Positions 1 to 64,000 of a stretch of DNA of 64,000 bases are shown here, one piece after another. This DNA is from Ramazzottius varieornatus (lineage: Eukaryota > Animalia > Tardigrada): positions 1,249,773 through 1,313,772 of the forward strand of contig BDGG01000010.1 of assembly GCA_001949185.1 (NCBI GenBank), given 5' to 3'. The translations under genes were made by a program, and so were the position numbers. Position 1 is the stretch's first letter, and the number at the start of each line of letters is the position of its first letter. The notes beneath the pieces are model-generated. The model had not been told where the DNA came from. It did not search any database and saw only the letters and a program-made list of their open reading frames with translations.

Positions 1-68
1 CGATCTGCTTCAGTCGATTACCTTCGTCTCGCTTATTAGAGGTTCGGAAATTATTCCAAGATAATCCA

Positions 69-1237
69 TTACTTTTCTTCGAAATTTACCTCCTTCGTGT
101 GGGACTCTTCGATTCTGGACGTGAGGCCGGCTGGTCCTTCTTCGTACTTCCGTGACTTCTTGTGGACATAGGTGATGCCGTTATGTTCCCCGTGGGTATA
201 TTCCTCTTCGTCCGCATGACCATAATTCCGATCTTCAACTTCGTCGTGAACACTTTCGTGTCCATTCACGGCGTGCGTATGCTCGTTGTACAGAACCACG
301 GCCTTTTCACTTTCCTCCCCACTAACAAAAATTTCGTCCTTTATGCGTGTCTGTCAATAAGAAAAAATGACATCGTTGCCCGCGCATGCAACACAGAAGG
401 AACGAGACAAGTTTCGATTTTGTTCGAACACGGTCTAACAAATTGACAATGCGCGCTTCCTTTGTCCGATTGGTCAAGGCTGCACCCAAGCACCGCGATC
501 AAGGCCGTGCTCAATGGTACTCTCTTCCGTGTTCAAGATTTTAGAGCCTATTACAGGAATAGCTATCCCGCTTCGGAGAAGTACGATGTGACTGCTACCT
601 TTCTGGATCGTTCAATTTTACGGGAGCGCTGGTTCGTTTGAATTTCCTTGAGCTGCCATCCTTCGGGAAGAACTATGGGAAGTTTGTCCGGGTCCAGAGG
701 TACACTGTCCGGCTTGCCGCGAATCTTGACGACTAGGTTTCCGTCCTCACCTACGGTGCACTCGATCTTCCCTGGACCGTTACCGTTGATGGGAACCAAG
801 TCAGTCTGATTGGATAAAAGCCGTTATTAGAAAAAGTTGCACATCAGTCAAAAAAGTGACCAAGCGTGGTTCACTCTTACCGAGGTCTTTTCTCCATCTG
901 GGCCAGTTGATCTCTTTGGCGTTTCCTCACTGTAGGTGTAGACATATTCGATCGGAGGTTGGTTGCTGTCTCCGGAATACTTGTATGAGTCCCGTTTCGT
1001 TCGTTTTTCTGTAATTAGAAATACGGCCGATGATTACCCCAAACTTCACTTCGCACAGCACGTGAACCCGGAAATGGGAAATCAATCGAGAATACTTACC
1101 ATGCCTGGAGGAAGTCTTGTGTTTTACCTAAAATCATGGATAAAATTATGCATCAGATCCACATATCTCACCTGAACAACTACAGTAGTACAGTGGCCAA
1201 ATATCGAATTCAGGGATATCCGCGCACGATGTCTCAT
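69..1237 (-). CDS. Multi-exon orphan protein, hydrophilic, His/Glu-rich C-terminus
   Basis: Phase-compatible exons read by eye: MRHRARIS...VVQ|VKHKTSSRH|EKRTKRDSY...EKTS|TDLVPINGNGPGK...|...TRIKDEIFVSGEESEKAVVLYNEHTH...EEK*. No family recognised; internal junctions uncertain. Confidence 0.5.
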
Positions 1238-1473
1238 TTGATTGATGCGCAGGAAATTTGTTCGATAGTTTAAATTTAGCAGGCAATAAAAATTTTGGTC
1301 GAAACTGCAGGTCGCAGATCATTTATTACAACCTCCGGGTACAGTTACTTATCTAGCTGAAAATCGTAATGGCTTTCTCTTACAACTCTATATCCGCAGT
1401 TCCTTACTTTACCCATACTGTATGCAGCTCAAGAAGTTTCGAGCCTGACATGCTTTCAGCTTTGTAAATTCCG

Positions 1474-1984
1474 ATTTATCTAATATTATTCGATCTGTGT
1501 ATCCTCTGATGCATCACTTAGATAAATGTAGTATCGTGGAAATTTTGTGAAAAAAACCTTCACGTACCTCCAACACTGGCTCTTCGGAATAGCGGTTCCC
1601 GTGATGAGCGATAGGCCGAGCAGGGATAATAGCTGTGATGGGTTCTTCCGCGATCACCATGATCGCGAACGTCCAGCAGACTTCCTCCTACGGTTATCTT
1701 AACTCCCAGCAAGCATTTGGTACCTCAAATCAAGACTCCAGTACGTCGAAGCTCCAGCGAATTAGACAACTCGAACTTGGATTCGTTTTGCAACAAACGA
1801 GGAAAGGTGATCGAGAATGTTTAGCGCCGCAGAAGACAAATGCTGTCAATCCGAAGTAGCACATTAGTCATGTGTAACAAAACGAGCGCACTTACGCATC
1901 ACTGGCTCTTGCGTACGTCCATCTTTGCAGCATTTATCTAATATTATTCGATCTGTGTATCCTCTGATGCATCACTTAGATAAA
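1474..1984. repeat. Two identical 53-bp direct repeats (1474-1526, 1932-1984), each with inverted ends
   Basis: ATTTATCTAATATTATTCGATCTGTGTATCCTCTGATGCATCACTTAGATAAA occurs twice; the ends TTTATCTAA/TTAGATAAA are reverse complements. Confidence 0.95.
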
Positions 1985-3053
1985 AGAGAATCGAAAGTCC
2001 TCGTCGGTCAATGGCTTACCGTAGAATAGTTCTATGAGACAAACCACTGAGATGACAGTTGGGAACGCCCTTATGATGGAAAAAGCCCATAACACCCGAG
2101 ATGACCTCAACCTTGGCGGATATGAATTATGTAAAATTTCGAAGAGATTTGTCAGATTATAAAAAGTGGCAACAGTATTAGCTTCCAAAGTAAACAAGAG
2201 CAACTTTGGCGGTAATATTGCTTACCCGATTCTCCTTTAGGACATTGCCGCGACAGATAAAGAGTTCCACTGGATCCTCAAAGTGAGACAAAAACCTAAG
2301 CGAAGAAGGTTTGCAATCATAAATACAAACAGCGCGACTTGTGCTGACTTTAATGTTTTCAGTTGGGTGTACAGTGTCGAAGCGGCACACTGTCAAAGTC
2401 GTGTCAATGTATTCAGAAGAGAAAAAACTACAACACGCCAGACCGGTGTCTCCTTTTGTGGACAACGGTGTAGTATGAGTAATACTGTAGCTCGTAATGC
2501 GTGCTTCGTAATATTACACAAAACGGTTAGAGGTAACCATTGCGAGCTTGCATATTGGCCCGCGGGCGGCGGGCCAATATCGGTAGGCTCGTCGAGTCTT
2601 TCTAATGGTACGTAGATCGCTTCGGAGCGGCTGGCCTACAGACAGCGACTTCGAGCACGAGCACAACAAACTGAACACATTCCAGATGCACAAATCACAG
2701 TCAAATAGGTATACACGTAAGATAAACCATTAGAATACTCCACGCTTGGTCAATCATTCAAAGCCGGGGTCGGAACCGCTATGGTTGTGAAGACACTTGC
2801 CTTCCGTTCGTCATCATCTGCCGCAATAAGATGAATATTCATATCAATGCAGCCTTTGCCAGATTACCGTTAACCAACTTCAACTCATACCTCTGCGGTA
2901 GTTCCGTTGGCGAACTAACCAGGTTCCCGTCTTGTTCTTCAAACAGCAGCGAATGGATCAGCTTCGGTGGGGTTCGGTGGGACGGTTTCCTTCTTAATCT
3001 TGCGGGCCTCTTCTTTTGCAGGCTTCTTCGCCAGACTCCTGTCAGAAAAAACA

Positions 3054-3843
3054 TTAAAAATATGTAAGCATTCCCCACAACCACAAACGTAGTGCTCGTA
3101 AGGGCAGAATAGTACAACGAGGACGAAGAACGAACCCTTTTTGTCTGAGGTTTTCGAGATGTTCAGGTAAAGGCGAGTTCCAGTCTGTGCGGGGTTCGTC
3201 GCGGAGCTGCCAGACGTCGTTACTAAGAACATTTGCAACTCGAGTAGCGACCCTTTGCTTCTCGTGAGCGATAATGCTTTTCTGGAACATGCAAAACGGC
3301 ACAGTGCTCACCGGTCAGACGTCAGGGTGTGATATAATGTAACTTAGGTGCTAGCAGCGTAAGACAGTCTTAAGCGAGTGTAGATCTAGACTGTGTTTAC
3401 CACCCACCAGCGCTTGCAAGTCCAACGTGTCCTGGTACTTCACGCAGTTGACGTAGTCTTCCTTCCATTCGGAACAATCCCTTGTCTCGCCAGTTGTGAA
3501 CAGCTGATGGAACTTACCTCGATATGCTACAGAAAGTACCGGAGCAGTCAAATAAGGAAGCTTTATTTCAGCGCTAGTCAACTCAAAGCCATGGCTTTGG
3601 ACCTTTGGTCAAGTGCTCGAAGGACCCCAACGACACTTACAGTTGCAGTCTCTATATTCTTCTTTGTACATCTCACAAGGCCGAATCTGCAATGACAATG
3701 AGTCAACTTGTAATAGCTCCGAATGAGAAAGAATTCACAATTACAAAGTTTAAAGCGCATCCTCATGTCCGGCGTGATTTACAGAAGCTGGAAGCACTTG
3801 CCATCCATCCTCCGTGTACTTTTCTTTCGTCACCTTCCACCAT
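3054..3843 (-). CDS. C22orf39: UPF0545 / C22orf39 (PANTS) homolog, 4 exons
   Basis: Exons 3843-3802, 3686-3641, 3526-3408, 3281-3054 give GWMIRPCEMYKEEYRDC...DCSEWKEDYVNC...VWQLRDEPRTDWNSPLP, matching the family pattern RPCxxY..C / CxxWxxD..C / VWxxRxxPPxDWxxPLP. First intron is GC-AG. Confidence 0.88.
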
Positions 3844-4430
3844 GATCCCGAACCAACTTCCAGGGAAACTTTTGAACACTCCGATCGCGATCCGCCGCCG
3901 ATATCTCGTGCGTGACAAGTGATGAAAGTTCTAAAAACAAAAATCAGTCAACTGTAAACTGTTGAGCAGTAAGGCTAATCAAAATGCATTCGCAATCAAC
4001 GCACCCGGAGAAGCCAACGTGACAACGATTACAAAGTAATGTCATGTCATGTCATGTCATTGTTTGGGTTTTAGACAGATCGTTATTTGCAAATGGCGGT
4101 TGCTCTAATGCTCTTCGACTGCTAATACTTTCGGCTCTTATTCATTCTGCCTCGTTTTCATCTCTCCAGCGAAGTGCTCCCCATCCTTTTTTTCCAGGAT
4201 CGTTATTCTGGGCATGCTTGAAACAATATCAATGCCGGATACGACGTACAGAATTCTCTTCGCCTGGGCTTCGCTCTTTTCGCTCCGAACAGAAGGTAGT
4301 CAAGGTACGTGTGCCACTCGGAGAGTCTTGTCCAGTTAATTTTATCCGTATATTTCCAAGCGAGACGGTAGGCACGACCCTTATCCCTAGCTGATCTTAT
4401 GGGTTGTTGTGCCTTCCAGGAAAGTAAAGG

Positions 4431-5561
4431 ATGGCATATCCATACTATACGGTCCGAATGCGAAACTCGGTGAGACCGCATCTGATTCCAGCGTCAGAAA
4501 GCAACCTGAATGAGTTCAAGATGGATGCCTATGCTGACGCCGACCTCCACTTTCTGGAATCTGCAACATCTGCGAGCGAAGAGGAATGTGGGCAGACGCT
4601 TTATGCCAAGGATAAGGTCGTCAAGTATTCTCGCCAGTTTGCTTTCCTTAGCTCTCTTGTGCCTGATGACCTACACTCTCCCCTCATGAAGCCATTTGCA
4701 GCTCTGGACTTCGTGACTGATATTCGAGACTTCGATCTGTGCAACAGCCACTCCGATTACCCTCAGCTGTACCTCGTCGTAGACAAGCTCAAAGAGGACA
4801 CTGTTGAGAAGGTCATCCGATATCTTCAGAAGCAGAAAACGCTATCGGTTGCCTTCGTCCAGTCCATACATGAAGAACACGACTTGGGGCCGCTCAAGTC
4901 CGTCCTCGCAGTGGCCTCTTCCCGTATCGTCTTTCTGTTTACTTTACAGTTTTCCACTTTGGCTCGCCGGAAGTATCTTGGAGGCATGTTGACGGATTTT
5001 GGAGTGATGAAAGTTGTCCACAATGCTTCTTCGTTCGAGAAGGACCTGACCGATCTCTTCGGAGTTCAACTTCAGCCCTTCATGGACGTCGCCTTGACTC
5101 AGCGGCAGATTTTGAAGACGGACGGACGGATGTTTTCGTTACAGGACCTCGTCATATATTACGCCAAAGTTTCTCCTACTTTTAGAGAATTAGTCCGTCT
5201 CAACTTTCCGCGTCTTCGGATGGTTGAAAGTTCTTCGAATAGTGTGGCTAACATCCAGTTGGAGGTCGTGGAGAAAGTCGTGTTCCTGCAGGCTATCCAG
5301 AAGTATCAGCTCACAATGTTGATGAAGGAGACTGTTGGTGAGACCAAAGCGGTGGTGGAAGGAGTATACGAGTCTCGTGAGGCGGCGGTGTTCGCAGCTG
5401 AGGAGCGTTATGTGCACAGTGTGCCGGAAAGAACCTCGCCTGTTCGACTGGAATCGGCTGCCTCGACCGACTCAACTGCTTCATCTGGGGAGCACAAGGA
5501 GTGGGAAGATGGACTGGAGGAAGAGTGTTTTAGCAGTGGAACAGCGATCATCGTTGGATAA
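4431..5561 (+). CDS. exd1: EXD1-like degenerate 3'-5' exonuclease-domain protein (piRNA pathway), intronless
   Basis: 376-aa ORF. YLQKQKTLSVAF, LAVASSRIVFLF, MKVVHN, DLFGVQLQPFMDV and SLQDLV align by eye with EXD1 (HIKKQNVLSVAAE, LQVATNCRVYLF, LKVIHD, QYGILLNNVFDT, TLQESL). Confidence 0.72.
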   Translation: MAYPYYTVRMRNSVRPHLIPASESNLNEFKMDAYADADLHFLESATSASEEECGQTLYAKDKVVKYSRQFAFLSSLVPDDLHSPLMKPFAALDFVTDIRDFDLCNSHSDYPQLYLVVDKLKEDTVEKVIRYLQKQKTLSVAFVQSIHEEHDLGPLKSVLAVASSRIVFLFTLQFSTLARRKYLGGMLTDFGVMKVVHNASSFEKDLTDLFGVQLQPFMDVALTQRQILKTDGRMFSLQDLVIYYAKVSPTFRELVRLNFPRLRMVESSSNSVANIQLEVVEKVVFLQAIQKYQLTMLMKETVGETKAVVEGVYESREAAVFAAEERYVHSVPERTSPVRLESAASTDSTASSGEHKEWEDGLEEECFSSGTAIIVG

Positions 5562-6033
5562 GACACAGTACGAACTAAGACCAGTCGCTAAGATCATGGA
5601 CGTTAGTCTTTTGAACAGTTTTCCGACACTGTTGATCCTACTAATATTTGTGTTATTTTTTCGGAATTTTCTGCGAAAGTTGACAAATATTTTTCAAATT
5701 TTCACGCTTTAGGTAATATTCAATTCAAATTGTGATCTATCCGTACAAAAGTTCCCGGCACAATGATACGGCCAGTCTGGGAGATTACTCGCCTTTTTCT
5801 CAAAAGTTTATCGACGATTTTTTGTTTACCAGTTTATTCTGGAATAATTATTGTGACTATCGTTCTTCGACAAAATTGATGTGTGAACGCCCCTGGAATG
5901 TTTCCTTAGGAACTCACCCATTTTGTTCACGTGACGCAGGTGAACAAAGACGATCGCAGGCTTAATCTGTTTGGAATTTGGTTTCGAACAGTTTTTCCGG
6001 CACTGGTTCTCTGAAGTGAACATTTGAAGAGTG

Positions 6034-9000
6034 ATGGCTTCGAGACCGTCGAAGAGCACAGCAACAGCTGGCGGTAGGGTCGATGCAGGGGCAGCGGGAG
6101 ACTCAGCCAAGCCTTTATTAGGAAGTCTAGCCACTCCACGAGGAAGTATCAAGCCTCCACCTCGGCAGATTACTATTGACCCAAACATTGGGCTTCCGTC
6201 GCTGGAGCCACACGCTGATGAGCCTCATGGAATATGGTACACCGTCAGGAAGTCGATCCGTGGTACATCACAGAACGTCAGAATAATATTTCTGTGGTCA
6301 AATTGTGCCATACTTACGCTTTCCACTTTTCCGGTTAGGGTTTTGGGCGACGAGAGAAACGGAAGACACTACAACCAATCGGGGGTTATACATCCGAACA
6401 ACGCTGCGAGAGCTCTTCGTGTATCTCATGTTCCTGATTACGACCCTCGTTAGTATGCTTTCAATTTATTGTTTTGGTTTCCGCTCCTTCTAACAGCCGG
6501 TTAAATTCGCTCTGTTGTTCGTCACAGTGACTTTCGGATCCACAAGTCCAACGATGTTCTACCTGACGCAAGCTCTCACTAACGTATTCGTCACGCCCTT
6601 CAAGGAACTGAATAAGTTCGACGATTTGTTCGCGGTAATGTGTGCGCCAGCCGCTCTTGTCAATCTGTCGATGGGTGGTCTCAAACTATTTTTCTTTGCA
6701 GTACTACAAAGGTTCGATGATGGATGGCTTGTACTGGGAGAACTGGTATAACAATGACAGTGCGGTTGAGAAGGATGGCATTATCTACTACGCAAATCGT
6801 GTACTGGGCGTACCACGGATGCGACAGTTCCGTGTTTCCAACAAGAGCTGCGCAATACCCTTGGAGTTCCATGAAATCATCGAAGAATGCTACGGAGACT
6901 TCTCCTCGGCCACTGAGAGCAAAGACGCGTTTGGGAATGGCTCTTACACGAACGACTCTGCGTGAGTGTCCTTGCTATAATCTCTCTCGTGCCAGATGTA
7001 TGAAGCTACACGTCGTGCTCTTTTTGCTTTTCCAGGTGGATATACCGCGAAGCGAACGAAACTGGCATGAGCTCACACAGGGGAAAGTTAGCCTCCTACG
7101 ATGGAGGAGGATATGTTCAGGACTTGAACCTAACGAAAGATGTATCGGAGGCCTTGATCAAGGACCTTGAGAAGGGTCGCTGGCTGGATCAGGCTACAAG
7201 AGCGGTATTGGTGGATTTCACGGTCTACAACGTAAACCTGAACCTCTTCGCGACCATAAGGTAAACCGTGGTTGGAGGCTTTTTTTGATTTTGTTGGACC
7301 TTACCCATCACGGATCGTTTCCAGGCTGTGCACGGAAGTCCCTCCAACAGGTGGTCTGGTTCAGTCGTCCGAAATTCGCACCATCAAGCTTCTGAAGTAC
7401 CAGACAAAGCGGGACTATACCGTCCTGGCTTTTGAATGCATGTTTGTCATATTCATTTTATACTACATCGGGGAAGAAGTGATCGAAGTGAGCAAGCTCA
7501 AAGTTCGGTACTTTAAGTCCTTCTGGAACGTCTTGGATATCTCGGTGCTGACCTGCGCTGTTATCTGCGTCGGCTTTAGCATAAACCATTACTTCCTGGT
7601 ACGGGAATCGACATCCTCCCAGCCTTCTTTTCTCGTATTAGACATGGCTGCAATACGTTTTAGGTACACGAGACGTTGAGTGCTCTCCTTGATATCCACG
7701 ACAGATATGTGGACTTTGAATACCTCAGCTTCTACCAAGTTATGTTGACAAACTCTATGGCAGTAACCGTCTTCTTCGCTTGGATAAAGGTAGGCGGATA
7801 GCGCAAAGCCGCAGAGGTACTTCATTCGATACATGTTACAATTTTTGATGGTTCGTTATAGCTATTCAAGTACCTCAGCTTCAACAAGACCATGATGCAG
7901 CTCAGCTTGACCCTAGGAAGAGCCGCCAAAGACATTGCCAGTTTCTCCATAATGTTCTTTATCGTGTTCTTCGCTTTCGCGCAGCTGGGGTTCTTCCTCT
8001 TCGGTACGCAGGTATTTACATTCATATGTTCTGGATCTCTGTAAGAATTGGAAAGTGCCGGTAAGATCTGTCTGTTCTCTCTGTAGTTGAATGCATTCCA
8101 GGATTTCGGATCTTCCTGCTTCACCTTACTGCGGACTATCTTGGGTGATTTCGATTTTGAGAAGCTTCAAGCAGCAAACCGCGTTCTTGGGCCTATTTTC
8201 TTCTTCGTGTACATCTTCTTTGTCTTCTTTGTGCTTCTAAACATGTTTCTTGCCATCATCAACGAGACTTACTCGGTCGTGAAGGAGGATCTTGCTTCCA
8301 AGCCCAACGATTTTGAAATAACCGATTATCTGAAGCGAGGTTTCAACCGAGTCTTACGAGCTCTCCACATCCGTCGACTCCAGCGGTGGCAAAAGAAGAC
8401 CAGCATGAAGTTCTTTGTAGAAGACAAGGCTCTAAAGCAGAAAGCTCAGATGGAACTGGAGAAATGGGAAGACGACTTGAAACATCGAGGATATACAGAC
8501 GAGGAAATTGTCGAAGTGTTCGGGAAGACTTCGTCGAGCGAACCTTTCCCTGTAAGGCGGATTACTCCCAGATCATGATCGAACTCAAGTCTGTTCTAGC
8601 GGACTGTTAAAGCTATGTTGATGGTTTGACCACTATTTTACTTATCTAGGAAGGTGAAAGTGATGAACAAACGCAAACCGGAACTTCGGAGAACGTTGTC
8701 GAGTAAGTTGAGTTCCACCAAATTTTTTTGTCGCAAACTCTTATTCAAAATATTCAATTTCAGGCTAGAACGTCGAGTGAAGAAACTAGAAGCAGCTCTG
8801 ACCGCCATCTTAGGACACTTTGACAGTTCCTTAGCCAAGCTGGAAGTCATGGAGAAGGCCAAGCAAAGCCGTGACAAGAAGCTGGACGTTATCATCGACA
8901 ACCTGGACGGCGTAAGTCTATAGCCCAGAAGCTTTCTACACCGACCACTGTACTTGGCTTCTTCCATTGCAGGGGAAATTCCACAAGCAAGAGCGGAAAG

Positions 9001-9107
9001 AGGAGCTGGTTCGAGAAGACCAAGCACGTCAGCGCAAAAAGAAGCAAAATGTTCCTACCACTCGTTCCGACACTGGTCTCACGAATACTCGAAAAACTTC
9101 TCAATAA
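6034..9107 (+). CDS. pkd2: Polycystin-2 / TRPP cation channel, multi-exon
   Basis: [94 protein letters not shown] and a C-terminal coiled coil; stop TAA at 9105-9107. Confidence 0.95.
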
Positions 9108-9358
9108 CTTTTGTCGTATCTGGTGATAATGTTTTCGTTTTACTGTAAAAACGACAGAGTAAAAATGAAAGAGAGGAAGAGAAGCGTATGTCATTATGAA
9201 TAAAAGTCATAATATAATTATTAGAGAAGCGAAGCACAGAAAACACATGAATATTTTTCCTTTTCCTTTCGATATTTCCTCCAAGAGTCGAGCAAATGAT
9301 AAGCTTGAAGAAAAGAAAGCGATTTATCAAAAAGCCCACAAAACCGACCGACTTTAAT

Positions 9359-12300
9359 TTAGAGTTTGTCCAAGTAGTTGCTCAAATCCGGGATGCCTTC
9401 TTTGAGTCCCTTGCGCTTGCGGGTGGTGGCCACCACTTGTGAGGGCTTGCTGTTGGCTTCCAGTGGATCTCCGGGCAAAATCTGCCAGTGGTCAAAGACG
9501 CACTGCGGGAAGGCTTGGCCACCCGTGTTGGAGCGGAGGTCAGCCGTGAAGCCAAACGACTCGTTGACCGGTAAGTAGGCCTTGACGACAAACATGGGTG
9601 TACCCACCACCTGGTTCTCTTCGATGACGTGACCACGACGACGATTCAGCACACCGTAAATACCACCGACGGCAGCTTCCGGGCACTGAATCTCCACCAG
9701 GTAGACGGGCTCCATCAGACGCGGGGCAGCCGTCAGGACGCAGGCGTAGAAGCAGCGACGAGCGGTGGGGATGATCTGGCCACCACCACGATGGATGGCG
9801 TCAGCGTGCAGCGTTACATCATGCACGTTGAACCGAATGCCACGACAGTTCTCCTCGCACAGAACACCTTCCTTGGTCGACCACTACAAGAAAAGACGTA
9901 TTCCCCATTAAAAAACCTGCCGCAAAACTTCACACAAGAGAAAACAACACGGTACAGCACAGACTGGCATAACGCTGGGAATGATTGTTGAACCATTCGT
10001 GGCACGCCGTAGGGTAACAGCCCTGTCATGCCATACAGGACGACATGACACGACCTGTTCAACTACAATCAACCGTACGGACTATCTAGCCTAACAAGAA
10101 CTTTGGACTTTCGATCTGAACCAGACCGGAACTCACCTGGAAACCAGCAATGACAGAGTCCTTGATCTCGTTGAGGTACTGGACACCCTTGGTGACGTCC
10201 ATCAGAATGTTAGGACCTTCGACATCGGGACCAAAGCACCAAATCTTACGGGCCTCACCGACATCATAGCCGTACTTGTCAGCCAAGATACGACCACGAG
10301 CCTTGAACTCCTGCTTGGCCGAAATCTCTCCACTGTCGATATCCTCAGCCAGACCATCGGGCATGGGTGTTGCCGACATGTACAGACGATTGTGCTTGTT
10401 GGGTGACTTGGACAAGCAAATCTCTGACGAAGTCTCCGAGACCGTCTCACGGTACGACACGACGGGATCCGACGTCTTGATGGGAATGCAGGCGTGATCT
10501 TCTTCCAGATCCTTCAGGCAAATTTCCAGATGGAGCTCACCAGCGCCGGCAATGATGTGCTCACCACTCTCTTCGATGATACATTGGACCATAGGATCGG
10601 ACTTGGCCAGACGCTTCAGACCTTCGACCAACTTGGGCAAATCAGCGGGGTTCTTGGGTTCGACTGCCACTCGCACGACAGGTGACACACTGAAAGAAAA
10701 AGAACACGACTGAATCCACTCATCACATCACTAAAACTTTCCAGTATCCATTCTCACACTCCAAAACCTCAAACTGAATTTTCAATCGACTTGTGAAGCC
10801 AAGAAACAAACAAAACTATCTTTCGTAAATCTGGCCCGGGTATTCCCCACACTTAACTATACACTAGACCGGCCAAAATTTACTGACCGACAAGATGTCA
10901 CGTGAGGAAGCGGGAAAACCTACAGTTGATGTTTTCTCACCTGAACTTCATAACCTTCAAGTTGTGTGCATCTTTGAAGGTGGAGATGGTACCAGTCTTG
11001 ACCAAGAACTGATCGACACCGACCAGACCGCAGATGTTACCCGAAGGCACATCTTCGATGGCTTCAGTGTTACGGCCCATCATCAGAACAGTCCGCTGGA
11101 TGGACTTCTCGTACAAGTCGTCCTTCTTGCCTGGCACGTAGTTCGGGCCCATGATTCGCACCTAAAGACAAAACCACGAGGATTAGAAAAGACGAACAGA
11201 AAGAGCGAGTTCAGTGAAGTTTTTACCTTCTGGCCGGTCTGGACTTTGCCAGAAAACACTCGACCGAACGCGTAGAAGCGACCCTTGTCGGAAGTGGGTA
11301 CCATCTTGGAGATGTACATCATCAGAGGACCTTCGGGGTCGCAGTTCTTGATGGCGACGGCAGCCTCATCATCGTGAGGTCCTTCGTACAGCATTTCCAT
11401 TCTGTACTTCTGGGCCGTGGCGGGCGAAGGCAAGTGAAGAGTGATCATCTGGAAGAGAACCTCACCGGCTGGCAGCCACTTCTGGAGGATGATTCGCAGC
11501 AGATGCTTGCCTGAAGAAAACAAAAATCAGGCAATGAACAAATACACAAAACTATGTCATGCGAGCTCAGGCTTGGCGAACAGGCTGGACAAGACTGTCT
11601 TCCGGAGTGGCGCAACCTCCACGAATATCGGCTGCAAACTTCGGCGCCACTTCGCAAAATCAACAAGATTGGTTTTCCAAGTGACGCGCGTTTTCAGTGT
11701 TGTCAGCTAATAGCGCGCGGCACTAATTGGAACAGAATTCGTCACAAGAATAAAACGGAAGATTTTCCAAGAAATACGTGCCTTCCTTTTCCTTATCTTC
11801 CAACTTGAGCTCGATGTTCAGCTTCTGGAGGAGCTTGTCGGTTTCCTCCTTCTTGAAATTCATGACAGCGTCGAAGATCTTGTACAGCGGGTCGAGGACA
11901 AAGAAGTTGAAGGAGCGCATCTCGTCGGCGCTGGTCTTCTGCTTGCTCCACTTCTTGGTCTTGGGGTTGTAGAAGTTCTCACCCCACAGACGGTTCATCA
12001 GCTTCTCCAAGTCAATGCCAAACTTGGCAGCGTACATTTCGGCAAACTGTTTCAGGGTGAAAGCCCAACCGTGCAGACCGGAGCCGAAACCGCAGTTACC
12101 CTTCGAGGGATCGATCTTGATGTCACCCATCGGACCTAAAAGGAAACAAAATCCGTCGTGATCACAACAACGAAAACACTGGCTAATATTCACTACTGAA
12201 TGCAAACAAAAGAATACATGGGACCTAGGCATAAAAATTCGACAAGATCTCATTTCAAATGGCGCATGCTTTCAGCCCAAAAACTGAAAACGTGCACCAC

Positions 12301-14048
12301 TTGGGAAACAATCTAGTCGGGTTCTTTTGCCGACTTCGCAGATGCCGTACCTTGTTCGTCGGAGTAGGTGGCGATGATGACGTTGATGGATTCGGAAATT
12401 CGGGCGAAGGTCTGGTACAGATCCTCCTGTTGGAGCTGAAGCTCGAGGAGAGCACGGTCCATCTTGTTCATGAACAGGATGGGCTTGATTCGTTCGGCGA
12501 TGGCCTGTCGAAGGACAGTCTCGGTCTGTACGCACACACCTGCAAAGAACGCCCTGGTTACCAATCCTTTTCACCACCTTTTCAAAGGACTTGTTTAGAG
12601 AACCATACACCAGCCATGTCAGGCAGCAAAATCCATAGATTAAAAGCACAAATGAAAACTAGACAGGATCTAGAAAGCACTTCATAGGCACGGGGAATCA
12701 TCACACAGCCGGATAATCGGAGAGATGCAAAAAATAATACAGTAATTTTTGTCTTACCGCTGACGGCATCGACGACGACGAGGGCTCCGTCAGTAACGCG
12801 AAGAGCAGCAGTGACTTCGCTGGAAAAGTCGACGTGGCCGGGAGAATCGATGAGGTTGATGAGGAAACCACGGGTCTTTTCCTTGTTAATCTGCTCGGCA
12901 CCTTTTACCAGCTGGACATCGGACTCGCTCAGCTCAAAGTACATGGTGATGGCCCTAAATTACAGCCGTAACACTCAACCACACCATTCAGCAGAAATCA
13001 TTTGTCGGAACATCGTTAGGAATTCTGTCTATCTTACGTGGACTTGATGGTAATGCAACGCTCCTGCTCGTCCTTGCGGGTGTCAGTGAATCGCATTTCA
13101 CCGGCTTTCGACTGAGCAATGATACCGGCTTTCGATACCTAAGAAGAAACACTTCGTAACTCAGAATGAGAAACGTCGGATATCAAACCCAGCCAACAAA
13201 ATGACAACTAACCAGAGAGTCGGTAAGAGTGGACTTTCCGTGATCGACGTGAGCAATGACAGACATGTTCCGAATGTTGGTCTTCTTGTCCATCATCCCG
13301 CGGACTTCGTCGATAGTAAAGTTCACCTGGAAAAACAAGCGTGTTTGCATTCATTACCATTCGTAATCCTTCAAACGAAAACGCGGATTTTCCCGGCCGA
13401 CTTGCCATTCTGACAACGTGACTGACAACGTTCTTCAGTTTTCCAAACACTCAGCTGAAGTCTGACGCTGGAGAAATCGTGAGACGCGATTCCTTCGACA
13501 GCCAAGAGAAAGACCGACATGCCACGTGTGTCAAACGTCGTTTTGCAAACGCAGGGCGATTGCGACAAAACGGCAATCAAACGTTCAACAGCCCCTCACT
13601 TCTATAACCTCTAACTCCTTTCATTCGGCCCGATCTGCTGTTCTAATATCTGTTGGCGACACCAACCATCCATCCCGTATACGAGTCCGATTCCCATCAG
13701 AAAAGTCCTTTTGAAGGACGTAAGAGGCGATTCTTCAGCTGATTGGCTCAGCTATACCCTACGACCTGCCATGAGTTCACTGATGAGGTGGTTCCGCTGT
13801 CAAACGGAAGATCTGGCTAGCCGTGAAGTGCCCACAGTATACACTCCGACACAGCTCGTCAATCCTCAAAATTACTTTCTTCCATTTGTCGGTCGAAGAA
13901 GAGTAGACCTGAAGATGGTAAAAGGAAGGCTTTTCTCCTTTCAGCCGTGAGGCAGCTTCGAAACGTTCAGAACGACGGAATGGCAAGTCGGACCGGCTAC
14001 AAAACACCCTCTAACAGGACATGCGATATAAATTAGCGAACTTACCAT
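9359..14048 (-). CDS. eef2: Eukaryotic elongation factor 2, multi-exon (exon 1 contributes only ATG)
   Basis: [54 protein letters not shown], diphthamide motif [15 protein letters not shown]-terminus YLDKL*; ATG|GTAAGT at 14048-14046. Confidence 0.99.
12240..12319. mobile_element. Palindromic mini-element copy in eEF2 intron
   Basis: CGACAAGAT..AAATGGCGCATGCTTTCAG / CTGAAAACGTGCACCACTTG..ATCTAGTCG. Confidence 0.75.
12610..12712 (-). ncRNA. Candidate intronic box C/D snoRNA in eEF2
   Basis: Sense strand reads ccggctgtg-TGATGA...CTGA-catggctgg. Box C 12704-12698, box D 12622-12619, terminal stem with G-U pairs; box D is about 78 nt from the 3' splice site. Confidence 0.7.
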
Positions 14049-16287
14049 GTTTGCGGTTGTGGTTCGACACTCAAGGATGCGAAATGTTTCGAAGATGGAT
14101 TAGAGATCCAAAGCTCAGATAGCCAGTGATCGAGGGATGTTGGAGCTGGAGCGATAGCAGAATCCACGCGGCACTTTGCTGTAAATGAAGACCCCACCGT
14201 TCAAAACTTTTACGCAAGAGTTAAGTCTCAAGACCGGCATTCCATTCCGTTTCCACTCCGTTAGATGACATCATTCGTACTGCCACGCCCTCCACGAGGT
14301 GCTATTAGCCCAGCTCGGGCCACTTTTCGATCCATTTCAAACCGCCCAGCTCCCGAAAGATGGCGACAAGATCTTCAGTGTGCATCGACAGCCGTTCTGA
14401 TTTACACTTTGATAAATTTGCATTTTGCTCTAATCACCGCCAGCGGCACCCCATAATCAGCAATAAACTAAATAAATACAAGAGAAACGTAAGTTGTGTT
14501 TCTAAAGCATTTGTAAAACTGACGAACTGGATTCGCGCACGATGGGTTAGAGTCGTGAGGCCGAAGTGAATTTGAATGGAGATCCTTATTTGCTAGTTCC
14601 CGAGATGTCAATTCAGCTGTATCGATTCCGGGCCAATCTTAGCGTTTTGCCCTACGTCCAGAGAAGATTCTTCGCGAGTTCTCGGTGGTCGTGGTTGTAA
14701 AACTGTTTATGAACTTTTCACCCCCACCTCGCAAATATTTTCATAACGGCAACATCAGCCCCACCTATGCGTATACGTACGGTGATTCATACGAGGGGTA
14801 TGCGTGCCAGACCACGCTGTGAAGTGTGATACCACGAAGAGGAAAGAGAGCTGAGAGCTCCGTCTGCGTTTGAAAATTGAGAACTTGAGATGCGAGCGGA
14901 CAGACAAGACTTGCCACACTCGTTCCTTGCATACAGTTGCTCTGTTTGTTCTCTTGGGTTATTAGAATTTATGAATTCATGTCGTGCATGAAGAAAGCCA
15001 GAATTCTGAAGGGCATTCCTGGCCATTGAGATCTTGTCGTAGCCATTGTGCACTTGGATTACTGGTGGATGTAAGCCTTGAAGTGTGCTGTTGAGTTTGC
15101 ACAATTCCATATCATCGTACTTCGATGCTGTATACCCTGGGAATCTTATCAATTTTCCAGAGACAAAAGGTGAGCGCAGAGTCCATCTGACATGCTGCAG
15201 GTATGATGTGGCACATGTGCTGGTGTTTAGGCATTCCACAATCGAGAAGAGGGACCTTGAGCGATTGTTGGCCCGAGGAATATCCGTTACTGGGAAGGTA
15301 ATCCAATATCCACTGTTAGTTCAAGTTCTCTCCTCCTGCCGATATGGAATCGATGAAACCAACAGTAAGGACATTGACTACAAGTGTACAACGCTATAAG
15401 AATAAGTTTGGCAGAGCTGCATGTGTGAAGTTGGAAGCTGAAGTTAACTACATCCGAAACCAGCAAATTCTTTACTATTCTTCCTGTAGCCGACTTGTTG
15501 CATTCGCTTCCCCTCTGGAGATGTGCTTTAGCTTCCTGAGGCAGATTAAGCATCATCGGATAGATCGGTGTTGAGAAATATTCTTCCAGTCAAGGAGTCA
15601 TCTTCGAGTATGCTTTACTGCATCGGCTGCGGTCGATGAGTATTTCAAAAGTGATGATGGATGGTTTTTTATGGCTGATAGTCGCATCATTTCTCTGATT
15701 GTTATTGTGGTCATGTTACGATGCCGCGTAGGCATTGGTGGAAGCCTGAGAGAGGAAATTTTGTGTGGTTGCCTCTTCACTCTGATAATAATAATCATTG
15801 CTCTTTCTTTTACAGATATTGAATTCACCACCATCACCATCGTCCAAGCGAGGGTTCATGCCATCACCTTAGGCAAAAGTGGGTACATACTGTATCGATA
15901 ACTCGTGATGCATGTGGCAGCACGTTTCTCTCTAAAAGACATCTTCTGGTGGAGCTCTTGTCGAAACGAATTTGTAATCACTTGTGTGTGGAATAGAGCG
16001 CGTAATATACCATTTATCGTCAAGTACGACCAACTGTCAGTATGCCTTACTGATGAAGCTTCAGTGCTTCACCCAACAGATCTTTCTGTTGGAGCTCTGT
16101 TTGTGCTCTCAGTCACGGCCAGGGTCAACTGCCTGATGCTAGACTGCCAGACAGTGCTCTTCGCTTTTATAGCCTCCAGCTAGACATCTTGATAATCCTG
16201 ATGGGTATTTGTCACTTCCAGGCTCCATCGACGGTGACAGCCTCCCCTGGATCTGGGCCCGCCACTTCCACTTAAATCAAGTTCATC

Positions 16288-21221
<4,934 letters not shown>

Positions 21222-21593
21222 TATTTGCTTTGAGTTGGCTTGTTCATGTTGAGCAGCTTTTTCCACGACGCCGGTTTGTGTAAGAGCCTTTTCCTTTGTC
21301 TTTTGCTTCGTAATTGTTATAATTTTTACACTGATCAAAGTGACTTGCAGTCGAGCGCTCAAATGACGTTTCTACATACAGTTGTCTTCCTGATTTTGAA
21401 TTTGTGCCTTTAATGCGTTCAGTAAGCTCGAGCCTTGTTTATCTTCGAAGCCTGTTACTGAAACGTCTTTTTACATTGTCCAGTTATTTATCTGAGTCGT
21501 CTGATTTGAAACTCGGCTGGCTGAATGGAATATTCAAACTAACAGATAGCGGTAAGTTTCGTCTGACTGTACAGGCGGTTCCTTTGAGTATCC

Positions 21594-22307
21594 TCATGAA
21601 CTTCCGGTTGCGTCGGGTGAGCTTTCCGTATCACTTGTTTCTTTGTAGGTGTTCAAGCTAGAGGATGATGCTTCGCTGACTTCCAGAACGGTCTCCAACC
21701 TATTCACTGCTTCCCAATAGGGTGGAGGAAGGTCCAGTGCGCCGTATGCAGCTGGTGGTTCTTCAGTCGAAGGCCCGGTTGGTCCGCGGGATATCACGCT
21801 GATAGTCTGAAGTCTGTCTGGGGACTCTATCGAGTACGAAGGCGGAGTGTTTGCAGGATGTCTGTCGTAGGGGTTCTCCTGTAAATTCTCACGTAATCTC
21901 CGGTTGGTAACCATTGAGGGTCGCGAATGGTTGTTGATTTCTCTTGAGGGGAATAGTGGTCGACTAGCTTTTGTTACGGATCGGAGAGCCAGGGTCCCGA
22001 CGTTCAAGTAGATGAGGCCCATGAGCATGGCTGTCACTCCTCCACTAGTACCCATAAAGAGCGTCCCGTGTCCTAATGTGACCACTGCTAGTATAATCGT
22101 TGTGCAGATCAAGGCGGAGTAGACTCGAAGTAAGGGATCTTCCTCAACGATGTACGAGGAGTTGTTACTCAAATTGGTGAGGTATCTTTGGTACACTATG
22201 ATGAGGAAGACGAAACCGAAGAAATGCACGAGAATCACCCAGCCGCAAAGGATCAGAGTCGTTGGCATGTAATCGACTATAAGAACACAGAGCTGTTTAC
22301 TGGACAC
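21594..22307 (-). CDS. Multi-pass membrane protein with PPxY-containing cytoplasmic tail; a 5' exon probably lies at ~22380-22480
   Basis: 237-aa ORF with three hydrophobic segments followed by PPSY and PPPY motifs; a further hydrophobic segment lies in ORF 22357-22551. The splice junction is not resolved. Confidence 0.6.
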   Translation of the reverse strand: MSSKQLCVLIVDYMPTTLILCGWVILVHFFGFVFLIIVYQRYLTNLSNNSSYIVEEDPLLRVYSALICTTIILAVVTLGHGTLFMGTSGGVTAMLMGLIYLNVGTLALRSVTKASRPLFPSREINNHSRPSMVTNRRLRENLQENPYDRHPANTPPSYSIESPDRLQTISVISRGPTGPSTEEPPAAYGALDLPPPYWEAVNRLETVLEVSEASSSSLNTYKETSDTESSPDATGSS

Positions 22308-23013
22308 ATGCGGGTGTACCAGACTCCGAAACTGAGATCAAATCCAGGTAGAAATTCTACTTACTGGTAAAAATTAGAGACGGTGCGACCCCGATTAGTC
22401 CGAGCGTGATATTTAGGACAGAAACTACCGACAACACTGTCAGGGAACTGGTCGCAAGTGCAGACCTCTCTCGCTCCATTCCGGCAAGGAGTATCTTCGA
22501 TTTACTTGGCGTGGAAGGTATGTATGGCGAACTATGCACTACCTTCGGCAATCCCAGTTATGCGGACGGCAATGACCAGTGGCTACCCGAATAACGAAGG
22601 AACCCATGGATCAAAGTACAGGTAAAACTGGATCTATGCCGGTCATGCGCGGAACATGCCGAAGATTTTCGGGAACAAATATCGATGAAGGGGGACAGTT
22701 TAGCTACCTTTTCGAAGTCAAACTAACGAGCCAGGTATCCATACCGAACTTGGCAAATAATTTTGGAAAAGCTGACCTTGATTATTCGGTTGGCTACGAC
22801 ACGACGAAGTTTATCGGTAAGTATTGTGCATACACGATATCGGGGCATTGTAGCCTAAGCTTATCTGTATCTGTTGGAGCCGGAAATGATACGTTGTATG
22901 TTTAACAGGAACCCACAAAGCCAAGCCCGAAAGACGACTGTCAATCATTTCCGGTTGTGGAGCACCGTATAGAGCATCCATGCATGTTTGATGAATAAAA
23001 TCAGACAGCTTTT

Positions 23014-23132
23014 GTCTGCGACCATACCACGTAGAATGCTCCCGATCCCGTTCGATCTCGGAAGATAAGCTACGTCGGGCCCGGTTAGTACTTAGATGGG
23101 TGACCGCTTGGGAACACCGGGTGTTGCAGGCT
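23014..23132 (+). rRNA. 5S rRNA: 5S rRNA, single copy
   Basis: GTCTGCGACCATACCACG...GATCTCGGAAGATAAGC...GTTAGTACTTAGATGGGTGACCGCTTGGGAACACCGGGTGTTGCAGGCT; 119 nt, ends pair, followed by a TTTCTTTT Pol III terminator. Confidence 0.97.
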
Positions 23133-23541
23133 TTCTTTTACTAATCATTTTTCCTGCGGGCCGGAAAGCGGTTCTACCTGTTGAAAAGGTGTTTCTCCTT
23201 CCTACCTCAGCATATTAAAGTCTTCGCTATCTGCGCAGCTATGGACAAGTGCCAAGTTTTCCCGCCTTCAAACAAAACAACCGGATAGCAATGAAAATTT
23301 TAGTCCAACCAAGCTTTAGAATACCAGAACGGGGTCTTGAACCGAGCTGACGAACTCGTAGAAACTGAAAGCGAAACTACAGAATACAGCGGATGCCGAA
23401 AAACTTCGAACGGCTTAAGATACTACAGAGATTGCTATTGCTGAGAAAGATTGGGATTACAGTTGAGAGGAATGGATTGTGGATGGAAACATCGTAAATA
23501 CTGCAAATGACTATCTTTGGTTATACCCACGGTCTCGTCTC

Positions 23542-25087
23542 TTAACGAGTTTTCTTCTCGACCTTCTTTTCGGTCTTGACGGAAGTCTTTGCTCCGTTGG
23601 CTTTAACACTGGCATCCACGGTCGCACTGCTAGGACGGTTTCCAGGTCGAATTTTGGCCAGCTGAGCGTGCAAGATCTGCAGGCCCTTGGTTTTGACGTC
23701 CTTGGCTTTATCCAGAACGTGATGTATCCCGAGGTCGATGTGTTCCTTGTACATCTCGTAAAACTTGGGACCGGAGAAGGCCACCACCCAGACGATGGTC
23801 AGCAGCGTTAGCAGGTTGAACCAGGAACCTGCAAACAAGGAATTAAGTGGATTAGAAATTGAATAACGGTAAAGAGTGAAAAGTGGGGATGAAAGTACCG
23901 AGATACGTCAACATCCACATGACCACAGTCAGCTTTAGCGTTTGTCCCAGACTGTCTGCCAAGTATAGGTTACGAACACGGAGGAGAGTACTGTTCAAAG
24001 GTTTCAGGATGTTGTCCAGTTGCTGATGAGCGTAGTCCGGACTAACCACGACTTCCTTGCCAAGCAGCATCTTGAAAGGATGCTCTGAGGTTTGTTGCTG
24101 AAGAGCCATAGACACGTGTTTGATCACCACGAAGCCCGCCACCAGAAGAAGACCAGTCATGGACAGATAGGCAAAGATGGAGATAATGGAGAAGAACGAC
24201 AGAGACAAGAGAAGACTCAGACCCACAAAGAAGACAGCACCAGAATCCCGAACGTTACGCCACAAGAGCAGGTCCCAGACGTGCTGACCAAGCGGTCGAG
24301 AACGACGAGGACGAGAGTGCGTCTGACCGTGAGAACGACGCTTCTCCACGTCAAACTCAGCCATCGGCGATTCCTGACCACTTTCTTGACGGCCCAAAAC
24401 CGCGAAAGGACGACGAGAAAGACCTTCTTCTCCGTTGAAGCCACCGTTAGACACCGAGGGAATGTCTTCTGGTCGAGCACCGTCGGCAAATCCATCTGGA
24501 AGAATAACACATTCAAATTACTATTGCATGTTAACTGTCATTCGCCAGTCTAGCGACGTAGAACGTTATCGATAAAGAAATGACTCTTACGGAATGCTCG
24601 TTGGTCAGTATCTAGACTTTCTGCAAAGATAGAGAAGACGATGTTAGATTATTGATTTTCTTTCGTTGGGAATCCCGCATGAGATCACACTTTAGCCTAT
24701 CGATAGTGACACTCAATCAATCCAGCTTAGTGATTTCCGAAACACAGAATCTCAAGACGGCTGTAGAATCTTACCGTCGCTCTTGGTGGTCGCAGTATCG
24801 TGTTGAAAGGCAGATCCTTTCTGGCCGAAGGCGTTACGAGTGCTTTGAAGGTGAAGAGAAGACGTCTGGTCGCTTCCGGAATGCTGGAACGCTTGTTGAG
24901 CGTTGTTGTGGAAGCCAGCATCGGATTCTGCCTGGCTTTCGATATGACTGTTAGCTGCATCGCCTGATGTGCCACCAACGTCGTGCCGAACCACCGTCTC
25001 TGTAGTGAAGTCTTGTCCGTTGCTGGTGGTCATTACGTCGGTAGGACCTTGTCCCGAAGCTGATGACATGTCGAAAGCCTGAGCCAT
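23542..25087 (-). CDS. rtn: Reticulon family protein
   Basis: Reticulon domain DLLLWRNVRDSGAVF...HPFK...LKLTVVMWMLTYLGSWFNLLTL...PKFYEMYKEHID; KKTR* ER-retrieval end; exons 25087-24775, 24620-24591, 24496-23899, 23829-23542. Confidence 0.93.
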
Positions 25088-26535
25088 TTCTGTCAACCTG
25101 GAACAAAAAGCAATGAATCTGGCTGTCGCATGAAGTTTCCCGAAGCTCCATTTTGTCATACCTCTGTCAGAGCTGAAAGTCTAGGAGAGATAAGTCGATA
25201 ATCGCGAGGAAATGTATTGCCACAGTCTTCCAAGAACAAAGGGACCAGACTGAGGGGAAGAAAATCTGAAGAACAGAACATGCCAGCTGGTAAAATCCCG
25301 AGACGATGATAGACAGTGGAAGAGAGAACAATAGCTGGGTCGGTCCGGTTGTCTTCCGGCTCGTGGACCGTTGGGCTGAGCTGGATACATTACCTGCCAG
25401 GGGAAACTACACCGGATAAGAGCGCAGGGCTACAGCTAATCAGCTATACGAAGAGGGAGCGCACTGTACCGGCTACCATTGTTGTTTCGATATGACTTCT
25501 TCAGTTTGAATTGCAATTACGATTAATCGGAATCTTTCGCAAAGCAGCAATTTGAATTGCAGGTAACTCGTCCTGACTGGATCATCAATTACAATTAATT
25601 CAAATTCAAGTTTCAATAACAATTGAAATTATTCGAATTATTGGGATGATGTTTTGTAATTTGAGTTTTCATGAAATTGGCATTTCTGTTCGGTACCACG
25701 CGTCGGATGGGTAAGCGTTCAGATTGACCCTCTGGTATTTCGCGGAGAATACTGCGTTCCCAAGGTATCCAGTACGGATGGCTGTCGTCAATACGGACTG
25801 TTATGCTCCATGAAGGAGCCACGGTGCGTCGTATAGGCGTACACTTGAACCCCACTGGAGAGACATAACCCTAGCAAGGCCCACCGGGTGCTGGTCACGT
25901 ATACGGCATACAAGGACGAACTGCACCTTCGCGAAACACTGTACGAGGTACGCATTCTGATTCTGCTGTGTACGTACAACAGCGCACCATTAGTCACTCA
26001 ATCAAGCATTGAAGGTGCTTCACAAGGCGAGAAAGTGATATATCCACGTGCATTTGGCGTGCTTCTTTGGTGTCAGTTGTTACTCGAATTACCAAAATCT
26101 TGGATTTCAATTGTACATTAAAATATCTTCTCGTTGCTGGAATTCTGATTCAATTTCGGTTAATAACGAAATGACCAACCCAGAATTTGCCATTTGAATT
26201 GTTATATCGAAGTTCGAAAACCGTCAAATTAGGCCATTTTTTTTCAAATTAGGACAACACTGCCGGCAACACGGCCTTGATACTATTAGCCGGCGACATG
26301 ACGTCACGTACGGGGCGAACGCTGTACAATAAACGGTCAGCGGTATGAAGTCAGTCATCCTGTTCTCCCCAAAGCATGTCCAAATACTGTCGGTCAAACT
26401 CCTTCTCTGGTGATCAGTAGCACATGACACGCCTGCATGCCTCTGAGAGCGCTTCCGCGCTCTTTGCACTCACGGCTTTGTAACAAATGGACAGATGACT
26501 GGACATAGCCAGTAACCAAATGCCATTTTCAGATT

Positions 26536-27378
26536 ATGAGTTTCCCCTTCAGCATGTTTGGAGGAATGATTAGAGCCTATGCTCCTTACCAGATGTCAGG
26601 ACTGACCACGGGATTTCCTATGGGTTTCCCGCTGCGACCCCCGTTGGGCTTTTCCCTCGGTCCCTCAGCGGGTACGTCTCTGCTGGGAACTCTCGCTCAA
26701 CCGAGATTCACGGCCGATGAGTGGTTGATTCTACAGGGGATGACAGTGACCCAACCAGCTGACCCATCCATCAGCCCTGTCGCTCAGGCCATCCAGCCGT
26801 TCAGCCTTCGCGTCCCTCAAGCCAGCTCCTACCATGCATCAGCGATAACCAACAGCCCCGTCGTTACGAGTCGACCGGATGTGAAGATCAACTTGGGGTC
26901 GTTCGGCGCACCGCGCAAGCCTTTCGATCACCGTCGTCTCGGCAATCAACCGCCTCAACACTGTAACTCAAAAAGAAACCGAGGTCGGGGCTACGGTAGG
27001 CGTGGCGGTGCTTATGGCCACTCTGACGGACGCGGTGGTGGTCGTAGGGGCGGCCATGGCGCTGGAGGGAGCGGTGGACGTGGCAGTGGAGGTGGCAGTG
27101 GAGGTGGCAGTGGACGTGATAGTGGACGTGATAGTGACGGACAACGGGGATACTGCCCCCGGAACTGCGAAGGGTTGCCCCCGAAAAGCCACCAGAACCT
27201 GGACCCGCCGAGCCAGGCGGATCACCCTCCCGTCGGTACAACCAGGTTCGGAGGGCGAGCCCAAGTCGGCGAAGAAGACCCTTTCGACGGACAGCAAAAA
27301 CCCAACCACACACATGGACCAGCTCGAGCATCAAACCGGGAACGACGGAGCCAGTCGAACATGGAAATGGACGAGTGA
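26536..27378 (+). CDS. Orphan low-complexity protein (Pro/aromatic N-terminus, RGG/GS-rich middle)
   Basis: 280-aa uninterrupted ORF with RGRGYGRRGG and GRGGGRRGG; preceded by an acceptor-like TTTTCAG. Confidence 0.5.
   Translation: MSFPFSMFGGMIRAYAPYQMSGLTTGFPMGFPLRPPLGFSLGPSAGTSLLGTLAQPRFTADEWLILQGMTVTQPADPSISPVAQAIQPFSLRVPQASSYHASAITNSPVVTSRPDVKINLGSFGAPRKPFDHRRLGNQPPQHCNSKRNRGRGYGRRGGAYGHSDGRGGGRRGGHGAGGSGGRGSGGGSGGGSGRDSGRDSDGQRGYCPRNCEGLPPKSHQNLDPPSQADHPPVGTTRFGGRAQVGEEDPFDGQQKPNHTHGPARASNRERRSQSNMEMDE
27074..27136 (+). repeat. 12-bp coding tandem repeat (GTGGAGGTGGCA / GTGGACGTGATA)
   Basis: About 5 units encoding GGGS/GRDS. Confidence 0.85.
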
Positions 27379-29128
27379 GAACCTGGACGAAGGCGGAAAG
27401 AAGGCTCCCTCATTCCTTGTTTGGTAGTTAGCTCTCCCTGCTATGGTTGTGCGAATTTTCCACTTCCTTTCTGGTGCCTGATCTCGGATTGTTATCTCTA
27501 TGGGTCAATCTCTGAAGTTAGTCTTGATCGCTTCCACTTGCCAAAGCTGTTAGTACTGTATTTTTCTTATGTTTCGTTATCCTTTGACGATCGAGGAAGC
27601 CGTCGACTAGATTGTCGAGGCCCAATAAATCTATCTATCAGTCTGTCACGGAACGATGCCTGAACCAAGGCAGGCCGTATAGTACACACAGCGCTTTCGA
27701 ATTTATCGTTCTGGTATGTTTGACTAACACTGATTGTCTGATTGAGTTCGACTCGCTCTCAGGCTCGGCCATTTTGGCGTACTTTGTTCGCGCCATGTCT
27801 TATCTTTTAGGTTTCAGGTCAACTCAGTCAATCATTAAAATGATCCTGAAGAACTGGTCTATCTCTGGCTGGACAAACAAGATAAGATTGTCTCTTGCAA
27901 GAAAGGGTTTCTGAACGTGCTTGAGAACGCACGAGGTCAGGCTGGAACATGATCACAAAACGGCCTGCTACACCAGGTTCCATTGCATAAACCGCCAACA
28001 GATTGCATGTGCGTGCCATCGTGCTCGTTGAACGAGTGCATACGCTTTACAATCGAGTTGGCCTGCGCAACAGAAGCTCTGCCCCCGCAGTGACGTGTTG
28101 CTCTTTTTGGCTCGCTGACTGCCTTTTCGTATAGCTATACGCAGGGCCGACCGAAAACGGAGAAAAAGACTGGCCAGATCTATTGTTACGGTTCAAAACT
28201 GGTTACGAGTAGATCTTTGTACTGGCATTAGGAGCAGAGCGCCGAACAGCTGGGAGTCGTAACCGCCCACCACTGTAAACGGCCATTTGGGTTGATTGGT
28301 TCATTGGACTAACAAAGCGTCCAACTTCCAGTTCCGGAATATCTGTTTGCGTTCATTGGTTGCGCCTCTTCGGACAGGCATTAGTTGAAGTTTTATGTGG
28401 AATCTTCCCTGGAAGGACAGACAGGTGGGGTACTGGAAGAGGCTGTTCTGGTGGAGCGCTCGTTGCCGGAAGTCGCGGGATCGAAAGCGCAACGACAGCC
28501 GCGCTCGTGCTGCGTAACATCGTTGAGTTACTCACGAGGTTGTTTGGTTCTTTGCATACGGCTTGCCGAGTAAACATTCTTATTGATTTTCTGCAGACGG
28601 AATACATAACACCGCCGCTTGTGCAAGTTTCCGCAAATAGAATGTGGATCAAGGATACACATGCAACCGACAGTTAGCCATCCATTCAGTCTTTCCGAAA
28701 GTCACGAGTTCAGACTTAACAAGCGCAAATTAACGAGCTTCTGGGTCTTCGACGATTAGAGTGTTTATTACGCTCCGGCCCCCTTATCAACCTCCCCAGC
28801 CAATATACACAGCGGATCCTGTTCCTTCTTGGCATCACTCCGGATGAAGAAGCTCGCAAGTGACAGCTCGCTTGCTGCTTGACAACACTCGAATTGATCT
28901 ACTTACGCGAGCAGCGCTGGATGCTGCACTTCATCAACCGGCGCGATCGTTTCCTTCTTGCACGAGCACGAGAGACACCGCTTTTCCTGCCTACAACTTC
29001 CGAGATCCAACGACAAGCAGTCTCTTGGAAAATTTCCCCGAAAAGTTTATCTCCCAATTGACAATGTTTCCACTGTGATATATTCATCCGTTTTTCTCTT
29101 GCACACACTTTTGCTTTTGGATCAGCGC

Positions 29129-29787
29129 ATGACTTCCAAGTGGAAATCGGTTGCTCTGGCTCAAATGGATAAGAAGACCCAGCAGTATTTCGACCGTATC
29201 CACGAAGTTACGGACTTTTTATATCTGTCCGGCGCTTCCGGCGCTCGACGGGATTTCATTCGACAGCGCGGATTCACTTGTGTTATCAACTGCACCCTTG
29301 AAGGACCTCTGTCAGTACTCGACAATGTGGAGTTCATCAGTATCAAGGTCGATGACTCTCCATATGCTCAGATTGGAAAATTTTTTGATGGTAAGTTGAT
29401 GCATTCCACATAATTCTTTGTGGTTGTTATGGTATCTCTCACATTACAGCTACAGCCGATAAGATAGAGGAACATCGGTTAATGGGAGGGAAGGTCCTCG
29501 TCCATTGCATGGCTGGAGTATCGCGGTCGGCCAGTATTGTCATTGCTTACCTGGTCAAGTATGGCAACATGTCCCTGCGAGAAGCCTACATGCATACGAA
29601 GAAAGCCAGGTCGATAATTCGACCGAATCCTGGGTTCTTCAAGCAGCTAATCGAGTATGAATACCGGCTGACAAAGCGGGAGTCAGTGCGGATGGTCCCT
29701 TCATCCTTCGGGATGCTGCCGGATGTCTATGCGGAAGAAACCAGTAGCATGTCTTGGATAGCGATGAAAACCGGCCTGCGGGTTTAA
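29129..29787 (+). CDS. Atypical dual-specificity phosphatase (DUSP14/18/21-like), 2 exons
   Basis: VTDFLYLSG, KVDDSP, catalytic VLVHCMAGVSRSASIVIAYL, IRPNPGFFKQLIEYE; intron 29391-29449. Confidence 0.93.
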
Positions 29788-30506
29788 CGCACGATGGCAT
29801 GCTTGAGACTGAATATTTTCTTCGGACCACTGTTTTTCAGAAAAGAAATTTACTCGTAGCTTGTATATATTATTAGATTTAGTAGTTAAGATACGATACC
29901 ATAATTTTGTGATGCGTAATGTCTCAACGTTTTCGGTATTACCGGAACGAGGAAGTCGGAATGCTGGTCGCAACACGTTAGTGAAATATGTAGGATAGCA
30001 TGTTAGTTCTGATATTTGATTCCATAGACGGACAGAGACCTTCAATTTGACGATTCGACAATGCGCTCGAGTTGGTGAAGTCCCGCTAACGGACGAAATC
30101 GATTTTTGTTTATTTCTCTGCGGTCGTCGGCATCGTCCAGGTTAAGGATCGAGTTATATTCAGTTCTTCGGGTGGAGTGACGTTGCAGGGGATTGCCATC
30201 TAGCTTGTCTATCGAACTGGTTGCGGGTATAATTTCGGCACAGCGAGCGCCCTTCCTGAAAGAGTTTGATTGTTTACGGTAGGTATACAATGAGTGTAAT
30301 TATTGCCAGTATGTAGTTCTACTACTGTAAATGGGACGTGGGCAAATGAATTCCCAAATTGTAGTACCAAGAGGCGTACCCTCTCGTCCAATTACAAGGC
30401 AGAGTGCGCCAGTTGAGATAACAACCCCGGGTAAAATCATTTACCGACGCCCCATCATGCAGTAGAATCACGTGTTTCTTACCGTTCGTGAATTTGCGCG
30501 GTAAAG

Positions 30507-31358
30507 TCATATAGATCTGCGCCGCACCGCCTGATCCTCCATGTTGTACAAGGATGCATCCAGTGTAACTTTTAGCCATTGTAAGTCGTACTCCTTGAAC
30601 GGCCACAGGAGATCTTGTTCCACAAGGGTACTGTATCTACCACCCAGCGCAACGGGTTGGGTTAAACCGACCAGTTCCTTGATGGGTCGCAGAACTGCTT
30701 CGTCTAGGACCATAAACCCAATATTGCACGATTCGTTTCCCAGAGGAATCGGTAGAATATGGAAATGGAATATACATTTTAGAAATTTCATGGACCCCAC
30801 TGAACTTCCAGGGAGGGTAGGCTCTAAACAACCGCCATAGGCCAAGTGACGACTGTCTTGATAGTTCTGGCGTGGCACGACTTGTACTTATATACCGGGG
30901 TTGTCCGGGTGGAAGATTGGTCGTCATCTTCACAAAAGCACAGTCACTCCAGCAGGTGTAATCAAAGTTGCAGTTTCAACTACTATAATTTGACGGTAGA
31001 GGACATTGAGAAAATACCAGTTCGAGTTAGCTCTGAGTTACAGGGTTTCTCTTTCATGGTGAGGGGCGTTTACAAGGTCCTTCCGCCAGGTACCCGAGAC
31101 CCTGAAAAACGGGGTTGCGCTATAGCTAGTTACAGGGGAGTACGCTACATACTTGATAACACAATTACAGTTCCACCGGATGTTACCTGCATAAACGAAC
31201 AGAATGTGCTACGTTCAGGCTCCGCAAAACTTCCATCCACAATCCACGAGGACACATATCGTAAAGCTGGTCAATGGTCAAACTTCGAATCCTTTTCATC
31301 TCATCGTTGCCGTCCAGTTCTGGAAAATCATCTTCACTTTTGGACAAGGTATTGCTCC
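30507..31358 (-). pseudogene. F-box-containing gene, apparently disabled
   Basis: LYDMCPRGLWMEVLRSLNVAHSVRLC-R-VSGTWRKDL is assembled across a phase-2 intron at 31186-31102; several in-frame stops follow. Confidence 0.5.
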
Positions 31359-31762
31359 TGGTAATTACCCTAGCTATACACGAGCGATTTATTTACTTTT
31401 GAACATCACGACCTCGTGAACTCGAGGACAACTAAATAATAGGGACCTCGAAGAACCGAAAAATGAAATACCAGGTACTCGTACAGGAAAACCGTGAAGT
31501 TATGACGTAATGATCCTACATTCGCAATGCTGCTGTTAAACGACCGGAAGTCGTAATCAGTGATCACTGATCAGATTCAGTTTACTGCGACTTGCGAGTA
31601 ACGATCCTGCAGTCGCGATAACTTTCAACGAGATTAATATCTCCACTTTTCTTGCAGGTTCGACAGAGTCAACTGGACTGACTGGACGTCAAGGATATCA
31701 AGGAAAGCTTGTGCTGGAATCAAGCAAATCTCTTGTGGCACGGAAACACCTGTTGCTCCATA

Positions 31763-33870
31763 ATGGAAGCTTCCGGGACTGACGAGCTGAGTGTCGAGAG
31801 CAGGGATGGGCAATGTCCAGAGCGAGTACTCGGCAGGATATCTGATAGTGCGGGTGTGAAACTTACAGATTTGGCGTTCGCTCAGTTGATGGACAAGAAC
31901 GATCCGCTCCGAGAGACTCGATCCAAGTTCGCATATCCCAAGAATATAACTCTACCAGGAGGTAAGCACACACTTACAATCCGTATTTTCTTAATCGAGT
32001 CGGTATCCCAGGGTGTGTGCTTTGTGCAGTGGATCTGACGATGGTGCTCCCTGACGACGATGCGATATATCTGTGCGGGAACTCACTCGGGCTAATGCCA
32101 CGGAATGCAAGATACTACGTCAACCGCGAGCTGGATAAGTGGAGCGAAGTTGGTGTCTTCGGCCACTTTATTGGCGAACTTCCATGGGCCAAATGCGACG
32201 ACTATGTAGTAGAAGCCTCTGCGAGACTAGTTGGAGCTCACCCCGACGAAGTTGCTGTCATGAGTAGCCTCACGGTAAACTCCATATGGAATATGGTTCC
32301 ACAGAAGCTTTGCGAGATCTGGGCAATTTATTTGTGAAGGTAAACTTGCACCTTCTACTGGCCTCGATGTACCGTCCAGATAGGAAAAGATATAAGATCA
32401 TGATGGAGTCCAAAGCATTCCCATCAGACCATGTAAGTTCTTGGTCGATCCGATTCTGATGGTGCTTTCCACTGACAGTGTGTTCCTGTGCAGTATGTGG
32501 TCGCTTCGCAAATCAAATTCCACGGATACGACCCCGACACTTCGATTGTCCATGTTGCGCCAAGAGAGGTGCGTTATAGCTTACTCGGCACTGTTCCAAG
32601 CGGACAAAGCAATGTACCCATGTTTGTAAGATAAGAAGATTTCAGGGTCAAGCCGTTCTTTTGATGGAAGATATTCTGGAATGCATTGAGAAACACGGTG
32701 AAGAGATTGCCTTAATCCTCTTTAGCGGGGTTCAGTACTATACGGGCCAGCTCTTTGACATGAAACGTATCACGGAAACCGGACATGCCAAGGTTGGTCC
32801 GCTATGCTTGATTGTTATGACTGTTATCGGACTCTAGCCTGCCCGATTTTCTGTAGGGTTGTATTGTTGGGTTTGACCTGGCACACGCGGTGGGAAACGT
32901 GGCGCTGAAGTTGCATGACTGGAACGTAGACTTCGCGGCCTGGTGTACTTACAAGGTAGGCTCCCTACTGCGGTTCTCCATTTCTGTTTGGGCTCGACAA
33001 CCGGAACTTCGTTTGTTTTAGTATCTGAACTCCGGAGCCGGTGGTATCGGCGGACTGTTTTTCCATCAAAGATGGCACGACGGTCACCGGAAAGAACTGC
33101 AGATGGATCCTGTTTGTCGGTTCGAAGGATGGTGGGGACACAGCTTCGAGAAGCGGTTCACCATGGGCAACAGTAGGTGCTACTACGACAGATCAAAAAG
33201 TTCGGGAACACTCGGTGATTAGACGGTGCTCGCTGATCGAATAGTCGTTTAACCGTCACTGCGTTTTTGACAGAAAGGGACCTTGCGCCGGGAGCTGGAG
33301 GTTTCAAGCTGAGCAACCCGCCGCCACTTTTGGTGGCACCTTTGTTGGCCAGTTTGGAGGTACGAACAAGCCCACGAAGCAGACAACGGACTCTACGAAC
33401 AGGAGTTATGAACGATGGTCTTTTTGCAGATTTTCGATTCGCTGAAATTCCAGACGCTTCTGGACAAGCAGCTCCTTCTTACAGGTTATTTGGAGTTCCT
33501 GTTGAAGACTCTCAGCAAGCAAGCGGAAGTGGAGAACCGACCAATTTCCGTTCTGGAAATCTTGACTCCTTCGGACTCGTCACAGCGTGGTTGCCAGTTG
33601 TCGATAACTCTGCGGATACCGGTGGCGGAAGTCCATGCTGCCCTAATGAAGCAAGGAGTTGTGGTACGCGGTGTGACAGAAAGTTTCTCCTCTGATGAAA
33701 TCGTTCGGATACTGAGCCTGTCTCCGTCCTTCTTGTAGTGTGACGAAAGGAAGCCTCGAGTAATTCGGGTGGCACCTGCACCGCTGTACAACTCTTTTAC
33801 GGATGTCTTCCGGTTCTACCAGGCCTTGAAAGTGGTACTGGAAAGCTTTGAAACGGTCTACGTGGGATGA
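31763..33870 (+). CDS. kynu: Kynureninase, multi-exon
   Basis: [53 protein letters not shown] lysine in [37 protein letters not shown]. Confidence 0.97.
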
Positions 33871-34176
33871 AAGGTCCGCCGTTCGGCGGCTCCGACCAAA
33901 TTTATTGCTCAAAAGAATGTTTCCTAGTTCAAATACGCAGATTCTTATGAGGGCGTATACAAGTTTCAACTATTCAGGGGAACAAATATTTTATATCATA
34001 GATTTTAGTAATACCATCACCAACCCTCTTTTCGAACTGATCCCCGTTGCCAAGTTTATTGCACTGTATCTAGATCGTCAATTAGGGCACAACGAGTTCA
34101 AAAAAGCAGAAGACATTACGTACACTACGCGAATTGCTTTGAATTACTTGTGGCAAAACCATTAGCAGCGAGCATC

Positions 34177-36665
34177 ATGGACCTACGTCTTCGAGCTTCC
34201 GAAAGTCTTCCTGTTAATCTGGGAGGACGTACTGTAAAGGAGGCGTTAGAAAACCCTCTCGTTGATTCAGCTCGGAACGGACCATCAGCCTTCGTTCTTG
34301 CAGGTAAGCAGCTTCGTTTTCTCCGACCGTATCTCTCAAGGAAGGTGTCTACCGGCTTTTTGAATGAGACATCTCTTTCTCATAGGTATTGCCAATAGAA
34401 GGGCATACGTGCAATGCGAGTGGGTCTTGGACAAGTTCGCTCAAAAGTTTCCCCGCATTCCCGTACGAAAAATCCTTCTCGCGAAACCTCAGTGGCTGGT
34501 AAGTTCGAAACAACCCTTGATTATCTGTATTTTCATCTCTGTAGTTGAAATAAGAATTTTCCATCTTGGATACTGTGAAAAGAGAGTTAATGTCGAGCAG
34601 GTGTTGTAGGACTTCCGATACAAGCTGTGCGGACCTCCGGGTTGGCCTCGAGAAGGTGACGCCATCGTCTACCGGGAAGTTCTCCAGAAGCCACTCCTCT
34701 ACATCGGTGGACTCGATCCTCTTCGTCTGTACCTCAATCAACTTTACTCCTTCCATTGCGACCTGATACCTTCTTCGAAAGTTGACGACTACATCAAGGA
34801 CAACCAGGATGAACTCGTCAGAGACGAACAACAACGCAACCAAGCCATCGACGCCGACGACACCTGGAAAGTCTGCATCATGTCTACGAACCATCTAGAG
34901 ATAGTCCCGTTACAACTGCTCCACTCCCTGGGTACAGTCCCCATCTTTGGAGGTCCTCATAAGAAAGTAGAGTTAACTGTGTACAATACCACAGCGACGT
35001 GGAGTAAGTATAACTACTCGTGGAGGGAAGAACCTATTTATGATTACTATGAAACAAACAAGTGGCGCTTTCCTTTACTCAAGTCCATTACATATGAAAC
35101 CGATTTGGTCGCTTCGGTTGATAAGAAAGACATCATCATTCTTCTGTGGGCGATGCGGGAAGCGGTGTACGATGCGATAGAAGGTAGGACGTATTCGTGG
35201 CGGGAGGGTATGAGCGAGGAACTGCGGGAGATTATCTGCAGTGAAGTGTTGAAAGAGCTACTTCCGGTTGTGTCGGCCTTGGAAAGGGTGGAGGATCTGA
35301 AGAACACAAAGGTATTACTAACCAGTACGAGGTTCAAGACCCCGTTGTCGGCCATCGCATCCTACTTGATGTGGAAGGTTAGAAAACTGCCGGATGCGAA
35401 CCTACTGGTGGACAGCTGTATCGTAGAGCGGAACTACAGGAGCGTCATTGCGGAAGAACTGGGTGTAAGAACGGCGGACGTGCTCAGTACTCCGGTGTGG
35501 GGAAACTTAGGCGGAACCATGCTGATGGACCCAACTGCTGCGAGAGTTTCGGGTAAGCAGAACTTTTCAAGTGAAGCGACTTCGTGCTGTCGCACGAACT
35601 TTCACTGTTTTGGTATCGCTTTCAAATCATGAACTCTTGCTCGAATGAGACTTCGGCAAAGGAATTCATCCAGATCGTTTCCCCAGTTCGCGCACGCGCT
35701 CAGCCACTAACGACGAAAATGTGCGCCACTTGAGACGACCAATCTGGGGGAAAACATTTGCCGACGTCCCAAATAATGAGTTTCTAGTTAGTCAGTTAGT
35801 TAATAGAAATTCTTGCTATAGTTTTGGTTTGATCAACATTACCGCTAGCTGCCTTAGTCGGCAGGGTTTTTAAAAATATGAAATGCAAAGCTTTTACCAA
35901 TAAATGTTTTCGTTGCTGTTATTCGCAGCACTGGGGTGACTTAAAGAGGTTTCTGGTTCGTTTGTAGGATATCAGGGTGCCATCGAAGCGCCGAAAGCTC
36001 TGTCATACTTTTGGCCTCTTCTGGAAGTGTATTCCAACGCCCAGAAGCTGCAAATAGATTTTTCCGTCGATGCACCGAGACGTGCCAATTACATGGAAAT
36101 GTTAGAAGGTTCCCGGTGTTGTTCGCTTTTGGTGGCCGAGCACGCCGTAGAACTGCTTCAACGGTGGTACGGTACATACAAGTACAAACACCAGAATGAA
36201 GAAGGAGATGCCGTATCGGTGGGTGTCTTTTTCGCAGCGGACAAGAAGACCTCCGAAGACAGCACACAAGAAGACACGACAGATATTCCTGGCTTCGTCA
36301 TCGTCACGCCTGTCTTTTTCAAACCAGATGGCAGTTTCCAAGCTGTCAATCAAAATTCCCGAGAAGAGATTGCTGTCATCGTCAAAAAGGCCACTTTCGA
36401 AATCACCGAGTTTCTTGATTGTCTGAAGAGAAATTTCGATGCAGATTTGGGTATTTCGCATGAAGCGAAAGCACCTGAACCTCCGAATCCTTATAAAGTT
36501 GACTCAAGCTTGTTCATCACTTCGAATCGTTTGACTGAAGGTTCTGAAGAGTACAACGAAGAAAGCGAAGAGGAAGAAGAGGAACAAAAAGAGGAGTCGA
36601 CCGATGAGAAACCCGCTGAAGGAGAACAAGAGCAAGAAAGTCCGGACGCGGAGGTCGAACAGTAG
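34177..36665 (+). CDS. mdh1b: Putative malate dehydrogenase 1B (MDH1B), divergent
   Basis: FVLAG..RAYVQCE..DKFAQKFPRIPVRKI..W....C...GW....AIVYRE..LYIGG resembles the MDH1B N-terminal domain; MDH-like VWGNLGG; acidic C-terminal tail. Confidence 0.72.
35646..35772. mobile_element. Palindromic mini-element copy in MDH1B intron
   Basis: TCGGCAAA..CCAGATC..GCGCAC / GTGCGCCACTTG..ATCTGG..TTTGCCGACGTCCCAA. Confidence 0.75.
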
Positions 36666-37280
36666 GTCGATAATGATGGCCATAGTAAGGACACTGTGTG
36701 AATGTGTGAAATATTTTTGGGCTCTTTGATGGTAATGGTTTTGACAAATGGGCATTTACGGAGTCTTTTCATAGTCTTGTCTATTTTTCTTGATATCAAC
36801 ACGATAATGTGCTTAGCTGCCTTTTATTGAAGCGATTATTATTCTTGCGGATATTTATGCCCACGGAGACACCCGTTGCATAATGGATTTCTGTAAATTG
36901 AGAAGCTAACAGCGGGTATGTCATGTCGCGGCGGGATTGATAGAGCTTATAACGATCGTAGCTAAGAAGGAAGTAAGGCGGAATAGTAGATCGAGGGAGA
37001 GACAAGCTGTAAGATTCTGTTTGGCTTTTTGCGATTGAATATCATTAGAGGAATTTTAGTTGGTGCTTGATGACTTGTCAAAGAAGCTGCTGATGCTCAT
37101 GCGTGAATATGAATGAAGGGAAAGAAGCGCGATGTTAGAAAGGCACACGAGATGGATTTGCCACTTGATAGAACGAAAGAACGCTTGCAACAAGCTGCAC
37201 TCATGGCCGGAAATTTTATAGCGGGAACGTCAAAGTAACTTCTTGTCTTGATGTGTTGCCGATGCCAGCGAAAAGGCTCG

Positions 37281-40200
37281 TTACTCTTTGCCGCGAATGG
37301 TTGAACCCAAATGAAGGCCGTTCTGGGTTCCCGAGTACATGTTACTTCCGGGTCCGCTGTTGACATTGTGGTGACCATTGTGCATCAGTCCGTTGTTAAA
37401 ATTGCCGTTGGACAGAAGACCGGCTGCCGCTGCGTAAGGAGCAAAGTTGTAGAGAGCGTTCTGGTCGCCGAAGGGACCACCGAACTGGGCGGGCATGGGG
37501 GAGTACTGGTGTTGTTGTTGCATGAAGGAAGAGGCCGCAGCAGCGGCTAAGGCAGCTGCCGTGCTGAAGTCGTAATACGAGGAGGCTGACCCGTTGGTCG
37601 GTGGCGGCGAAGTGGCCGATGGCGAGAGGCCTTGGCTATTTTGGGATTGTGTGCTGTTGGGTGAGACGTTGGCCGAGTGGCCTCCGTTGGGTGTGTTGGG
37701 TAAGAATAAATTAGGCGACAGCAGGATGGGTGATGGGTAAATGTATGGCGAAGGGTATCTATCAAAGAGAAGATGAGATGCACTTGGTTCATGTACTGTG
37801 ACAGCTCGAGATGATAAACAGACCGGTAGCGCCAATTTTAGCTCTAATTTGAATTTCGCAGCTCTCCAGAAGTTACAGATGGACACGTCGCATACAAATT
37901 CACCAAGATCGCTATCCCTGGCCGCGCACCATTTTCGTTACTTTGGGCTGAAAGGGTGCGTCACTGAGGAAACTTTCCGGTTCGATTCGCTTGCCAATTG
38001 GGAGCTTTGCGTACAAAACGCACAAGATCGCTATGTTCAGCGGCGCACCTTTCTACCCAATAACAATGAAACCGTACGCCGCTTGAGAGAACAATCATGT
38101 ACGTTCTGTTCTCCCAGCTGCCAATTGTTCTGATCATCTCAGAGAGTTAGTGTATCGTTCCTGCAAGAATATTACTCTGAGTTTGTGTGAGTATATTGTC
38201 ATTTTAACTGTTTCCTGTTGATCTGTCTGAGTAAAAGTCAGACGTAGGCAAGGAAGTTGGCTCTGGGAACTCTGCAGGAGCATCTCTGACACGTCAAGAG
38301 TGACGTCGAGGCAAATATGGCTGACGAAGTAAAGTGGAAGATGGTGCGTCCATGGATGGGAAAAAGTGTTTGTTGACTCGGCTAGATAAATTTGCACTTA
38401 CCCTAGTGGACTCTGAAGGAATGGGGCGTAACTGGCCGCCGCAGCGCGAGCTTGAAGAGCAGCTGGAATAAAAATAACATCGTCAGGCACACACATGGGT
38501 TCGATCTGATGCAAGAATGGAGGCAAGTTGTGTCCCCCCCAACCATCAGACATCAGCAGAACGTGATGGTGCACTCTCACACATCCTAAGTGCACAAATA
38601 ATCATGCCAGAAACAACATCTGGTCAAGCCAAGATCGACAAGAAGGAGCCCCGGAAGGCCGCCTCGTTATCGGAGCTTAGAGAAACCACAGCTCTTCAGC
38701 TGAAGTACCGACCCATCAAATAGAAAAACTTCGCGTACCGTCATCACGATCTCAGGTCGTTCCCTAACGGTAGTGGCTGTTCCTACTCAGCGTGTCCGGG
38801 TAAACTGGGAGCCCAGGAAACTCAGAATACACTGAGTGTCACACACCTGCTTACAACGAACCGTGGGTCTGCCAGATTGTGCATGCGTGCAAGTGCATGG
38901 GAAACAGATACAGTGCGTTTGGGTCTGCAGGTAAAGTGTCCAACCTTCCCGACTCCGACCTGGGAAGACCGCCAGTGAGTCGGACCATCAATCAAATCGG
39001 AAAACTGTGTCCCTCTCTTGTTCTAAACCCGAACAAGGTTTGCGAAGCTCGAGACGATTAATAATTCCCCGAGAACAGCAGGGTGCCGGACCAGGCGATA
39101 AATGGATGTCCTGTCAGCGGACAGATTTATGAATCGGTGAGGCTTGTTTGACATGAGCATGTTTGACAGCTTTTATCGCTTTTCTTCTGCAAGTAGCTAT
39201 TTTCACGAGATTGACTTGCAAAAGCTGACCTACTGTGTTGTGCATTCATGTCCACTTCTTTGGCAGACAAATAACTTAGCACCAAATTAAAGACCTCGTG
39301 GCCATGTTATGAAACTACTGATCAAACAGCGCATGCATAGCTTCGATTTCGAACCTCTGACGTTATCGCGGAACAACGATTTTTAGTTTAAATCTGCGAC
39401 GAGCTCTTGACCTTTCAGACAATCAAACTCAAAGAACTGGGAGGAATGTCGCCCGTCAACTCTATCATAATACATTTATTTTGCAGATTATATATTGCAG
39501 ACGGGAACTTTGCAGTTAGAAACTTTGCAGACGGACTCGAGCTCCATTGAAAATATGGACGGCTGGATATACAGAGCAGCATAACGATTATTCCATCGAC
39601 CTGAATTCAAACAGGACTCATGATAAATTAGTCACGAAATCAATGAAGTACACTCTACTCACTGGAATTTTGAAAGGCTGAACAGTGAATATTCCTCGGT
39701 TATTTCCGCAACTTTGTTTGATGGGCAGAAGTAACTGAACAATAATTGGGACGGTAGCAAACGATTTCTCTGACCCTCACCTCAAATGGCACAGCTTTCC
39801 TCTGTAACTGGATAATCTGGATTAGAGCGTGCGCCACTTGGGGATACTGCCCGGTCAAATTCATTTGCCGACGTCCGACTTTCTATTGGTTGATGATTTG
39901 GAATCAAAATTTTGATGATAAGAGAGGCGAATAAGTTCATTGTTACGAATTAGGGATGGTTTATTAATGGGCGTATCGTAAAGTCCTCGCGTGCCAACAA
40001 GCCTATCGCCGTTATACCGGCTGCCTAATTATACAGCTCGGTTTTGCTTCGATGTCACTTGCGCAGTAGTTAGCCTTCTTGGACGGATCAAAGCTATGGA
40101 TGGATCTTCACAGTTTGAAAAGACAGTACATTGGTTGCATCACTTGGAAGCAAAGGCCGCAAAGGAACTATTTCGGGCTTATTATCAAAGTGGAAAGATC

Positions 40201-42020
40201 ATACTGTGATTCACATGTCTGCCTACATCGCCAAGGATCCGATATGCGAGGTCGCCATCAACCCTTTTCTAAATGGATCCAACGATGAAGATGGAATTAC
40301 ACTGTAAACACACTTCAGGGAACAGAAGCCGCAATCTCTGAGCAAATTGTCCTCTTCCCTTTCACAAGTGCACCCATCCGCCCTCCAATTCCATGAAAAG
40401 TGTGTGAGAAAAAAAGATGGTGGAGTGTCCTATAATCAATCATTCAACTTGTCATCAATTGAACGACGAAATACTTTTACAGAACGCTCTTAACATAGTC
40501 ATGTCTAGCTGCCATCATTCAGAAGCCGCAACATTGCCATCCCATCATTCAAGGTTTCGAAGAACATATTTTTGAGTTTTGACCGGATAGCCTCCATACT
40601 TCCGAACATTCGATACAAGGAAGTAACTGTGATGTGGGCAAATGAACTAAACCAGATCGTCATCCTAATTGGCGCACAGTTTCATTGTTATTGACGGGAA
40701 GATTGCGCCACTTAGGAAGGCGATCTGGTTTGAATCGTTTGCCGACGGCACAGTTGACTCTGTGGCGGAAAACTATCAATAAAAATAATGGAAAGTTTTG
40801 ATTGCTTCCTGGAGCCTGTTTCTTAATATTCGAGAAACGGCAAACAACTTTCTACAGTTGCGCTGAGGGGCAGTCTACCGCCTGATGCGACCGACGGCAC
40901 TTAGATTTGGCCCATCGTTACGTAAGCCATGCTCATTATGCAGATTTGTGAATAGGCATTAAGGCGAATCGATTATTTGTGCAATCATTCAGACTATTTG
41001 GTTTTGCTGAACCACTTCCAGCTGACGCAAGATGGAGGGAAAAGCTCGTGTACCGTTGCAGCGCGCACTTACCAATCCCATTGGTCCGTGGTTTAGCTCC
41101 CAGATATGCCAGATTGACATTGGCTTTCCGACCGTCAATAATCGGATTAGGCTCTTTACATGCTCGCTCCGCCGATAGCCGATCCAGCATCGTTACCTAA
41201 ATCAAAGCGCAACAGTTTAGCCACGATTAAGATAATCGGATCAATTAGGAAAAAATGAAATGAGGATAAACTATAACAAATGCAGAAAATTTTCGAGAGC
41301 TAAGCGAACAAAACGTACAAGATCGTTAGTTCAAGTGGCGCACACTTCGAGCCAGTGACAATGACAATGTGCGCCAGTGACAATGACGAACCTGCACGCT
41401 TTGTCTGACTAGCTCCCATGTTTGTTTGAAAAACGTTCGATGTAGTTCTAAGAAACCTAAGAACATATTCAGCTGTATGGAAAAAAGCCTGGCAAATTTC
41501 GGGGTTAAAACCAGTGGACAAAGACAACGCATACGAAGCCATAGCCGCGGCTCTTGGCCGTTTGGCGATCCGTGATGACCACAGCTTCTTCGATATCCCC
41601 GAAGACTTCAAAGTACTGGCGCAATGTTTCATCCGATGTATGATAAGGCAGACCTCCAACGAAAATCTTGGTGAAGGTTGTATCCTTGTACATGGAGGGA
41701 TAGACGTGAGGATGATGATGAGGCTGTGGCTGCGACGAGGAAGAGCCATTGTTGTGGCCGTTTTGATTGACGACAGCTCCCGACTGGGAGGTCGTGCCAG
41801 AAGTGGACGAAGTCACCACAGGACTTCCAGCCGTGCTGGCCGGCAGAGTGCTGCTGATATTTCCTGTGGCCGAGGAGGAGGTGGTGGTGGTATTTGGTCC
41901 CATTTGTTGAGCGAGATTTGGCTGGTGCTGTGCTGTGCCGGTAATGGCGGTAACGACAGGCGAGGAAGGCCCAACAGCACTGCTAATTGGCAGACTCTTG
42001 TCAGCTTCTGTCGACGACAT
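37281..42020 (-). CDS. rbm24: RBM24/RBM38 (SUP-12-like) RRM splicing regulator, 4 coding exons
   Basis: [17 protein letters not shown]...[16 protein letters not shown]|VTM...[27 protein letters not shown]; exons 42020-41535, 41196-41073, ~38463-38401, ~37759-37281. Confidence 0.94.
40625..40755. mobile_element. Palindromic mini-element (MITE-like), best-preserved copy, in RBM24 intron
   Basis: AACTGTG..GGCAAATG..AAACCAGATCG..CCTAATTGGCGCA / TGCGCCACTTAGG..CGATCTGGTTT..CGTTTGCC..CACAGTT. Confidence 0.8.
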
Positions 42021-45000
42021 CTCGATCTCTTCCTTCGGATGATAGGTTAAAGGAATAAAATGCAAAGCTAAAATAAATTACACAGGAATATAAAGTAGAC
42101 GGTCACGTGAGGCACTGAGATGAGGCACGTGAGTACTTCTGGTGGCGAACCGGCAATTGAAATAATACTGAACAATAAGAGGATAAACGGATAGAGAATG
42201 ATAAAAGGTACGATGAGATAGCTTTTGCGGTTACGGAAGCTCCAAAAACAAAGGTTAGCAAACAACGGTCGTGAAGAGTGAAATTACTCAAACGGTACTG
42301 GTAGCAAAAGCGTGCGACGTTTTATTCAATCAGCGGATGGCGCGCAAAAATGGCACAATTATTTCACTCACGTTACAAACCACGGCAATTCACTCTCAAC
42401 TCGACTGCACATCCACACCAACTAACTAAAAAGTCTTGGCTGTATGTCTTTGGCGTTTTATGTGCTTGCTTCGGCAGCAGTAGAGCCTTGGCCATTTATA
42501 TCTCCATCTTGTTTGGCCGAGTTATACAGCGCAGCTTCGATTATCTTCGATTGCTTCATACAGTCGGCGGCTGCCTGAACATCTTCCCTAGGTGTACTTC
42601 AACCAGATATTATGGCCCCCTAAGAATCGATATCCACACGCCCTATCTTCAAACGTTGCCTCCTTTCAAACCGGGAAGTTTTCTCCCGTCACGCGGGAAG
42701 CCGGCAGGCGACTATCAGACACCTACATACAACGAACCCCACTTTCAATGTGAGCGACGTGTATTCAGGTGAATGAGAGACAAGCAAACGTTCTCTATTA
42801 TAGCGTGCGATGAGCTAGTGAGTTTCTCGTTCGATTCTCGCACGGAAGCCGGGACAGCTTGCTGTATACCGTATAGTACTAGTACGAGATAATTTGAAGA
42901 ACCAACGTGGACGGTCGTTAAAAATATCGAGGGCGGACTTCCGAGATGAATAGATTTCCGCCTATCTTGCAAAGTGTCGCTTTGAAACATATCAATCAAT
43001 TTCTACATACACTGTTCGCGCTGCTCATTTTCATGTTGCTACAGTACGGAGCTTTGAACACGAAAGTCGATCGGGAAACTGCACCAAGTAACGAATTTTG
43101 AAAGTCCATAATTGCCCCGACAATCCTGATCGTATTTCCTCGTGGAAACTACGTACAGGCGCCTGATACGTCATTGTGCTCCTCAAAATAATATTCACCA
43201 TCATCTGAAACCAGAAAAAGCTGTTCCAGTTAAATATGGGATTCTTTTCGCGTAGACACCATGTTTGTGCATAGGGTTTTCGAAGGTATCTCCGTACAGT
43301 TACGTGGCATCGTAGAATGGTATTGTCACGCAAAGTATCTTGTGAGGTCTTTGCTGATATGTGCTTAGTTTTGTCGCAAAAAGTACGCTAGTTTTTGATG
43401 AGAAAGTTTGATGTTGATTTAGACTCGTAAAACTTCAACATAAACACATAATAACGAGCCTAGCAGCGGAGGACGTAAGACGTTTTGGTTCTTTCCTGCT
43501 TTGTCTTTTCGCATACCACGTTGAATCGTCAGAAGTTTTTATTGCTATCTCAGGTGGAAAATACCCTGAGCCGGTTGAAGCGTCACGACAGTTTAGAATG
43601 AGCTCTAAAGACGCGGTCTTCCAAGGACTGTGGCTTCATACTTTCGAGTAGTCAGTTTTATAGCTGTGAAATGTGTATATCGCCCTGGAAGTCTGCAATG
43701 AACAAACGGAGATATGGATCATAAACTCTCCAAGGAAAATCAAAGAAAATTCCCCGGCTACCGATACGCCTTTCGCTGCGATAAGCAAACATTAGAAATG
43801 GCTGCTTTTATCTCCCGGTGCAGGGCAGCATCCTTTTCCGCCGATAAAACGGCACCAAAGGTGTCCGTGTAAGCCATAAACTCTACTCCGAGCCCATCTT
43901 GATAAGGTGCCACTTTCATAAAAATAACAAGACAGAATCCTAACGAAGCGTAACTTATGGCTGTCTGGCCCTCATTGTGTTAAATTGGATTACCGCGCTG
44001 ATGGAAAACGTCATGTACTGACATGCAGAAACCTTTCCGTCACTGCGACTGGGTCGCTGTCCATTTTTGACGACGCAAGCAAACCTGCATACACATCCAG
44101 CATTCGATTATGTACATTCGCAGTATACAGGTTCGCGAAAGTTCTGCCGATCGTTGCCGCCTTATCGTACGCATCTCGAAATATCGTTAGCCAGAAACCA
44201 ATCTAGCTGTTCCAAGTTTCCCTAATAATCCCTTGGCATGCCAAGATTCCGTCTCGGTACGCGGCGGAACTTAGAGACAATTCGGTGTACTCCGTCAATG
44301 TCGGCCATAAATTACAGGCGCACCACTCGTGCCCATCCCGCCTTGTCTTCACCCATCGTTCCGCAGCGCAAGATGCGCCGGATAATGTCAATATCTGCCA
44401 CAAAAGAATTCAATCATGAAGAGTTGAACTCGGCGCCACTTTGAACTTGACTCACGCAACAATCTAATTTCTCCTCCTTCCCAGCATATCACTTAATCTT
44501 CACAAAAAATCACCAAACAAGGTCAGATACTACAAGCAATCCCTCCTGATTGTTCCATCAAAGAGTTGAGCAAACCCTTCTGCGTCGATTGAACATACGA
44601 AACGACCTGATGCGAGGCAATTTCGCTGGAGAACTCCACGCCCTGTTTCACCAGCCTGCGTACAAGGACCCAGTGTAACCGTATGAACACATTGCATGCA
44701 GGTTCCCGATGTCATCACTGTATTATCCGATAACACTTTTAGCTATGCAATAAGTTTTATTCTATACTGTAATGTATCTCAGAATAATCTCAACATGCTG
44801 AAATCGGAATTTGAAACTTGAATGTAACCACGACGGAACCAGTTTCGGTCATGCAAAGTGCCATCACAGCTGCTACGAACCTTTCAATAGACCTTTGAAT
44901 ACCTCCCTGCTTTGGGTCTCATATCTTAGGACAACTATCACCTGGATCCATTAACAACCTAATAAAATACCGCCAACATGCCAATGTTAAAATCTAAAAC

Positions 45001-45078
45001 TATAATAGGGAATGGCACAGCCATGCATGCTAATCTTTCCTGAAACATCACCTCGGAATGAGCACAGTACCGTAGTGT

Positions 45079-48000
45079 TTAGCTCCAAACGTCCGACGAG
45101 TAACGTCGCTGCGACTCCAACTTCTTCACGAACGCTTGTGCATCCGCCAGACTCTTCTTGCCGTAGGTCTCCACGATATGGATGATGACTTCGTGGACAT
45201 CCCTCGCCATATTCCGAGCATCCCTGAAGAACAGACAAGTACTGTAAGGTATCTCACAGCAAGAAGCATTGGGAATGTATATCGCCCATACCCGCAAACG
45301 TAAATGTGGCCGCCCTTGTCCAAGTAGGACCAGACTTCTTCTCCGTTCTCTCTCAGCATGTGCTGGACGTAAATTTTGTTCGGTGAGTCTCTCGAAAAAG
45401 CAGTGTAGAATTTGGTCAACGATCCACGTGACACGTACTCCTCCATTTCATCCCGGTAGATGAAGTCCTCGGCTTTACGACGACATCCGAAGTACAACAC
45501 GGTTTCTCCCACCGGCTTACCTAAAACGGAAGAACCGACTGCCTTCTAAATTTCCAATAATTTCTGGTATCAACTGATTACCTTCTTTCCTCATTAGGTC
45601 GCGTTCTTGAATGAAACCACGAAACGGCGCAATGCCGGTTCCCGGGCCGATCATGATTACTGGCGTGAGGGTCTTGAAAGGCAGGCGGAACTGTGAGCGA
45701 CGAACGAATATGGGAACCATGCAAGGACCAGCTGTCAGGTCCATGTTCTTCAACCAGGTGGTGGTTACACCATTATTGACACGACCTGTGGGCGTTGTGT
45801 ACTGGACGACCACAGCGGTGATATGGATCGAGTTGGGGTACAGCTTCGGGGAGGACGATATCGAGTAGTAGCGAGCTTGCAGACGGGGTAGCATCTCGCA
45901 CAAGTGATCCGGTGGCGGCTTGACAGACGGAAGGTCTTCCAGGATGGCCACAATGTGTCGGCAGTCTTTGAGAACCCATTCATTGTAGGCAGCCTGTAAG
46001 AAATCATTCTTTAAGAATATGTAACACCGATGCAGCGCTATTGCACAACAGCTCCCCGAACGTTCCCGTTTTCACTGCCCGTCTATTATACGTTACTTGG
46101 CTCAAAAGTCGTTCAAGATCTAGCACATGGTTATGTTATTTTCGCGCTTTCTTAATAGTCTTCCCGCAGGCACCCATGCTGATTACCGAGCCGGCCCTGA
46201 AGCTACGTACACTAAGAACTGAAACTTCGGCAAGAAGGGAACAAAGCGAGAGGTGACTAGACTACTTCGGATCTGAAGGATTAATTAAAACGTGTGGTTT
46301 AACTGAGCTATTCATACAAATTGATGCAACGAACTTAAGCTGTCTGACGACCATCGTGAAGACTTGTCGTACCTTTCCTTCGTCTGACCGGGACGCCATG
46401 AACCTGAGACGTTCTTTCTCTTCCGGGTCGTTGGCATAGTCGGACAGTTCCTTCAGGATGTGCGTACGAACCGGGGTTGTGATGTCGATGTAGTACGTGA
46501 AAGCCGTGCGGTACGAGCAGGGGCAGGGGAATGGATGCTTCTTGCTGGAATCCTCTGCAACGATGTGAACACGTATAGGTCAAAAGCTAACACAATGACA
46601 GAATGATGCAATGACATTGTGGTCCAAGAAATGTGGTCTCACACCATACCGTCGAGGTTTACAAGGGAGAATAGGTCATCAAGGTTGATATTTAACAGTC
46701 TGCCAATCTGTTCCACGAGTGCTGAGTCATTGGCAGGATAGATGGCCACATGATCACCTGCGTCGTATCTGAAAGTACACAGATAATTTACATTTGACAG
46801 ATAGTAAAAAGTCGCAGTTAAGAAGTTTCATTTCACCGTCGTGAACTTTGCATTTGTTATCGTAGAATGTGCATGCATGGCCGTTAGAGATATCAGTGTT
46901 ACTGTTACGTGGACAAAGCGACAGTTTCAAACCTTAGTTTAGAACCGGTGATATCAATCTCGATATGCAAACAGCCACGATCGCCTCCAACGTGCAACTC
47001 ACGCTTCGCAGTAATCGGGGCTAAGAAGGGATTCTTGGCATCGAACGGCCTGCAACCGGAAGTGGCTATGACAGATGTAGTTAGTCAATCGTACACGTTT
47101 TACCAACGTATGTAAAGATCAACAAAGAAAAGCTCTGATACGCGCAAATTCAACATACGGTCGTTGAGTTTTGAGGGAGTTCAATCGAGCAGGTTCGCCG
47201 TGGAACACTTTCTCTTCCGGAATATCCCCCGGAATGACCAGCTTATACTGACGCGAGTTGGTCTCCTCGCTGTTCTGTTCAAGGCCGAAGTGCTCACATA
47301 CGGCCGGCCAGAACTTGTCCTTCCACGTGATGAAATCATCTTCAATACTGCGAAAGAAAGCAATCCAAACATGAAAGGCACAGGGTTATAACGAGAGTAC
47401 GCAAGGGTTTTCCCCCTACTTTGCGTCGTCGTCTCCCAGCCCAAGTTCGAAGACGCGCGTTGCACCCATGTCAGCCATTCTTTTGTCGATGAGCTTTCCG
47501 AACGAGTTGAAGTGTTCATACGTCTTGTTGCCCAATCCGAAGACTGCATAGTTGATCCCCGAAAGATCCGTCTCACCGCTTTGGACCCAGTCATGCAGTT
47601 CCTGAGCGTTGTCCGTAGGGTCGCCCTCTCCATATGTCGCTACGCAGAAGATCACTAGGGAGTGCTCAATATCCTTTAGCTTCGCGATATCTTCCATATC
47701 GTACTCTTCCGGATCGGCCACCATGCCTTTTAAACCGAAACGGACGGTGTCTTTGGCCAGTCGAGTGGAAAACTCTTCGGCAGTTCCAGTCTGACTTCCG
47801 TAAAACACGACCACGTTCTTTCCCTATGTAAGAAATCACGTGTAAATTCACAGTATTCTTCATGACAGAGCAGAACAGTACCGATGATTTCATCTTTTCC
47901 ACAAATCCACTCGTCGACGCAGTACTTTGCGTGTTCGGTCTGTGAAAAGGCAGGTGTGTGAAGTGCCGTGTAGAGGAAACAGTAATTGGGGGAAGATACC

Positions 48001-48218
48001 TACATGACGGTTAGTCTTGCAGCGTTCACATTAGTCGTGCTGCTGTTCCGTCGATTATACAGGAAAAATACAGCCGCCACCAGACATGCGGCTACGACAA
48101 TGTAGTCCAGCACCGTGAAAGACAGCGCGGAGGTAATTTCGGGGATTACAGAGGTGTCGGGAGATGCGTTGGGGAGCTTGATGTCCGCATGGATTGTCGC
48201 ACCTGTGGATTCGGCCAT
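45079..48218 (-). CDS. por: NADPH-cytochrome P450 reductase, multi-exon
   Basis: N-terminal TM anchor, VFYGSQTGTAEEF, ATYGEGDPTDNA, LQARYYSISSS, MIGPGTGIAPFRGF, LYFGCRR, HIYVCGDARNMARDV, RYSSDVWS*. Confidence 0.98.
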
Positions 48219-49402
48219 GGTCAACGGTAGATTACCTGTCCGACACTCAGAAACCGGAACGTCCCTTCTGTCGATAAGGTATCCTTTTCCGTCTTCCCAG
48301 CCGATGCTGTCCCACGGGTTTCTGGAGCCTGCTAAGACGTCGATGACAGTTTCCAGCAGCTATAATCGAGCCTTACATAAGCCAGGTTGTCAGATTAGGC
48401 TATTAAGGTCGTTTTGCAGAACTTGAATTTTAAAATTCAGAATCAATCAGCTGTTGTCTGGCCCTAAAGTGGAATGACATGGATTCACTCCCTGTTACCT
48501 GCTAAATTGCGTTGGACAAGATGGCATGGCATGCCGAGGTTGCTGAAAGGACTACTCCACCAACCCGCTGGACGGGCATAGCGCCAAGTGCTGTGGGAAT
48601 CTGGATCGTTTGGTTCCTTCTGTTCCCCTGCGTAGTGCATGGTGAACTGGACCGTGTAACCTCGACTGTGTTGTTGTTCGAATTCAAAATTAGCACAATC
48701 AACTGGTACTTTTGGAAACTCCACTCCGAGATTAGGTTCTTTATGGACTTCTTCCTTCGAAACATTTCCGTCGACTAAAGTACGATCTGCTGATCTGGCT
48801 TCCTCTCCTGTTCATCTGACAAGTTCGTTCATCCCGGGTTGTGTCTGTGCTTGCGTAAAGTGCAGGCGGAAACGGCAGTAGTCGTCGGTTGTGCTGATTC
48901 AGCGAGGATCGGCCAGAGTGCATTGCCTCCGTTAATCGCCCTTGACATCGAGAGAAAATTTCCCCAAGACCGTTGTTGCAGATCGAAAGGTACGTTTGCG
49001 CATTTCAGAACGTTAAATGATCATTGCTATTGCTGCCGATTGTTGGGAGAAGCGTGATTGACTGCATGTAGACTAACCGTGGTCGTTCGGAAGAAAAGAG
49101 GCATAGTTAGGCTAAGAATGGAGTTGTGTTTGTGGTTATTTAAAGCACCGTCTTTGTCCTGGGAATACCTTCACGTACACTACACAGGGCTGTTACCTGT
49201 TAGATTAGCTAACTCTGGAATCTTGCCGAGTAGTTAGAGGAGTTGAAATAGTGTGATTGGCGGAGATTGCGGCAATCGAATTATGGCTTTTGGGTTGTGT
49301 ATACATACGATGATGCATTTAGCCTTGACGCTGTTTTCCTGTTGCAGACTTCCGTACCCAAAATACTGACCGAGGTTTTCACGATTGGACTTCATCAAGG
49401 AC

Positions 49403-52400
49403 ATGTCTCGTGTTTTTACCCGTAGCGGCGGCGGACGCGGACCAACTGGCAACAATTCTGGCGGAAATAACAATGCTCGAAATGCTGGCAGTCGTGGGTC
49501 GAATGCTAACTCAGGTATGCGGAATACTTTACTAAAAAAAGATGGTCAGACTACAATATCACGCGCTCGACTTCATAGGCTCCGGAAATCAACGTGATCG
49601 TGATTGGACTAATCAAGAGCAAGAGAACTTCGAACCGTCTAGTTTGAAAGAAACCTCCCCTGCGCCGTCTTCTACTTTCTTGACTCAATCATCTTCCTCT
49701 GGAAACTTCCAACAACCGCAACCGAACCAGCAGCAGAACCAACAGCAACAGCAGAACAACTACAGCCAGCAACAACAAGGCGGTAACAACAACCAGCACA
49801 CAAACAACTCTAACAACCGTGACCAACAAAACCTGCAGACTCGTCATCAACCTTCACGCGCACTCTACCAACCCAAGCCGCGGGGAAACTCCGAACGAGG
49901 TGGTGGCCGTGATCAACGCGGTGGTGGAGGAGGAGGACAGTACAACAACTACGACAGTTTGCAGAATAAAGGCGACCGGGACAACTCCAACCGTCAAGGT
50001 TAGTTAGAGTCGAAATCACGGTTCGTTTAACGAAAGTAGTACATTGACGGTAGATGATATCTTCACAGGAAACCAAAAGCAGGGTTCGTACAACGCAGGT
50101 CCACGCAATGACCAGCGTCAGCAACAGCATCCTGTGCACCAGCAGAAGCGACCGGTTCCTGGTCCGAATACAACTGGTCAACCCGGTGCCGCGAACGACA
50201 CGGCGGTACAACCTCAACAGCCTCAACAACAGACACAGCAGAGAGGCTATGACCCGGTTTCTTCAAGAGAAACGTCCAGCATCGACACGAACGATGGAAG
50301 TTCCACAGGGCAAGGTCCGCGAAACGATGAAGGATCTGGAGGGTCTCAACGCGGAACCTCGCGGGACCCAAAGGAGAATTTGGTGAATCAGTTTCCCAAG
50401 GTCAACTTCGGGAACCCCCCTCCTCAAGGTATTTTCGTAAACCCAGACTTACATAATACACAGTTTGAGGCTTGACCAGTCGACAAACAAAAATGTTACA
50501 TGCAAGAAAGCCGAAAAAATAAAAAAACCCTGTATAAGATCACAAACCTGCATACACGCAGATATACATGTGCTTTCGGTGAAACGTATGCAGGTACATG
50601 AAAGTTTGGGAAATAAGCATGTTTGTCGATGTAGGTGGCTTGAATCCGCGACGCGATCAGAAGCCGGATCCCAACCAACATAACCGCGGAACTTCTCAGC
50701 CGTCTCAGCAGGAAAAGCGTGATCGTGAATCTCCGAACATCCAGGCGAAACCACGGGCTGACCAACACAGGCAGTCGCCGGCCGCAGCGCTACCACAGCA
50801 GCAGCATCAACAGCAACAGTCTATGGTGCAGAACCAGCAGCAACCACAGACTGGTATATCACAGCAGCAGCAGCCGAAGCCGAGAATGGATCAGAACAGA
50901 CAGCAGCATCAGAACACTTTCTCCGTGTCTGATACCTTCTCGAAGTCGCTGGATGAGGTTGAGAATGACGAAGGTGGCATGTCGGTTTTCACTCGAAGCT
51001 TCAAGAATGGTGGTCATATGGGTAACCTCCTTCAACACTCGTCCTTCGACGAGAACCCCATGAACATGTACTCACAGAAGTCTCGGTATTTGCCGGGTAT
51101 GGGCGACTTTGGTCATCAAGACAAGAACGACCGTAGCTTCGAGTCGAGTTCGCATGATAACGGCGACATCTTCTCCGGCAAAGATGTCTTCTGGAGAGGC
51201 GCTGACCGAGAGGAGAAGCGCGACATGTTCATCAGGTTAGTATGTGATTTTACAATCTTTGCTTTCCTTTTTGAAGTTAACACTTTCAGCACGATCGTTT
51301 TCATGTTTGCAGAATACTACCGTCCTCTTTGTGTATACAGGAATTTTATTGGCTGGTACCGTGTTGCAGAGGCTGATCCAAACTATAGGCAATTTTCGAA
51401 ATTTCAAAATTCGGATACTTGGCAGGCCATGAACGCCAAATCTCAAAAGGGAGAACTGCTCGTCTTGATTTTCTTCTGACCGCACTGATGACTACAAAAT
51501 TTATCCCAGGCTCGGCTTCGATAGATAAGACTGTCCCCAGTGCTCCAGTGTTTTTCTAAGCGAATACCGTGCACGTGTCTCGCGCGAAGAGACGAGACCA
51601 AATTTCACCAAAACCACACGAAACCACACGAAAATTTCCAGCGTGCTGGGGTTCTACTGACCGCTGGTCATTAGTGTTGCTTTGGTGAGAAGACCGAGGT
51701 ACATGCAAAGAAAAAGACCCAGACCCGAAAGACCAAAAGCTAAAACTGGGAGGTGAATAAAACTGAGTGATTGTGTACACAAAGAGGACGGTCGTACGCA
51801 GAGTGTTAATTGGGGAATTGGCGAACAAACTCGACAAGAATGTTTTTCCGAAGTGGCGCACGTTTGAGGGTTTTGTAGCTGAAAGCGTGCGCCACTTGGC
51901 AAAATGGTCTGGTCGAGTTTGATTGTCTATGTTTCCATTCCTGTTCTGAGTTTGCTATGTTTTTCCAGAGATGAGCCGTCTCCGGTAATAGCCAATTCAA
52001 TGATCTGGTCTAATCAGTCCTCGACCACATCGCTACCGCATTCTCAAGCCGACTCATCCCGCTATGTCCGACCGTTAGTGTCTGGTCCGTTTGGGCTGGA
52101 GCATGGTGCTTTCACCACGAATCTCGGATCGTCTTCCGTCATGGACCCTTCTCATTTGGTGGACAGTGTGAGTGTGCATCAGAGGCTGATGCAGCAGCAC
52201 ACCATTCCCATGAGTCCCTTCCTGTCCAACACGCAGATGCCCGAGCGAATGCTTCCGGGAGCTGACCGAATGGGTCCCATGTTCTCACAACAGCCACTCG
52301 GTGGAGGCCTCATGCAACCCATCAGAATGGGCTTCCATCCTCAGCCTCACTTTTCAGGTATGCACACAAACATTCAGAAAGAAGGAAGGGCTCATCTTTT

Positions 52401-55400
52401 CAATTTAACAAATGGTAATGTGTTGACGACGATGAAGTACAAGTCCACGTTCATCCGACGCGCAGTTGGCGAGTCATATGCCGTACACAAAATATTTTCG
52501 TTCAGTGTCGCCATTGGTCTCACTTCCTCACTTCCTGCTTTATTTGATATCGCTCGATATTGACTTAGATTATTATAAACTGGGACCGCTCACGAAATTC
52601 TCATCAGAGCATTGGTTTTTCTTAGATTCCTTCATGCAGCCCAACATGAACCGCGAACAGGGAAGGACGCCCCTGCAACAGCAACAACAGCAACAACAGC
52701 AATCAGCGAATGGCTTTGGACAGCAGAACCCAGTCTTAGGGAATATAGGTGCGTCACTGGCTGTGCAGCCGGCACAGACCAGGTCTCCGCAGACTATAGC
52801 GCCTGTCCAGACTCCGGACAAGAACTGGGGGTGGGAGGAAAAATCAGCGGCGCCTGAACCGGAACCACAGGCACCACCGAAACCGGTTGAACCTGTCGAA
52901 GACTTGGGGTATGAAAATCGTCTGGTCTAAGAGTACGGTGTCTAAGTTCCGTTTTGCAAGCCCAGAAGGTAAGTTTTTCTTGTTGCAGTGAATTCAAAGT
53001 TCCTTCGATGAAAGGACCAAAGACGTTCGAGAACATCTGTTCGCACGTCGAAGAACTGAAGAAGGCCATTCAGGAGAGGCTGAAGGAACACATCAACAAG
53101 CCTCATCCCGAACGATTTGGTCGGGTCGAGCATTTGTGGTGCGAAGCTGTTACCATTATGCTGATACTGTAGTAATCAGTGGGGTTAATAATGAAGTATG
53201 TCTGCTTGTAGCTACGCTCTGTGGAACGCGGTCCGTGACGCCATCTTGCTGGACAGTGTCCAGGCGTGTGATAAGAGCCGAGAGCTGGACAAAGTAGCGT
53301 GGAGGGACGGCTTCTACCCCATCTTTGAATACTTGAGGGACTCAAGCAAAGCACCCAATGGAACGTCTGTTGCGTCTATCGAAGAAGCGCTGAAGGTTTT
53401 CATCAGAAGGGTAAGCAGTGGCTCCGACCGATAACTTGACTTCGATGGTTAATTCAAGTGTCCTTATTGTACTGATGGTTCGTTATAGGGTTTGAAGTTC
53501 TACCAGGACCTGATTCCAAAAGTCTTGCATCTCTTCGGTGGGTCTGTGACGCCTCACAACCTCGTCAAGGCCTTGACAGCCAGAGGCCGGGGTGCTCCCG
53601 AACCGCATACGCTGATCACGCTGCAGCTGGCTGAACGACTGCACTTCCATATGGGAGATGTGTACCGATACTCGGCGGAACTTCCTCACTCAGACACGAC
53701 GAATGATCTAAGAAAGGCGAAAGAGTAAGATATTACTGGTGATGTTTCCCTGAGTAGCTCATGTAGATTTGTGTAGCTGCTGGTAGGCTTTTGTATGTCA
53801 GATAGGAGTTGCCGTCCAAGCTAATCTTTGTATGTATACAGATGTTACGAGAAAGCACGTCTTCTCAGTCCGTATCAAGGTGCGCCCCACGCTCGACTGG
53901 CCATGATTGCCAAACGACAGAAAGAGCCACTGGAAGCAACCTTCCACGCTTTGTGCTCCATGTCGGTCAAGATCCCCAGTTCAAGTGGCGCAGGCAGCCT
54001 CAGTGGTTTGCTTACATCGATCGAAAAAACTGTAAGTACCGTTTGACCAGTATTTCGCTGCCAATATGTACTACTGTACGCATGTTGTTTTCTTTGCAGT
54101 ACGAAACCAAGAAGTGGGCCGAGGACAAAATGCCCAACTGGAGCGACATGTCGCCGAACGACGTGGGTTTCGTTTGACTGATGTCACTCGGGCGAGCAAG
54201 CGTTTATCGTTAAATCATGATTGTTTGTGTTTTGCAGCTGAAACAGCGGTTCCGAATTACTTTCCTCGCATTCCATAGCGCACTGTATCACAACAAAATC
54301 AAAGAGTAAGTTCGTCTGCAACAGCGAATCTCAGCAAAACTAGTAGTCGTAAGAGATTTCCTTCACAATTGATGTCGTTTCTTCTAGCACACTACTCGCT
54401 ACGCAAGGCATCCAAATTTTGGGAATGCTGGATGCGGTGTTGAATCAGTCTCTTTCATTGCGCTTGCGTGACGATCTGCTGCAGATGATGGCCATCAACC
54501 TTTGCCGACTTCATGCCATGCAGCCAGACAGTACGTGCATTTTCTTCCGGAACCCGTCACATAATCAATGCTCTAGATGTTCTTGTCTTTCGCTTACAGC
54601 TCACGGTCAGGCCTTCTTGCTCGACTTGTCTTTCAACATGTTCGACATCATCCTCATCCGTCTTCTTAGCATCTTCGAGAGCGCCCCCGATTTAGATTCT
54701 GCCAACCACCTGGAAGACACCAACATCCTGTCACCTTCTGTCAAGGTCTTCGTCGAATGGATCCAGTCTTCCTATCAGAAGTGGTTTCCACTCAGCCCAT
54801 CTCTCCTGAGCGCACCCAAAGAGTAAGTCTGTCAAATCACTTCCATTCCTTGAATCCGAATCGACGTCACGGTTTTTCTACATACGTGGTCGTGTTTGCA
54901 GTACTAAACGCCTGGGAATGTGGACCAGACTCGTCTCGTTGGTCAACTTATCCCTTACTCTCCACGTTGCTGGCGTTTCGGAAGAACGATTTCAAGGTAT
55001 GTCTGATTGAAATTCACAAGTGCGGGGAAGTGTTGAAAATCATCTGGCAGGGTTCTAAAGTTTTCTCATTCTGTAGATTCACAACCGGAAAAGCTTCACG
55101 AAGACTTGTTCCTTGCCGGCATGGAGAACGTCCACCCGACACTCACCATCTTCTACCGTGAGACTCGCTTGCATGAGGTACGTGTAATAACTTTCGTCTT
55201 GCCCATTAAAGTGATGGCCTACATCATGCAGCCTGGAATATCTTGGTTGGTGTATTAGGCTATTGCGGAACCTCGATTCCGCTTCAAGAAGATGCAGTCG
55301 CTGGGGCCTGTCCTCCTGTCTTCAGTTCCTCCCGTGGCACGCTTACAGTGGAATCGGTTCCTCCCTACGGAGGCCTTCATGGACAAGAACGTGAAGGCAC

Positions 55401-56867
55401 TGTGGGCTCCGCTGGAACCACCGCCTTCACAGCCCAAGCTGGAACCTCTACCTACGCTGATGGATCAGAAGTCCCGCGAAGTTTTTGCTCCTGTCGTATC
55501 TTCCATGCCACCCATGCAGCTGGACCGACAGGATACTGCCCGAGGATGGAAGACCGCGCAGGCTCCTGTCAACGAGGCCGCCGAACATAACTGGCCTTCT
55601 TTGGGTCAGTCATCCAAGCTTCTCACCGAAGAACGACGCGAACGGGTCAGTAAAACTTGAGCACATCACATAGGAAATCTTCTGCAGAAAAACATTCAAA
55701 AGAATTTTGGATAATGAAAAGCGGAAGATCAAATTACAGGTCGACAAACGAACCGCACAAGATCGATATCTCAAGTGGCGCATGTTTTCACTGTTATATG
55801 GTGGGGGCTTGCGTCACTTGAGAACTAACTGAATCTTTCGTGTGCCGGCCTCCCACATACCCAATCAGTAATAAAGTTTTTCTTACTGTATACTGAAAAC
55901 CTCTTCTGTAGTTAAAGGGTAACTGATTTATTTTTATATAACAGGCCAGGACAGCGTCGACGAACTCGACCGGAACTGAGGACGGTGCCAGTCGTGGTAC
56001 GCGGAACGGCGACTCGTACGGTAATTCCGGCCACGAGTCCAGTCGAAGCAGTGTTGATCCGTGGTGGCTATTGGACAAGCGCCTTCGATCGAATGACAGT
56101 GTTCAGCTAAAGTCGAATGGCCCGGACCCTGCAGAGAGAAAGGCACCTCGACTGGAGGAGTCCTCCAAGCTGTATTATTTGGTCGACACGAACTGTTTGA
56201 TTGATTACCTGGGCGGGATCGAGAAGAAGGTGATGGAGAATGATGACTTGGTCATACTTGTTCCCGGTACAGGTAAGAGAGACTTCTGCTGGAATATCGT
56301 TGACATTCCTGGGACTAATATGTTGTGTTCTTAGTTTACCGAGAGTTGTACAAGCTTCACACTAACAAGAATCTGAAAGCGCACAATGCGTTGAGCTTCA
56401 TCAGCGACTCGATGGAGCATCATAAGGGACGCGTTCTGGTCATCACTGCGAAGGGTGAACAGATTCCTCATGCCCAGTTGGCCAAGCGGGAAATGGTCGC
56501 TGAAAGGGTAACTAGATTACTTTTTCGGTTATCTGTCGAACTGTTGACTGAAGGGAATCTCTTTGCAGGGAAGTAACGACGATGTTATCCTGAAGACTTG
56601 TCTGACTTTGCAAGAGAAGGGTTTAGTCAACCCTGACGGTCAGCGGGAACCTTCGCGTCGTGGAGGTATGGTAGCTTCTCGTTTGCTCTGTGTGACAGTG
56701 AGTCGGTGATGGGTGAGAACTGCTATATAACATCTGTGTACGTTCCAGCGGACTATGGTTCGTGGAGAGGCACTTTGTATTTGTTGACTTCCGACACGAA
56801 CATGCGCTTGAAAGCGAAGAAGGAAGACATCTACTGTGCGCCCGTAAATGAGGTTTTGGAGAAGTGA
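49403..56867 (+). CDS. smg6: SMG6/EST1A-like NMD endonuclease (Q/N/G-rich N-terminus, EST1 TPR-like domain, PIN domain)
   Basis: EBM-like PSRALYQP; MGDVYRY, CYEKARLLSPYQGAPHARLA; PIN motifs LVDTNCLIDYL, VPGTVYREL, NDDVILKTC, LLTSDTNMRLKA with acidic catalytic residues retained. Confidence 0.8.
51808..51939. mobile_element. Palindromic mini-element copy in SMG6 intron
   Basis: AAACTCGACAAGA..AAGTGGCGCACG / CGTGCGCCACTT..TCTGGTCGAGTTT. Confidence 0.78.
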
Positions 56868-57957
56868 GCAGATTGCAAGTACCTGCGTACTCCCTTAGCG
56901 GTGGTCAAAGGTTCAAGGTTCAAGGTTCGGCGATGTTGTATGGCGTCAAGATTCAAAATCATTTCTACACGGAAGCAACTCGTCTTAAGTTATAATCTTG
57001 TCTCTAATTTGAACGGCTGAATTTCTTGAATAATTTGTTCACTCTCTCTTGTCTCTTTTCGTTACTGTCTTTAAGGATGCAGCGGGTGCATTGTGTGATG
57101 GCTGGAATCAGTGAGTTTCACTTTGTTGTCGACTGGACACACTGTTCATGGTAAGGCTACCACTGTTTGTAGACGGTCATAGGCTCCTGACTCCTGAGCC
57201 TCTTCTGGATAACGAAGTAGCTGTTCATCTTGTTCAAGATTTATGTATGAAGTTCGAATGTTCCTTCATACGCGAATAAAACGTTCATGTCTGTATCACG
57301 GCGGTCTGATGTCCGAAGTGGAGGTCTGCGTACTTTTTCAGAGCGGCTGTCCAAGATCAAGTACAGCCCAACTGAAAGACGGAATGGCTGACAAAAATGC
57401 TATATCATGGTGATTTGACAAAATCGTTGCTAAATAAAGTCAGTTGATTAGCTGATTCAGACAGAAAAGACGTGCTTTTGCGCATTGATTTTGATAGATG
57501 GGTGAGTTGTATTGTTGTATGGCAAGCCGGAAGTGCTTTCCAGTGTTGGCACCGGAATGTTCACCGGCTTGGTCTACTGTGCCATTCTGCCATTTGCCAT
57601 ATTCCATTTCGAAAAATTTCCATTGGTCCATTTTAGCCGCACCAAGCTGACCAAAATGGTTCAGACAGCTCGGAACTGAGCTGTGAGCTTGACGCTTACA
57701 AGTGTGAGTCACTGCGAAAGAGAAACATTATGTAACATCGACAAGCAATAAACTAATCAAACGGCAACACAGACAATAGCTTTGAAGACGACGAAAGGGT
57801 TATCTTCTGAAACTTGCGTGGTCTCCTGAATTTTCTATCCAATATCCCAGCTTCTTATCCCAGGCCTACTGCGACTACAGCGTGGAAGTGTGATTCAGGT
57901 AGGCCTCGTCTGGATTATTTGCTTGCGGTGTGGTGGCAAGATCTGACACTGCTGCAG

Positions 57958-58854
57958 ATGACCGAGGCGGAGTGCGGCGCGGCTGCAAATGGAGATCTCT
58001 CCACAATGATTACTTCCAGCAAGGTGGACGCAAATTCTTCTGAAAGGACAGTCAAGATACGAGTGATGGAGGACGATACGAACATGCGTCTTGAAGATTT
58101 CACGCAAAGTTTTGCTACAGGTAAGAGCTAACGTTTGGTCCTACCCAGATTAACTCGCGCACGTTGGTTGTCTTGTTTCTGGGTGGATGGTACTTTCCTA
58201 CATCGGCAGTTTAGTAACCGGCCACGTCTCTATACTGTAGGTCAAGTTGTGTGGGCTATCAACAAGGGCTGGCACAACGCCAAGATCATCGCAATGGAGA
58301 CGGACAAATATCCCAGTGACCACAGCTTTCCGGTCCCTGTTTACAAGGTTCACTATCTCCGCTTTGGAAAAAGGCAAGCGCGGAATTATTCCGGACCTCA
58401 AACATGGCTGACTGCACCTTTTGCTTAGGTACGACGAGTGGATGTTTGGCGATTCGATCATGCTCGTTGGCCCTGAGAATGATGCGAAGGCCGCAGCCGA
58501 AAATGAAGCCTTCGTGAAAACCACGTAGGTTCGACAGAAAGAAGCATTGGCCATGGACTTTATCCTATAAGATGGACTAATCTGTCCAAATTTTGATGTT
58601 TCAGGGTGACTAAGCGAATGAGAAAGAAAGCGACAAAGAAAGGGGAGACGGGAATGGAGACGGTGAAGGAGAATGAGAGCATGCCGAAAGCCGTTACTCC
58701 TTTATACTCCACGGAAACCCTTCCAGAAATTTCGGATGTGCGTAAAAATTCGGTGCTGGACAGTAGCTTTGATGGTCCTCATTCAAATATGGCAGAGGTC
58801 GAAGTCAGTACGGAACATGTTCAAGTTAGTCCGAACTTGATTCTGGTTCGATGA
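57958..58854 (+). CDS. Chromo-barrel (Tudor-knot) domain gene inside the transposon; further degenerate exons to ~59504
   Basis: Exons 57958-58120, 58241-58373, 58429-58524, 58605-: FATGQVVWAINKGWHNAKII...YKVHYLRFGKRYDEWMFGDSIM, an MRG15/MSL3/MOF-type pattern. Confidence 0.8.
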
Positions 58855-59947
58855 AATCACTCGCAGTATGCTTGATAGTAATCGTCGCATGATGGTGAGA
58901 AAGCAGAAGATGATGATGATTGGTGGGAGATTGACAGCGGTAAGTGTCAAGCAGCTTTCCTACAGCAAGTGGGTTGGTTGACAACCCACACGCTGAACTT
59001 GACAAGAATGCTTTTCCAAGTGGCGCACGTGCTCAGTGTAGATAGTTGAAAGCGTGTGCCGGTTGGTGGACCAAACTGTACTTGCAATTTTCAGAGGTCG
59101 ACCACCAAAAACTTATAGCTTTGGACAAGACTGTCAACCTTGATGGAGTTGCCCGTAATCCGGAAGCCATCGCGACTCTCGAAACCGGCCAAGACGACGC
59201 AACGGTCCTTCTGGAACCGTGGTAAGGCGCTGTTGAACAGCACAACTAGTCCAGTTCACGCGATATTCAGGCTATTGGTAGCACCGTCCGATATATTGTG
59301 AACACCTACCAGTTCAGTTTGCATTAAAGCCAAGCCACTCCTGATCAAAAGTACGCTCGGAACAACATAACCTCTTTTGCAGAAGAGCTCAAGCCCAACT
59401 TCACTCTTTCCAAGAACGGCCTTATCGAGTTTCCCGACTACACCGGGCTCCGACTGGAATATATTCTGGGATACATTACCAAGGCATCCAGCAGATACGA
59501 CTAAGTCGCAACCCGTTCAAGCTAACTTGGCGCGGTCGACGATGCTGAGAAGAATAAGCCTGCTGTTCTTTCTTTTTTCTGTTCTGTTCTATTTTGGTTG
59601 GGTGTTCTGATTCCGTGAGTGAAACAGTAAACTCACATAAATCGAATCGGAGCCTGGATATCGGTCGTTGCAACTGAACGTAGTAGTGTTTGAGGAACTG
59701 CACAACGGTTTTAGCCTGATCAAGACTAACAAAGCTGCAACAGGCTGGTCGAGTGTGGAATGCGTCATCTAAACTAGTCCATCGCTCAAAACACATTGCG
59801 CGATAAGAAATATAGTTTTTCGCCGAAGCATTAACATTCCGAAAAGCATTATCTAAACCTTCGAGCCAACCCTCGAGTCAATCTACTACTTTCCCAACTG
59901 AGTCATCCAAACTGTTTTCGGTGATGGAAGAAGATCTGATATGCTCA

Positions 59948-60845
59948 CCTTGTCCTTCTACAAAGAAAGAAATTACTCGTTTTGCTGCGGACACCGTGTT
60001 CGAATAATAGCGGTGAAGGCAATAAAGTGGTCCCTCCAGGTCATCTTCCAACGTTTCCCAGCGGTTGTACTTGAAGTGCCATGTTCCGTTGCGGTCAGTA
60101 GCCAGAAGTAGAAACAGCGCGTGCTTTCTGCGACTCTTAGAGTTGCACGGCAGCCATTGCAGATCCCTGGAATTTGATTGGCATTGTAGCATTTGCGTAA
60201 GTTTCAGCAACTTCGATATCGCGCAGACGATCCAGCACGCTAGCTACACCGGCGCCGGTTTTGAAGAACTTCAGATCGTTACTGCAAAAGCATACCAATT
60301 TAGAAACGACTAGTTATGTTTTCGAGTTTTCACTTCTTACCATAGGTACAATGCACCCAGAAGAGAGTTTTCTTTCGAGGTTTTCTGTATTGGGACAACG
60401 CCGAGTTCGGCAAATATCCCGATTGGCTCTCCACTGAAAGAAAGCAGGCTTAATGTCATTGCAAACGTCGCGATTTGATGAGCCTTACAGTCAAGATTCA
60501 AGTGAACCTTCGAGTCAACCTTCAAGCCAACCTTCGAGCCAACCTCCGAGTCAACCTTCAAGTCAACTTTCGAGTCAACCTTCGAGTCAACCGTCAAGTC
60601 AGGTAACCTCTACCTTACCTGATTTCATCCGTAGCACTGGTTTCCTCGGTATCTGAAGAGCTGATAAAACTAACGGAGAGGTTCGAGACATCTGCTTCAT
60701 CACCGCTGTCATCGGACATATCCGCGATGGCCCTGCAGCGATGCACAAACATACGCCAGGTTTACGAATAACGCACCGATTTGCGAGGTTCGACTTACCT
60801 CTTCCTTTGCGAGCTTGAAGGAGGCGAGGATCCTGCCCGTGACAT
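59948..60845 (-). pseudogene. Spliced gene inside the transposon, convergent with the chromo gene; possible transposase 5' remnant
   Basis: Four phase-compatible exons (60845-60799, 60732-60619, 60433-60341, 60281-) with canonical GTAAG/CAG sites; the frame stops at 60137 while other frames stay open. Confidence 0.55.
60505..60600. repeat. 12-bp minisatellite (AACCTTCGAGTC)x8; two more units at 59856-59879
   Basis: Read directly from the sequence. Confidence 0.95.
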
Positions 60846-62522
60846 GTTGTGGTCCGTACTGTGCTTCCAAAGCTAAATGGGTGGATGGGATGTCTGCGAG
60901 GGAATCGAGAAAAGCATATGAACGGGTGTTGTTAAATGACAACAGGAGCGATGAATGGTTGTTTGCAAACAAGTTCATTCGAAAACATGCAAACATGTCA
61001 AATGGCGCTTGGATGCCATGCGCGCCAAGGCCATCGTAGGACTCATTGCCCGCTAAAGTTTGTGGTCGGTTCTTGGTTAGACCGAAATCAAGTCGACTCC
61101 TCCCACTGGACCGATGAAAATGGCAAATGGGAGATGGCAGAATGGCATAGTAGACCAAGCCATGTTCACCTGGCACACACTGACACACTGCTCAAGACTG
61201 AAGAGTCAGTTTAACTCCTCTTCTCCAGCAGATCGCATTCTCTTTCAGATCTTCCGTGGTTCCGACAGCAGCTTCTCCCTTGAACGGGATTGTATCGGAA
61301 AGCTCGTACTGTTCACTGATTCCGAGAAGCCGTATCGCGCAGCGATGTCCTTCAATGTGGAGAAGTAAGTACGTAATCTCGCCAATAACGGTCAATTCGT
61401 TGCCTTCAATATCAAGCATGGGCAACCGGTGCCGTTTCATGGCGTGCTCTCTAAAGCTTTTATGCAGACCTGTTCCCGGGATTGATGTATGTTCCTTTAT
61501 CTCTTCTTCTTTGCGTTGAGAGATGCTAGTAGCATTTGCTGGCGTAACCTGCTTTCTGTTCAGAACGGAGAAGAATGAAACTTTGGAGTGTCGCGCATGA
61601 CGTCACTTTGTGGGATCCTGCCTGGACCGTGTCAAAGTCAATAAAGGAAGGTGGCGTGGTTGTCTATCAACCCGCTTTTTTGTGTTTGTACTCTACAACA
61701 GCGCCCTCTGTCTCACCGTGGTGAGGAGTCAGGTGTGGTGATTTTCGTCAGTACGACGCGAACGGCCCTTCCAATCAATCGTAGGAGACGAATTTGATTG
61801 TTGAATTTGAAACGATGCAAATGACTCATTTGGCACACAAAAGTTTTGGAGGCATTTCCTTCAGAATTTCGAACTTTCAGGAGTTTCAAACTTTAACGCT
61901 TTCAGGAACTGGAGACGTTGGGAAATCATCGTGTACTCTATGCTCCTTTGCTGAAAACATTCTGTCGTTCCTCGTGGAACCGTTGAAATTGTAACACTGT
62001 TCTGTTTGCAGGATTGTTCTCCGTAACGCTTCTGCCTGATCGGAAATTCGCAGCCACAACCGTTGGGCAAAGGACCACTGGATGCGGAGCACTTTCGCGA
62101 TCATTTGTCCCTGTAAGTACTGCGAGAGCGCAGAAAGGTCTGTCATAGGCATTCCTAGGAGACATTCTGCGTTTAATGGCTGATTTCGAGCGAAGCTGAG
62201 CTTTGTGGTGGTAGACTTCATTAGAGGTGAATTCAAGGGCTTCGGGAATTAAATTTTGATTCCCTACGAGGCTGATTTCAAATCGGAGTAACTTGACAAG
62301 CTTTATACCACCATGAGTATGATGATGTGTCTCCGCAAAAGATCAGGGAGTAGTCCGGAGAAAATGGTGTGTAGGGCAGTTTCAAGCGGTGGTGACAACG
62401 GTTCAACGGCTAATTTTCAAAATGATCGAAGCCTTCGCAATCCCAACTGCCGTCAGCTTTCCTGGCGCGTTGTTTTATGGCCTGGTTGCTTCTAGAGTTC
62501 TGTGCTAACTCGGCGGTTGAAG

Positions 62523-64000
62523 ATGTCGTCGAGCGACGAGATGGAGCCCACACCGGTCAAGACCACTCCCAAGAAGAAGACGGGCAAACAGGCCCAGACT
62601 GTGGAGGAGCAGTATGTCAAGTTGAAGCTTGATGAGCAGATTCTGCTACGTCCGGACACCTATATTGGTTCTATTGCCACGGCAGAGAAAGTGGTAAGAT
62701 TAACGTAACATGGCCCGTTCTGCCCATGTAGTTGGGATTTGGGAGATGAGTAAACAAAATGTAGAAGATGGTTATCTCAAGTGGCGCACGTTTTCCTTGT
62801 TACTGGCCGGAAGGGTGCGTCACTCTAGATGGCAATCTTGTCTGTTGGTTGGCCAGCTCCCATTCGTCGTTAGTGCGCGTGGAATACGTGAAGCAATCAT
62901 CTGTTATGATTCTCTGCTTACAGAAAATGAGAATAGTGGACTTGAAAGAATTGAAGATCATCGAGGCGAAGATCGACTACGTTCCTGGCTTGTACAAGAT
63001 CTTTGACGAGATCGTGGTCAATGCAGCGGATAACAAACAGCGCGATCCGAAGATGGACAGGCTGGAAATTACGATTGAGCAGTAAGCGATGGCTGCTGTG
63101 TGCACAATATGTACGATCGAATGGAAGAAAATGAGATACCGGTCTAATGTTTGTAGGGAAAATAACGTGATCTCGGTGTTCAACAACGGAAGAGGCATTC
63201 CCATCACCAAACACGCGAAAGAAAAAGTCTGGATCCCAACCATGATTTTCGGTCATCTCCTGACATCGTCGAACTATCAAGACGATGACAAGAAGGTTGT
63301 AGGGGGTCGAAATGGGTACGGAGCGAAGCTGTGTAATCTGTTCTCGACGAAGTTTACAGTGGAGACAGCTTGCAAGAAGGGTGCCAACTACCCAGCTAAG
63401 ATCTTCAAGCAGGTACGGTACTTCACCAATAAAGCTTTATGTCCGAAACGATGTCTTACGTTGTTATATGGTTTTTCGATAGACATGGGAGCAGAACATG
63501 AAAGTCGGAGAAGAAAACTTCCAGATTCTGGCCAACGAAGACAGGAAAGAGTACACCAAAGTCACCTTCCAGCCAGATCTGCGCCGCTTCAACATGGAGA
63601 AGTTGGACGACCATATCGCTGGTCTGATGGCACGACGAGCTTTCGACTTGGCGGGAACATGTAAAGGTGTCAAAGTCAAGCTCAACACCAAGGAAATCAA
63701 GGTAATGTACCACCTCCGTTACTGTAAGTGTCGTGTTGACTAATTTGCGGTTTTCGTATAGGTGAACGGCTTCGAAGACTACGTCAAATTCCTCGTCAAA
63801 GACGCCAAAGACGAGTACGACAACCCGATCGAGAAGATTGCTTTCGCCAGGTCTGACCCCATCAAAGTGACCAACGAAGACGGCAAAGAGATCTCGCAGG
63901 TTCGCTGGGAAGTGGCTTGCGTGCCGAGTACGAACGGAGAGTTCCAGCAAGTTAGCTTCGTCAACAGTATCGCCACCACGAAGGTACCGTATATCTAGAA
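62523..64000 (+). CDS. top2: DNA topoisomerase II, 5' part (continues beyond window)
   Basis: ILLRPDTYIGS, YVPGLYKIFDEIVVNAADN, NNGRGIP, IFGHLLTSSNY, GGRNGYGAKLCN, YTKVTFQPDL, FQQVSFVNSIATTK. Confidence 0.98.

What the first reader, a model, noticed from the sequence alone, without database searches (positions are those of the whole stretch)
57557..61170. 3.6-kb Mutator-like transposon with two convergent spliced genes (MuDR/Pack-MULE-like layout in an animal)
Seen: TIRs starting GGCTTGGTCTACT (27/28 identity, about 44 bp imperfect, with internal GCCATT repeats), a perfect 9-bp TSD (ATGTTCACC), and two intron-containing genes reading inward from each end. Known: 9-bp TSDs and G-starting TIRs typify Mutator/MULEs; maize MuDR has convergent mudrA/mudrB; plant Pack-MULEs capture host genes; Arabidopsis VANDAL elements encode an anti-silencing factor. 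Inference: this is a two-gene MULE family or Pack-MULE whose second gene is a chromatin reader, which I do not recall being described in invertebrates.
Basis: partly seen in the sequence, partly recalled or inferred. Interest (0 to 1): 0.92.

Follow-up and report, generated by a model that had tools for sequence, protein, structure and literature searches.

The report
Tardigrade Mutator transposon with chromatin-reader gene
This is a real but crippled copy of a Mutator-like DNA transposon in the tardigrade Ramazzottius varieornatus. Its lineage has long carried a second gene for a small histone-reader-like (chromo-barrel) protein beside the transposase, a layout I did not find described for animal Mutator elements.

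Summary
The element spans 57566-61161 with 44-nt imperfect TIRs (27/28 at the tips) and an exact 9-bp TSD, ATGTTCACC. The genome is Ramazzottius varieornatus.

The family has three copies. The window copy is a non-autonomous deletion derivative: it lacks the DDE core (1.7 kb) and a further 3.2 kb. Its plus-strand 4-exon gene (57958-58854, 213 aa) is intact. It encodes an MRG/Eaf3-like chromo-barrel (Tudor-knot) protein.

At least ten further elements of two sister lineages in this genome show the same convergent barrel-gene/transposase layout. They sit inside GGCTTG... TIRs with their own 9-bp TSDs. Barrel and transposase co-diverge (Mantel r 0.98). The barrel exon is under purifying selection between lineages (dN/dS 0.04-0.18). 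It is therefore an old, selected component, not a recent Pack-MULE capture.

The two sister copies do carry a patchwork of host alpha-spectrin fragments, which is a true Pack-MULE trait. What the reader protein does (integration targeting or anti-silencing) is inferred only.

MULEs with extra ORFs are known, but I found none with a chromo-barrel gene: a new variant of a known kind.

First-stage readers of this scan noted the same layout on other pieces of this genome. No RNA evidence or data from other species could be obtained.

The parts
57557..57565 (.). Left target-site duplication ATGTTCACC
   Evidence: Identical 9-mer at 61162-61170, directly outside the TIRs.
57566..57609 (+). Left terminal inverted repeat (starts GGCTTGGTCTACT) with GCCATT-type sub-repeats
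   Evidence: Inverted repeat I1, 44 nt, 89%. The same terminus type matches 26 times in the genome against 0 for the reversed control.
57958..58854 (+). Accessory gene. Its four exons are 57958-58120, 58241-58373, 58429-58524 and 58605-58854, giving a 213-aa product. The chromo-barrel (Tudor-knot) lies in exons 2-3, followed by a Lys-rich then acidic tail. Intron 2 is GC-AG.
   Evidence: The frame is intact across all four exons with canonical acceptors. Exon 2 gives Pfam Tudor-knot E 0.018-0.049. Spliced database models of sister-lineage genes (P0052, P0053) share the exon layout and pass the Tudor-knot gathering score at 30-31 bits against 20.8. A profile of these proteins hits MRG701, Eaf3, MOF, MRG15 and MSL3 barrels in the PDB.
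58883..58884 (.). Internal deletion junction: 3153 bp present in the C5 copy (L036 3322-6474) is missing here
   Evidence: blastn of the copies and junction sequences.
58996..59066 (.). Copy of a dispersed ~70-bp palindromic motif (CCAAGTGGCGCAC ... GTGYGCCnnTTGG)
   Evidence: At least 15 loci at 75-97% identity. No Rfam or tRNA match.
59094..59503 (+). Two family-specific ORF fragments (59094-59225 and 59385-59503) of unknown nature. In the C5 copy they follow an upstream ORF with GRP (AT-hook-like) motifs.
   Evidence: Present only in the window and C5 copies, with no other match in the genome. No Pfam family. Not conserved in sister lineages.
59476..61039 (-). Remnant of the transposase gene: 5' exons (acidic MSDDSGDE... 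exon and the N-terminal region) plus the 3' tail. The DDE core is absent.
   Evidence: Window 59856-60903 aligns to L036 9399-10529 and window 59339-59881 to L036 7166-7714. L036 7715-9398, which holds the MULE-domain exons, has no counterpart in the window. tblastn with relatives finds no DDE in the window. Gene model RvY_18531 (P0044) of the C19 copy starts with the same acidic exon.
59856..59892 (.). Short 12-bp-repeat remnant marking the 1.68-kb deletion that removed the DDE core
   Evidence: The deletion end-points fall in two direct arrays of the CCTTCGAGTCAA unit.
60489..60613 (.). 12-bp minisatellite (CCTTCGAGTCAA-like, about 10 units) inside the transposase gene region
   Evidence: Direct repeat family D1.
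61118..61161 (-). Right terminal inverted repeat
61162..61170 (.). Right target-site duplication ATGTTCACC

Best explanation
The feature is a non-autonomous, internally deleted copy of a three-copy Mutator-like (MULE) family in Ramazzottius varieornatus. It inserted by cut-and-paste transposition and made a 9-bp TSD, about 1.6 kb upstream of a topoisomerase II gene. The family belongs to a clade of MULEs in this genome with a fixed two-gene plan. Within about 0.7 kb of one TIR, a small 4-exon gene reads inward and encodes a stand-alone MRG/Eaf3-like chromo-barrel protein of about 215 aa. From the other TIR, the multi-exon DDE transposase reads inward towards it. The window copy keeps the barrel gene intact but has lost the transposase core, so it could move only with transposase supplied in trans.

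Shown: the TIRs and TSD, the copy structure, the MULE kinship, the barrel domain, the conserved layout, the co-divergence and the purifying selection.

Inferred: the barrel protein serves the transposon by binding methylated histone tails. My preferred reading is that it tethers the transposase complex to marked chromatin and so biases where the element integrates. The origin of the gene is probably an ancient capture of a host MRG-type barrel that was then co-opted.
For: TIR and TSD.

Three copies with different internal deletions; the window lacks the DDE core.

Species, and UniProt naming of the copy-encoded proteins as MULE-domain proteins.

MULE kinship:
- Pfam MULE E 0.013-0.03 on family exons and 7e-5 on a sister-lineage ORF.
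- 43 HMMER relatives, of which 15 of 34 scanned carry Pfam MULE (best 1.8e-7), one SWIM and one Transposase_mut.

Barrel domain: P0052 and P0053 score above the Tudor-knot gathering score. PDB profile hits are all chromo barrels, with MRG701 at 7e-4 and Eaf3 at 1.7e-3. The protein-atlas neighbours are all Tudor-knot/MSL3-like, which is a lead only.

Conserved layout:
- 10 of 13 diverged barrel loci have a MULE DDE 1.3-6 kb away, always convergent.
- 26 GGCTTG-type termini against 0 for the control, forming 8 plus/minus pairs 3.6-9.7 kb apart that enclose these gene pairs.
- Sister elements have 9-bp TSDs.

Selection and linkage: barrel exon dN/dS is 0.04-0.18 between lineages and about 0.5-1 among near-identical copies. 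Barrel and DDE identities co-vary, Mantel r 0.98, p 0.005.

No close host paralogue of the barrel.

Binding to transposase: complex prediction gave weak support only. The score was 0.35 with best control 0.00. That mark was reached by 51 of 78 solved complexes and 2 of 108 mismatched pairs, but at 0.60 or under by only 5 of those 78 and by all 4 mismatches that passed. The runs agree in at least 23% of contacts and the partner's pLDDT is at least 46.
Against:
- No copy of the window's own family has an intact transposase. C5 has a frameshift in the DDE exon and lacks its right end; C19 has large deletions. The family may be extinct.
- Pfam MULE scores on this family's own exons stay below the gathering score.
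- No accessory-gene relative was found outside R. varieornatus, so the age and range of the layout are unknown.
- The co-divergence rests on only three lineages.
- The barrel's ligand and any role in targeting are untested.
- The AlphaFold model was poor (pLDDT 45), so the aromatic cage was judged only by eye from sequence alignment.
- The complex prediction is weak and, by the tool's own calibration, more often wrong than right at this score.
Confidence: 0.75

Rival explanations
1. The anatomy is the same, but the barrel protein is an anti-silencing or chromatin-state factor, working like VANC of Arabidopsis VANDAL/Hiun elements. It would occupy or mask histone marks on the element, or compete with host MRG/Eaf3-type readers, to keep the element transcribed rather than to steer integration.
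For: The protein has only a reader domain plus charged tails and no catalytic or recognised DNA-binding domain. It is conserved under purifying selection. A precedent exists for accessory anti-silencing genes in MULEs (Dupeyron 2019, PMC6446971). Support for direct binding to the transposase is only weak.
Against: There is no sequence relationship to VANC, since Pfam shows only Tudor-knot/MSL3-like. R. varieornatus silencing pathways and histone marks at these elements are unknown. Nothing here distinguishes this reading from targeting.
Confidence: 0.3
2. The barrel gene is ordinary Pack-MULE cargo: a host gene fragment picked up recently and carried passively, with no function for the element.
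For: This family does capture host DNA: alpha-spectrin fragments at 87-89% identity sit in the C5 and C19 copies. Additional ORFs in MULEs are often assumed to be host-derived (PMC6446971).
Against: The barrel gene sits at the same place, in the same orientation and with the same exon structure in three lineages whose transposases are only 35-38% and 64-70% identical. dN/dS is 0.04-0.18 between lineages. No host paralogue is close enough to be hit by the exon, and the seven host Tudor-knot loci are elsewhere. The ORF is complete and intact, unlike the frame-broken spectrin patchwork.
Confidence: 0.05
3. It is not a transposon at all: a pair of host genes that happens to be bracketed by an inverted repeat.
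For: There are only three copies of this family, none of them autonomous.
Against: The copies lie at unrelated loci with different flanks and their own duplications. There are 26 matching termini against 0 for the control. The DDE is of MULE type.
Confidence: 0.01

Closest known systems
MuDR of maize (mudrA transposase plus convergent mudrB)
   Same: It is a Mutator-superfamily element with 9-bp TSDs and G-starting TIRs. Two genes read inward from the two ends. Deletion derivatives that lose transposase are common.
   Different: mudrB has no chromo-barrel and no similarity was seen here. These TIRs are short (about 44-80 nt) rather than about 200 nt. The host is an animal. The genes have several introns.
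Arabidopsis VANDAL21/Hiun (vanA transposase, vanB, vanC anti-silencing factor)
   Same: It is a MULE that carries accessory genes acting on the element's own chromatin state, which is a possible functional analogue.
   Different: No homology to VANC. VANC is a sequence-specific DNA-binding anti-silencing protein, whereas the protein here is a histone-reader-type barrel. VANDALs often lack TIRs.
Other MULEs with extra ORFs or chromatin motifs listed by Dupeyron et al. 2019 (PMC6446971): Mutyl MutB, plant PMD ORFs in antisense, Phytophthora MULEs with SET, Capsaspora MULE-Co with an unknown second ORF, Rehavkus/Phantom with minisatellites
   Same: The precedent is that MULE lineages keep second ORFs, some of them antisense to the transposase and some chromatin-related. 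A minisatellite lies near or inside the transposase region, as here (12-bp arrays).
   Different: None of the 50 groups in that table is listed with a chromo, Tudor-knot or MRG-type domain, and no tardigrade is included.
Chromodomain-bearing integrases (chromoviruses, Maverick/Polinton, Ginger) and the LEDGF/p75-lentiviral integrase tether
   Same: The working principle I propose is the same: a histone-mark reader steers where a mobile element integrates (from general knowledge of these systems).
   Different: Here it is a separate transposon gene, of the barrel (MRG/MSL3/MYST) type, in a cut-and-paste DDE MULE.
MRG15/Eaf3/MRG701 chromo-barrel proteins (H3K36me readers of NuA4 and Rpd3S)
   Same: These are the best sequence matches of the accessory protein's domain. 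The Y and W/F of the HY..GW(F) cage motif are kept, as judged by eye.
   Different: The transposon protein lacks the C-terminal MRG domain. The position of cage residue Tyr26 is His, with a neighbouring Trp. It is about 215 aa with charged tails.
Plant Pack-MULEs and animal Pack-TIRs (Tan et al. 2021, PMC8277862)
   Same: The two sister copies (C5, C19) carry a patchwork of host alpha-spectrin fragments between MULE TIRs and have moved since the capture.
   Different: The window copy itself carries no detectable host fragment. That survey of 100 animal genomes reported no Pack-MULE, so the sister copies would be an unusual animal case.

Membership tests
Mutator-like elements (MULE superfamily) | Terminal inverted repeats at both ends | tested here: met
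   44-nt TIRs, 89% complementary, 27/28 at the tips. The same terminus type occurs at 26 sites against 0 for the control.
Mutator-like elements (MULE superfamily) | Target-site duplication of 8-11 bp, typically 9 | tested here: met
   Window 9/9. C19 copy 8 of 9. Sister elements 9/9 (L063) and 8/9 (L065).
Mutator-like elements (MULE superfamily) | DDE transposase with the MULE domain (PF10551), in the window copy itself | tested here: not met
   The DDE core (L036 7715-9398) is deleted from the window copy, and tblastn finds no DDE there. The copy is a non-autonomous derivative, which is compatible with membership.
Mutator-like elements (MULE superfamily) | DDE transposase with the MULE domain, in the family and clade | tested here: met
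   PF10551 scores E 0.013-0.03 on the C5 and C19 exons, below the gathering score, and 7e-5 on the L063 ORF. 15 of 34 HMMER relatives carry PF10551 at E <= 0.001, best 1.8e-7. UniProt names RvY_10407-1 and RvY_18531 as MULE-domain proteins. D..D(TDGE)..E(NYNE) motifs are visible.
Mutator-like elements (MULE superfamily) | Zinc finger (SWIM, or WRKY/FLYWCH at the N-terminus) | tested here: inconclusive
   A CxC...CxH SWIM-like motif is visible in sister-lineage ORFs (L063:5690-6223, L065:5395-5934), but Pfam gives no SWIM hit. There is no Pfam FLYWCH/WRKY hit on the window's N-terminal ORFs.
Pack-MULE | Host gene fragment(s) carried between MULE TIRs in a non-autonomous element | tested here: not met
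   For the window copy, neither the barrel exon nor the 59094-59503 ORF fragments have a host paralogue. The feature is met for the sister copies only: about 2 kb in 4 pieces, 87-89% identical to the alpha-spectrin gene at C5:1226974-1233406, with the same junctions in C5 and C19.
Chromo-barrel / Tudor-knot (PF11717) proteins | Domain match above the curated threshold | tested here: met
Sister-lineage spliced database models P0052 and P0053 score 30.4 and 31.2 bits against a cut-off of 20.8. The window's exon 2 alone scores 14-15 bits, E 0.018-0.049.
Chromo-barrel / Tudor-knot (PF11717) proteins | Aromatic cage for methyl-lysine | tested here: inconclusive
   By eye from the HMM alignments and alignment A2, the HY and GW (GF in the window family) positions are kept and the third cage position is H with an adjacent W. 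The structure model was too poor to check this (pLDDT 45).
MuDR-type two-gene MULE (mudrB) / VANDAL (VANC) | Homology of the second gene to mudrB or VANC | not tested
   No reference sequences of mudrB or VANC were at hand. Pfam shows only Tudor-knot/MSL3-like on the accessory proteins. The resemblance is in layout only.

The most novel reading that the evidence does not exclude
A clade of animal Mutator elements has for a long time encoded its own stand-alone histone methyl-lysine reader (an MRG-type chromo-barrel) as a second, selected gene. The element would use it to choose chromatin for integration or to resist silencing. That would make it a cut-and-paste DNA transposon with a self-encoded chromatin-reading subunit. 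The same family also contains what may be the first multi-copy Pack-MULE seen in an animal.
Probability: 0.45. Interest if true: 0.8.

Novelty: new variant of a known kind. Interest (0 to 1): 0.62.

Why it matters
How DNA transposons choose their targets and escape silencing is understood for only a few systems. Reader domains are known as fusions to retroelement and Maverick integrases, or as host tethers. A separate, transposon-encoded reader gene in a MULE would be a new solution and could be tested directly, by histone-peptide binding and by transposition assays with and without the gene.

It also extends two-gene MULE architecture, known from maize, Arabidopsis and yeasts, to animals. Together with the alpha-spectrin capture in the sister copies, it shows MULE-mediated gene capture in an animal, where a 100-genome survey found none (PMC8277862).

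For annotation of this genome, about ten 'Tudor-knot domain-containing' and 'MULE transposase' gene models are transposon genes, not host genes.

Tried and rejected
Splicing, expression and empty sites in other samples are untested.
Both flanks were read for only four elements, so TSDs are tabulated for four.
- All searches were exon by exon by reference, or used database gene models of sister elements.
- The AlphaFold2 model of P0052 with a 7-sequence alignment was poor (pLDDT 45.5), so no fold search was run on it.
- A profile of exon 2 alone against the PDB gave only chance hits to laminin. The full-protein profile was informative.
- A scan of JGI metagenome contigs with the accessory-protein alignment found no relative. 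Two protein searches found accessory relatives only in R. varieornatus, plus one 622-bp ENA contig.
- Pfam finds nothing on the window's N-terminal transposase ORFs, on the 59094-59503 ORF fragments, or on exons 1 and 4 of the accessory gene.
- Rfam and tRNA scans of the element found nothing.
- I first read a splice donor at 58827 and took 59094-59503 for later exons of the accessory gene. I rejected this because sister-lineage gene models end in exon 4 and the window ORF stops at 58852-58854.
- Capture of spectrin as cDNA was rejected: the piece boundaries are not at splice sites and the largest piece is colinear with genomic DNA.

Full report
**Observation.** The inverted arms lie at 57566-57609 and 61118-61161: 44 nt, 89% complementary, 27 of the first 28 identical, with GCCATT-like sub-repeats. 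ATGTTCACC lies directly outside both arms, at 57557-57565 and 61162-61170. The element proper is 3596 bp.

**Genome and copies.** The assembly has 55.8 Mb in 200 contigs. Proteins encoded by sister copies are GenBank entries of Ramazzottius varieornatus: RvY_10407-1 and -3, and RvY_18531. UniProt names two of them 'MULE transposase domain-containing'.

Whole-genome DNA searches with the ends and with the whole element find three copies:
- the window copy, C10:1307338-1310933;
- C19:284574-289531, 4958 bp with both TIRs, whose flanking duplication matches at 8 of 9 positions;
- C5:1646671 to about 1655199, at least 8.5 kb, truncated before the right TIR.

The copies are 95-97% identical where they align, and each has different internal deletions. 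Relative to the C5 copy, the window lacks three stretches:
- L036 3322-6474 (3153 bp), a clean junction at window 58883/58884;
- L036 6932-7165;
- L036 7715-9398 (1.68 kb), which holds the catalytic exons. Its end-points fall in two direct arrays of a 12-bp unit.

No copy of this family has an intact transposase gene. C5 has a frameshift in the DDE exon compared with C19. C19 lacks other parts.

**Transposase.**
- The DDE exon of the C19 copy (L037:2477-3082, 201 aa) and its C5 counterpart give Pfam MULE at E 0.013-0.03, below the gathering score.
- A HMMER search of 1.84 billion representatives found 43 relatives. Of 34 scanned, 15 carry PF10551 (best 1.8e-7), one SWIM and one Transposase_mut. 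Named relatives come from the tardigrade Paramacrobiotus metropolitanus and the nemertean Lineus longissimus.
- A sister-lineage ORF (L063:6249-7325) gives MULE at 7e-5.
- Downstream ORFs of sister lineages show a CxC...CxH SWIM-like motif by eye.
- The window itself has no DDE. Its minus-strand 'gene' is the 5' part and the 3' tail of the transposase gene.

**Accessory gene.** The window's plus-strand gene has four exons: 57958-58120, 58241-58373, 58429-58524 and 58605-58854. That gives 642 nt or 213 aa, with GT-AG, GC-AG and GT-AG introns and an intact frame. The C5 copy is also intact; C19 has a 34-bp deletion in exon 4.

Exon 2 alone gives Tudor-knot at E 0.018-0.049. Instead I retrieved database gene models of the sister-lineage genes:
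- RvY_16976 (P0052, 216 aa) and RvY_12404-2 (P0053, 252 aa) have the same exon plan.
- Both pass the Tudor-knot gathering score, at 30-31 bits against 20.8, with MSL3_chromo-like as second hit.
- A profile of these proteins hits only chromo barrels in the PDB. Best are rice MRG701 (7e-4) and Eaf3 (1.7e-3), then MRG2, MOF, ARID4A, MRG15, PHF20, Esa1, MSL3 and Tip60.
- Protein-atlas neighbours are all Tudor-knot/MSL3-like, which is a lead only.

By eye, the HY and GW (GF in the window family) cage positions are kept. The AlphaFold model was too poor to use.

**The layout is conserved.** Six-frame searches of the genome with the DDE exon and with barrel exon 2 find 13 diverged barrel loci. At 10 of them a diverged MULE DDE lies 1.3-6 kb away on the opposite strand, always convergent.

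A degenerate 20-nt pattern of the terminus matches 26 times, against 0 for the reversed control. The matches form 8 plus/minus pairs 3.6-9.7 kb apart that enclose these gene pairs. The barrel gene always starts about 0.7-0.9 kb inside one terminus. Two sister elements read in full have TIRs starting GGCTTGGTATGC and GGCTTGCTATGC, with TSDs of 9/9 and 8/9.

Three lineages can be told apart:

| Comparison | DDE identity | Barrel identity |
|---|---|---|
| A (window family) against B or C | 35-38% | 52-59% |
| B against C | 64-70% | 76-80% |

The two identity matrices co-vary (Mantel r 0.98, p 0.005). This rests on only three lineages.

Nei-Gojobori dN/dS for barrel exon 2 is 0.04-0.18 between lineages. 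It is about 0.25-1, with five or fewer differences, among near-identical copies. That is the usual transposon pattern of selection on the active lineage and neutral decay of inserted copies.

The exon finds no host paralogue. The seven host Tudor-knot loci lie elsewhere.

**Pack-MULE aspect.** The 3.15-kb stretch missing from the window contains, in C5, about 2 kb in four abutting pieces. These are 87-89% identical to a locus 420 kb away at C5:1226974-1233406. The ORFs of that locus are spectrin repeats plus an SH3 domain, so it is an alpha-spectrin gene.

In the element, the pieces are internal parts of exons, frame-broken, and colinear with genomic DNA rather than cDNA. C19 carries the same pieces with the same junctions. 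The capture therefore preceded the separation of two copies that now sit at different loci. A survey of 100 animal genomes reported no Pack-MULE (PMC8277862).

**Mechanism.** Structure and evolutionary pattern are shown; function is inferred. A conserved, selected, stand-alone reader domain points to chromatin. I prefer tethering of the transposition complex to marked chromatin. The main alternative is an anti-silencing role.

A complex prediction between the same-lineage partial transposase (P0006) and barrel protein (P0052) gave weak support only:
- The score was 0.35 and the best control 0.00.
- The mark was reached by 51 of 78 solved complexes and 2 of 108 mismatched pairs.
- At 0.60 or under, it was reached by only 5 of those 78 and by all 4 mismatches that passed.
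- The runs agree in at least 23% of contacts, and the partner's pLDDT is at least 46.

**Literature.**
- MULEs are listed in the curated R. varieornatus repeat library without further description (PMC11071193).
- Dupeyron et al. 2019 tabulate 50 MULE groups with extra ORFs or motifs: mudrB, MutB, vanB/C, PMD, SET, FAR1, OTU, and minisatellites in Rehavkus and Phantom. There is no chromo or Tudor-type gene and no tardigrade (PMC6446971).
- A 2026 arthropod MULE survey does not mention accessory ORFs (PMC13359780).

Within the held library I found no prior description, but the library is incomplete.

**Earlier notes of this scan.** First-stage readers flagged the same layout on at least eight other pieces of this genome. 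These notes are unchecked and are not independent evidence, but they agree with the loci I found by search.

**Limits.** There is no RNA evidence, no other-species context and no empty site.

Noticed in passing
L036:3961-5930 (C5 copy) and L037 (C19 copy); source locus L066 = G000:C5:1225500-1234500: The two sister copies carry four abutting fragments 87-89% identical to the host alpha-spectrin gene (spectrin repeats plus SH3), with the same junctions in both copies. This is a multi-copy Pack-MULE-like capture in an animal, absent from the window copy.
   Followed up: yes
window 58996-59066: A dispersed ~70-bp palindromic motif (CCAAGTGGCGCAC, about 27 variable nt, GTGYGCCnnTTGG) occurs at 15 or more loci, often 2-3 per locus. 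No Rfam or tRNA match. It may be a tiny MITE or a hairpin motif.
   Followed up: partly
window 60489-60613 and 59856-59892: Arrays of a 12-bp minisatellite (CCTTCGAGTCAA-like) sit inside the transposase gene region. The deletion that removed the DDE core has its end-points in two such arrays. Minisatellites near the transposase are reported for Rehavkus and Phantom MULEs (PMC6446971).
   Followed up: partly
window 58374-58428: Intron 2 of the accessory gene uses a GC donor (AG|GCAAGC), splitting the chromo-barrel after ...GKR. The intron position is shared with sister-lineage gene models.
   Followed up: partly
window 62768-63664 (+): ORFs that look by eye like the N-terminal ATPase region of DNA topoisomerase II. 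The element lies about 1.6 kb upstream of them.
   Followed up: no
L036:3459-3663 against G000:C12:236530-236743: An ORF in the C5 and C19 copies with GRP (AT-hook-like) motifs has a 73% DNA match on contig C12.
   Followed up: no
P0055 (ENA contig of 622 bp): This is the only accessory-gene relative not labelled R. varieornatus: 79% identical in the barrel exon and with the same intron position read through. It hints at the same elements in another sample or a close relative.
   Followed up: no
protein-atlas result for P0053: The nearest cluster is a set of about 150-aa Tudor-knot-only 'hypothetical proteins', commonest in Nematoda. It may be worth checking whether these are also transposon-borne.
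   Followed up: no
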